DNA of 63,169 bases, filler included. It is 8 parts of 8 records of this genome, joined end to end, with 100 filler letters (N's around TTAATTAATTAA, not from the genome) between each part and the next. Parts side by side here need not be neighbours in the genome. Positions count along the whole stretch, not along the records: positions 35,293 to 43,229 come from SRR7504441_778; 7 more parts are not named here. The stretch is one strand, 5' to 3'. The notes under the pieces were generated by a model, which saw nothing but the letters and a program-made list of their open reading frames with translations, did not search any database and had not been told where the DNA came from. Below are positions 1 through 63,169 of this stretch, piece by piece. Each line of letters begins with the position of its first letter. Position 1 is the first letter of the stretch. The position numbers and the translations under genes are program-made.

Positions 1-425
1 CCGATGCGGCATAGCAGAGCCCAGAGAGCCTGACGAAACAAAACCAGCCATCAGTGTGCTTTCCAAGCCTGAGGGTAGTGCTGATAACGTGGCACCCACG
101 GTTCTGGAATTCAAACCTAAAAGACAGCTTACCCATCAAGTTCCAGCTAGTGAACGTCCAAGTGGCAGCTTGGGCAATGCCCAGGGCGGCCTAACTCATG
201 TGTTGCACACAAAGGAGGACCGAGATCTAGTCGATGAACTCGGACAGCTCGAGCAACGGGATGGCGGCGGGATCATTCACGCCGACGACGACAAGCAGAA
301 GAACATCGAGGCGGCTATTAATCTATGATTTAGTTGTAATGTTATGTATATAGAATATACTCGTTGATATGAACTGATTTCATCTGATTCAGCAAATGGC
401 GGACACAAGCGCCACACTCGACAGT

Positions 426-3400
426 TCAGCACAGTCCCTCGGCGTTAAGGTAATCGAACGCATCCCGAGCCACCTCCTGCATGTAATCTCGATAAGCCCC
501 GAACAGCTCCTTGTTGTACATCTCTGTCCCCAGATTGTTGTACGGGAACCGCCCACCAACAGGCACGTCGTCCAGCTTGCGCTCTCTGACCACTCGGTCT
601 ATCTCCGTCCGGGTGAGCTCGCCCTTGAGCAGCACCAGATCGCCTTCCTGCTGCGGCCCGTACCGCACCTTGAAGTGCAAAAAGTTCCGCCGGGTGAATT
701 CGTAATACCAGCCGGGCGGTGGGCAGCTCTCCTCGTAGATGCAGCAAGTCTTCTGCAGGATCAGCGCAGCAGCCTCGTGCTGCTCGCTCTCGGCCAGCTG
801 TGCAGCCAACTCGGCCCCGAGCACACGGATCGCGTTCAGACTCTTGGCGATCTCCAGCTTCCAGATCAAAATCTGGATCCGTTGCTGATCGAGTTTGCAG
901 CATGTGTCCTGGAACCGCTGATCGAGCGACGCCCTCGCCGGGATGTTGTGGATGCAAGTGAACGAATCCCAAACTTTGGGCTGGTCAACACGCGCTTGAC
1001 ATCTATCGGCGATCACACTCCATCGATCGTCGCATGGCATGCTCTCCTCAACCGACATTGTTGACCGAATCACACCCACTGCAGTAATCTCTTCGGATAC
1101 CGTAGCGGACAGCCTGTCGTCATAGCTTTGAGTGAGCTTAAGAGTCTCTTGCAGCTGATCCACCAGGTTCTGGGCCGGCTGCCCAGGGATTGTCTGCAGC
1201 TCGTCGTGCACGCTCTGCAGGCTGCTGGTCCATTCCTCGTGCATGTCCAGAGGGCACAGCGACAGCCGGAAGAACCCGTCGTGTGGGTCCTCTTCGATCG
1301 CCTCCAGCTGGGTCTGCACGGTCGCAATGATGTCCTGGGCAGATGCCGCAGCCGGCCGCTGGCCGTTGGCAGTGAGTGTGTTTGCCGAGCGGGAGAGGTT
1401 GGCCCGGTAGCAAGAGGAAGGACATACAGCACATCCATGAGCTGTGAACAAATCATCCTGCGCTACGGTTGTCCTCGTAGGCGGCCCTTTGGATACCATT
1501 AGCTCAGCTGACGACATGGCTTCGAGACTTTGCTCCTGCGCTTCCTTGATAGTCTGTTGCAGATGCCGCAGCAGCTGCAGAGCCTTGAAGCCTCTCTCAC
1601 GTGCGTGTTGCGTCTTGGAGTACGACGAGCACGACGCCATCACCGGTCCCGACCCCTCCAGATACCGCGTATGATGCAGGAGCTCGATGCACCGGCCCAG
1701 TTTTCCCAATCGGAGCGCACTCTCTACGATGGGCAAGAACAGCTTCTCCACCGCCTTCAGAATCCTCCGGGTCGATTGGTTGAACAGATGCCTCACTAGA
1801 TCCAGCCCCTGTAACATTGAATCCTCGATCAGCCCAGCCTCGTCTGCATCGTCATGCTGCCCCGCGGCCCCAAAGTCCCTGAAGTCTTCGGGAGTGAAGT
1901 GTTGCAGCAATCGCTGTTCTAAAAGGACCAGCCGCCGCTGCCGATTCTCCAACCTGCCGATCTTGCGCAAAGTCCGACCCTTCAGGTCGAGCGCAGTCAA
2001 GAGCAAAGAGATTTGGCGGATTCTTTCCCTCTCGCTTGGATCAAACTGCCAGCAGTGGGGAAGCTCTGGCACACACCCAGTGAGGCACCGGCCAGCGCGG
2101 CGCGCACCTTTGAAGTCCATGTGCATCGCAACCATCGGATCGAGCACTCGCATCTGATCCGGCTGGTTAGCAAGCAGGCAAGCCAGCTGGTTGCCTGGTA
2201 CAGCTTGTCTCCGTCGCCTGAAGTGGCGTGCACGGCCGCCTCCATTGAGCTAAAGTACAGGTAGGCGAACGGAACCTTCTTTGCATTCCATCGTGGCTCC
2301 TCAACCTGCCCACCCCAGTCACCCATCGGTGATCTAGTCTGCTACCCGGATTCGGTCGGCCCCAATCGGCGGGAATCGATCCACCTGAGTCTGCATGAAC
2401 TCCCAGAGCGCCGAGTCTGTGAGGGCATGCTGGTAAGACCTGCACCAGATGGTCACGCTGGGCGGCTGAATTGGGCTCACCAGTCATGCTGCTCGGCGCC
2501 ACGGAGCAACACCTTCTCGTGCTCGCAATACAGCACCCAGCGCTGGAACTCTCGGTACACCCTCCTCGGGATCAGCACGCGCGCCTGATGGAACCTGTTG
2601 ATCTCGTCTTCAATGTCGACCGAGCCGTAGTCGCGATACGGAAGCCCGATGTCACACGAGCATCGCTTCCTTGCAAACCAGAGAAGGTTGATCAGCGAAC
2701 CGGTCTCCTCGCGCTCCTCAGTGGCGTCCACACAGACAATGAACTTCTCCTTCCGTAGCAGCAGTGGGCAGAGCCCGAGGTTGTCGTAGTGTCCACCGTC
2801 CGCAAGGAAAATTCTTGGGAGCACCAGCCCTTGGTGAGCCAACCCACTCGTCGAATGTCGGTCTCTTGCCCAGTGCGTCGACTCCCTCTTGTGCACACGA
2901 TCCGACACAATTTCGTGCCCAATTGATCTCCACACGCCAAGAATGACCTCACTCCCTAGGAACTGTCGGCCGAGCCAGAATGGCATCTTGCTCCAAGGGG
3001 ATAGGTACGCCAGCACCATCGAGAAGAGCCCCAGAAAGAAGATCACAAATGCGAGTGGCGTTCCCACTGAAGTGACGCAGTCAAACCCTTTATCGGTGTA
3101 ATTGGCATTGTTTTCATCGTCAGGGCAGTCGAAATAGATCCAGAGCACTTGGAACACGTTAAGACCACAAAAGAAAATCAAAAACGAGTAGCTTGTGACC
3201 CGGAACCGGTTGGCCACATGTTTGGCTCCAGCCTGAGTGTCCGCCCTGTTCCATCGCAGATGCCGGCCAGTCTCGATCCCGGCAATCACTGCCACGATCT
3301 CGAGCACGCGCTGGTAGACCCACTCCCTGCCGCCCATCGCCCTTCCCACTGTACCAGATATCGCCGCGCCTGAGAGCGCCATGCAGGCGGACAGCCTCAA

Positions 3401-5421
3401 GTCTGCCGGTATACAGTGCGTACCCAGCCGGCCAAAGTTGTCGATGCCGTCGCCCCACGAGAACTGGGTCACCTCGAATCCACTGCAAGGCTCCACGTTC
3501 TTCGCGCGCCACCCATCGGGTCCGCACAGCTCCCAGGCCCCGAGCACGTCGTGCAGCGCCATGTTGCAGATGTAAACCGGGAAAGCCAGGCTACGGTCAA
3601 TCTCACAAGGCACATGCTCGCTCCCCCTGCCTGCTCCGTGCCCTTGCCCGTTGGAAGGCTGGCTGAGGCTGTCGAGTGGGACGTCTACCCCAGGCCCTCC
3701 AACTGGTATCCTGATCTGGCCGTGTGTGTCCCTGTTGCCCCATCGCACCCAATCGCCGACCAGGCAGTCTATCATATTCAGTTTCTTGTACTCGGGTGGG
3801 TAGAAGGCCCGTCGAAGCATATGTTCCTGGAACTTGCCACCTAGGCCGATCAGCACGTCGTGAATCCGCTCGCACGCACACAGCATCACTGCAGCCACCA
3901 CCACCACCCAGACGTAACCGCGTCTGTACCGTACCAGGTCCCCAAAGATCTCCTTGTGCTGTCCTGTGTAGGTGATCCCAACCGAAATCCCATAGAGAGG
4001 CACCACCGCGAGCAAGAACAAAAACCCGATCACTGCCAGAATGATCGTCTTCACAAAGGTGAGCGACTTCTCGGCGTAGTCGCTGTAGTGGGTGAAGTGG
4101 TGCATCACCACCAGGAAAGTGCTGAACACAAACACCACGAACATGTACGGCACTTGCAGGAAGAGCTCGCTATTGTACACAAGGCCGTAATCGCCTACAG
4201 TCGGCTCAGTCGCATGCAAACCACTGAGGCACCCGATGGGTCGATCACCCAGATGAACGTGATGACGGCGTTCCAGAGCGAGAGCATCATGTATATGTGC
4301 ACAGCGCCCTGCAGCCCCCAAAGCAGTGTGATCGTGCTGGTAGACGAGGCTGGTGAGCCCATAAGCGACTTCTTGTACAGTGTGAGCACAAAACTGATCT
4401 GTCGGATGGCTCAGCCCGCCGGCCGGGGTGCCAGCCCACCATAAACAGAATCCCGAATCCGTATATCAGCACCTCGATTGTGTCATTCTCCCGCACACCG
4501 CACGCTCGCATCATCAGGCAGTATTGAACAAACACCTGCCCTGCCTGTGAGCGCCAGCCGGCCCCGGGCGCGCACCCCGTTGTTGATCATGACCACCATC
4601 GCGGCCAGCCGGGCTATGTTCAGCAGGGTGACTGCCCCTGCCATCCCGAGCCCTGCGCTGATGGAGAAATACGGCAGACTGCTGCTCATCTTTTGCCAGG
4701 TGGCTTCGCGCGCCTGCTCCAGAAGCTCCTCCAGGTCGGCCGTTCCGTCGCCCTGCTGCACCGCCGCGTGTATATGCGCCATGAACGAGCTCGCAGTGTA
4801 CCCGCCACCACTGACAGAGCTCATCCTATCTATCATTCCGAGCATCTTCTTCTCCCCCAAGAACGCCAGCAGGCCGTGCGCCTGCCCGGCCGCCCGCAGC
4901 CCGCCGCCCGAGAACCCAATCGCCAGGGCCGCCCGGCCGAACCCGCCCGATTTCAGCCGCTCCTCTCGCCTGCTCGAGCACAAATCGCACGAAGCACGGG
5001 CCAGCTTCCGATAGTACACATCTGGCCGCCCGCTGGCCGGGGGCGGGGGGGGGGGGGCACATGTGTCTTCGAGCGTCTTGTACCGGGGGGCCATGTTGTC
5101 CACTTCCTCACAGCTCTCCGCCGACAGCTGGTCCGACCCACGCACGGGCTGGCTCGATATGTACGCCGACCTGAACGCCGCGAGCACCTCCCTCGGGTCG
5201 GTCTCGGCGCCGGCCAACTGGGCCGCCTCCCGGGTTGCCCGCCGATCCGAGGAGAACGTGCGCTCGCTCGCCCGGCCGAGCTGCAGCAGCCGCTGCCCGG
5301 ACCTCGGGCTGAGCTGCCGCCGCATGCGGAAGCTCTTGGCGGCGGCTGTTGCGTCAGTCCGGACGCCCTCCTGATTCATCAACGAATCCGAGGTTGGGCT
5401 CATGACACGTCGAAAGCTCAT
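426..5421 (-). CDS. Multi-exon membrane-bound patatin/cPLA2-like phospholipase with a large insertion
   Basis: ORFs 4483-5421, 4287-4535, 4195-4389, 2477-4321, 1997-2326 and 426-2153 join in frame through ~38-47 nt GT-AG/GC-AG introns. Motifs: oxyanion loop FSGGGLRAA, nucleophile SSVSGGGY, several hydrophobic TM segments, catalytic Asp LADGGHYDNLG, and C-terminal FPYNN...ELFGAYRDY. Confidence 0.7.
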
Positions 5422-5574
5422 GACCGCTGTAGGCTACGCCGTTCGGACTCTCTGTGTACAAAGCTCGCCCGATCCACGCCAATCAATCGCGTGCCGTTGG
5501 TCGGCGTTGGACTTGCAGATCATGGTGTGGTAGCACAACAAGTAGCATACACTCGTCTGTCTTTGATCGCCGGG

Positions 5575-6327
5575 ATGGTCCAAGCGAGGCAGCTTGTAGC
5601 GCTCGTGGTGCTGACTTGTAGCGCCCGTGGTGGGGACTGGGGCCTGGACGCCGGCCGGCTGCTGATCGGCGGCTCCGGCTTCTGCCCGGGCAAGGCCACA
5701 CCCCGTTGTCTCACCCAGGCTCTGGACTGCGAGCCGCTTTCGTCGGGACTGGGCGAGCTTGAATGCCGCCAAGCAGTTAACGCCACCAGGACTAAGCTGC
5801 TCCTAGGACTGGCCCAAGAAGACCCCATCGAATACAGCGGCTCTCAGGACCAGACTGACGGGCCCGAGGGCTGCTACGTGCGCCGCCAGGGCGGGCAGGC
5901 GGTGCAGCTCAGTTGGAATCCGGCTGGACAAGTTTATCGGGACCGGAGCCAAGATTTCGCCCGGAACCGGAGCTTGGACCGGAACCGGATCTTCGAGCCG
6001 GTGGCGGTGCTGTGCTTGGCGGACGCTCAGCTGATCGAGGTCGGGGCGGCCGAGGCGTGGGGCTGGGGGGCCACCCAGGCGCTGTGTCTGGCCCAGTTCA
6101 ACCCAACGGGCCAGACCAAGGATCAGTGCAGGTACCAGCCGCCCAAACTGAGCTACCAGCCGATCGGCGGGCCTAGAATGGAGGTGCGCTGGCAAGTGGG
6201 CCGAATGGGGTATGCGCAACAGCAGGAATGCGAGCAAGACTCCGGGCAGGAGTGCCGAGCGATAGCGAGTCCGGGTGCATGGTTCGCTTGCGATGGTGTT
6301 GGGCATCCTCGGTGCCCACCCGAGTAG
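5575..6327 (+). CDS. Putative secreted Cys-rich protein of unknown function
   Basis: ATG at 5575 is followed by a hydrophobic leader (LVALVVLTCSA) and spaced cysteines including PEGCY. The ORF is open to TAG at 6327 and is divergent from the phospholipase. Confidence 0.5.
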   Translation: MVQARQLVALVVLTCSARGGDWGLDAGRLLIGGSGFCPGKATPRCLTQALDCEPLSSGLGELECRQAVNATRTKLLLGLAQEDPIEYSGSQDQTDGPEGCYVRRQGGQAVQLSWNPAGQVYRDRSQDFARNRSLDRNRIFEPVAVLCLADAQLIEVGAAEAWGWGATQALCLAQFNPTGQTKDQCRYQPPKLSYQPIGGPRMEVRWQVGRMGYAQQQECEQDSGQECRAIASPGAWFACDGVGHPRCPPE

Positions 6328-6401
6328 CATAGTCGATGCACTTTGAACAACCTTGGATCATTAATTGAGCTACGTATGACCAGTAGAGCCTGCTCTACCG
6401 T

Positions 6402-7297
6402 ATGGGCTTGTACGAAACACAGCTAGTGTGCTAGTTGCCACCTTTATTTGGCTCGATATAATTATTAGTCGATAACTAGGGGGGAGGATTAAACCTAGAA
6501 TTACAATTACCAAGAGGGGGTTAATCCACAATTTTATGGGCCGGATTATTCCGGGACTTGCTTCCCAACATGAGGTTTGGAATTGCCATTCCGTTGTGCG
6601 GCGGTATTGGTAGCGATGATGTTTGCAGAGAATATCCAGGATACAGCGATGATTGCGGACGCAGCTTGGGGCGCAAGGACAAGAGGTGCAGGGCAGCACC
6701 GGATGGCGGAGGCGTCCATGGAGTACAAGAGGGATGAGGACTTAGAGCATAGGCTTGGCGAGTGTCTGACGTACGATAGGGGACGGTAAGGGGTAGTTAG
6801 AAGATTGTGGCTAAGGGGGCTCAAGGGCCCCTTGGCTTAAATGCTCACACGGGTCCAAGACACCCTGTAGCCTAACTGAGTTAGTTTACTAAACGATTTG
6901 TCCTATATAACTACATATAATCTTCATAATACTATACAAGTGAGCCAGGAGCAACCTTTAGGCTTGATTTTTTCTTCAACAAGTTCTTCTTGACCTTCTT
7001 TTTCCTCTCGCTGTATTTGTTGTCTGCACGTAAATCATTGAAGTCCTTGGGTAGAGCTGAGACTCACTGCCGAGACTCAGCGAACGGCAACCAGAGAACT
7101 TCCCCACCTCGTCGTCGTGGCGCGCTGCATCCTGGGCAGATGTCACACACTCCCGTCTGGCAGACGTCTGGCAGACCGCTGAGATGCCGTTATAAATGCG
7201 TTATACAATTGTACTCGAGCGAGAGATCTACAGCCCGACTGTCTTACCCGGACTCCAGAGTCTGACAATGGGCTTGTACGAAACACAGCTAGTGTGC
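6402..7297. repeat. Segment bounded by a perfect 30-bp direct repeat; possible mobile-element relic
   Basis: ATGGGCTTGTACGAAACACAGCTAGTGTGC occurs at 6402-6431 and 7268-7297. The interior is lower-GC and palindrome-rich, with no recognisable gene. Confidence 0.75.
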
Positions 7298-7452
7298 AAT
7301 ATATTGCAATCGACTTGTAATTTCTTGAAAGGCCCCCTAATGCCTACTCGTACTATGATTGTATACTTAGTAAATGTCGAAATGCCGATACATAGTTGGG
7401 GTCCTACGCTACAACACGGTTCTATGATTGGTCCTGAAGTTGAGTGCGACAT

Positions 7453-8712
7453 TCACTTGCGCGCGGCATCGTAGTTGGACACAAACCACTCGACGGTCTG
7501 CCTAATTCCGTCCTCGAACTTGGTGAATTCGAACCCCGGCAGCAGCCCCCTCAGCTTCTGGTTGCTTGCCGTCTTCTTGTACTGCCCGTCTGCCTTGGAT
7601 GTATCGAATCGGATCTCGCCCTGCACCGGCGCTCGCCCTCGGCCCGCAGCTGGCCACCTGGAAGTCCATGGCCCGAGCGATTGTGTTGACCACGTCAGCG
7701 ATTGAAACCTGGCCCGCCGTATGATTCCGACCTGCTGAGCGGCCCACCTCCGTCTCCTCATCTACCGACAGAATCAGCGGCTCTACCGACTCGTAGTGCC
7801 ACAGCATCCACACCTGCCGGGCATCCGGCCCGCCCGCACTAGGCACCCCACCACTAGTCGGCCGAGGTCGGTCGCAAAAATGAATTGGCGGAGCGGCGCT
7901 CCTGTGCCCCATGCTACAAAGTCCTCCCCGCTCTTCTTGGCATTGTACAGCTTGTGGATCAGCCCGGGCACCACGTGCGAGTCCTCCAGGTGGAAGTTGT
8001 CGTGCCGGCCGTAGATATTGGTTGGGATCGCTGAGGTGAACACACTCCCATGCTGCTGCTGGTAGCATCTGTTCAGCACATCCACCATCCGCTGCCCCAC
8101 ACTCGCCGCCCCCCTGGGCCCGGCCGCGCCTTGGCGTACGCGTACCCCTCGTTCGACGCGTGGGGCGGGCCGTTGTGGACCATCTCTTCGTCTGCCCCAC
8201 TAGCACGTCACCGCCCCGCCACCGACTGGGCACCGATCGGGTAGGAGGTCTTATCGGGGAAGATGCAGGTTGAAAGCATCGAGACTACCTTGGCGCAGCC
8301 TGCCCGGCCGGCTCGCGGTTGGCCCAGGGCCTGGGCTGGTTGCCGTGCTGGTGGGCGGCGGCCAGGACGTTGTCGTTGATGGCCATGTTGTCTCGGTACA
8401 TCTCGACGCGGTACTTCATGTTCTTGAACAGCCCGCCCACGTTGGCCGCCAGGTGGATCACGTGCGTCGGCTTGAACCGGTCGAACAGCCCCAGGGTCTG
8501 CTCCATGTTGCTGCCCGCCCGAGTTGGCGCCGGGGCGGCTGCGGCCCGCACCGGAGGTCGGCGTCCTTGGAGCCGGCGAAGAGCCAGGTGGCCCCACGGC
8601 CGAGCTCCGGGTCTTCCGGGGCCTCGGTCACCACCTCCTTGATCCCCATGCCCACCAGTCCGGATCCTCCGGTCACGAGCACTCGCAGACTGTGTTGTTG
8701 GATCTCCGCCAT
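7453..8712 (-). CDS. GFUS: GDP-L-fucose synthase (GDP-4-keto-6-deoxymannose epimerase/reductase), 8 exons
   Basis: Motifs [62 protein letters not shown] and [10 protein letters not shown]. Introns at 8511-8551, 8300-8343 (GC-AG), 8192-8233, 8092-8129 (GC-AG), 7814-7851, 7709-7747 and 7621-7657 restore one continuous frame. Confidence 0.95.
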
Positions 8713-8778
8713 TCGATCGGCCGCGTTTTCCGTTTGATTTTTTGAGCGATGGTGAGCGCGCGACAGTGGTGAGCCGAG

Positions 8779-9652
8779 ATGAAGCTGCAGCAGTTTGAGC
8801 GGATCTACGCCGGGCTGAACAGGCGCGGTGCGGGCGGCTGTGCGACCAGCCGGGGGGCAGCCGGGAGGAGATCAACGGGCTCTGCCAGGCCAGCGGGGTG
8901 AGCTACGATACGCTGGTGAGCATATACTCCACAAAGTACCAAAAGATGATCAAACGCCAAATCCGGACCCATCACGACCCCAAGAACATCGCCAAGCGCC
9001 CCGCCCCCCGCGTTCGCCCGGCTGACCCGGCGGCAGGTACGTGGGCTGCTGGCGGCAGGGCTGCAGGATCGTGGACCTGGCCGAGAAGATCAACTTCTCG
9101 CCCTGCCTGCTGGCCCGGGTGCTGCTCGCCGAGATCCTGGGCTGGGCCAAGCCGGAGGTGTCCAAAGCGGTCAAGAACCCCCAGCTCATCCCAGACCCCC
9201 GGCTGCTCGACGAGGCGCCCGGCGGGGGCGGGCCCGGCTGACGGCCGCCGCAGGTGGAGGAAGCGCTGGAGGCCGATGACAACTACTCGCCGTCGATAGA
9301 CAGGATCCGGCGGAACGTGGGGCTCGAGTACGAGTACGTGCTGCAGGAGAAGCTCAACAGCCTAGGGCTGGCGTACCTAACAGAGGAGCAGCTGAGGCGG
9401 GAGGGGTTCCCGAAGACACCGGATGTAAAGCTGGAGCTGCCGGTGGAGGTGCACGGCCGGCCGGTCAACTGGATTGACAGCAAGGCGGCGTTCGGGGACC
9501 CGTACTACCACAACACAGTCAACCAGCACCTGAAGAGCTACGTGAACAGATTCGGGCCTGGGATGGTGCCGGTGGTGTGGGGAGGGGCTGGAGGAGGGGC
9601 AGGTGATTTATTGGTTCGGATTCGTCGAGACGCTGAATGACGACAACAAGGA
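8779..9652 (+). CDS. CDIN1: CDAN1-interacting nuclease 1 (C15orf41-like), 3' end truncated by contig break
   Basis: Motifs [34 protein letters not shown] and [16 protein letters not shown]. Introns at 8823-8860, 8996-9036 and 9215-9253 (all GC-AG) and 9566-9602 (GT-AG). Confidence 0.88.
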
Positions 9653-9752
9653 NNNNNNNNNNNNNNNNNNNNNNNNNNNNNNNNNNNNNNNNNNNNTTAA
9701 TTAATTAANNNNNNNNNNNNNNNNNNNNNNNNNNNNNNNNNNNNNNNNNNNN
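9653..9752. other. Artificial contig linker
   Basis: N44-TTAATTAATTAA-N44, which places stops in all six frames. Confidence 0.98.
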
Positions 9753-10319
9753 GGCCTGCTGCTCAATCCCTGCCTTGGCCGAATCCCGCGAGCGCCGCAA
9801 CAGCCGCTGGCCAGCCTTGGACTGGAGCACCAACCCTGGTGGGGGCATGTTGCCTGTTGGGGCCGGGCAGTCAGATATCGATCTAACCGTGGTTTCAGGC
9901 GACCCTGAATCGCCTCTCGGCAATGGTGCACCGCTATAAATTTGCAGCCGAATCTGCAACGCGGTCCGCGGGCCCGGCAGGCCGCGGGCTGACCGCGGGT
10001 GGGGCGGGGCAGTCCCCTTGCACCCCCTTGACCCTCCCGGACGGGCGCGGTCGGCCCAGCAGTCCTCACTCCTGTGCCGGGCACCGAGCAGCTCGAGGTG
10101 CCCCCGCCCTGGCGGACAAGGTGTATTGCAATTGTATTGCAATTGCGCGATGCTTGCGCGAAGAGCAAAAGTTTGCAATCGTCAGACGTCGCCATCCTGT
10201 TGCCATTATGCAGATCGCGCGCCCGGGCGGCGAGTCAGAGCTGCACAGTGCAGCTGGGTCACAAATCACAAGTCCCCGATCTGATGATCTCTTCGCCAAC
10301 TCCAAGAGCTTTCTGTGAC

Positions 10320-12057
10320 ATGGAGCTTCAGGGGCGGCCTAGCTTCAATGGCCGAGCCTCGAGCGACGAGACGTTCTGGGAGCTGCACAACGCGCTTGCC
10401 GACGAGGACGCGCTCATCGCCTCCCAGGCCGCCGACTGGAAGCATCTCCAGGCCGAGGCCGACCACGCCCGGGCCGAACTCTCTCGGTTGCAGAGCGCCC
10501 TCCCCACGGCCGACCGCCAACTCAGCGAGCTCGAACAGGCCGCGGCCGATTCGCGCCGGCGGAGGGCCGACCTGGTGGCCCGACTGGACGCGCTCCGGCC
10601 GCGGCTGAGCTACTGCTTCGATCTGCCACCCGACGCCAGTCTGTCAATCGTCGGCCGGCTGGGCAGGCTACGCAGGAGGGCCGCGCAGGCCTGCACCCAG
10701 TTCAGGCTGGCGGTGCGAGCGGCCGAGCGGGCGCTACCCGAGTTGCAACACAGAGTGGTCGCAATGGCAGCGGCCGGTGGCTCGGGAGACCAGGAGAGTG
10801 AAGGGCACACGGTGGTATGCACGGGCGAAGCCGTGTTCACATTTGGGCAAGCCGAGTATGGGGCGCTGGGGCATCCAGGCCTGAATTGTGACCGGGTGCG
10901 TCCGACCCGAGTGAGTGCGCTGAGAGACGAGCAAGTGGTGGCTGCGACCGCTACGCAGGAGGCGACCATTGTGTGTACTAAGTCCGGTCAGTTGCTCTGG
11001 TTCGGGCTACTGGATCCGATTCCTCGGCCGATCGGTGGCCTGCCGCAAGTGGCCGGGCTAGCCGCTGGCGGGAGCCACCTGCTGGCTTGGACAACTGAAG
11101 GTCAACTGTACTCGTGGGCGCCCGAGGCGAGCCTTGATTCAAGCAAGCCGGCTGCCCAGCTGGTGGCTGGACTGCAAGGGGAGAGGGTGCTAGCGGCCGA
11201 CGGAGGGAACGACCACTCGGTGGTGCGGACTGCCAGCTGCCAGCTCTTCACGTTTGGAGAAGGGCCGTATGCTCTAGGCCATGGTCCCAATGTAACAGTC
11301 CTCAGGACACCTCAAAGGGTGCAGGCTCTGGCGGATCGGCGGGTTGTGAGGGTGGCGGCCGGGGGCGAGCTGACGGCGGTTGTGCTCGAGTCCGGCGAGC
11401 TGTACACGTGCGGAGAAGGAGTTGCGCTAGGGCATGGTGAGCAGGAGGGGACTGGCCTCGCGGAACCTCGTCAAGTGCTCGGGCTCAAGGGGAAGCGGCT
11501 GGTGGGGATCTCAGCCGGCGCAGGGCACATGCTGGCCTGGACCGACCAAGGCGAGCTCTACTCGTGGGGCGACGGTGAGTATGGCGAGCTTGGTCACGGA
11601 GATACAGCGCAGCAGTGGGCACCGAGGCTGGTGCAAGCGCTGGAGGGAAGGGCCGTGAAGGGGGCGGCGGCGGGATATGGCCACAGCGTGGTGTTCACCT
11701 CGAGTCAGCATGTGTGGAGCTGGGGCAGCCAGCAGACTGGACAGCTCGGGCTCGGCCGCAAGTCGCAACAGCCAGTGCTACTCCCTCAGTTAGTCGAGGG
11801 ACTCGACCCCAGCTCGCCGCCCCCCGACCCGCCGGCTCCCGAGGACGATCTGGCCCAGAGGTGAGCTATCGGCGGCCCGGCTGACTGGTGGTGTCAGGCT
11901 GGAGCAGCTGGCAGGCAGGCTGGACCTTGAGGCCGACCCGGAGCTCGCTGCACTGCTCGAGGAGCCAGGGCTGGCGGGGATGGCGCAGAAGCCGGTCTGG
12001 GAGCTGGTGGCCAAGCTGGCCTCCCAGGCTAGCCGGTGTAGCTCGAGTAGCACATAG
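10320..12057 (+). CDS. Coiled-coil, F-box-like and RCC1-repeat protein
   Basis: Multiple RCC1 repeats (ISAGAGHMLAWTDQGELYSWGDGEYGELGHG; AAAGYGHSVVFT...WSWG...GQLGLG). An N-terminal coiled coil is followed by an F-box-like FDLPPDASLSIV. One GT-AG intron near 11861-11897 extends the frame to TAG at 12057. Confidence 0.85.
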
Positions 12058-12315
12058 GCAAGCTTGATCGTGATTAACAAAGATTCCGGCCGGCGACGGT
12101 GATATAGCTCAAGTTTGATGAGCATGGATGAGGATGAATTAGGACCAATCTAGAGATGATAAAGAGTGAGGGTTTAGAGATCGATGATCTTCCGGGCGTC
12201 TTACATAGAGCTAGCCTACTCGTACTGCCACAAGATCCGAAGATGTAAAGATGTACGGATCCAACCTGTATGCGGAGTTGCATCAGCGCATGCACGGCCG
12301 TTATCTCACAGCACA

Positions 12316-12917
12316 ATGCCAGTGGCGGCTTCAGAGAGCGTCACGCCCTACCATTCGGGCCGGCACGGGGACGCGCTCCCGGTGCGGGTACCGTACAGCG
12401 CCACGCAGGTCGCTGGCCTCATGCGGGCCACCGCGGCGCTCCCTGGCAACAGCGCCACCCATCATCACCAGCAGTGCGATCTGGCTCGCCACGAGCTCGT
12501 GGGCCAGCGGGAGCTGCGGGCGGCGTACCAGGCCAAGGTGGCCCGGGAGCGGGATCAGGCGGCCGCTCGGGTGCCCAACCCACTCCACGGACTGCTGGTA
12601 GCCTAGCGGCCTGGGCGGGCGGCGAGCGGGGGACAGCACGGATGCCGCGGAGGCCCGGCGCCAACCATCGGGGAGCTGACTCGGATGGGTCCGCATCGGG
12701 ACTGGGGGGACGTCAAGCCGCACCACGCGATGGCCCGGTCCATTGAGCTGAGCCGGCCGCACACGGCGAGGCTCGAACTGGAGAGAATGCGCATGAGCGG
12801 CGACGCGCGCCAGACTAGGCTGCGGTGAGCGAGCAGGGTGAGCGAGGGCGAGCGGCGGACAGGAGCACCGGGGACGCGGAGAGCTGGAGCCCGGGCCCGT
12901 ACCTCATCACGCCCTAA
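12316..12917 (+). CDS. Hypothetical protein, 3 exons
   Basis: ATG at 12316. Two ~38-39 nt GT-AG introns of the genome-typical form give a continuous frame to TAA at 12917. No recognisable domain. Confidence 0.45.
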
Positions 12918-13159
12918 CCTCAGCGGCTGTTGGGCCTCAAGGTTACGGCATTGCCGATGCTCTGCACTCTAGCCACGAGTAGGTCTACATGCCCAGTCTG
13001 AGACAGGGACTATTCATGTAAAGGCTATCGTATATCCATCTTTCAGTATCTCAGCCTATCGTACCAAAGCCCGTCTGTTTGTTTGTATGTCTTAAAAACT
13101 GATTTATGTTTATGAATTTTAGAAGTTAGCAGCAACCGTCGACTCAGCTCAGGCTCTCG

Positions 13160-14074
13160 TCAGCTATCGTCATCGCTGCCATCCAGCCGATAGCCTAGCA
13201 GCTGAGTCTCGAGCTCGGGCGGGTACTCCGGGGCTGTGGGTATCAGCCAGCTCAGCCTGAACCGCCAGCTCTCGCCTCCGAACAATTCATTAATCCCCAA
13301 CTGCTTATGCTGTTGGCCCTTCAGCCTGTCTATATAAGAATTGTTGGTCCGGACAGTCTCAGCTTGCTCGAGCCCCACCTGCGAGCTGAAGCAGCCGCAG
13401 GCCAGCGCCTCGACCGTCAGCAACACGAACAGCATCAGCTCCACTAGCCCGACCGAGCCCTTCTGCTCACATGCCTCGAGGCTGTGCAGTGCGCAGGAGA
13501 AGGAGGCTATCATGAGCAGCACCAGCGCGTGCGCGGCCATCCCGAAGATGTAGAACAGGAACAGCAGGAAGTACTTGTGGTTGCGCAGACCGACGCAGTT
13601 GTTGAGCCATTCACAGTGGTGGTCCATCCTAACTACGCACCGCCCGCACACTCGGCAGTGGTGCGCCCGAGGTGGTTTAAACCCGCCGCCGCACGCGGTG
13701 CATCGCTTTGCGCTCTCCAGTCCGGGCGCGACCGGCGTGGCGCCCGGGGGTACAACGCCGGGGTCGGTGAGCATGGCGCGCAGGTGGCATACCAGGGCCA
13801 TCCCGGCGATGCTGTTGAACAGCCCCAGCTGGAGCGATCCAGAGAGCGACCGGTCGGGCGGGGCGGGGACCAGCTCGCTGTTGACGACCCAGACCGCGAA
13901 CCCGATCAGGGCGTAGGCGCAGCACACGCAGCCGGCCCCGCACGGGTCCCAGACAAGCCACTGCCAGGCCTTCGGGTGGGTGCCGCAGCCCCACCGGGCC
14001 GCCCGGGCCCGCTGCTCCTCCCGCCGGGCGGCCGACCGCGCGAACGCCGCAGCAAACCCGCCGGCCCGCGCCAT
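13160..14074 (-). CDS. DHHC-type protein S-palmitoyltransferase
   Basis: [51 protein letters not shown] plus four TM segments and a TDPG motif. Confidence 0.95.
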
Positions 14075-14152
14075 CTGCGCAGCTGCCCTTCCTCCTCCCA
14101 AGCCAGTGGCCGGCTGCAGCCGGTGAACCGGTCAGCCAGCAACGGCTCTTCA

Positions 14153-15518
14153 ATGCAGGCGCCCTCTTGTAGAGAGAGGTTGGGAGTGACCAGCCGGGGG
14201 CAGGCTGCCAGCCCGTCCACGCCGGCCCGCGCAAGCCCTGCCGGCCGGCCCCCGAGCACCCCCGACAGCATCCGGGCCATCATGGCCATCACCCAGGCAC
14301 GCTGCCAGCCCCGGCCCAGCTCACGGGTGCAGGGTTCCCCCGATGTGCACGTGCAGCGGCTGCGGGTGGGCCTGCCGGGCCCCGCGCTGGGCGATCGACT
14401 GGTAGGTGGAGCTGCTCGGCGCGTGCTCGCAGCAGCAAGAGACCGAGGAGCGGGTGCCGGTGCTGGCTGCCAGTGTCGACGCACCGCGGCAGGTGGGGCG
14501 GCTGTGCGCAGCGATGGACAAGGAACGGACCGCGCTGCACCAGCTGCTGCCGTGCGCCCGCAAGGCGATCGAGGCCGCTGAGGCCAAGCGCAATCTGGTG
14601 ACGCCCTCTCCTGGCCGGCGCGCCAGATCCCTGGGTCAGGCCGAATCCCGACTAGCGGGGTCGGAGCAGCGGTTGCAGTGCGCCCCACGGGCGGCAGGGT
14701 GGCACCTGGCGGGCAGGGCGGAGCGGGCGAGGTCTGCAGCGCTGGTCGACAGGCTACACGGAGGCGGGAGTGATGGGGCGGGTCTGGTCGTGTCGGGCCG
14801 GCCGGTGATCGTTGGGCTGCAGGGCTGGCCGCGGTGCACGCCGAGCTGACGCGGCTGGGCGGGGACATGGGGATGATGCTCGAAAGGCTTGCCCAGGTGC
14901 CCGAGTCGGGCGCTGCCGGGGCTGCGCTTGCAAAGTTCCAGGCAAGTGCTGTTGGCTCAGGTGTGAGTGAGGTGTGGTGCAGGCGCTCGCAGGAGGGATG
15001 GGCTGGCTGGACAAGCAGCTGCAGGCGCTGGTGGCCACATGTGACGCGGCTGGCCGGCCGACCGACGAGCCAGAAGCCAGTCCCGCGGAGGAGGTCTGGG
15101 TAGAGTGTGGGTGATAAGGCTGAGTGGGCTGCAGCTGGTGGAGCAGCTGCAAGCCTCGCTAGCCGAGGCGGCCGGCCAGGCCGGGGCGGGCTGACGGGAG
15201 GGCAGGCAACTGGGCGGGCCGAGCGGTATCAGACAGAGCTTGAGAGCACTAGGAGCCAGCTGAGCAGGTGGGTGCAGCCAGCGGACGGACTAACGGTGCA
15301 ACAGGCTAGAGATGGAGCACAAGGAACAAGCTGAGCAGCTGAGTTACGCCAGGGCGCAGGCGGCCAGCTTTGACCAGTCGCTCCGGCGGGCTGACGGCGG
15401 GAGAGATCCGTGGTTCGGGCCTGCGGCTGTGAGGGTCTCGCTTGGCGGTTCAGACTCTGATCGAACAGGCGATGCTGGCAGCCCCGAGTCGCCGATGCGG
15501 CAATCCGCGCCTGTCTGA
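14153..15518 (+). CDS. Hypothetical multi-exon coiled-coil protein (boundaries approximate)
   Basis: A series of short helical ORF fragments (AMDKERTALHQLL, AERYQTELESTRSQL, MEHKEQAEQLSYARAQ) separated by ~40-nt GT..CAG segments. The exon chain is not fully resolved. Confidence 0.4.
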
Positions 15519-15958
15519 TGTGCGGGCTCGTGCTGTCTCCGTGGTTGTGTATGGCGTGCTAACATCATGACACGATAAACGGCATCATCATGATTCACAT
15601 TGCATTGTGCTCGTAAGATCTGATGCGTTCATGGTGCCCAATAGTTATGGTCAAGCCCTTGAGTAATCTGAGTCCATCACTAGCAAATATTAGTCGACTC
15701 GCTTCGCAGAAAGGCTTGACATTCTTCCGTGCCGATTCGAACTCGTTCCACTCAACGAGTAAGTAAGTCAAGTGGACTCTTCGCAACTGATCGCAAGTCT
15801 TCTTCGATTCATGCCCATTCATCGACATTGCATGGGTGCTTATTGCGCACGCGCGGGTGGCGGCGGGTCGTACGACGTGGCGCTGCGCATGGGAGTAGGG
15901 GGCGCAACGATTGCTGAGAGCCGCGGTGCCCATTGGGTCGGTCACGGATCGACACGCC

Positions 15959-16256
15959 GATGAGCAAGCAACAGCCCGAGCTGACCACCCAGCCAGTCCC
16001 CTACCGGCAGCCCCCGCAAGCTGGCTGGGCGCCCTTGGTCTGGATACGCAATAGCAACGAGCTGACAGCAGCGGGCTCGCGAGCCGCATCTGCAGGCCTG
16101 CTGTTTCGGTCCCTACAGCTGGGCGCTCTCGAGAGTCAAGGCTCAGACCATGCCAACCCTGTCGACAGGTCTTGCCCAGGACCTGTTCTGCTCGTCTGCG
16201 GCGCTGCTGTGCGCGCCTGCCGACGAGCCGCTGCGCCGCGCGCTGTTCGACTCATC
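15959..16256. ncRNA. Candidate structured non-coding RNA (unassigned family)
   Basis: Nested complementary segments seen by eye, with a closing helix between 15959-15975 and 16242-16256. No convincing protein on either strand. Confidence 0.3.
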
Positions 16257-16331
16257 ATGACCACAGCGTCAGTTTATTTGCTGCGGCCAAGCAGCAGGAT
16301 GAACGAAACTAAGGGGAGAACCGGGACAAAT

Positions 16332-16761
16332 CTAGTTGGCCGCCTCCTTCTTCTTTGCGCTGGTGCCTGCCACCCCACCGGCTCGGCCCGCCGACGCGCC
16401 ACTCGGGCTCACCCTCACGGAAACCGTTCTTGGCGCGACGCGGCATGTTCTTCAGGTAGCGGCAACGGCCGGAGCCGGTGGTCTTCCTACGGAGTGCCTT
16501 GCGGCTCCAGTTATCTGACGCGCGCCGGTCAGTGCTCCGCCGCTGAGCTGTCGAGGGCGGGGGAGGGCTCACAAGAGCGGATCTTGGCTGCGGGGTAGCC
16601 GCAGGCAGCACAGGTCTTCTTCTGGATGTGGTAAGACCGGCGCCCGCACCGCCTACAGATAGTGTGCGACTTGTTGTGACGCTTACCGAATGAGGTGGTT
16701 CCCTTAGTCCTGCCCACACACACACGGTCACACACCCCGCGCGCGCGCCCCCGGCTCACAT
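16332..16761 (-). CDS. RPL37: 60S ribosomal protein L37 (eL37), 4 exons
   Basis: Spliced product [91 protein letters not shown]. Three GT-AG introns, the first (16710-16759) inside the start codon. Confidence 0.96.
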
Positions 16762-16843
16762 CCTGCTTCCCTCCCTGAAGGCTGTCTCGCACGCCGAAGT
16801 GTAGTGGCTGATCAATAAACCTCCGCAACGGCCAACGGATCAC

Positions 16844-17176
16844 ATGCCCGGCGAGTCCGGCGAGGTTCCCACAGTGGACGGGCCGTCAGAGTGAGCCGGC
16901 CGGCTTGCCGCGGGGCGAGCTCGCTCGGGCAGCCGGGAGTCCGAAGTTCGGCGGATGGTCCTCCGGCGCGAGGCGGGCGAGCCCTTCCCCGGGGGGCGGT
17001 CGACCAGCCAGATCGCGACCACACGGGAGTGGGTCGGCGAGTTCGTTGCGCCGCAGGAAGGTGGCGGGCCGGAGCCGGGCCGGCCGGAGCCCCCGGGGGC
17101 AGGGCTCAACAATATCGCGCAGGCCAGGAACACTATAGACGACATCCTGGCGATGATGGACGCCCAGTACGAGTAG
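16844..17176 (+). CDS. Small hypothetical protein, probably 3 exons
   Basis: ATG at 16844 is divergent from RPL37. Two 42-nt GT-AG introns give a continuous frame ending [17 protein letters not shown]. Confidence 0.45.
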
Positions 17177-17416
17177 GGGGGTCGCTCCGGCCTAGCTGCG
17201 CGTGTCCTCCGAGCCAGATGTGCAATGATCACACTTTAAGCATAGGCGGCGGCCAATGTAATCATTAAATGTAGTATTAACTCTACAAAAGGGCGGCTAA
17301 GACTTGGTGGACAGCGCCAGCTTTATCTCAACGCCAATCCCGGCTGCACCACACATTTGAGCAGTGCGGCCATCCTCGCCATGCAAGTCTAGCCCCGCCC
17401 CCGCCTCGATCAGCGC

Positions 17417-17516
17417 NNNNNNNNNNNNNNNNNNNNNNNNNNNNNNNNNNNNNNNNNNNNTTAATTAATTAANNNNNNNNNNNNNNNNNNNNNNNNNNNN
17501 NNNNNNNNNNNNNNNN
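17417..17516. other. Artificial contig linker
   Basis: N44-TTAATTAATTAA-N44. Confidence 0.98.
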
Positions 17517-17564
17517 GCCTGATTTTAGCAAGGTTTTTCCGCCATAACAGTCTGCCAACGCCGT

Positions 17565-18515
17565 ATGTCCAGCGTAGTACGTAGCGTCAGCGCTGAACAG
17601 GGTACGGTCTTGTGCTTCCCCTGCGGTCATCCGGCCAGCTTTGGAGAAGCCTGGCCGCCGTCGCCGATTGTCGTGCAGTGCCTTGCATATTTTCTCCCGC
17701 CTTGCGGACTTGTGGAGATCGCGTCTCCTACCGGGCGTCATCATGTGTCTCATCCCGAATTTGTGAGCCGGAGTGAGAGAATTCCTGACAAGTTGAATCC
17801 GATGGTGTTCTCTGTGTTTGATGAGCAGCTGTCCACCCCGCCTGTGGTCCAGCGGCGGGGCAAGCCCGGCCTGCAGGCCGGACTCCGACCGCGCAGCCTG
17901 AACGACGCGCAGCCCGGCTCCCCGGCTGCAGGCCTGCTCAAGTCCCCGCCGCGTTCGCCGTTCGTGCCGCGAGCCGGCCGGTCCCCGTCCATGCGCGAGC
18001 GCCGTAATCAGGCGGTGGCCGTGGAAGTGCTCCGGATGTTCTCGCCTGAGGCGGTCAGCCCCGAGGCCGCTGCCAGCAGCCGGGGACTCCGGGAGGAGGC
18101 GGCCAGGTCAGGATCCGGGCTCATGAGCACCCTCGCTCGGCTGACTGGGCTGCGCTTCTGCAGGGTGGTCCAACGCTTCTGGCGAGAGTACCTGGTGCGA
18201 GCGGCCGCTGCTGTGGTGCCGCATACGGAGCCGGAGCAACAAGGCTCGTGGACGGCCGGGGTGAGTACGGCCGCCGGGCTGTCGCTGATTGGCGAGCTGC
18301 AGATAAAGTCGAGCGTACAGGGGCTAATACGACAGCGCCAGCAGCTGATGGCGCAGGCAGCGGATGCCCGGGAGCGGTCGAGGCGGCGGGTGGCTTCTCT
18401 GCTCAGGCGGAAGGTGGTCCAAGCCTCGGCAAGTGCTGAAAGGCTGGCAGCATTCGTGACGACTTATGTTTGGGAAGGAGAGGGCTCGGTGTCGCTAAGT
18501 TCTAGAATTGTGTAA
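17565..18515 (+). CDS. Hypothetical protein (start uncertain; IQ-like segment)
   Basis: A 316-aa ORF with Pro/Ser-rich and helical segments, including an IQ-like CRVVQRFWREYL. It is followed by an AT-rich 3' spacer. Confidence 0.4.
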   Translation: MSSVVRSVSAEQGTVLCFPCGHPASFGEAWPPSPIVVQCLAYFLPPCGLVEIASPTGRHHVSHPEFVSRSERIPDKLNPMVFSVFDEQLSTPPVVQRRGKPGLQAGLRPRSLNDAQPGSPAAGLLKSPPRSPFVPRAGRSPSMRERRNQAVAVEVLRMFSPEAVSPEAAASSRGLREEAARSGSGLMSTLARLTGLRFCRVVQRFWREYLVRAAAAVVPHTEPEQQGSWTAGVSTAAGLSLIGELQIKSSVQGLIRQRQQLMAQAADARERSRRRVASLLRRKVVQASASAERLAAFVTTYVWEGEGSVSLSSRIV

Positions 18516-18886
18516 CGTGTATAGTAGTGCGGTGAATCCCTAGTGAGCTGATGCAGCCTCAAACCGGGACAGCCCGGTGCAGGCATTTGCAGCATCGCGT
18601 GCTATAAAATTCGTCGTTTTCGAGTGGAGGTTGAGCGTTGATTGTGCTATGATCTTTGTTACTACGTTGTTACATGTACGAGTAGCCGTTGTGCATGGCA
18701 TGCTCATGGATCATATAAGGCGCTCTTGATAATGTGTATACATGTAAACTATTACAAGTGTACGAAAGTACATGTTAACAATCATAACATTACCAGTACT
18801 CGTACGAGTACATGTAATATACTGAGTATACTCTGATTTATTGCACCTACGAGAAACCCGTTGACCAGTGACTGTGTAGACTCACA

Positions 18887-21800
18887 CTAGTATTGGTCAT
18901 CCTCTGGGCTTGGAGGTGAAAGGTCGTCAGAAGGTTGGTATGTCGGGGCGGGCCAGTCGCGCCCGGCCACATTCCGTTGTTTTGAAGGACTTTCTGATCG
19001 CCTAGACGGACTACCTGATCGTCTTGATGGGCTTGCATTGCGCTTCGATGGGCTGCTTGATCGGCCTGTAAACCAGTTCTTGCTGGGGCTTTTGCTGGGG
19101 CTCGAAGCGCTACGTCCGCCAAACCAGCTGGGGGCCTCTCCCATGGGGTTCTGTTCTCCACCCAGCAGCTCTCGCAGTTGCTTCATCGACTCGTAATCTA
19201 TGTTACTGATGCAGTAATCGTCATAGCGAAGGAGAGAGTTCATCGCCTCTTCGGCCATTTCGGCATTCTTGAGTTCGATAGCCTTTTTGACTGCGTCCCG
19301 GCCATCTTTATCATCGATGAAGAATCCTTCATCGAGGTCGCTCTGTACTTTACGCTGCCGATTGTCGGTAACAACATACTTGCGGCCGCACATGAACATG
19401 AAGCCACAGCCCTGACTAGTCACATTGCCCCGCGGCTCATATGGAAGCTGGTCACTGCACAGCGGTTGGCCCATGATCTCCTTCTCATCAACCAGCTTTT
19501 CCAAGTACTTTACCATCTTCTCCAGTATCTTATTTGCCTGCTCCTTCGAATCTTTGTACTGGTCGGCTAGCTTATGCTTTCGATCAAGATTAAGCTGGTG
19601 CTTTACGTTGAGTTTGTCAGTCTGCTTCAGCCAATGCTCAAATTCAGTCAGCGTCAATGCATCCTGCAGCCCAGCATACGCGCTGCAGAACTCGTCCAGG
19701 CGTGCCTGAGCCCGCCGGGATTCAGCCTCGATTGCATACACTGAATTTGCCAATTCAAGAGTCCACCGCTGGTACTCTTTAGTGGCTCCCTTGCGGGGAG
19801 ATCCACATTCATTCTCAGGCTTGTGCCTCTCGTTCCACGTCTGCGCGCGAGTTAATGCAATTTCACAGCTCTCAATTGAGTCAGCGTCGTTCAAGCACCG
19901 CAGTGCTATAAGTTTCTCATGACGAATCTCGAGATGCTGAGCCTCGGTTTCAACCTCCTCGTCCTCCTGCCGTATGCCAGTAATTCGCTCCAACGCCTTG
20001 GCACAAGCTTCTTCGGTTTGAGCGCTGGCCATTTCGCTCAGCGCCATCAGCTTGGCCCGCAGCTTAGTTGCTGCGGTCAATTCCTCGGCGAAGCCGTTCA
20101 GCTTCAAGTCACTCTTTGTTGCTTCCGCAGAATCAACTGCTTTAGTCAGCGTCTGCAGCGTTTCAATATCAACTGCGCCAAGCAGGTCTTCCTTGTGCAA
20201 CGCCACTAGCTTCTCTTCCGCGGTTTTCACGGCGTCCTCAAAGCCACTGAGATTGTCATCACTACTTAGCTTCGTTTCGAGGAGGGCATACTGAAGTGCC
20301 GAAATATCGCTGGCTTGGCTGAGCTGCTCTTCGTGCATCTTCACCAGTCTCTCGAGTCCTGCTTTCGTCTCCTCTTCCAGACCTTTCGTTCCTCTGACCT
20401 TTAGCACGAGCTCGCGCATCACCGCAACATCCATCTCGGACTCCAGTTGTCCCAGAATGTGTTCATGCACCTCCAGCTGAGCGCGTGAGGCGTCCAGAGC
20501 AATGCCAAGCTTCGATCGACCACAAGGTAAGCCGTCATAGCTCTCTGATAGGCCGAAGCTGTCAGCAGGCAGCTCCTCCGCCTCTGTGACAGCCTGCTTG
20601 AGTTCAGCAACTGTGAAGGCAACTTCGAGACTGTCCAGTATCTTTTGGTGTTTGTCGCGCATGTCTTTGACACGCTTTATCTCCTCAGCAAGCTCAGGGC
20701 TGTTATCACGAAGCTTCCGGGCTTCGTGCAGCGCCTCAGTGCAATCCTCCAGAGTCGTGCAACTGGCAAGCATCGCCATCGCGTGGACTCTATCGAAGCG
20801 CTCCTTGGCAGCCATGATTTGTGTAGCCAGCGCATCCCTTGGCAGCACTTTGGCGGACTCCGCCGCATGGTGTAATGCCGTTTCAAGAGCTTCGTATTGT
20901 GTGGCATTCTCAAGCTCCTCGATCTGAAGCTCCATGAGAACATTGCAGGTCTTGACGGTCTCGGGCTCCATTCCCTGAATAAGATGCGCTTTGCCAATCG
21001 TCACGGTTAGCTCATGAATGTTACGCTCGCTCTCAAACCGAGCAAGCGCCGCACACATCGCCTTCCGCTCCTGCAATCGTGCACCAGCAGCCTCCGCTGA
21101 AATTTTGAGCGCCCCAGTAAATGCACGAGAATCTGCTTCCTCTACTGCCTTCAGTGACGTTTCCAAGTCCTCGACCGTGTAGGCTAGGTCCAGGTTGACT
21201 CGGCAAGTGCTCAGATGGTCGTGCAGCGTGTATGCATCATGATACGATTTTTCAGTGCCCATCTGTTCATAGCATTCATCAGTCTTATGCTTTGCCAGCG
21301 CAGCCTCCAAGTGTTCGATTGAGGCTGCCTCTTGAAGCTCCTTCGCATAATCTTCTCTCCTTGTCCGCCTGGACCGACAGCTGTTATACTCATTGGCGAC
21401 CTTCCCTTGTTGGAGGTCCAGATTGGTTTCCCTGGACACCTTTTCAGCCTTATTTATCGCTTTGTTCAGTTCCTCGAGCGTGATGGCATCGTGCAGCCGA
21501 TCGCGAAGCGCGGTCCACTTATCATACAGGCCCTTGGACTTGTCGACCTCGCCCGTGAAGGCAATCGACTGAGTGAGCTCAACAGCCGCTGGCATCACCT
21601 GCTCAAGCTGTTCGAGCGTTGTCACAGAGGACATTTGATCGTAAATCTGGATCTTGGTTCGCTGAGCTTTGGCCTCGTTCACAGGCTCCACTAAGGCGTC
21701 GTGAGGCAGAAACTTGTACGACGCATAGGCCCGCTGCACACTCAAATCCACCTTCTGGGCCAGCGCCTGGCGATCTCCTAGTGACATGGCCTTCAGCTCG

Positions 21801-23660
21801 CTTGTGTCGATTTTTACCGCCGCGAGTTCCTGCTCATGCAATTCTTGCAGCCGCTTTTGTGCGTTTTTGTACCGGTCCTCTTCGTTGAGCCGATGGCATG
21901 GCATGCCTGGGCATTCTGTTTCCAGACTGAGCACCTGAACCAATGACTCAATCGTCGTGGCCCCGTCAAGGTTCTTTATTTGCTTCTCCCGGTTATTGTG
22001 ATGCTCGAGAGTTTCGTTGAAAGTCTCCTTGAGCACGCCTTCCTTCGTCTCAGCCTTGGCCTTTTCCAATACAGCCTTCAGCTCGGCGAGCATCACCGCG
22101 TCCTTAAGCTTGTCAACAAGTCCAAGCAGCTCCGCCCGGCGCCGTTGGATTGTGCTCAGCTCGAAAGTCAGCTCGGCCTGCAAGCCGCTGCTCTGGATGT
22201 ACTCAATTGCAGCATCGCAACGCTCGATTGTAGTCGCCCCCTTCACTAGATCGTGAGCGCTCATCGCCTGATACCGCCTTGTGGCATCCGCATGTGCCAC
22301 GTCCATCATGCCGTGGAGGTCATGCCGACCCACAGGCTGGCCCTCCTTCGCCGCCTTCTTTAGTGCCTTCTTTAGCGCTTTAGCATCTTGTGCATTGTTG
22401 AGGTTGTCACAGATCTTCTTCAGCTTGTCCAGTCTGTCTTCAGCCCTGCTCAGCAGCGCGGCGTTCTCCCCACTGTTGATCAAATAGCTGGCGTGCGCGT
22501 TCACCAGGCTAATCCTCTCCTCGATCAGTTCAATTGTATCCAAATCATCGAGCCCACTCATGAGATCCCGAAGCTCAGCCCTGCGTTCCACAGCCTGGTT
22601 GTAAGCTTGCCTAAACTGCCCCGTATCGTCCTTGACCGGAAGCTCCTCCTTATCGGCGATATCGATCGCGCGCAGCATCTCCTCCGAGTCCGTGCCATTG
22701 AGCAGCTGAGCCATCAGCCCCTCCAGATGTGCCTTCTGCTTCTTGGCCTTCTCGGTCACCTTGTCCACTGGGCCGCCACTGAGCCGGCCCATCTCGTCCA
22801 GGATCTCCTGGTACCTCTCCATGCTCTGCTTCCGCCCAGCCTGCTTCTCCGTTTCTTTTATTCTCTCCAGCGTCAGTTTGGCCGCCTCATACGCTACACT
22901 CAGCCGACCGGGCCCGCTCGGTGGGTACTCTTCCAAGAACTTGACTGCGTCAATCATCTGGTCCAGGTCGGGATTCCCGGGCTCCAGGTACTGGCAGAGC
23001 TGGTTAAGCTCGTCCAGCTTGTCCTGTACTTTCTCGACCAGCTTCGCGCCCCAATCGCCCTTCACTGCATTCACCGCCACAGAGATCTCCAGCAGCCGCT
23101 CGATGCTCAGGTCGCGCTCGTCGTCCACCTCCTTCTCGTAAGCCTGCAACTGAGCCTTGGCCCTCTTGGCTGCCTGCACTCCGGCGTACAGGCGGCCGGT
23201 GTACACCGCTGGCGGCATCCCGTCGCACTTGCTGAGCGCCGGCACGAACCTATCGGTGTCCTCGGTGGCCTCGAGGTCGGCGCACAGGTTGTCCATCTCG
23301 CGCTCCATGTCCTTGAGCCTGTTGTAATCCTGCTCGAACTGGTCCTTGTTGCCCAACACCTCCGGGCTGCTCGCCCGGCCCAGCAGCCCCTCGATCTGCC
23401 GAAGCACGTCTGCCAGCGTCTCCAGGGCCACCGGGTCATCTACACGCCTGAACAGCTTCTCCAGGCTGGCATACTCGCCCGACAGGCCTGCCGTGACTCA
23501 GCCGCGGCCCAGCCGGCGGCGCACTCTGCTTGCCAAGCCCGGCGATCTGGAAAGGGTCCGGCGACTCATCCTCATCGTCGCTGGAGCTGGAGCTCGTGTC
23601 ATCCTGGCGCGTTGGCTGGCTCCTCGGGCTGAATGCGCCCAGAGGATCCGGCCCGGCCAT
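18887..23660 (-). CDS. Large alpha-helical tandem-repeat protein (~1,580 aa)
   Basis: A 1514-aa uninterrupted ORF joined to an upstream exon (ATG 23660) by a 37-nt GT-AG intron. Recurrent LxxAxT(I/L)ExLxxAL motif and a C-terminal SP-rich tail. Confidence 0.8.
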
Positions 23661-23691
23661 GCCGCGCAGTCAAGCTGCACGCTGCAAGGCA

Positions 23692-23791
23692 NNNNNNNNN
23701 NNNNNNNNNNNNNNNNNNNNNNNNNNNNNNNNNNNTTAATTAATTAANNNNNNNNNNNNNNNNNNNNNNNNNNNNNNNNNNNNNNNNNNNN
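23692..23791. other. Artificial contig linker
   Basis: N44-TTAATTAATTAA-N44. Confidence 0.98.
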
Positions 23792-26700
23792 ATCGTCAGA
23801 GCCAGGCCAGTGGACAGCGACGAGTGCAGTGCAATGCTTGACTGGGTCATCAAAACTATGCTTGACAGTAAACGAGACGGTGCAGTGATGCGTAGATGGC
23901 AACGGGGTGCGCAGCTTCTAGTTGATTCACATGCAGACGTGAATGCACCAATAGCGGATAAAGGTTACAGCAGCTTGTTCCACTTCGCAGTCCAAAGCAC
24001 GGCAACTTGTCGGCCATTCTGTTTGCAGCTACTTCTAGATGCTGGTGCGTCAGTCAGCTGCGGACGCCACGTCAACCAATATTCAGACTTGGATTGGTGT
24101 CGTTCATTCTGTAAAATGACCCGAGGACACAGCATAAGCTCCCCGTTGATTTATAAAGCTATGGAGAACAGCAGCGTTGAGTTGGCTGCGATGGACCAGA
24201 ACAGTGCGTCAATGGCGCTATCAGAGTGTATTCGCTTCAGACACTTTGACTTCTTCAGATTTCTACTTTCGGTACTTCCACCTGATGTTGCCTCAGCATT
24301 CCAGCCCACCAACGAGGAGGTCAAGCACGTGACAGAGCTTGGGGAAATTGAAGTTTTAGAGACACTGCGAATTAAGCTATCGTCGTTCCCAGTTCTTTCC
24401 TGGAGCGCAGACGAGGTTGTAATTGAACAACTAATCGCAGCCAAAGCCGACGCCAATGCAACCGACAGAAACGGTAATAGAGCGATCCATGTGGCGATCC
24501 ATGTTCACACAGAAGCAGGCCGTATGGAACTTGTTGAAGTGCTGCTCAGAAACCGAGCAAACCTGAATGTCAAACGTAGCAAAGATGGGATGACTGCGCT
24601 GCATATTGCATGCCAGCGTGACCGGAAACCGCTTGCTGAGCTGCTGGTTGCTAGCAAAGCCGACCTGTCAGTGTGCAATGCTCGAGGCAAAGACGCACTT
24701 GCCTTCGCAGAGAAAGAGCACCGTACACTCTTGCAAGAGATTTCAAACAGGATGTTAGACCAATGTTCGACTTCTCCCAAAGACGAGCAAGATGTCCAGC
24801 CGAAGAGACGGACTCCGAAACCACAAAAGCTGATGCCACGGGTTCAGCCTGTGTTTACGCATGTGCCACGGTCTCCATCGAAGACATCGCCAAGCATATC
24901 GCTGCCCGAGATTATTCATTCCAAAATTTCGCTCATACAGGGATGTGTCGCCACTTTCGATGACCGTACTGTCCAAGCCGCATTGGCCTGCGAAGAGAAC
25001 GCTTGTCCACTTTGCAGCTTCAGTCTGGAGCTTTGCGTGTGCAGCGAGACCCACCGCGCAAAACGCAATGCAAGATGGAATCAAGTGCACTACGACTCTG
25101 CAACGTGCTCGGACTTGGAAAAGAGCGCCCTCCTATGCAGGATCATTGCGGTTCGTCGCCAGAAGCGGCAAGCGCTATACCAACCTAGTGCCATTAGTGA
25201 GCATCGCCCTCAGGAGGGCAACACGGAGATCAAATCCCTGGACGCATCCACCACCAAGCATGGAGAGGCAAAATCCGATATTCATTGCGCAGAACCTGGC
25301 GCTGTTGCTGAGACTCAGCAGATAACGATGTGCACTTCAGACGAGGAGATATCAAAAGAGGCAGCAAACGTCATGCAAGAAGACGAGTACGACCCGGCAG
25401 AAATATCACTCGACGGGCTGAACTGGGAGGTAGTAGTCTCGGCGCAAGCAAAGGATCAGTTGTGGTCTATGGAAGTACAGATGCAACGAACCATCATTCG
25501 ACACATCAGAGACCTCGCTAGTGGCTACTGGAGCCGAAAGTCGTCCGCAAAGCGTATTGAAGGCGTCTCTCCTTCTCTGAAGTTATACGAAACTAAACTA
25601 ACCAAAGGAGCTCGAATGCTCTGGGAGCAGTCGATCGGATTCAGTGGAAGGATGCATATGTACACAGATATAATCCGAATCTGGGCCATAGAGACGAACC
25701 ACGACAAGGTGCCTCGTCGAATCGCATACATCAGCGAGTCACACGCCAGAGGCCTCGATTCTGCTGTAAAGCGGCGTTTGCAGCCGTGTGCCTCGGCAAA
25801 TTACACAGATAGCGATGGTACTAGAGTTCGATTGCCTCGACGTTATCAATTGAACGAGAAGACTCTATCAGATGAAAACATGGAAGGTGCAGCTTCGGAA
25901 TCTTCAGATGACCAGAGCCACGCCGAAGATGCAGTGGTCTTCACCCCACCGGCCGAGGCCACAGCCAGGTTCATACTGATTGAGGTTCTGTGCTAAGACT
26001 TTTGGCTTGCAGGAACAAGTTCACGATTCTCAAGTTCTACGCGATGTCTGCTTCTTTCGTTCGGGCGATACTGACTTCGGCGCTGCGCCAAAGGCTCGGA
26101 GCCCCTGAAGCCTTTCCTTTCTGCACGGACGAAACCGAGGATTTCTTCATTAATCTTGCGCCTAGCCCGCCGCAGTCCATCATTATCATTGGCCGTTCCG
26201 GCACAGGGAAAACCACTGTCGCAGTTCAAAGAATGTGGGCCCAACATCAGTTCGTCAAAAGCCATCAAGATGCACCCGACTTCTCCCAGGTGTTCGTTAC
26301 GTGCAATCGTGTCCTCAAGGATCAGGTAGAGCGTAGTTTTAGAAGCCTCCTTGCGGGGGACTCGAATGCAGAGTCACAGAATGGGCCTGCCTTTTTGAAC
26401 AGCACCGAATGGTTGCAAATGCTAGATCGTGAGTTACCAGGCGACGCTTTCTTTGACTCGAAGGATTTGTCAGCCACGTGGACGTGGCATAGCGATGGCG
26501 AAATGCTCGACGCTATTACCTTAGATGATGAGAGCGACGAGGACGACGATGATGCTGTATGCGGGCCATCAACTCTGAGTTCACCTAGAGACAAGACTGG
26601 TTCCGCTTCTGAACTTCAGCGCCAGGTGACATTCTCGTTCTTTATGGAAAAGATGTGGCCAATAATGACCCGAATGTCTGGAGGCGCATACGCTAAGTAT

Positions 26701-29700
26701 AACCCGGCTGCTGTATTTGTGGAGATATTTAGCTACATCAAAGGGCACTTTAAAAGCATCGAGAGCGGCCACCTGACAGAGCATGAGTATCAGGAACTTG
26801 GCCGCAAGATAGCTGGGAACTTCGCTGGATCCAAGGATTCGTCGCACGAGTATCTGCCTGAATTTAATCGACACGACGTGTACCAACTATACATGATATA
26901 TGAGAAAATTAAGCGGGACTGGGGCTGTTACGATATAGCAGATGCAGTGCACAACCTTCATCAGCGGCTGAAGACTCATGGTTATCCTGGTAAACCAATA
27001 CACTCTATTGTGGTAGATGAGGTCCAAGACTTTACTCAGAACGAGCTCCAACTCTTCATCGCCGTATGCGAAGACCCAAATGGTCTATTTATGACCGGCG
27101 ATACATGTCAGTGCATTGCGCATGGCGTAGGCTTCCGATTTCAGGATTTGAGGTCGTTGTTCTACTATGAGAGTGAGCGGTCCAACGGCGAGGTGAAGGT
27201 TCCAAAAGTCCACCAGCTCTCAACCAACTATCGCACACACAGTGGCATCTTAGACGTGGCGAATGCCATTGTTGGTATCCTATCAGCATATTTCAAGGAC
27301 ACCATCGATGTTGACATGCACTCGAAGGAAGTTGCACACTTTCATGGTCCCAAACCACTCTTACTGACCGAGAGTACCACCGAAGAGCTCTGCTGCTTGC
27401 TTGCAGGCAGCGCAGCAACAGATGAAGAAAAGGGAACCATCGAATTCGGTGCTCATCAAGCGATTATTGTTCGAAACCAACAGGCAAAGGAAAACCTGCC
27501 TATTGAATTTCGTGGTGCACTCTGCCTCACCACGAATGAGGCAAAAGGACTAGAGTTTGATGATGGTGCGCCAAGCCCTGTTGTCAATGTGCAATTCTTA
27601 TCCGGTTTGGTGATTTTAAGGCTAATCTTTGTGTGTGCAGTTATCCTCTACAACTTCTTCCAAGATTCTGGTGCACGTAAAGATGACTGGCGTTGTCTGG
27701 TGCAATACCAGTTGGACAACCACGAGAACAGCCCCGAGACTTGCACTACGCTCGAAGAAATGCGACCATTGCGATTCAAGCGAGCAGAGCACATGGTGCT
27801 GAATGACGAACTCAAGCACTTGTACGTGGGCATCACGCGAGCCCGAGTCAGAGTCGTGATGTATGACGATGCGGTGAAAACCAGAGAACCGTTTTGGTTC
27901 TTTCTGACTTCCTGTGGTCTTGCGGAACCATTATCAGTCATGTCTCTTGACTCTCATGCAGCGCAATCTGAAGGTGGAATGGATGCACTAGCGGTGAAGA
28001 GTACCCCTGAAGAGTGGCAAGCGCGAGGCAATACTTTGCTTGACAACGGAGTCTTCCATATTGCCGCTCAATGCTTCGATAAATCTGGTGACTATCGGCT
28101 CCGTGACAAAGCTCAAGGCTTTAGGCTCTACCAGCGGGCTAGGCAGTGTCAGCACCCTGAGTCGGACCAGCTGTTCTTAGAGGCAGGTTCAAAACTCTTG
28201 GAAGCCTGCGAGTTCGAAAACAGCGCCAAGTGCCTCTATCAATGCGAGGAATATTCGCTTGCTGCCCAGATATTTGCTCTTTGTGGAAGCTTGAAGCTCT
28301 CAAGCAAAGCCCATCTTCGAAATGGCGATCGGCATAATGCTGCAAAGTGTCTAGAGACCGGGGGCGTACTTGATGCAGCCTTATCCCTCTATGATCAAAA
28401 CGCAGACTTTCATGAGTGTGTGCGGCTTATCAATGACAATCCCGGCTGGAGCCCGACTGGCTCACGGAATCGTGACCACTACTGTGCGCTCTGGGCAAAG
28501 AAGGCAGCACAAGATGGGAAGCACTCTGAGGCCGAGCAAGCAATCCGAATGCTGTCAACTCAGACTACCAGATTAAGGCTCTGGCGCAGTCTTGGATACA
28601 CAGATGCATTGCTAGCTGAGTTGAAGGAAAGTGGCCAACTTGCTGAAGCAGCCAATTTTTTAGCTTCTAAAGAGATGTGGCTAGAAGCAGCAGAATTGCT
28701 AAGCCCAACCTTAGGAGAAATCTCAAAGCTCTGCACTGACCTGGCAGAAGGAAAATGGCCTGCTTCTGTGCCCCAGCCCAACTTGGCAAATGCGCACCCG
28801 TACAACTTGCTTTACTCAAAGCTGATTGTGAAGCACGTCTATTCTGCGTCCTCGACCTTGTCTGTAGACCAGATGCACGAGCTTCTTATCCGGGCTTGTG
28901 CGGTTCTCTATGTTCCAGGTCTGAGTGGGCAGGAAGTAGAGCTACAGAAGAGCTCCGTTCAGCTCATGCTAGCTCGACTCTGCCGAGAGCTTGACGCATG
29001 CAAAGAGGCAGCAGAGTCTCTCAAGGACCTAGCCCTCGGACATGCTCTTTGCATTGCTGAGGTGCTAGAAGTTACAGCCAGCACGCTCTTTGAGAAGGCA
29101 GCTTGTGCAAGCACTCAAGCTGTGGTTGCGGTGCTTGAGGATGTCATCAGGGGAGTAGACATATTTCTGGAATATTCCAAGCCTGATCTCGAGGAGCAAC
29201 GCTTCTTTGATGCATTGAGGTTTTATCAGGTGGAACGAGGGCTTGGGGGTCGCTTGTCATTTACAGTGCTAAATGTGTTACTCTGTGCGGACTTGTATCA
29301 AGAATGGGATATAATTGAAGTGACTGAGCTCACACGAAACGTCGATGTTACTATGCTGGAGCAAAAGACCTCGTCGAAAAAAGTGGGCGAGCCAAATTTG
29401 GTAGACGAGGCTTCTTTTCGGGCAGCGCTTAGGCTCTTTGCCAGGAAAAAGTGCCTGAGGTTGATTCAGGTTGCTATGGCTCTCGTGAAATCCCTCACAG
29501 AGCAAGAGGGGGCTGGAAATGAGGAAGGCTGTCTCATGCTCATGAAAATCCGAGTGGTGCAGCTCAGTTTACAAGCTGCATACGTATCGCTCCGCCAGCT
29601 CTCGCTGCCACAGCAGCCGCCTCAGCCAGGCAACAAGAAGCCAGGTAAGAAGAAGCAAATCGTGACAACTCTCTTTGAGAGTCCGCAGCAAGGACAGCGG

Positions 29701-31749
29701 CGCTTCGAAGAAATGTTGACCTCCTTGCTGCTCATGTTGTGCCCAGTGTTCGCGAGCACATCTGATATCGCAATGAGTCAAAGGTTTAAGGCAGAGTTGC
29801 CGGCTTCGTTGCTAACTTCGCTGGAATCCAGTGTTCGATCAGGGTGGCAGCAATACAAGCAAAAGTCAAAGCGCGAGGTGCGTTCAAACTCGTTCATCCT
29901 TCTACTTGTCCGATCTGCTCATGTTTTTGGTGAAGGACTTCTGTCAGGGCTTAGTCGCCGGGGGCTTTCGAATAATGTCAAGGTGGCTCTGAATGTAGCA
30001 CTATCCGAAGCCCAATCCAATGCCTTGAGGTTGAGCGAGAACTGCCATGCTTTCATCAGTACTGTTCAGCCCACTGCACTAAATTCTTCTGATCTCGCTG
30101 AGCTGCTCGAAAAAGTAGCCATTGTGTCTCTTGCTGCCCTGGCAACTCTGGCAAGTCGGAGATCGTACGAGGGCTTCCGCTTGATCCTCACCCGCAGGCT
30201 ACTCGACAGGTATTTTGTAACGACCAGTCTATTGACTGACGGCGTTCTGATGCAATCAGTAGAGACGCTTCTAAGGCAGACCCGCTTTGTGTGCTGGTGC
30301 TTTGCGAGGCTGGGTGAGCACAATTCATATAGAAACAAGGAGGGTATGGCGAATAGCGAAATTTGGCGAAGCACTTATATCACGCTGTTAGTTATATTTG
30401 TCCTCAATCATGCCACCAAGCGCATACAGATAGAGCCAGAGCCTCTCGTTGGCGTGCTGCTTCACGAACTGCATTGCTTGGACGGAAAGCTCTTTTCAAG
30501 CTGTGCTCCCACCGGTAGGTTTGTAGCCGTCTACGATAGTCCCAGACATCCCACCGGCCTGCTAACAGCCTGCAATGCCTTCGTCAGTAAAGGGTTGCTG
30601 GCGAGCGAAATGATTGAGGTTCGCACGGTGTGCCAACCTTCAAAGAACCGAGATGCTCAGGTGGAGCTGTGCAATATTACTTGGGACGACGAGGTCTTTG
30701 TGCCATTGACTAGTACCAAAGGATCCGCTATCCAACTTGGAGACTGGGCAAATGACTTGACACTACAGCTTGAGCAGCGCCGGCTGCAGCAAGCGGAACA
30801 GACCGACGCTGCCTCTATGATACAGAGGCAGTGGCGGGCTTTCAGGGGGCGCCGATCCTGGAGACGTGTCCAAGCGGCTGAGCAGATCCAATCATTGTTC
30901 CGCGCACGCCAGGCAGCCAAACGGCAACTGAACACCACATCATCGCTTCAAACCAATCACTTTTCTTCACAGTTCCTACCGCAGCTTGCAGCCAGCCCTG
31001 TGCACGAAAGGAAAATGACAGAACGACAGATGCAGCAAGATTGTTGGCAGCAAGCGTTCAACGAAGCAGTGAGTTGGCTGAATCCCCCAAACCTTGGCAC
31101 AGGCATTCCAAGCTGGCACGACTGGCGCTGCTCTGTTTGCGGCAACCATTGTGTGACAGACTCTACCCAGATGTATGCTGCAGCCCATGCTGCGGCCCAT
31201 GCTCGGATCAACAACCTTCAAGAGTATTACACCAGACAAGTCTGCTCAGTTTATGCCACAATATGCACAATGGAGCTCAAGCTGAAGCAGTTCGCCCTCT
31301 CCGAAGGCATGGCCGTGCAGCGCGAGTTCAATCTACAGACATTGCACACCATGAAGCAAGGGCTTCAAGGAGAAATTGCCCGGGTGCTTCAGTACAGGCT
31401 GTGGGACCTCCAGCAAAGCCAGCTGGCGGCCTTGGTGACATCATTGAGCAAAGAATTGCACGCCCTGGCTGATTGGTCAGAGATGGCAGAGGCTCATTCC
31501 GACCAGCATCAGCCCCACCAGGCTCACGAGCCTTCGGAGATGGAGCATGTCATGAGTCAAGTAGAGAGCGTGTTGGATGTGGATGAGGACGTCAGCTTGG
31601 ACATTCGTAGTGGCCCAGCCACGAGGTATCGGCGCTTCAACAAAGGTTCGAAAGCCAGGCGCAACGCGTCTGGCCACCATGTCGAGCCGCGTGTTCAATC
31701 GCATTCTGGTGCTCGTAAGGCCCGTAACAAGCGGAAGAATCATATGTAG
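23792..31749 (+). CDS. TRANK1-like protein: ankyrin repeats, RelE/ParE-like domain, UvrD/SF1 helicase, TPR-like region and IQ motifs; 5' end possibly truncated
   Basis: Ankyrin (DGMTALHIAC, GNRAIHVAI). SF1 motifs IGRSGTGKTT, VVDEVQDFT, TGDTCQCI, LSTNYRTH, EAKGLEFDD and ELKHLYVGITRAR. IQ motifs IQRQWRAFRGRR and IQSLFRARQA. Introns at 25969-26012 and 27566-27640 (75 nt, in frame). Confidence 0.85.
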
Positions 31750-31824
31750 AGCGCATTGGAAATGCTATGTGGTGGGGGCTGACCGACTTTAACAAATGTA
31801 ATCACACTGTAGAGCGCATTGGAA
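31745..31824 (+). repeat. 17-bp direct repeat overlapping the stop codon
   Basis: TGTAGAGCGCATTGGAA at 31745-31761 and 31808-31824. Confidence 0.8.
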
Positions 31825-32008
31825 TCATGTGTAATTACATGCGAGTTTCAAAATTCCATGGCCAAGATATAGATGCATAATTATAGACGTAAGCTTACAA
31901 CATTAAACTTGACATGTATTAAAAACATGTCGCGATGTATGATTGATCAGACTGTCTTGGTACTGTTTTCGGTCCTTGGCTACGACGTTCAACTTCAGTT
32001 TCATGTAT

Positions 32009-33088
32009 TCATATTAATGTATTCACATCCGAGCGCAGCTGCCCAACCCCACCCTTGTACTTGCCCCAAATCTCCGCGTCGCTTTCCGTGCTGGCCATTG
32101 CACGCAACGCCGCTGCTGCTGTGTCTCCCCCGTCGCCACCCTCCTCCTCGAACCAAACCTGCACTCGCACCTCCAGGCTCGTGCGAGCGGGCGTGTCCGG
32201 TCCTGGTTCGGTAGGGATGCCCGGCACCGGGAACGACGTGTGCGGGATGCCACTGGTTCCGTAGAATGGACGGTCGCCTCCATTGCCGCCACCATCCCGC
32301 CCGTCGTACTGGCGAAATAGCAGGACTTCGTCGGACGTTGACAGCGGGAAGTACCACCACCGGTGCTCCGGGTGTGGCAGGACGTTGTGGATTATGTTCC
32401 AGTTCTCACGGCTCGTGCGCTCGACCAAGTCGCGCGACTGGTCCACGCTGGCAAGTTCGCAGAAGGCCATGGGCCACTGTCGCACCGGCTGCTCCGTGTC
32501 CAAGTTGCGCCATAGGTTGAAAATGCAAAAAGAGCGAGGGCGCGGCAGGCCGAACCGCCGCCCGAGCGCCGCGGTCTCGAGGACGTCTGGGGATCTGTCG
32601 GTATAATCGGTGTGCACGTCGTTGACGACGCCGGTGGGGGTGAAGTCCGGCCGGGTGTGCTCCCCCACTACTTCCGTGGACCGCAGCGTGTAGTGGAAAG
32701 CCTTCGCATACAGCGCACCCGGCAGTGCCCTCAGCACCAGGCGCTCCACCTGCGCGTAGTGCCGCCTGCGCAGCTGGTCGTCTGTTGGCATCCCAAACAA
32801 GTCCGCCCCGGTCCACGCCCGGTGTTCCGCCTCGCCGAGTTGCAGCAGCGCAAACCCAAAGTCCTCCACTGCGCCGGTCGCCGTCTCGGTCGGCGGAATG
32901 ACGAGGCTGCGCGCGCCAGGCGACGTGGCGGCGCGGGCGTCCGAGATGCTGACAGGAACCAGGAGCGAGTCCCGGCGGTGTCCTCCCTGCGAACCACTGA
33001 CGCACGCGCCCGCGTACTGCTCGCTGCGGAATCGCTCATCCAGGTACCGGAGGGAGCAAGCCACGGAGACATCCACGGCCGGCTCCAT
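32009..33088 (-). CDS. CmcJ/NvfI/AsaB-family oxidoreductase (2OG-Fe(II)-type)
   Basis: Family motifs VHTDYT, IFNLWR, WPMAFC, HRWWYFP..DEVLLFRQYD, IPHTSF and RTSLEVR. Intronless. Confidence 0.8.
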   Translation of the reverse strand: MEPAVDVSVACSLRYLDERFRSEQYAGACVSGSQGGHRRDSLLVPVSISDARAATSPGARSLVIPPTETATGAVEDFGFALLQLGEAEHRAWTGADLFGMPTDDQLRRRHYAQVERLVLRALPGALYAKAFHYTLRSTEVVGEHTRPDFTPTGVVNDVHTDYTDRSPDVLETAALGRRFGLPRPRSFCIFNLWRNLDTEQPVRQWPMAFCELASVDQSRDLVERTSRENWNIIHNVLPHPEHRWWYFPLSTSDEVLLFRQYDGRDGGGNGGDRPFYGTSGIPHTSFPVPGIPTEPGPDTPARTSLEVRVQVWFEEEGGDGGDTAAAALRAMASTESDAEIWGKYKGGVGQLRSDVNTLI

Positions 33089-33160
33089 CTGTTCACGTTT
33101 GTCTCTCTCTTGATCCCAACGCTAACCGCAGTCCAGGAGCAGCCTCGGGTCCACACCAGC

Positions 33161-35111
33161 ATGGCACTCAGTCCAAGAGCACCTCTGCTGCTGCTGCTCT
33201 GGTTGGGGTTGGCGGCTGGATCTGGGCAGTGCGGGCCGCTCGAGTCGGGCCACTGCGAGCCTGGGGGCGCCTACAGCAAGAGCACGGAGCAGAGCCCGAC
33301 TGCGTGCTGCCTGCGGTGCCTGCAGGACGCCCAGTGTATGTCGTTCGTGTACAACAACAAGCAGCGGCAAGACAACTGCCACCTCAAGCACACCGCAGTC
33401 CGTCCTGGCGCACTCAAACCGGGCGACTGCGTCGTCGGCTCCGCGCGGCCGGTCGGCAAACGTAGCCCCCATGCGCGGCCCGCCAGCGTCGAGCTCTGGA
33501 TGCAGGCAATCTCCTCTACATCGTGGTCGACGATTTGAGAAATGAGCTCGGGTTCACCAACAAGCGGACCGGGCTGAGCACCCCCCACATTGACGGGCTG
33601 GCCCGGACTGGGATGGTTTTCTCGCGCGCCTACATCCAGCAGGTTTGAATAGCGTCTCAGTTGATTCTCGCGTAACCACCCTGTCAGGGCGTGTGCTCAC
33701 CTTCGCGAAACTCGTTCCTCAGCGGTCGGCGGCCGGACACTACCAAGATATGGAACTTCCAGCAGAGCTTCCGGGACTACTTGGGTGACAGCGCATCGTC
33801 CTGGCCGGGGGTAAGTGCAGCTGCGGAGCCGCTGTGCGACCGATTGGCTCACGAGCTCTGGGATGCAGGCTTTCAAGAATTCCGGATTTGTCTCGACTGG
33901 GATGGGCAAAGTATATCATCCAGGGCATCCGCCGCAGGACGACGGCGCCCTCTCGTGGAGCCTGGACTGGGCCGCGTACTATCATCCTTCGGGTTTCGAA
34001 AACCAGATCTCCAACGCACCGGACGCCAAGTTTCAGGATGGGATGATCACTGACGTGGCCATCCAGAGGCTGCAGCGGCTAGCCAAGGCACGCAGCGGGG
34101 CCCAAAGTCCATTCTTCATGGCCGTCGGACTGCACAAGGTGACGGCCCTGTCCTGTGGCCACTGATCCGGGGCTGCAGCCACACATTCCTTGGGTGATGC
34201 CAGAGCGATTTCTGGACGCACAGCTGCCGCTCAATCAGACGGATACGGCGCTGCACGACACACCTCCGACAGGCTACTGCAACGTCTCCCTATATACGTG
34301 TGACAATCTATACAAGGGGCTTCCTTGGGAGCCAGCAAGTAAGAGCGACCAGCAGGACCACCGAAGGAAGTATCGGGCCGCAACGAGCTGGACCGATTTC
34401 AATGTGGGCCGGTTGATCCAGACACTTCGAGAGGTCGGACTGGAGAATGATACGGCCATCATTTTTCACGGAGACCACGGCTGGCACCTTGGAGAGCAAG
34501 GGGGCTGGTGCAAACAAAGCAACTTTGATTTGGTGGCCCGAGTGCCTCTGATTGTCTCTGTGCCCTGGCTGCCTCAGTCACATGGCAAGAGCTCAGACGC
34601 ACTGGTGGAGATAGTGGATTTATTTCCGACCTCTCTCGAGTTATTCAATCTTACAACCCATGATGCGGGTCAGCTCGAAGGTACTTCATTCGCTGCCTTG
34701 TTGCAGGACCCAGAGATTGGAGCGAATGCATGGAAAAATGCAACCTTTACGCAGTACCCTCGGTGCAAGTCCAGTGCCAATGGCGAGGAGCCTTGGCTGT
34801 ACCCGTCTGATAATGCTTGCACTGCCGTGGCATCAGATAAATTTGATGCGATGGGCTACTCGGTGCGGACAGACAAGTACAGGTACACGCTCTGGCTGAA
34901 GTGGGACGGGGGAAAGAAGGCAATTCTGGGGTGGGATGCTGTGGTGGGCGAAGAGCTATATGACCATACAGGAGATGATGGCATGGACACGGATCGGTAC
35001 GACAATGAGAATCTCGGATGCGATGGCAAGTGGGCGGACGTGTGTGCTTTGCATAAACAAGCACTGATTGCTGGATGGAAGGCTGCTGTCCCGAAATCTA
35101 AAACGATCTAG
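33161..35111 (+). CDS. Secreted S1 sulfatase (iduronate-2-sulfatase-like) with an N-terminal PAN/apple-like domain
   Basis: Signal peptide and PAN-like CCLRCLQDAQCMSFVY..NCHLK. After splicing: NLLYIVVDDLR, CSPSRNSFLSGR (FGly motif), GMGKVYH, VGLHKPHIPW, HGDHGWHLGE and ELYDH. Four short GT-AG introns. Confidence 0.9.
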
Positions 35112-35192
35112 AGTTATTCCAGAGTACCTGAGTGTCGAGTGGCTCAGCTCTAGCTTGTCGGGATCGCTGTCGGTGCAACTGTACATCGATCA

Positions 35193-35292
35193 NNNNNNNN
35201 NNNNNNNNNNNNNNNNNNNNNNNNNNNNNNNNNNNNTTAATTAATTAANNNNNNNNNNNNNNNNNNNNNNNNNNNNNNNNNNNNNNNNNNNN
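35193..35292. other. Artificial contig linker
   Basis: N44-TTAATTAATTAA-N44. Confidence 0.98.
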
Positions 35293-35297
35293 TCAGC

Positions 35298-37110
35298 ATG
35301 GTGAAGCTGGACGTGAGCAAGCTGCGGTACATGTCGCGGGACCACTTCCGGGTGCTGACCGCGATCGAGATCGGGATGAAGAACCACGAGATCGTGCCGG
35401 TCGCCCTGATCGACCGGATCGCCGGGCTGGCGCACGGCGGGGCCCGCCGATACATCGGGCACCTTCTCCGAGACAAACTGGTGGCGCACGACTCAAAGAA
35501 ATATGACGGGTACTACCTGACTTACCGGGGGTACGACCACTTGGCTCTCCGGGCGTTTGTCAGCCGGGGTCTGGTGGCCGGGATGGGCCGGCAGATCGGG
35601 TGCGGGAAGGAGTCCGACGTGTTCGAGGTGGTGGACGACGAGGGCCGGCTGTTCGCGCTCAAGCTACACCGGCTGGGCCGCACCTCCTTCCGGGCGGTCA
35701 AAAGCAAGCGCGACTACACCAAGAGCGGGCGGAAGCCCAGCAACTGGCTGTACCTGTCTCGGCTAGCGGCGCTCAAAGAATATTCGTACATGAAGGCGCT
35801 GCACCAGAACGGGTTCACCGTGCCAATCCCAGTGGACGCCAACCGGCACGCGGTGCTGATGGAGCTGGTGAACGGGATTCCTCTCAACAATGTAGTCGGC
35901 GTGCCGGATCCGCTCAGGCTGTACCGTGAGCTGCAGGAGGTGCTGTTCAGACTGGCCAGGGTGGGGCTGGTGCACTGCGACTTCAACGAGTTCAACATCA
36001 TGATGCACGAGGACGGCGAATCGTTCACCGTGATTGATTTCCCGCAGGCATGCCGCTGCCTCCTCCGGCACACTGAGTGCTGTTGGGCAGATTGTGAGCA
36101 CGAGCCACCTCAACGCAGGCGAACTGTTTATGCGGGACGTGCACGTGAGCGCTCCGAACACTGGGCCCGGCTGAGGGCGCGGCAGAGCTTGCACGATTAC
36201 TTTAGCCGCAAGTTCAACCTGGATCTGCCTCTGCTCGCGCTCGAGGAGGCGTTGCCGGAGCTTGATCACGAGAACGAGGTCGGGCGAGCGCCCTGGCTGT
36301 GATTCATATCCGGCACAGGTGAGCCTGGACAAGGAGCTCAAGTCGAGCGGATTTAGCGCCGACCAGCAGCAAGAGTTCAATGATGAGATCATGGCGGTCC
36401 TCGAGAGCAGTCGAGCTGCAGACGAGCAGGAGGAGTCGGAGGACTCGGATACCGACCTCGACAGTGACGAAGAGGACGAGGAGGACGAGGAGCAGCTGGT
36501 CGAGCAGCTGGGCGCCGCCCCGGAGGAACCAGAGCTCGATGACGGGGCCGCTGCGCTCCTGGCGGAATTCGAGCAAGCAATGCACGAGTGCGAGCGAGAG
36601 AGGTGCGCGCCCCTGGTGCTGCTCCTCGACTCAACCTGCAGCTGGGCAGGTCTTCGGAGGCTGAGGAGGCAGCTGCAGCTGTGGCGAGCAAGATGGTGGT
36701 CCCAGAGGAGCAGGCCGGGAGCCCACCCAGGTCGCCGATACTAGAGAGCGTGGACAGAAGGTCGGGCTGCTCAGGGCTGTCAGCGCTGAGAGGGGATGAC
36801 AGGCTCAACCCTCAGGGGGCCATAAATCGGGCGATTGGCTCCGACGTTGATGCGGCAAGGCAGCGTGCACAGGTGCTAGTGCAGGCTGAGTCTGGTTGCT
36901 GAATGGCCATGCCTGCAGGAAGTGGCACAGGCCAAGGCGGCCAAGCAAGCCATGAGTAAGGCCAAGCACGAGCAGCACGTGAGACACCGAGTCAGGAAGT
37001 CGCTAGCATCCAAGAATGCATCAAGTGGAGGAAGCAGAAATCGGAACAAGCTCAAGGGGCGCGAAAAGAAGAAGGCAGTGTCAGTTGAAATTGATCCGTT
37101 CTGGGGCTGA
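35298..37110 (+). CDS. RIO2: Serine/threonine kinase RIO2
   Basis: MVKLDVSKLRYMSRDHFRVLTAIEIGMKNHEIVP winged helix, IGCGKESDV, KLHRLGRTSFR, HCDFNEFN and IDFPQ|IVSTSH (GC-AG intron). Acidic then basic C-terminal exons run to TGA at 37110. Confidence 0.95.
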
Positions 37111-37454
37111 TTGTCGTTTCATGCAAATGCATGTATGCTAGCTAGTAACTGTCAACTGCAATGTCCCACCAATCCTGGGCAACATGTACAGTAGGCAACA
37201 TGTGTTTTGAGAACAATTTTACAAGTGAATTAATTATTTACTTAGGACATGGGCAGATTTGCTGAGGCCGTAGTCCATGAAATCTTATTACTCGTACAAG
37301 TAATTTATTTTTACAATGTCATGATTGTAATGCACAACTAATCATGATCATACTCGTACATGTACTAATCAGAAATGCTATAAAACTGCAAGCTTGCCAA
37401 ATTGAGCATAATTGAGCACTACCGAATCGCAACGACACCGGGGCCTTCTGTTGC

Positions 37455-40400
37455 TCATTGCTTGGTGCGCTTGGAGCTCCGCTTGGCACCGTTCCTTGCC
37501 GAGCTCCGCTCTCCCTTTCTAGGTGCCTTCCTGCTGACGTCATCGCCGGAGTCCTCGGTGCTCGGCTCGTCACTATTCAGCATTTCCTCGTCCTCTGCCT
37601 CTTCTTCATCGTCTTCGGCTTCTTCATCGTCTTCCTCGCTTGTTGCCTTTGCAGAGTTGGCGACATTCTCGTGAGCAGCGCCATTCGTCAGGCTGCCTCT
37701 TTTCCTCTTGGACCTTGTCTGGCCTTCAGAGCTATCAGCCTCTTCGTCCTCCTCGCTTTGAACCCCGTTCTCAACCCCATTTGTGTGAGTGCCATTCTGA
37801 TGAGCACCATTTTGATGATCGCCGTTCTGCATTTCAGTCACTCCATTCGCTTCGACCTTTTCAGCCTCTTCTTTCGCCTTTTCAGCCTCTTCTTTCGCTT
37901 TATTCTCAGCAATCAGCTGTTCCTTAGTAAGTATGGGCTCGCCTTCCTTGTGATACTCAACAATTCGGATTGTGTCATCCGGAAGCGTGACATCCTCTTC
38001 AGAGCCATCTACGTAAGCAATTTTGCACTCCTTGCCCTCAACCTTGACGATGACACCCTCGCTCCAACCATACAGATCCCACCACACTGACACCCGAGTC
38101 CCCAAAAGACGAGCCCATTCAATGGCCTCTTCGGCATCGTCATCGGCTTCCGCAATCTCTCTCTTCTTGGAAACCCACTTTCCCTTGCCGCAGCCTTCTC
38201 CAACAACTTCGAACCCCTCATCATCTTCGTTTACGGCCTTCTTCACATTTCCGTACTGGGTCAGTGTCTTTCCCCCATAAACCCAGCCCTTGGCCTTGTC
38301 CTCGGCATACCTTGCTTTGTAGAGCTCAAACTTGGCCTGCGCTTCCTCGAGTGCAGGGGGGGCGACATTCTGAGAGTTGGCATCACAGCCTTCCAGACAG
38401 AATGCTTGTCTCTTTCCGCACAGGACAGCCTCCACCTGCAAGACAGAGCCATCAGGTCAGCGGTTGCTGTGGGAGCAGCCACCTTTTCAGGGTCCACCTT
38501 CTCAAACTCGGTCCATTGACGTGTGTTTTTGAAACCATTCACCATGTCCACCCACCATTTGTTGTACCCTTCAGGCCATCCCGGGTACTTGACACACACC
38601 TCGAAATAGCTCTTCCCGTCGTCGTCTTTAATCCGACGGATGCCATGAATTGAGTCCAGGATCCAGTTGCGGTACTGATCGACTTCATCCAGCAGCTCAA
38701 ACGGGGTCTTCTTGTTGTACCGGGACGAGTGGTCACTCCGGGTCTCTGTGTTGTACTCGACCAGAATCTCTTCGTAAGTCATTGGCTCCAGCTTGGGACG
38801 AGGAAGATCCTTGGGCGAGTGCCTATCGAGCTTGGGCATCTTCTCCACATCATAATTCTCAAAATACTCGGCAAAGGTCTCCAGGCTCTGGGAATACGTC
38901 GCTGAGCCCTGGTAGCCCTCACCTAGCGAACTGCAGTGCGCGCTGAGCACAGTCCGAGCGAGGGCTTTTGTCAGTTGCGGCGAGACCGCATTGCCAATCT
39001 GCTTGTACATGGCGTTCACGTCACCTCGGAACACAAACGAATCTGGAAAGCCCTGCACGCGAGCTTTCTCCCGGACAGACATCACCCTGGCGTCGAAAGG
39101 GACCAGTGACGGATGCCAGTGCGGCTTGTGGTACGAGTGGACTGTGTCGTGCGGTCTGTCGTACTGCAGCCTCCCGTAGCACCCGTGGTCCTTGCCGTGC
39201 TTCATGGTCAAGCACCAGTATGGTACCAACGGGAACCTGCCAGCAGTACATATTAGAGATGGCCTGGGCTGCAGCCAGGAGCAGGCAGATGTGAGATTTA
39301 GCGGGTCGATTGAGCACTGAGGCTAGCAAGCCAGAGCGCGTGCCTCGACCTGCGTTAATGTCGCTCCCATTTCATCGCAAAACACCATAGTCCGGTGCCC
39401 GTGAATCAGTTAGAAGGAGCAATGACAAGTCAAACAGCCAAGGGATGTGCACCGGTGAGATTCCATTTCCCAGTTGTGCCGCAATGGCGGGATCTCGTTC
39501 TTTGGCATAGTCGACTTCTTTTTCTCCGTCTTGCGCATAAAATCCGGAATCTTACCACACCATCTGCCGAAACGTCTCAAACTCCACCCGGTACACGGCA
39601 CTGGCACCTTGAAGCGATGCCGTCGCCGCCTTCCCATTCTTCGTCGGTGAGCACCATCATCATCGGCTGCAGCATCGAGGCCACATGGTGGTCGCCGGCC
39701 ATCTCCCTCCAGCTGGCGTCTTTATGGAATGGGACGCAGTTACTCCTCAGCCGGTCCGATAGACCCAACCTAAGCACCGAGGAGTCATGTGAGGCTGGCC
39801 ATCTGTGCTTGCACCGGTAAACTACGTGGTTTGTGACTTGGGCCTCATCGCAGTCTTGTCTCAAGTAGGCAATGAACGGGGTCGGGGGCTCGGTCACGTA
39901 AGTGCATTTAGCCTCTTCCATCTTGGTAATGTTCTTGTTGGCTCCCTGAGGCGCAGCGGCAGGTCAGACTTGGGTTGAAAAAGAGCCTGCACCCGGAATT
40001 CTGCAGGGGCGATTGGAAGGTCGCATGACAGCGAGTCCCCGAGCACCAGGGTCCGGAGCAGCTGCTTGCCCTCCTTCTTCATCTGGGTCCACAGTGAGTG
40101 CCCACTAGCATGCACGCCCGAACACCTCCAGAGGGTAGCAGCTCTTGCTCGAATCAAACGACCGGACAAGCTCGTCCTCGTCGTCCTTGTAGTTGCTGTG
40201 CGTGACAGCCGGCAGCTCGACCGGGCTGAGCCCGTTCAGGGTAGCGATCACAATCAACCGGTCGCGGGTCTGCGGGCAGCCATACAGCCCTGCAACAGTC
40301 CAGCTGAGTGCTGATTCGAACTCGGAGCCCGCACCGGTTCTCATCCGGGCGTCATACTTCATGCTATAGCCCTTGCGAGCATACACCATGTCCATCCACT

Positions 40401-41577
40401 CCATGACGTTACCCTGGACAAACCCAGCGTCGGCGAATCACCCGGAGCGCGGCGCGAGCTACCTTGGTCGCCACGTCTGGCACCTCTTCCATGATGACAT
40501 ACAGTGGACGGTACAGCCAGACCACCTCCAGGAAGCGGCCGAGCAGTCTATTCTCCGAATCTTCCATCAAGTCACTCAGGTCCTTGCCGTGGATCCTCTG
40601 GGTGTTGTACCCAGACCAGCCCTGACATGGCGGCCCACCCGAGAGGATCTGCACATCACCTGCGGCGGCTGAGCTGGGCCAACTTGCCGGAGACACCTGG
40701 CAGCGGGAACTTGTTGGGGGTGAAAGAGGACGAGTTGAGGTAATGGTGAATGGCCGCCTCAAGCTCGCCGTTTGATTTGTCGGTCTCCCACTTGTCCTGC
40801 GGGCGGTCACGGGCCCAGCCGGTCGGGAGCAGCACCTTGTCGGCGTTGTCCCGCCTCACCAGGAAAGAAAGCCACGGAATCGGGGCGATTCCCTTGACCT
40901 AGGCCCGGAGATCGCCCGTGGTGTGGGGGCAAGGCCGGTCACCTGATCCAGCGTGACGTCATCCTTGTCCTGCTTGTCCTTGGTGGAGGCGGCCTTCTTC
41001 TTTGTCTTGTCCTTGTCCTTCTTCTGGGCCACATCGGTATCGATCCGCAGGTTCATGATTTTAATCCCCTTGGGCGCGTGTACGTCCGCGGCGGTCTTGA
41101 GCTTGTGTAGCCGTCTGAGCTCGTCGGCTCAGCACCGGGCGCAGGCGGGGCGGCACCTGGCAGTGGCTAGGAAGCGGCCGATCCCGATCGTGAGAACGTT
41201 GGTGTCGGGGAAGTTGGTCTTGTAGGTCCTGCCACCGGCTGAGCCCCCCCGGGGAGGAGGACGCACGCTGCAGGGTACTGCTCGATCTCGACGGCGCAAA
41301 TGGTCTTGAGCCTGAGCTGATTGTCGCCCTCAAACGTTGCCACGCCGTCCATATGCAGCCCGCCGCATCCGGCGAACACGTCCAGGCACTGGAGCACCTT
41401 GGGCAGCTCGGCCGGCGCCGCGTCGTCGCACGGCTCCCAAAGCTCCATGTCGCAGTTGGCGAAGGTGGTCAGCTTCTTGGCCGGCTTGGCCGGTTGCTCC
41501 GCCTCTTCCTCCTCCACCATCGGCTCCTCCGCCGACGGCTCCGCCACCGGCTCGTCAATATCCATAGGCCCCGGCAT
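37455..41577 (-). CDS. Cytosine-5 DNA methyltransferase, CMT/DNMT1-like, with C-terminal chromo-like and Tudor-like domains; 14 exons
   Basis: Motif I LDVFAGCGG, IV PLPGDVQILSGGPPCQGWS, VI VIMEEVPD, VIII GLYGCPQTRDR, IX RVMSVREKARVQGFPD and X YKQIGNAV. Thirteen GT-AG introns give one continuous frame. Confidence 0.9.
39287..39422 (-). ncRNA. Intronic box H/ACA snoRNA, predicted guide for 18S rRNA pseudouridine 105/106 (snR44/SNORA36-like)
   Basis: Lies in a 216-nt intron (39237-39452). Layout is hairpin, H box ACATTA (39361-39356), hairpin, ACA (39292-39290) plus 3 nt. Pocket strands TAACTGATT and ATGA are complementary to 18S UCAU-UA-AAUCAGUUA, with 14 nt from pocket to H box. Confidence 0.8.
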
Positions 41578-41637
41578 TTTGAACGTGCCGCGCGAAGAGC
41601 ACTCCGTAACGGACTTGCATCTCCAACCTCAAAGGCG

Positions 41638-43143
41638 ATGCAGCAACACGTGGTGGACGTGGACGCTGAGCTGCCCAGCATGGGCTCGGCCGACCTGGCC
41701 GAGCCCATGCTGTCGGAAGGCGGCCCGGATCCGTCGGAGGAGCCGTCGGAGGAGCCGCTGTACATCTCGGTGAGCGACCCGGACGGCCACACCGAGAGCA
41801 TGCTGGCCGGGGTGGCGCGCGATCCGGCCTGGGTGCTCCAACACCGGATTGCGGAGGTCGAGCAGGTGCCGCCGCACAGGGTCCAGCTCTACTGGCTAGA
41901 TCAGGTCCTCCAGCCTTCCACCACCTGGGCGGACGCCGGGGTGGCCGATGGGGCCCAGATCCGCTGGGAGCTCACCCAGGCCGACGCCGACACGATTCAG
42001 GTGGCCGAAGACGACAAGGCGGCCCTGGACGAGCTCAAGGCGCTCTTTTCGCAGATCGACGCCGACAAGGACAATCAGATCTCGGCGGCTGAGCTGCAGG
42101 CTTGGCTGGAGGAGGCCGGGCAAGACCTGGGTGCTCTAAGCCAGGAGGAAGTCGACCGCCTGTTCAGCGCTTTCGATAGGGACGGAGACGGCGGGATCAG
42201 CCGGGCCGAGTTGCATTATATGCTGGCAAACAGACATCTGACCAACTTATCTCACTCGGCCACTCACACGCTGCGGAGCCTGTGCAGGGAACTGATCAAC
42301 AACTCGCGCTCGGGCTCCAAGCGGCGGGTGACTGAGATCCGGCTGGGCACCGCCGCGACCGAGCACAAGGTCGGCTGCTGGGATGGGTGCAGGAGGAGGT
42401 GCCTAGAGCATACGGGCACGCTGACGCTGCTGCTTCTAACTGCTGGGTTCGCTGTGCTATTTATTCTTGACATAGCAGCAGTAATGGACTGGGGAATGAT
42501 CAAGTGGGTTTTTCTGGGTGCAGCATGTGCGTGCTACGTCTCGTATTTGCTGCACACGTTCTGCTGCGTCAAGGCCAGTGGGCAGCTGATGCACGTGGTG
42601 ACTGGATTGGACGCACTGCTTGCCATAATCCAGGCCGCCCGGAATAGAGATCCGTCCTACCACTGGAGGATAGAATGCTATCACTACGAGACTAGGACCA
42701 GGACTGTGACGACAACTGACAGTGACGGCAACACCAGCACTTCGACTGAGACCTATCAAGAGAGATGCGTCACTCATAGGGCATCGACAGGCGGGCGTAT
42801 TGCCTCGCAGGACAATTCGGCTAACTTTGTTCCTGTGACGGCGGCACCGCTGACACAGATCAGCTTTACTGACAGCATCAGCCTAGGAGGCGGCTACCAG
42901 CAGAGAAAGAATGCATGGCGTCAGGCAAACACGAGTGACAGTCACCAGGACTTTAGTGCGTCTGAATCGCTGGATTACGAGAGGGAAGTGCTAGTGGAGT
43001 GGGTCCCGGATTCGAGGCCGTGCTGGATGTCCCCTGGTTGCCATACGCTGGCTACCTTCCTCTTGCTAAGCTCATGCTTCAGGTGGGCGTACGATGCCCA
43101 CTGTGGCACACAAAACTACTGCTTCCGCAAGAGCTCTCAATAA
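41638..43143 (+). CDS. Ubiquitin-like domain, two EF-hands and TMEM151-family membrane domain
   Basis: Ubl-like LQHRIAEVEQVPPHRVQLYWLDQVL...WADAGVADGAQI. EF loops DADKDNQISAAE and DRDGDGGISRAE. Two TM helices, then the TMEM151 signature WRIECYHYETRTRTV...TYQERCVTH. Intronless. Confidence 0.8.
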   Translation: MQQHVVDVDAELPSMGSADLAEPMLSEGGPDPSEEPSEEPLYISVSDPDGHTESMLAGVARDPAWVLQHRIAEVEQVPPHRVQLYWLDQVLQPSTTWADAGVADGAQIRWELTQADADTIQVAEDDKAALDELKALFSQIDADKDNQISAAELQAWLEEAGQDLGALSQEEVDRLFSAFDRDGDGGISRAELHYMLANRHLTNLSHSATHTLRSLCRELINNSRSGSKRRVTEIRLGTAATEHKVGCWDGCRRRCLEHTGTLTLLLLTAGFAVLFILDIAAVMDWGMIKWVFLGAACACYVSYLLHTFCCVKASGQLMHVVTGLDALLAIIQAARNRDPSYHWRIECYHYETRTRTVTTTDSDGNTSTSTETYQERCVTHRASTGGRIASQDNSANFVPVTAAPLTQISFTDSISLGGGYQQRKNAWRQANTSDSHQDFSASESLDYEREVLVEWVPDSRPCWMSPGCHTLATFLLLSSCFRWAYDAHCGTQNYCFRKSSQ

Positions 43144-43229
43144 CTTTCTTCATAAAGGCATGCATATTAATATACATGTACGCACTCGTACGATTTTCGA
43201 GTTGTGCAAGAATCGTGTGCTCATGTACT

Positions 43230-43329
43230 NNNNNNNNNNNNNNNNNNNNNNNNNNNNNNNNNNNNNNNNNNNNTTAATTAATTAANNNNNNNNNNNNNNN
43301 NNNNNNNNNNNNNNNNNNNNNNNNNNNNN
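43230..43329. other. Artificial contig linker
   Basis: N44-TTAATTAATTAA-N44. Confidence 0.98.
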
Positions 43330-43668
43330 TAAAATACTAAATGACTATGCCGTTTCTAACAGCCCCAGCACAACTTGGGGTTGCAGTAATGACGTGGTCA
43401 AGTGATACATGTATTATTAAACAGCTCCGACACCTCATCAAGACACAATAGATCGTGGGATTTAAATGCACGGCTTTGTCTTTGTGTAAATACTATGCTC
43501 TCGTGCGATGCTGAGAAAATAAATTAATACGCGATACGGCAAATAAATCCACTTGAAAACGAACTATGCTTTAGATTAGCGCAGAGGCACGACAGAGTAA
43601 GTTAAAGCTCAAGCTTGGTTCCCCAGTCTTGAGCCGACCAAGCTCATAGGGAGTGCTAGTCGCTCTGC

Positions 43669-45899
43669 TCAATAGACCCGCTTGGCCGGGGGCACGTGGC
43701 TGCACTCGTCGTTGAGCGGCTGGTCGATCACCGGCCGGTAGTCCAGCCGGGCCCTGCCTTGCTCATGGTCGTAGTACCCGAGGGTGTGCTCCATCCAGTT
43801 GACATCGTCCCGATCGGGGAAGTCCTCCCGCGCGTGCGCCCCGCGGCTCTCCTTGCGGGCCACTGCGCTCTCGATGGTGACGGTGGCCGAGGCGATCAGG
43901 TTCTCGAGCTCCAGAGTCTCTATCAGGTCCGAGTTCCAGATCATGGACCGGTCCTTGATCCCGAGGTTCACCCGCCTGGGCACCACAACACAGCTCAGCC
44001 CAGCCCCCCGACCACCCCGCACTTGTCGTTGATGGTCTTGAGCTTCTCGCAGCCCTCGGCCATCGAGTCCTCCTCCCGGAACACTGCGGCGTGGTTTTGC
44101 ATTGTGCGCTGCAGGTCGTCACGCAGCGAAGCAGTCGAAGTGTCACCTGCAGCCAGTCAGACGCGCCTGCAGTACCCCGGACCGCTGCAGTTGCGGAGCT
44201 TGTCCAGTCGCTCGACGGTGGCCATCCCGGCGTCCTTGGGCCAGGCTCTGTGCGAGTCACCTGGCTTGTCTACCTCGGCGATAGTGTTTGCTGAGGCTCG
44301 CCCAAACACCACAATGTCAAGCAGCGAGTTGGCCCCCAGCCGGTTAGCCCCGTGCACCGAGGCCGAGGAGGACTCGCCGGCCGCATACAGTCCGTTGATC
44401 ACTTTGTCCTTCCCGTCGGCGCCCTTGTCGATCACTTGGGCCTTCCAGTTGGTCGGGATCCCGCCCATGTTGTAGTGCACAGTTGGGAGCACCGGGATCG
44501 GCTCCTTGGTCACGTCCACTCCGGCGAAGATGGCCGCCGTCTCCGAGATCCCGGGCAGTCGCTCAGCGAGCAGCTCGGGCGGCAGGTGGTTCAGGTGCAG
44601 GTAGATGTGATCCTTTTCCGGCCCCACCCCGCGGCCCTCACGGATCTCCATTGTCATCGAGCGCGACACAACGTCCCGCGAGGCCAGGTCCTTGGCCGAC
44701 GGGGCGTACCGTTCCATGAACCGCTCGCCCTCCGAGTTGCGCAGGATGCCGCCCTCACCGCGTGAGCCCTCAGTGATCAGGCAGCCCGCCCCGTAGATCC
44801 CAGTCGGGTGGAACTGGACGAACTCGAGGTCCTGGAGCGGCAGACCGGCCCGCAGCGCCATCGCCCCACCGTCCCCGGTGCACGTGTGCGCCGAGGTGGC
44901 CGAGAACCAGGCACGGCCGTACCCGCCGGTCGCAAGCACAGTGTTCTTGGTCTTGAAGCTGACGACACACTCAGCCCGGCCCGATCCTGCCCGGCGCACC
45001 GGTGGAGCGAGCCGTCCTCCATGTCGATCGCCTGGCCCGGGCTGGTGCCCCGGCCGGGTGCGGCTTACCATGATCCCGACGCAGTCGCCGTCATCGTTCA
45101 TGATCAAATCGAGCGCAAAGTACTCGACAAAGAAGTTGCAATCAAACCCGAGCGAACGACCGTACCTGCCAACCGCTCGGCCCGCCCGCCCGGCCCGGCG
45201 CACAGGGTGTGCAGCAGCGCGTGTCCGGTCCGGTCGGCCGCGCATGCGCAGCGGTACGCCTGTGGGCCCTTGCCGTAGTCTAGCGACTGTCCGCCAAACG
45301 CCCGCTGGTAGATCTTGCCTGCCCACCGGCTGGCCGCCGAGCCCGCAGGAGGGCACCCACCGTCCTCGGTCCGGGAGAAGGGCAGCCCGTAATGCTCCAG
45401 CTCCAGCACGGCCGCCGGGGCCTGCCACCGCTCGAGCGGCCGGGCGGGGCCGGGCACCTCGCGGGTCATGTAGTGGATGGCGTCTTGGTCGCCGAGCCAG
45501 TCGCTTCCCTTGACGGTGTCGTACATATGCCACCTCCAGTCGTCCTCGGTCATGTTGCCCAGCGCGGCGTTGATCCCGCCCTGCGCTCAGCTCGGCCCCG
45601 CCCGCCGCCCTCCGGGCACCTGGGCGGCCACGGTGTGCGACCGGGTGGGGAACAGCTTGGTCACGCAGGCGGTTTTGAACCCGTGCTCGGACAGGCCCAT
45701 CGCGGCCCGCAGCCCGGCCCCGCCGGCGCCCACCACCACCGCGTCGTACTCGTGGTCGATGATCTGATATTTCTGCGGCCAGCGCTCGCCGGCCGGCCCC
45801 AACCGCGCATACCTCCGCTGCCGACGCCGCGTAGCCGCGCCCGAGACCGGGCAGCGACGAAGCCCGTCGGGCCGCGCTCAGTACACGGCCTGGTAGCAT
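43669..45899 (-). CDS. SDHA: Succinate dehydrogenase flavoprotein subunit, mitochondrial; 10 exons
   Basis: Transit peptide, [52 protein letters not shown] and [10 protein letters not shown]. Nine GT-AG introns of 36-47 nt. Confidence 0.97.
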
Positions 45900-45991
45900 G
45901 GTGCCGGTGCTGTGCTTGCAGGGAGAAAGAGAGTCGCCGGCGCTCGATTTCCGTTGGCGCTCCAGCTGCAGGAGTCGACGACAGGACAGAG

Positions 45992-46624
45992 ATGGAGGGG
46001 ATGGGTAACGCGGAGAAGCATTCGATCTTCCACCGGACGTTCGGGGAGGCCCCGCCGTGGCTGCCCAAGAAGCGGCTCGGGCTGCGCAGCCTGCAGGAGT
46101 ACGAAATGTTCCGCCAGATCACCGACAGGACCGACGCGTGCCCCAAAGCTGCCGGCTAGGCTCACCGGCGGCCCAGGCTGATGGTGACCATGGTGGGCTG
46201 CCCGCGGCTGGTGGCGAGCAGCCGGAAGAGCCTGGAGCACTTTGAGGCGCTGGCCGAGGACCCGCAGCTCTGGAGCGCCGCCCCATTCAGGCTGGTGGCG
46301 GTGTGCGCCGACTTGGAGCAGGACCGCCAGTTCTGGAGCACCGAGCTGACCGCCGGCTCGAGCCTGGCCCACCAGACCGTCTGCGGTGCGACTAGGCCGT
46401 GGGCCGGGCCGATGGGTCGGGCCAGTGGGGAGCACGGTGCTCCTGATGCGGCACAACAGGCGGCGGCTGGTGTTCGAGCTGCTGGAGCACGAGGACGTGG
46501 ATATGCTCACAGGGCCGCTCAGCCGGCACCAGATCCGGCAGGTGATCGAGGCCGGGATGCGCGAACAGGACGGCAAGGTGCCGGCTGGCCCTGTGGTTTA
46601 GGGTTAGGGTAGCAGTTGGATTGA
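45992..46624 (+). CDS. Hypothetical protein, possibly thioredoxin-like fold (3' end at 46601 or 46624)
   Basis: Divergent from SDHA. Two or three ~38-40 nt GT-AG introns join the ORF fragments. The beta-alpha pattern is only suggestive. Confidence 0.4.
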
Positions 46625-46822
46625 GCCTGTGCACAAGGTGCGGCTGGAGCCAGACTTTTACTCCAACCCGTTCGGACAGGCCAGCTGACCTGAATTCTTA
46701 ATATTTATGATAAAAGAGCTATCGATTGACCTACTTACTGGTGCGACCCTACAATATTAGTTGGGGGCTCGAGATTATTGTGTAGCTGCGGCGGACCAGG
46801 CGATTAGTTGTTTGCCGGGCGG

Positions 46823-47717
46823 CTAGGCCGAGTTGACCAGGTGCGGGCTGACGTACACGCCCTTGTTGGCCGGGCACCGGAAGTGCCATTTGCCGTCCGG
46901 GCCTGCCCCTCGCTCATCATCGGCCCTGGCACGGCGCAATGCCTCGGCCGGTGTGGTTGCCCACGGGCTTGTCTGTTTCGACTCCGACCCAAGCCACTCC
47001 GGCGATCTTGCCGCAGAAGCGCACCTGCCCCGACGGCTCGGTCCGGTCGCTCGGGCGGCGCACCGTGCCAGGCTGCACTTGCCTCTTATGCTGCACATAC
47101 ACTCGGCTGCCCAGCTCCAACTTGCGCCCCCCCGCCTGGCCGCACGCTCCCACCCAGCCCCCCGCCCCGCACCTGCTGCCGCGGCGTCTGGCCCGCCCGA
47201 CTAGCCTGCGCCGGGGCCGGCTCGGTCGGTAAGAGGGCGGCCGGCTCGGGGATGGCCAGTGGGGGCGGCCGCTGTCTGCTGGGCCGGGCCGCCGGGTGCT
47301 GGCCTAGCTTGGGCTGCAGCTCGATCTCCGGCGGGGTGCCGGGGGCGGCCGGGTCGAGCACAGTAACCTGGGCGGGCTGAGCTGGCACCGGCCTCTCTGC
47401 CGGACCTGCATCTCGTCCAGGTTTAGCATCGAGTGCGGGAAGCGGAGGATCAGAGTCCATCGGGTCTCCCGCGGCCCGATCAGCATCCCGCGGTCCTTGC
47501 CGCTCAGCAGGTGGCTGATCTCGATGGCGCACCGCCCACCGTCCTTTGGCACTTTGGCCGAACCCAGCTTGCGGCTGAACCGCTTGTGCACAGCTGTCAG
47601 CTCCACAGAGCTGGCTGTCGAGCTGGCCGCCTCCAGCCGCACCACCGGGGTCCCGCCCAGCCGCCACTCTCGGTCGGAGCCCTCCGCGTCGAACTTGGCC
47701 CAGCCGTCCCCATCCAT
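46823..47717 (-). CDS. CAP-Gly domain protein
   Basis: LELGSRVYV...GQVRFCGKIAGVAWVGVETDKPVGNHTG...DGKWHFRCPANKGVYV at the C-terminus, preceded by a Pro-rich linker. Exon ends are approximate. Confidence 0.7.
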
Positions 47718-47745
47718 ATCGAATCGCAATTTGCAGACCGTTGGA

Positions 47746-48797
47746 ATGGCTCGGGCTGGGCTCACCGCGGCGCTCTGTGAGCTGGCGGCGGTCGGAGTGG
47801 GAGAGGGGCTGTCCGCGGAGGCGGTGGAGCGGGCGGCAGGCGGTTGTGCCGAGCCGAGGCTGCTGGAGGCCATCCGGGACTTGCTGGGCGGCGCCCCAGG
47901 CCCGCTGGACCCGCAGGCCCGCCTCGGGCTGCCGGCCGAGCTGCGGGCGCGCGGCTGTCCGTCCGGGCTGGCCGACGGGTGCTTGACGCGGCCGAGGGCG
48001 GCGTTGCTGGCCATGTGGTGGTGCGTGGCGGCGGAGGGCTGGCTGGGCCCTGGGGTCCGGGTGGGCGGTCGGGCCGAGCGAGCCAGCGAGCGGCAGCTAG
48101 TTAAGCAGGCGGCAGCCAGGCCCTAGCGCTGCCAGCCGGCCGGCAGGTGCATCAACTGGAGCTCGGGCTGCGCGCGCCGGACTGGGGCCCCTGGCGAGGG
48201 CTCTGCCCGCCGGCGGTGCTCGCCCCGGTCTGGGACTGGCTGGCCGAGGCATCCCCAGCCTGCGCCCCAAGGCACCAGCCGGCCCAGGTGGCCGCCGAGG
48301 AAGCTGCCTGGCAGCGCAGTCAGCCGGCTGAGCCAGGCCCGCCGCCTCCGGCCCAGTTGGACCGCTTGCAGTGCGGCTGCAGCCCGACCAGCCTGAGCCA
48401 AGGGTCAGGCAGACGGTGCGAGAGCAGATGAAGCGATGGGTCGGGCAGGCCGGGCGGCGGGCGGCTGAGCAGGCCACGCTCAGCCAGCGCTCAGCGATCG
48501 GTCGGCCATCCGGCTGGGCCCGGGCTCACCCAGGCCAGATGAGCGGTTTGAGAGCCTCAGGCTGAGCCAGTTGCTCACCCCGGAGCCGCCCCGCCCGGCG
48601 GAGGCCGCCCGGGTGAAGGCCCAGGTGCCGGGGGCGCCGGGCAGGGCTGAGCTTGTGTGCAGCTAGCCGAGCGGCAAGCGCAGCGGAGGCTCGAGCTAGA
48701 AGCTATCAGGGAAGCAGCGAGGCTCAGCCCTGGGCCCCAGGGCTGGCGGTGGCGGGTCGTTCAACCCACGCGACACTCAGATAGCCTCAATAGATAG
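47746..48797 (+). CDS. Possible tubulin epsilon/delta complex protein 1 (TEDC1)-like protein
   Basis: LRARGCP...PRAALLAMWWCV and later VWDWLAEA resemble remembered TEDC1 motifs. Multi-exon, with a C-terminal coiled coil. The similarity is weak. Confidence 0.35.
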
Positions 48798-48927
48798 TGG
48801 GCTGAGTGCATAATACCCCTGATTTGCATCAATGAAGAAATCAATACATGATTGTGGTCATCGTACGTCAAGTTGATGATCGTTGAAAAAAAAAATTTCT
48901 CAATGTCAGCTCCGAGCGGTGCACAAC

Positions 48928-49027
48928 NNNNNNNNNNNNNNNNNNNNNNNNNNNNNNNNNNNNNNNNNNNNTTAATTAATTAANNNNNNNNNNNNNNNNN
49001 NNNNNNNNNNNNNNNNNNNNNNNNNNN
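48928..49027. other. Artificial contig linker
   Basis: N44-TTAATTAATTAA-N44. Confidence 0.98.
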
Positions 49028-49144
49028 AATAAAAAGCCCTGACCTTCAAAAAAAAAATATTTTGGGGGAGCCTTTTATCAAGGACTCAACAGCCCAACGA
49101 CAAATCTGCCAAGCTTTCCTGAGCCACAACTGCTCGGGGCCAGG

Positions 49145-52015
49145 ATGAAGAGTGGATTGTTGCCGAGGCTGTTGGCCGTCTGTGCGTCGGCTGCCGCGCA
49201 GTACCCCGCGAGCTTTCCGCCGGACTACACCGCCGACCAGCCGTTTGTTTGCAACTGGCGGAGCCTGGCCTGGGAGTTCGCCCGCAAGGTCCAGCCGCGC
49301 CACGACGCCCGGCTCACGTTTGACGCTCTCATGCTCGGGCCGACCTGCAACATGACCCGCCCGACCGGGGCGCCCAACCCGCTGCCGGCCGACCCGTCCG
49401 ATCCGCCGTGCGATGTGTTCGTGGCCGCCGATGGCGACGACAAGAACTCTGGAAGGTCCGCGGCCCAGGCTTTGCACACACCCGCGGCTGGGCTCGCTGC
49501 GTCCCGCAAGCTGGGCCCGCGCCGCCGGGTGCTGTGCATAGGGCCTGGGCTGTTCGAGCTCAATGCAGCGCTCCAGCTTACCAGTGTTGACTCGCACCTG
49601 ACTATCCGCGGGGCTGCCGGCCAGACTTGGCTGAGTGGAGCCGAGCGGGCTCGCCAGCTGGACTGGTCAGTGTACAAGAGCGCGCCCGCATCTCCGGCCA
49701 GCATCCGCACCACCGAGAATGCTGACAACCAGGCGGGCTGCACACCGAACGACCCATCTGCGATTGCTTCTGGCGGCTGCGGCTGTTTTAACCATACAGT
49801 TTCCGCCGCAGCGTGCGAGGCCAGATGCTCCAAACTTGGACCCTCCGCGTGCCCTTCGTTCGCCTGGAGCGGCCTTTCCAACGACAAGTGGTCCAATCAG
49901 TGCTGCATCCGGGCTGATCGGCGCTGGAACCCGACAATGGAGTTCAAAAACCACGCAGTCGGCCGGTGGACGGGCGGGCACGCCGCTCTCAATATTTGGA
50001 AGACCCCGCTTCGGCTCGAGCGAGGCACCAAACTCCCGGCAGCCACCCAGGTGAGGGTGAACAACGCCCGGTCGCCCAGGGCACGGCACCCAAATGCGGA
50101 CCCCGAGACACAGCAGTGGCCGATTGGGTGGGTGAGTGACGCAAAGGAGTGGCTGGCTGCCAAGAAGCCCAAGTCCCAGCCGCAGTTTGTGGGTGTGGTG
50201 AACAAGCTGCTGCAGACGCGCAACGACGGGGCTGGACTGAATCAGACCAAGCCATACAGTGGCGGGATTGGTGGACCATGCGAGGTGTTCTCTCCACCGT
50301 TCAGCTATTGGTGCTCAGCCCACCCAGCCGGTGGAGGCGGGTTCCAGTACTATGTCCCAAGTGGCATGGTGGTCCCAGAAAGTACATTCCCCGAAGGCGC
50401 GTCGCCGTCGGATTGGTCAAAGCAAGGCAAAGGGGCGATTGTGCAAGCATTCCGGAGAAGTCATTGGGCTTCGTGGATGTTTGAAGTAGCCGGTGTCAAG
50501 GGCAATACAACCGACCAGACAATCGAGTTTGGCGCCGGAGGGTTCCAGGGCTGCCGGGGTGGACCGGGCCAGGATTGGTACGTTGAGAATGTGCTCGAGT
50601 TGCTGGATACAGCCAACGAGCACTACATTGACCAGAGCACCTCTCCGGCCACTCTCTACTACCAAGGAAACAGCTCCTCCGGCGCTCCGAGCTCTGAATC
50701 GTTCGCAGTGCCTGTGCTGACCACGCTGCTAGCAGCCAATGCTTCGCAGGCTGCCCCACTAGTCGGGCTTCAGATCAGCGGAGTGGGCTTTAGAGATACG
50801 GTGCCGACTTATATGGAGCCGCATGGTGTACCTAGTGGGGGGGATTGGGCTCTGCAGCGGATGGCAGCCGTATTTCTTGAAGGGACGGTCGATCTGACGG
50901 TTGATTCATGTCAATTTGAGCGCCTCGATGGGAATGCGCTGATGCTGAGCGGGTTCCATCGCGGCGCCACCATCTCGAATTCGCACTTTGCGTGGACTGG
51001 AGACACGGCAATCGCAGCATGGGGACGCACTGATGAATTGAGTGACGGTGGCAAGCACGGCTGGGATGCGACACCGGGCGATATTCCACAGGGCACGCGC
51101 ATCATCGGCAACATCATGCGGGAAACAGGAATATGGGAAAAGCAGAGCAGCTGCTACTTTCAGGCTAAGACTGCAGGGACTACACTGCTGCGCAATGTAA
51201 GTCGCACGCTGCTGCTAGTGCTGCTGACAGAATGGGGCAGCTGTGCTTCAATCTGCCTCGAGCCGGATTCAATTTCAATGATGGGCTGGGAGGCGGCGAG
51301 GAGGTTCATGAAAACCTGATATTCAACAGCAACCGGGAGACATCTGATCATGGTGATGCCCTAGCCAGATCGCTCAAATGATGTTGTGCTCAGGCCCGAT
51401 CAATTCATGGGACCGCCAGCCCTTTGTAAGCACATTTGGAGCGGCTGGAGAGGGTGTGCCAACTGCGCACATGCTCCCTCGCAACATATCCCAAAACTTC
51501 TTGGTCGCGAATTACGGGGGAACCAACGGCGCCATCGACAACGACGACGAATCCCTGCGATACGAAAACAACCACAACTTCCAGGTTGATTTGCTAGAAG
51601 GTTGATAGAATTGGTTACGTGAGAAATGTAGGTCTATGGGCACCAGAAGTTCAAGACTGGGGCCATCCGAAGCTATGGGAACGTCATTGTCTATGCTTCA
51701 GACTTTGGTGGCAAATGGCCTTCTCCTGGCACAATACTCGACGAGCCCAATGCCATGTTCGACAACCGCGTCTGGTTTCAAAGCGGTGGCCAGTACCATG
51801 GTGATACGGGCTGGACTGGCAACCGGTCGTACAACAACCATCTGGTAGGTCAGAACGTCAAGCTCAGCACTGGGGAGACGCTATCAAAGTGGCAGGCCCA
51901 AAGCCCCAAGGTCAATGACGTTGGAACGACATACCGTGATGTGGACATCGCCACTCAAGCTGCAGAAATGCAAGCCGCAGCGCGAGATGTCCTCCAATCC
52001 GTGTTGGCTCGGTGA
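49145..52015 (+). CDS. Secreted right-handed beta-helix (pectin-lyase-fold) protein with an inserted PAN/apple-like domain
   Basis: Signal peptide, VFVAADGDDKNSG, RARHPN, WYVENVLELLD..NEHY, PSGGDWALQR, ETGIWEKQSS, NDGLGGG and RETSDHGPINSWDRQP. Three short GT-AG introns lie in the 3' part. Confidence 0.75.
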
Positions 52016-52426
52016 AATCTATGATCAATACCTTTCGAGCACTATTGGAGCACACGCAAGCAAGAAATGCTCCTGGGCATGACATTGTGCTAGGAAGAAT
52101 TTACATGGAGAGAATCCAGAGAGAGAATCCCGATAATCTAGAACTTCAATTCATACCTAATTCATACCAAGTACTTGTATTTCATACAAGTAAAATATTC
52201 TAGATTGAACAGAACAACATCATATACAGCTACGTGTACATGTATTAAACTAATTACTTTCACGCCTCGCGAGGATCTAGACGACTGGGAACCGGTAGGG
52301 AACCGGGCATCTAACATCGCCATAAATGAATCGATAAAGTGCACTCCGGCCTAGTGGCCAGCAAGCCGTGCTGCTCCATGCTGCTCCATGGCACCATGTG
52401 CTTCCCAATCGGGTGGTTGCGAATAT

Positions 52427-52526
52427 NNNNNNNNNNNNNNNNNNNNNNNNNNNNNNNNNNNNNNNNNNNNTTAATTAATTAANNNNNNNNNNNNNNNNNN
52501 NNNNNNNNNNNNNNNNNNNNNNNNNN
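52427..52526. other. Artificial contig linker
   Basis: N44-TTAATTAATTAA-N44. Confidence 0.98.
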
Positions 52527-52562
52527 CTGCCCCAGTTAAGATGACTGCCCCAGTTACGATGA
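52527..52562 (+). repeat. 18-bp tandem repeat (two copies) at contig edge
   Basis: CTGCCCCAGTTAAGATGA followed by CTGCCCCAGTTACGATGA. Confidence 0.7.
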
Positions 52563-53190
52563 TTAACTTTATGACCATTCCTGCTGAAGTGAGCGAGATA
52601 TCTGATCAGATAGCGCTGATAGACGATGTGCCGAGCAAGAGGGCCAGATCGAGCACGCCGTGCTCAGAGAGTCCGGACCCGCCGAGGCCGCGGACCAGGC
52701 GAGCTAGAAATCCTCGGCAGCAGCTTAGTTCATACAACCCACGGGCCAAACCAAAACCCAAGATAATCCATGGCCCAATACTGCTCTAAAGCAAGCACAC
52801 AGGGATCCAATCATTGTCTTGTCAAAATTAATGCTAAGAACATCCGTAACTAAGAGAGAGCTCGATCTAGAGGCATGCAGTGAGGCCTCTATGCATTCCC
52901 CGATTCTCGGGACGTCATCCCGTGGACATAACCGGTCGCGACTTAACCACGTACTCAAGACCTTAATTAACGGACTCAACCTAGACTTAGCCTAGCTGAG
53001 TCCAACTTTAATTAACCAGGTACAATTACCTGGACTAAACATGGACACCCAACCGTAACAACCACAGGTAATATTGTATACGTAGCAACTGTGAGGTAAG
53101 CGCGTAAGCACCATAGCCGGTGCATTATAATATACACACAGTTGACCCTCCTAATTAATATTTGATCATGTAATTTGAAACAATGGTAAA

Positions 53191-54895
53191 TCATAAAAAT
53201 GGTCCCCAGAAGCCACCGTTCAGTCCGAGCGCGACCTCACAACCCCGTGCGTTTTTAGTGCCTCGGCGTGGGCTGAAGACTGTTCTGTTGATCTCAACAA
53301 GGCGAGCAATCATGCTCTGCAATCGATCGGGAAATAGATGCGCAACGTTCTGGCGCTCTTCGGGGTCATGTGTGAGGTTCCAGAGACACCCGAGAGTACA
53401 ATCTAATGAGGTATCCCAGTCCTTGGATCTACTGGACGAGTTTGGGAACTGGGGCCCAGTCCAGATGGCTTCAGAGATCACATAGCCGTGAAGCAGCTTC
53501 CACAGCGTATTGCCCTCTGATGCGAGCAGCCCCTCGACTGTAGTCGGGAGGTAGTCATCGCTGGCGCCATGAGAGTTGCCAAGCGCCCCACCAATGGCCA
53601 GTTCAGTCCGGGGCTCTTGATTGGTGTCGCCGTTCCAGTACCGCCACTGACTGATACTATCTATCCCAGGCAGCTTAGCAGTCGCCGCCGGCTCATCGAG
53701 CTGAATCTCAGCATCAGAGAGCCCCGCCGCCTCCCCAAACGTGGCATAAAGGTCCCAGATCGCTGTCAGCCCACCAAGTTTATGCCCCCTTCTGCTGCTT
53801 CGGACCGCTCCACCAGACACTAGTGCGGGCACTCTTATCTATAGACTAGGTATCCAGGGCAGTTCCTAGCACTGCCAATGCTAAACGAATCCCGCCTTCC
53901 CAGTTACTGAACTTTGCGCCACGGAGTGGGAAGTTGTTGGCAGCATCATCGCCACCATTGTCGCTAGAAAACACCAACAAGGTGTTATCATACATCGCTC
54001 TCTCCTTGAGCAGGTCGACCAGCTCGCCTATCATGCTATCCATGTAGTTTGCTAGGGCGGCGTACATTCTGCGGCCTGGGTGAGATATGAATCCAAACTT
54101 TTTGTAGGTGGCCTCTGGCACTTGCCTCGGCCCATGGCACGCATGGATCGCCCAGAATAGAAACAACGGCTCATGAGGGGCGGATGTGTTGTGTTCCCTC
54201 ACAATCCGCTTGGCTCTCTGCAGGAACAGCGCATCCTCAAACTGGCAGCCTTGTTGGGACTGCTGGCTGCACTTCTGGCTGTTGTTGTGCCCGGAAGCCG
54301 GGAACGAGGACGGGCTGCGAGAAGCATTCTGAGACCAAAGGTCAACCATGGAGGTGGCGCCGCAGAACTGCATCCCACATTTGTCGATCTCGGTCCAATA
54401 GTCATTGCAATGCCCAAAGTAGCCCAGCCAGCTCTCGTACCCCCGGCCCATCGGCGTATGGCGCCCAGTGGCCATCCCTGCATCCCATTTGCCGGTGGCG
54501 TGCGTGCGGTAGCCGGAGGCCCGCAGCTTCTCGGCGATCGAGGTCATGTTGGTGGGGATTCCAGTGAAGCCGCTCACGGGGTCGTCGGGGTTGCTCAGGT
54601 CAGTGGCGCCGTTCACCACCGTCACGTGGATCGGGTTTCGCCCGGACTGGAGCGCGGAGCGCGAAGGCGAGCAGTACTTGAACGTCCTGAAGTTGTCGAG
54701 CTCGATGCCCTCAGCCAGCAGCCCGTTCAGCGACGGGGTCACAGCCTCGTTCGAGCCGACGGCACCTGCCACTCGGTGCCACCCCACGTTGGCCCAGCCG
54801 ATGTCATCGCCCAGGATCATAACAATGTGGGGCCGCGCGGTCCCGTGGGCAAGAGCGAGTAGTGTCGCAGCGAGAAGTGAGATCTGCATCGACAT
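53191..54895 (-). CDS. Secreted arylsulfatase B-like S1 sulfatase
   Basis: Signal peptide MQISLLAATLLALAHG, PHIVMILGDDIGW, CSPSRSALQSGR, TGKWDAG, FSSDNGG, NFPLRGAKFSNWEGGIR/VPALVSGG and LWNLTHDPEER. One atypical junction near 53839-53890. Confidence 0.88.
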
Positions 54896-54967
54896 CGGCA
54901 GTAACGGACTAACGGTTTTTGCCGGCTCGGTCGCTGAACGGGCTGCTGGCTGAGGTACAGGCAGGGA

Positions 54968-57007
54968 ATGCGAGTGCAGGCGGTGTTGGTGATTTTGGCG
55001 GTGCTGCCGAGCACCGGCAGTAGCCTCCTCTGGGTGCGGGCTCCGCTTGAGACCGGTGCGATCGTCACTGCGCCTGGGTGCGGCCTGCGCGCTCAACGCA
55101 ACACGGGAAGCTGGTGCAAACTCACGCCGGTCTCAGTCACGATGAACGCCGACGGCAAACCGGTGGTGGCCCCGGCGACGGTGCTCCCCGATGGCCGCTG
55201 CCAGTGCCGGGTCCCCAAGGTCGACGCGGCCGGGGCGGCTAGTTTGTCCTTCTCGCGCGACAACAAAACTTTTGTCCCTGCCAACGTCAGTGTGAGCTTC
55301 TTCGCCACCTGGTCCCCTTCACTCGGAAAGCGCCCTTACCTAAGCACCGACGCCACGGCCAGTTTCGTTGTAGCGACTGATGCTGCTGCAGGCTCCGGGC
55401 TCCGGATCTCTTGCCCCCAATTCAACCTCAGTGTCGCCATCCCGACCGGTGCCGCTGTCTCTGTTGGCTTCTCCCTCGCGTCTTTGCCGGCTGTGTATGA
55501 CGGATGGGTGGAGCTCAACTTATCTCGACCAGGCAAGCCGAAGCTCGCCCACCGGCTTCGGTTGATGCGGGTACCGGTGCCTCCGGCCCAGGAATCTTTC
55601 AGTTACCTTGATTACTCCCGACGCAGCATCATCGTCAATGACCGCCCATTCAACCCGGTCGGCTTTTACTCGGTGTGGGATCCCAAGAAAGGGGACTTCG
55701 AGGCGCTGTTGGACGATCTCGTGGGGCAAACTCGCCAGGGGATCAACGTGGTGATGCAGTACCAAGCCTCAAACCAGGCGCTGAATGTGTCGGCCAGCGA
55801 AGTTGGCGGATGCCTGGTCGCCACACCAGGCGAGCGCCAGCAGGACTGTGACAATCAGACCCAGATCTTGCTGGACACTGCAGCCCGTCATCAGCTAAAA
55901 GTGATGATTGATCTTGTTGGCCCCTTTCGCCAAATCGTCTGTGGGTCGTTCTCCCCGAGCAGCAAACAATGCCCAGCCTTTACTGGCGAGAGCATGCGCG
56001 GGAAAGCCGCCTCTACGGCAGGCTGGAGAGCGGTAGAGGCCACCGTGAATCGATACAAGGCGCATCCGGGCTTGCTCGGCTGGTATGTGTGCGATGACTG
56101 CATGACGAGCTGGATTGTAGCACAGCGGGCAGCAGGTACTCCGACAGTTGATACACTGTACAACAGACTGAAGCAGCTGGATCCTCACCACATTGTCATT
56201 GGCGCCATCGAATCAATCGACATGTTTGTCTTTGAAGCAGCGAATGTCTTTGTGCCGGAGGCAAGCCTTGATGTGCCAATGCTCGAGAACTATGTCAGCA
56301 CCGTTGCTGCCAACGCAGACATGGGATCGGCTTTTCATCAGCCTGGCAACGACGGTTCCATTCGAGCATATCCAATGGCATGGCAGCCGATGGTAAACTG
56401 CCCAGGGCCATATGCGTACGATGGCGCGTCTGGCCGGCGTCCAGGAATCACAGAGGACGAGCGAGCAGATGTGACGTACTCGCTTAGTTGGGTTTCGGCC
56501 GTCACAGCAAACATGCCGTCGCAATTGTACTTCCGCAGGTCCTACGCTGGCAACACGACCGGAACACTGATGCGAAGAGCCGGTCAATTCGCAAAGCAAG
56601 TTGCAGCGTTCTCAGAGTATATCTTTGTGTCACCACCGGAAGTAGCAAACATCAGCCAATCTCCCGGATTTCAACAGGCTGGCGCAATGTCTGATCCTGC
56701 TGAGACTTCACGTGCTGGACTGTGGGTCAAACCGAGTGCAAACAGGAGGTTCTGTGCACTGTTGGTAGTGGTAAATCTTCAGCAGCGGAACGAAAGCAAC
56801 TCGCCAGTCTCACAGAGCATCACCGTGAAACTGTCGCCCGTAGTGCTAAGTGCATGGCCAAATGCTGCTAGTGCTGCTGCTAAGTCCATTGACATGGGCG
56901 CAGCATCGGGTGAGTTCAAGGACGGCACCTTCCGTGCGCTTGATGTGAAAGGAGAGAATACTGCTGTGTTCCAGCTAAGTGGCGATGGTGGGTTCGAAAA
57001 CTGTTAG
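54968..57007 (+). CDS. Secreted putative glycoside hydrolase (Ig-like plus TIM-barrel, GH-A-like)
   Basis: Signal peptide, VNDRPFNPVGFY, GINVVMQY, LDTAARHQLKVMIDL, YKAHPGLLGWYVCDD and YNRLKQLDPHH. Intronless, 679 aa. Confidence 0.6.
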   Translation: MRVQAVLVILAVLPSTGSSLLWVRAPLETGAIVTAPGCGLRAQRNTGSWCKLTPVSVTMNADGKPVVAPATVLPDGRCQCRVPKVDAAGAASLSFSRDNKTFVPANVSVSFFATWSPSLGKRPYLSTDATASFVVATDAAAGSGLRISCPQFNLSVAIPTGAAVSVGFSLASLPAVYDGWVELNLSRPGKPKLAHRLRLMRVPVPPAQESFSYLDYSRRSIIVNDRPFNPVGFYSVWDPKKGDFEALLDDLVGQTRQGINVVMQYQASNQALNVSASEVGGCLVATPGERQQDCDNQTQILLDTAARHQLKVMIDLVGPFRQIVCGSFSPSSKQCPAFTGESMRGKAASTAGWRAVEATVNRYKAHPGLLGWYVCDDCMTSWIVAQRAAGTPTVDTLYNRLKQLDPHHIVIGAIESIDMFVFEAANVFVPEASLDVPMLENYVSTVAANADMGSAFHQPGNDGSIRAYPMAWQPMVNCPGPYAYDGASGRRPGITEDERADVTYSLSWVSAVTANMPSQLYFRRSYAGNTTGTLMRRAGQFAKQVAAFSEYIFVSPPEVANISQSPGFQQAGAMSDPAETSRAGLWVKPSANRRFCALLVVVNLQQRNESNSPVSQSITVKLSPVVLSAWPNAASAAAKSIDMGAASGEFKDGTFRALDVKGENTAVFQLSGDGGFENC

Positions 57008-57317
57008 ACAAGACTCGTCGGTGCTGCTACCATAGACTAGAACCTACTATAACTCAATAGCTAAGACTCTACTATTTTACAGACTACATCAGTGTAACTC
57101 AGTATAAATTCAAAATTAATACAAGTACATGATTGTATGAAATCAGGCAAAGAATGATACAACCATGTCAATTCGGGTAGATGGCTTCGTTGAGTGTTCC
57201 ATCGTTGGCAATTAAGATGCAACTAGGATACAACTAGTTGCAACACGGCACTGCATACTGCAATGACGAGAAAACAGAATATAAGGTTCCAGCCTTAGAT
57301 GCAGTGAAGGAATGCAT

Positions 57318-58923
57318 TCAATCTGATTTGCTCTTTTTGTTGAATGGTGTCACCGATCCAGAGCCAAACGGCCAGAACACATTCCAGATCGCGCTGATCA
57401 TAGTCCAGACCGAGAGGAACACCCGGCGGGGGGTGCGGGCGCCTGCAAAATTGCCCTCGAAAAAGACAATCTCGTCCTGCTCCATCACCATCGCGTCCCA
57501 GCCCACGGCCACCAGCCACTTCTCTTGGATTGACTTGTGTGCAGCCACTGCCTTCTCACAGGCCTGACGCACTCCGGGGAAGTGCGTGGGCTTATCCACC
57601 AGCGGCTGGGGCATGGCGGCGAACGCGGCGCAGTACCAGTTGGCTGCGCACACCACTTCCTCGGTGTCCACGTCCACCAGGTAGCCCTCCTGGCACGAGT
57701 GGCTCGAATTGGTCGAGCAGTTGGTCCACAGGATCACCGAGAGCACCTTGACCGAGTCGTCGGGGGTCCGGATTGTGAGGATGTCGAGCGAGTGCACCCC
57801 GAGCGACTGCTTCGGCCGGACTAGCTCGAGCACCAGCACCTCCTGCCCGTTGTAGTTGGCCATCAGCGCTTCCTCGAGGCTCTTCTGGTCGTTGTAGTCC
57901 TCGCCAAAGTTCCAGAACGAGTCTCCGATCCCAAGATATCCGTCCGGAACTTTGATCACCAGGTCGGCAGAGTCGAGCGGATGGTACAGCGTCAGCTGGT
58001 TGTTCACCCAGCGCCCGAGCTCGCGCGGTACCCGGGCGTGCACCCCTTCGAGCGCCATCCGCCAGAAGTCCTTGGTCAGGATAGTGTCCACCCAGGTGTG
58101 AGAGATCGCCTCCTGTCCCGCCGCTCGCCTGAGCCTGGCCTAATCGGCACCGGGTGGGTGCCGGCGAGCAGGTATTGGCCGACAAACATGGAGGTGTTGA
58201 GGTAGCAGCTCCACAGGAGGTCGGCGATCGGGTTGGGCGGCTTGACAAAGAAAACTCGCCCCGGGCCGGCTTCCATCCAGTCGGGCGCGGAGAACATCTT
58301 CTTGACCTTCTTGAACAGCTCGAGCACCACGATCAGCAACGGCATGAACGGCCCGCTCAGGGTGAGCAGCAGCCCCGGGAACCCATACCAGATGTGGTTG
58401 AACTTGAGGGTGTAAATCGCGAAGCTGATCGGGCTGGTGAGCGCACTCCAGTAGAAGAGCACCACCGAGAGTGCGTACCGCCAGAAGCAGTCCCAGAGCC
58501 CGAACCAACCGCCCCACGGCTCGCTCACCTCGAGCACCTTGTGGTACCACTCCCCGGCGCAGATGTCCTCGTCGGCTTCGAACGAGTATTGGGGCTCCAC
58601 CGGCAGGAATTTCTTCCGGCCCACCTGCGCCCGACCGTCAGCCGTCCGGGGCGGGGCCGGCCGACCAGCGAGGTGAGGATGTCGACGAATGAGTTGGATT
58701 TCTTCATCTTGGAGCTCCGATCCGACGAGTAGCGCTTCTGCACCGTCGAGCTGAACTTTGAGTACCGGCCGGCCAGGTTGGGCTCGCCCCGGATCGTCTT
58801 GTCGGACGACTTGCCCAGCGCCGAGTCCAGGTCCTTCCGGAGCCGCATGTTCTCCGCCCGCAGACGCTCAAGCTCCGATCCACCACCTTGCATTGCGGCA
58901 GGCGCGCTATGAGGCTCCGCCAT
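57318..58923 (-). CDS. Membrane-anchored ATP-grasp protein (sugar-transfer-associated ATP-grasp-like), 3 exons
   Basis: N-terminal coiled coil and TM segments, then TKDFW, LVIKVPDGYLGIG and AVAAHKS...AVGWDAMV...FFEGN. Two GT-AG introns (41 and 38 nt). Confidence 0.65.
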
Positions 58924-58964
58924 TGGCTCACCTGGCGCTTGACCCGTTACGGAGTAACGGCAAC

Positions 58965-60443
58965 ATGGGGCCCCTGCGACTGTACAGCATGCTGAGTGCA
59001 CTCGCTGTCGTGCTTGTATGGGTGACGGCGGCCGGGCAAGAGCACAGCACGGTGGACTTCGAGCGGTCGGTGCTCGAGATCGCCCACCGGTGCGAGGAGG
59101 CGGGTCGGAGCCGGGAGTTCCTCGGCTGCGTCCTGAAAGAGATGCGGCAGGATGAGGGTCTAGCGCCGGTCGCAGCGCAGTTTGAGGCAGGCTCGATGGC
59201 CGAGCCGCCTGGGCACTACGCAGAGGAGACCCCCAGGCAGGAGCGCCTGCTGCACCTGCTCAGAAACTTCAGCTGCGCCCGCGACTCGGCCACCTCCGAT
59301 CCGCTCGAGCTTCGCCAGTGGACCTGGGACCGCGACGCACCCGCCAGTCCGTGGATACTGGTGCCGGGCCAGCTGATGGGCGGTGCGGACTGCCCTGTGT
59401 GGCCAATCTGAGGGCACGCGCTGCAGATGCGATTGGAGAGGAGCTGCAGCTCGATGAGCGTGGGGCGCAAGAGCATTGCGAGCGGCTCGAGAGCTGCGAT
59501 GGTTTCACCTACGAGCAGCTCAGCGCCAAGGAGCTGCCGTTGGTCCAGTTCCAGACCAACGCTGTGGCAGCCTCGCGCGATTTTGTGGTACCCGCTGATG
59601 GCTGGCATTCACAACTGTACGTGCCAATGCAGCCGATTAGCCATGCTGCAGTCCAGCTTCCGCGTCAGGAATATACACTGGCGGTGCTACACCGATCACC
59701 GGATATCGTGATCGTGAGAAACTTCACCACGACAGATGAATGCAATGCATTGATGCAGGTCGGTGGATCGATGAGCCAGACTGTGCTTAGGCTGGTTGTA
59801 GGAGGGAGGAGCACAAGCATCGATGAGGCACACACACAAGGACATGCATCAAAGTAGAGACCGCCAGGCCTTTTCATCCGATATTCAGCTCGATTCCGAG
59901 ACTGCAAGAGCGCTGATGGAGCGCAAGACCGCTTTGATGCGAAATCTGACGGGGTATAATCTCGCGGTGGATGGCCAAGAACCGCTCAACGCGGTGCTGT
60001 ACGCCAACCCAGGAGACGAGTATATGCCACATTGCGACGGGTGGCACCCGAGTGTAAGAAATGCGGAGTTGACGGCTGGTTCCTGCAGGGTTTGCGATGG
60101 TACTGCATATCCATTTGGAGAACGTGTGGCAACTTCAATATTGTACTGCCGAGTCGCTGATGGTGGAGGACAGACTAGTTTTACAAGAGCAGGGCTGATG
60201 GTCAATCCCGAGGTGAATATGCTGCTGGTCTTCACCTACAAGCACAGGAATGGTACAATGGACCATGGGCTAAGTGAACACTCGAGCTGTCCCTTGCTAC
60301 GCGGTCAAAAGTGGGTTGCCAATCAATGGTATCGGGAGGGCGTGGATGCTCTGAACCCGTGGCATACCATCATAGCTGGGTTCACCGCATCGCAACGAGT
60401 CCGTGTGCAGATGGCCATGAGCGAAGCGGACGACGAACTCTAG
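58965..60443 (+). CDS. Prolyl-4-hydroxylase-like 2OG-Fe(II) dioxygenase, secreted or ER
   Basis: Signal peptide, NFTTTDECNAL, YMPHCDG, ERVATSILY, GGQTSF and EHSSCPLLRGQKWVANQW. Short GT-AG introns. Confidence 0.85.
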
Positions 60444-60885
60444 TAACCGTAACAAGTGACTAATAACTTGAGTGAATTGAGGTCATTGAGCCGGCAGTAC
60501 CGTGTACATGTAAGTACCGTGTACATTCATGATCATAATGCTTACAAACGCTCGAGCAAACATTATAGTAACTATGTACTCAAAGGAACCAGCATGAGGC
60601 TAGCACGAGGCTTGGATTATCCCCGTCTTATTCATAAGTCATTACATGTACCAAACCTTAGCTCGTACTTAGCTCGCCAGTAAGCTCGCTAGCATGTCAC
60701 GGTAGCTAGCATGACATTGTACAAGGCAAGCTGAATACATGTAACATCCAGCTACATCCAATCCAGCCTCGCCAACGTGAGCGTCCTTGCCACAATCACG
60801 TGAATTTCACTATTGATTCACACCCACCGATCTTTAAGATTGTTGATCGAAACGGCCTTACCTATCGTTCTTTCATGTATTTCTC

Positions 60886-63156
60886 TTATTTTCTAGAGCT
60901 CTTCCGCTTACTTCGTCTTGGCTTTACAGACGACGCCAATTGCCATTCTTGCAAAGCGTCCTCCGGATTGTCTGGTGCACGATCGCGCCAAAACATTCTA
61001 TGACCATCCTCCTCGTCATCATCACGCCTAGTCACTTTCTTCACGAGTTCTCCAGGTAGGTATGTAGAATTCGTTCTTTCCCGCGGATCGCCTGGACGAT
61101 AGGCGGTGAAGAAGAAACTTGGTTCCCCCTGGTATTCTAGCGACCCCTTGATGAGGTCATTATCCTTCTGCCAGAGCTTCAGGTCGCCGTGAGCGCCAAG
61201 GTTGGAGAAGCCTCCATAGCTGTAGCTGCAATAACCTAGACCTGGCCCTGCTTCTGTCGGGAAGCAGACCCCCTGCCACTCTCGGCCCCCAGACTTGGAG
61301 TCCATCGTGAGCTCCCGAATGCACTGCTGTGACGATTCAGGATCATCGTCATCAAACTTGTCATGCCATGCAGAACCAACACCGCTAAAGTACTTGGCCA
61401 AAGCTTGCTTCATCCCAAATCGGCACTCATCAGGACTCTCAGGCGGCGGCTGGTCTTTCGGGCCAGTTCCAAAAAATGTAATCCAGCCACAAGTAAGGTT
61501 GTTGCACCTCTGTAGGTTCTGGGTCGTTCCAATCTTGAGCCATCCCCGAAGCCCTGACGCCTCTACCAACTCAAAGCAGCCCAAGGCCCATTTGAACGGC
61601 CTTAAGGAAGCAGAAGGCCGCCCTTCCGGCACATTAACAGCGTTGACGATGGAAATGGCATTATTGAACTCTTCACGCCTTTTTCCTATTTGCTCATCCC
61701 ATTTCTCAGCACAGCCGCTGCACATGAATGCATGATCTATGACCAGCGAAGTGGTCCTTTTGCCCTCACTGTCGGTAGGGCCGCCCAAGAGCTCCTCTTT
61801 GTATTTCTCGAGCGAGGGATGCTCATCAAGGATCTCATGCAAGCTGCGCCTAGTTGTGAACCAACTGGGTTGGCCATGCACCTCTGGCTTTACCATCAAA
61901 CAGACCTGTGTGTGCCGAGGACAGCAAGAGCGACTGCAAGGTGACATGAAATCATGAAATTCGCACCGGCTGATAGGCGCTTGGAGCAGGTTGCAATCAA
62001 CACAACTCACAACCGAACACTCCTCGCATTCAAGCAGCAGACCGTGCGCTGCGTGATTGTGGCAAATGTGCACGCCACACGCGTCACAGCCCTGCATGTC
62101 TCCAGGCCGCTGGCCCGCTGCGTCTGATCCGTCCCAAGAGAGAACCCTACAGCGCATGGTGCTCAGAAGGTGGCAAAATGCGGCCTAATCACCTGTGGTG
62201 GTTGTGCAGGCAGCCTTGGCAAAACACCGCACCACAGCCCTGTACACCGCACGCAACTGCGGCGGGCTCTCCACAGAGCTCGAAGCAGTTTGCTGGTGTG
62301 ATGCGACCCTTCCACATAGTCATGCAATACTGTTTGTCTACAACATAGTGGCCCATGGGCTGATCTTTGAACTGCTGCAGCAGCGCCAAATACAGCTCGC
62401 GAGGATGAACGCCTTGAGCTGCCTGCTTGACTTCCTGCTCCCAGCGCTGAGTGACGCCGAGGTTATCTCGATCAAACCGAGGCAGTGTGAGCTCGCCTGC
62501 TGATGTTATCGCTGCAGACTGTAGTGCACCCCACGGTGTCGCTGCAAGGAACTGATTCCAGATTGGAAGTCCCATGGCGCAATCTCGGACTAGCTTGCAG
62601 CAAGAAGAGGCTCGCAGTGTGATAGGGACACCCGACAGGAATAGACAGCGGCTTAAAACCTCACACGGCACCCACCGCAGGAGCGCCGAAGCAGCAGTGC
62701 GTCTCAGCAAAGCTTGCAGTGCCCTGCGGCGCGCAGATATAGTACCAGTGCTCGGATACTGGCCTTCTGGAACTTGCTGCTCAGCTGCAGTGCATAGGGC
62801 GCTGATTCGGCGCTCTATGCTCACGAGCGACGGCCTGATCAGCCGGCTATCGCGGTAAGGTGTGATGACAACGGAACCATCGTCTAGCTGCACACGGTAG
62901 GCTGCCAGCACAGGTGAGCTCCAGGAATCGTGGTGGTAATCTGTATGCGTGATGTGCCCCTCAGCCCACCATTCGCGCCCAGTCTGGCCAGGTAGCCCAC
63001 GCAGGTGACACACATCACTCGCTCGCCAGGGTCAAATATTGTGCCGGGGTCAGCTTCGCTGCACCTCAGCCGGCACGATTCAGGGACGTCGGTTTCATCG
63101 ATGAAGAAGTTGCGTCCCTCCTCGTCCCAGTCATAATCGTCCCAGTCGCTCTCCAT
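60886..63156 (-). CDS. Hypothetical protein with SH3-like N-domain, F-box-like segment and Cys/His-rich zinc-binding region
   Basis: FDPGERVMC...WAEGHI...AAYRVQLDDG, then LRWVPCEVLSRCLFL...SSCCKLVR, and many CxxC pairs. A GT-AG intron near 62147-62192 joins the two long ORFs. The first junction is ambiguous. Confidence 0.55.
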
Positions 63157-63169
63157 CGCCCCGTCGCTC

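Follow-up and report, generated by a model that had tools for sequence, protein, structure and literature searches.

A candidate box H/ACA snoRNA in the long intron of a DNA methyltransferase gene, with predicted pairing to a conserved region of 18S rRNA

The methyltransferase gene and its introns

The window, by which is meant the whole stretch of DNA that was analysed (63,169 nt), contains on its minus strand a gene interrupted by a series of small introns and by one that is much longer. The features around the long intron are as follows.

39453 to 39563, minus strand: exon of the host gene upstream of the long intron, placed by spliced alignment with the open reading frame (ORF) of contig L001
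39237 to 39452, minus strand: spliceosomal intron of 216 nt, GTGCAC...CAG (GT..AG), from reading of the sequence, the spliced junctions of relatives and spliced alignment
38747 to 39236, minus strand: exon of the host gene downstream of the intron, with the C-terminal C5 DNA methylase motifs (Pfam PF00145, tblastn); the limit at 38747 is a lower bound, set where the tblastn block stops

The host gene is identified from its domain matches as that of a C5 DNA methyltransferase. The Pfam family PF00145 (DNA_methylase) matches the C-terminal exon with an E-value of 6.1e-14, and the exon carrying the PCQ motif with an E-value of 5.2e-7. When the exons flanking the long intron are joined the reading frame passes through ...RHNWEMESHR|FPLVPYWCLTMKH... 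and runs on into the C-terminal C5 DNA methyltransferase motifs. The nearest named homologue of the protein is that of the prasinophyte green alga Nephroselmis pyriformis (54% identity), with unnamed relatives at 75-76%. The runs carrying parts of the gene are all marine, seawater, estuary or other aquatic metatranscriptomes, and with Nephroselmis as the source of the closest named homologue the organism is therefore probably a marine green alga. The Protein Atlas gave only generic DNA methylase clusters for the host protein (0.82), a lead at best.

The borders of the intron at 39452 and 39237 are supported by two independent transcripts, both from relatives. In a metatranscriptome contig of run X1, from a relative that is <90% alike, 39228 is joined to 39470 with 25 letters between; these correspond to diverged exon sequence, 8 nt on one side of the intron and 17 nt on the other, indicating exact removal of the 216-nt intron in the mRNA of the relative. 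The second is L001, a contig of the metagenome collection with 78% protein identity, which reads across the same junction without the intron and is taken to be spliced mRNA because the adjacent small intron is absent too. A contig of run X2 that is 99% identical has the 45-nt intron at 39770-39814 spliced out. Three predicted proteins (P0002, P0003 and P0007) have their start Met immediately after the junction of the 216-nt intron, which is what contigs of genomic DNA carrying an intron at that position would give. Parts of the gene are present in 24 runs, all as metatranscriptome contigs, with shares of at most 0.14. Four of these runs (two PolyA, one RANDOM and one Inverse rRNA) were compared with the window: X1, X2 and X3 provided exon contigs only and X15 provided no contigs. 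Their cover of the intron is zero, which is uninformative either way. The metagenome scan found no orthologous genomic locus, its matches being the spliced L001 and the distant L002. No relative of the locus was found in the genome contig collection, where the sole match is a bacterial methylase (L005), or in the viral contig collection.

The ORF of L001 was aligned to the window, and each junction was refined for GT..AG, frame and protein score. The part of the gene covered by L001 contains 12 introns, with lengths of 38, 42, 44, 39, 37, 49, 45, 52, 47, 45, 44 and 216 nt, and 11 of the 12 start with GTG. The last is 4-5 times the length of its 11 neighbours (37-52 nt), and is a real length outlier among the introns of the host gene. 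An earlier note on this DNA had placed the other 12 introns below 50 nt; the one long outlier stands, but the short introns checked are 11 in number and one of these is modelled at 52 nt.

The length of the intron is divisible by three, as it might be for an alternative or retained coding exon. However, there is an in-frame TAA 14 codons into the intron with no open frame across it, and the segment is absent from the mRNA of the relatives, so that a retained exon was rejected. A copy of a mobile introner was also rejected, since there is no second copy of the intron within the 63-kb window (the best other blastn matches are 15-17 nt, with E-values of at least 1.2), although a genome-wide repeat would still be compatible with this.

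Fold and box placement of the candidate RNA

The candidate lies within the long intron, and is composed of the following elements.

39287 to 39420, minus strand: proposed H/ACA snoRNA unit of 134 nt, hairpin-hinge-hairpin-tail, with presumptive mature ends (folding, architecture scan)
39363 to 39420, minus strand: hairpin 1, whose lower stem GCUCCU/GGGAGC has 6 bp and whose upper stem, beyond a pocket, has 7-8 pairs with an imperfect 2-pair extension (folding)
39356 to 39361, minus strand: H box ACAUUA (ANANNA), 1 nt past the lower stem of hairpin 1 (sequence, folding)
39304 to 39350, minus strand: hairpin 2, of 6 + 5 + 4 bp, -22.3 kcal/mol, z = -2.9 (folding)
39290 to 39292, minus strand: ACA, 8-11 nt past hairpin 2, with the presumed 3' end 3 nt further at 39287 (sequence, folding)

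The unit (39420-39287, corresponding to nt 33-166 of the intron) has a minimum free energy (MFE) structure of -45.0 kcal/mol that consists of the two hairpins, with the hinge and tail free. When the guide strands, H box and tail are forced open the energy is -43.7 kcal/mol, a cost of 1.3 kcal/mol over the MFE. The z-score of the unit is -2.37, with equally good folds in 1.6% of 500 shuffles, and those of the individual hairpins are -1.87 (hairpin 1) and -2.91 (hairpin 2); the unit was picked after the fact, so these z-scores are flattering. The full intron has a z-score of -0.10, with equally good folds in 88 of 200 shuffles. The centroid structure of the full intron still contains both hairpins.

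ACAUUA is located in the hinge, as the H box should be. The ACA is 11 nt from the 6-bp stem of hairpin 2 and 8 nt from its 2-bp extension. In known H/ACA RNAs the ACA adjoins the stem, and a gap of 8-11 nt is atypical of the family. As folded, hairpin 2 has no pocket 14-16 nt from the ACA, any pocket being at least 21 nt away. The unit of ~136 nt proposed in the earlier note is thus recovered in both its hairpins, ACAUUA and ACA, but not in an ACA that adjoins hairpin 2. It had also been argued that the G-U pairs favour the host strand; this is a weak argument because G-U accounts for only 5 of 36 pairs and the antisense fold (-42.8 kcal/mol) is nearly equal to the sense fold (-45.0 kcal/mol). 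On the plus strand the architecture scan gave no match compatible with the boxes.

The suggested comparison with Rfam was carried out and gave no family match at the intron, with none at the gathering score; of 4227 families, none matched 39150-39550 at E <= 10. A search of the whole window at E <= 5 gave nothing at the intron and three weak matches elsewhere.

Hairpin 1 includes CUGA and a near C box CGAUGA, which could suggest a C/D snoRNA. A C/D snoRNA was rejected, however, because both lack a partner at a usable distance, CUGA an upstream C box and CGAUGA a downstream D box. Taken together, the three other elements considered here (coding exon, alternative or retained; mobile introner copy; C/D snoRNA) are very improbable.

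The frequency with which the architecture arises by chance was estimated using a scanner that takes ANANNA followed 55-85 nt later by ACA, with both boxes unpaired. The hairpin before the H box is required to be unbranched, at least 45 nt long and to end no more than 2 nt before the box; that before the ACA is required to be unbranched, at least 40 nt long and to end no more than 11 nt before it; and the energy must be <= -35 kcal/mol. These values were set after the candidate had been seen and were loosened to let it pass (an ACA gap of up to 11 nt), and the shuffle background was measured with the same loosened values. In the real window 523 H/ACA box pairs yield three matches, the candidate included. 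The other two, both on the minus strand, are at 26120-26042 (antisense to an ORF of 1921 codons) and 16516-16443 (overlapping ORFs of 226 and 148 codons), and are regarded as false positives. When the window was shuffled 12 times in blocks of 500 nt with dinucleotides preserved, there were 0-9 matches (mean 2.4 per 126 kb), or on average 1.0 if the energy had to be <= -45 kcal/mol. With three matches against a shuffle mean of 2.4, the window is therefore not enriched for the architecture. A specified stretch of 216 nt, taken on one strand, would be expected to give ~0.004 matches.

Several of these results would be in keeping with an ordinary long intron. It might be an old insertion, or serve as a spacer or in regulation, and its hairpins, A-rich motifs and complementarity to 18S rRNA would be coincidental, with no stable RNA produced. 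The results concerned are the unexceptional fold of the whole intron, the number of architecture matches in the real and shuffled windows, the misplaced ACA and the lack of an Rfam match. Against this, the candidate falls in the sole intron of the gene that so exceeds its 11 neighbours.

Guide pairing with 18S rRNA

Two strands within the pocket of hairpin 1 are complementary to 18S rRNA.

39404 to 39412, minus strand: 5' guide strand UAACUGAUU, complement of 18S AAUCAGUUA, with a duplex energy of -7.9 kcal/mol (bipartite search)
39372 to 39375, minus strand: 3' guide strand AUGA, complement of 18S UCAU, starting 14 nt before the H box (bipartite search)

The pairing target used in the search is a 40-nt 18S-like fragment in contig L003. 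This stretch of ~40 nt, located using two conserved motifs, lies inside an otherwise unrelated contig of the viral contig collection. Contig L004 was tried as an 18S locus and is not rRNA. Rfam gave no match on either L003 or L004.

The bipartite search was made with both pockets, allowing G-U pairs and many junctions, and required at least 3 pairs per side and at least 9 in total. Its sole canonical solution pairs the pocket of hairpin 1 with the 18S motif UCAU[UA]AAUCAGUUA, forming 9 + 4 Watson-Crick pairs with no G-U. The sequence TAACTGATT is found once in the window, against 0.05 expected. The H box is 14 nt from the first nucleotide of the 3' guide, and 16 nt from the base of the stem in the open-pocket fold; with the 18S motif taken from L003, both the pocket and the spacing of 14-16 nt found in H/ACA guides are present at the H box.

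The same spacing of 14 nt is equally true of the ACA within ACAUUA (39361-39359). This might then be the 3' box of a single-hairpin H/ACA-like RNA formed by hairpin 1, with hairpin 2 a separate structure of the intron, for which its lack of a usable pocket and its badly placed ACA would be natural. Eukaryotic single-hairpin H/ACA RNAs are known from euglenozoans, whereas the named relative closest to the host gene is that of a green alga, and hairpin 2 is more stable than hairpin 1. We regard such an RNA as quite improbable.

For the two-hairpin RNA, the junction between guide and stem as modelled is near-canonical only. The upper stem can be flush with just one guide strand at once, leaving two guide nucleotides unpaired opposite. 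It is closed either by C52-G77 (in the MFE structure, with two unpaired on the 5' side) or by C50-G75 (in the open-pocket fold, with two unpaired on the 3' side). Pseudouridine guides need at least 8 bp, an uneven split is functional, and the pocket accommodates additional nucleotides left unpaired at the stem base (De Zoysa et al. 2018, PMC6049503). Human guides of 6 + 4 and 7 + 3 nt are tabulated (PMC1636440). The pairing of the candidate fits the published guide rules, since its 13 bp exceed the 8-bp minimum and uneven splits are functional.

A random target of 30 Mb searched with 10 x 3 junction choices gave 8 matches of at least 13 bp, equivalent to 0.0016 per 6 kb. An ordinary intron would thus have to combine the architecture (~0.004 for the given 216 nt) with a canonical 13-bp match to rRNA (~0.0016), a small joint chance in random sequence. 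A fortuitous match would agree with a target at which no pseudouridine is known, but the ordinary intron is considered unlikely.

The position of the target within the 18S rRNA was assigned by reference to a DNAzyme that cuts yeast 18S rRNA 3' of A100 (Table 1 of Buchhaupt et al. 2014, PMC3938493). Its arms are the reverse complements of a stretch ending GGCUC and a stretch starting UUAAAUCAG (PMC3938493), from which it follows that in yeast A100 is the A following GGCUC and U106 is the U in AAAUCAG. On this numbering the unpaired uridine corresponds to yeast U102, the second U of CAUUAAA, and would lie between the known Am100 and Psi106. The nucleotide modified by a guide is the 5'-most unpaired U (PMC6049503). 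Am100 is made by snR51 (PMC5699541).

U106, the equivalent of human Psi105, is located 4 nt 3' of the unpaired uridine and is paired inside the 9-bp duplex. A register aimed at U106 has merely 5 + 4 pairs including G-U, and is 20 nt from the H box. The earlier note had the pocket strands pairing on either side of the Psi105/106 uridine with the spacing of 14 nt, and named this as the site served by SNORA36, SNORA50 and snR44. The pairing and the spacing are retained, but the uridine left unpaired is U102, and the named site must be given up because the target is four nucleotides away. With U102 unpaired and the U106 register poor, the predicted pairing is not that of a functional equivalent of snR44 or of SNORA36/50/76. 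SNORA36 and SNORA50 we take to be guides for human 18S Psi105. To our knowledge U102 is unmodified in yeast and human, and the candidate, if active, would be directed at an 18S site not known to be modified.

In yeast, where the 18S rRNA has 14 pseudouridines, snR44 directs formation of 18S Psi106 and 25S Psi1056 (PMC7641733), and in human SNORA76 directs Psi105 and SNORA80 directs Psi109 (PMC1636440). The pseudouridines that these sources give near the site are Psi106 and Psi120 (PMC7641733) and Psi105 and Psi109 (PMC1636440). The main text of a review of modification in Arabidopsis (PMC8351944) contains nothing on the U102 position, and a literature search pairing the RNA motif with 'pseudouridine' found none. 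The 18S stretch paired by the candidate is common to snR44 and SNORA36/SNORA50/SNORA76, but the unpaired uridine of the candidate is 4 nt 5' of Psi106/105, and none of these RNAs gave a covariance-model match to it (4227 families, E <= 10, 39150-39550). SNORA80 (human ACA67) has a guide of 6 + 4 nt for the neighbouring site Psi109 in the same helix region (PMC1636440), and differs from the candidate in its target nucleotide.

Proposed function and relation to known H/ACA RNAs

The long intron probably carries a box H/ACA snoRNA of ~134 nt, at 39420-39287 on the minus strand. This is based on what is observed of the intron and its fold, of the boxes, and of the complementarity to 18S rRNA with its spacing. 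The architecture, the placement of the boxes, the guide geometry and the anomalous length of the intron support the H/ACA assignment made in the earlier note, the parts that did not survive being its named target and its emphasis on the host.

We infer the processing, the stability of the RNA, its binding by proteins and the modification itself from the way in which such RNAs operate. On splicing of the methyltransferase pre-mRNA the intron would be released and debranched, and exonucleases would trim it to borders that the proteins Cbf5/dyskerin-Nop10-Nhp2-Gar1 shield. Hairpin 1 would then use its pocket to pair with the conserved 18S GGCUCAUUAAAUCAGUUA, forming 4 bp 5' and 9 bp 3' of the unpaired U-A, and the second U of CAUUAAA (yeast U102) would be converted to pseudouridine. 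Hairpin 2, having no usable pocket, may serve only in assembly of the particle. This target assumes that the 18S rRNA of the organism contains UCAUUAAAUCAGUUA. That the RNA is a lineage-specific H/ACA guide, placing a pseudouridine at the universally conserved U102 of 18S rRNA and having an atypical 3' half (with the ACA 8-11 nt removed), is proposed tentatively, at somewhat less than even confidence.

The closest parallel by description is provided by the Ot-HAsno set of Ostreococcus tauri (PMC7671301), which like the candidate is found in introns of protein-coding genes of a marine alga of the green lineage. The Ot-HAsno RNAs are released from the excised intron, many of their hosts are unrelated to ribosome biogenesis, and most of the O. 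tauri snoRNAs were recognised through prediction software and inspection and not through Rfam (PMC7671301). The candidate differs in having its ACA 8-11 nt from hairpin 2, and the likeness is one of description. In O. tauri 72 of 131 snoRNAs are intronic and 35 are H/ACA RNAs, and only 33% and 18% of hosts function in ribosome biogenesis or RNA processing (PMC7671301). With such proportions a chromatin-enzyme host is unremarkable. Human H/ACA hosts include CHD3 and PARP16 (PMC1636440), and the view that the methyltransferase is an unusual host is thus contradicted, non-ribosomal hosts being normal in both sources (PMC7671301, PMC1636440).

No marine alga has had its rRNA modifications mapped (PMC7671301). 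Just 11 rRNA pseudouridylation targets are predicted in Ostreococcus, and H/ACA RNAs are considered by the authors to be under-detected (PMC7671301). The candidate, if real, would extend both the H/ACA guides and the predicted pseudouridine sites in rRNA by one each, for algae in which rRNA modifications are unmapped. Should the U102 reading be true, this would be an rRNA modification in a marine green alga that is not yet mapped in any model organism. The candidate would be an added example of a well-known class of RNA; it points to no new mechanism, and the choice of host has no special meaning. As a practical rule, in genomes with introns of ~45 nt the length outliers are worth checking for snoRNAs.

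Introns of the methyltransferase gene and its relatives

The introns of the host gene, a C5 DNA methyltransferase (window 38747-41535, minus strand), fall within a very tight tiny-intron regime. Twelve introns are modelled, and 11 of these are 37-52 nt in length. The sequence GTG begins 11 of the 12, and in 8 of the 12 this is extended to GTGC.

Two proteins, P0002 and P0008, are related to the section of the window at 38471-39235. In P0002 the frame shifts after the residues DSIHG, where the window continues in frame, so this relative apparently carries an intron that is absent from the window. The translation of P0008 runs through a YIYIYIYIFFIFFF stretch located immediately before the conserved block; this resembles a low-complexity intron situated nearby.

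Further matches to small RNAs and an 18S-like fragment

The loose search of the window for H/ACA box pairs and hairpins returned two additional matches, and the Rfam covariance models a weak one to sR41, a C/D snoRNA family:

26042-26120, minus strand, H/ACA architecture, antisense to an ORF of 1921 codons
16443-16516, minus strand, H/ACA architecture, overlapping ORFs of 226 and 148 codons
37553-37613, minus strand, sR41, 23.7 bits (E = 0.22; gathering score 54)

The first two are taken as chance, their number being consistent with the mean of 2.4 expected from shuffled windows. The sR41 match lies inside the region encoding an acidic tail, downstream of the methyltransferase, and is probably also due to chance.

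L003, a contig from the viral collection found through conserved 18S motifs, contains an isolated 18S-like fragment of ~40 nt (3583-3622, minus strand) flanked by unrelated AT-rich sequence. No rRNA was matched in L003 by Rfam. The appearance is that of a chimera or of captured sequence.

Kinase-like ORF and paired N runs

An ORF on the plus strand (window 35293-36302), adjoining a masked stretch, includes motifs such as LVHCDFNEFN. By eye it looks like a candidate RIO-type protein kinase.

The window contains seven pairs of 44-N runs (616 N in total), with 12 bases between the members of each pair:

9653-9752, paired N runs
17417-17516, paired N runs
23692-23791, paired N runs
35193-35292, paired N runs
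43230-43329, paired N runs
48928-49027, paired N runs
52427-52526, paired N runs

Such regularity suggests masking or scaffolding rather than biology.
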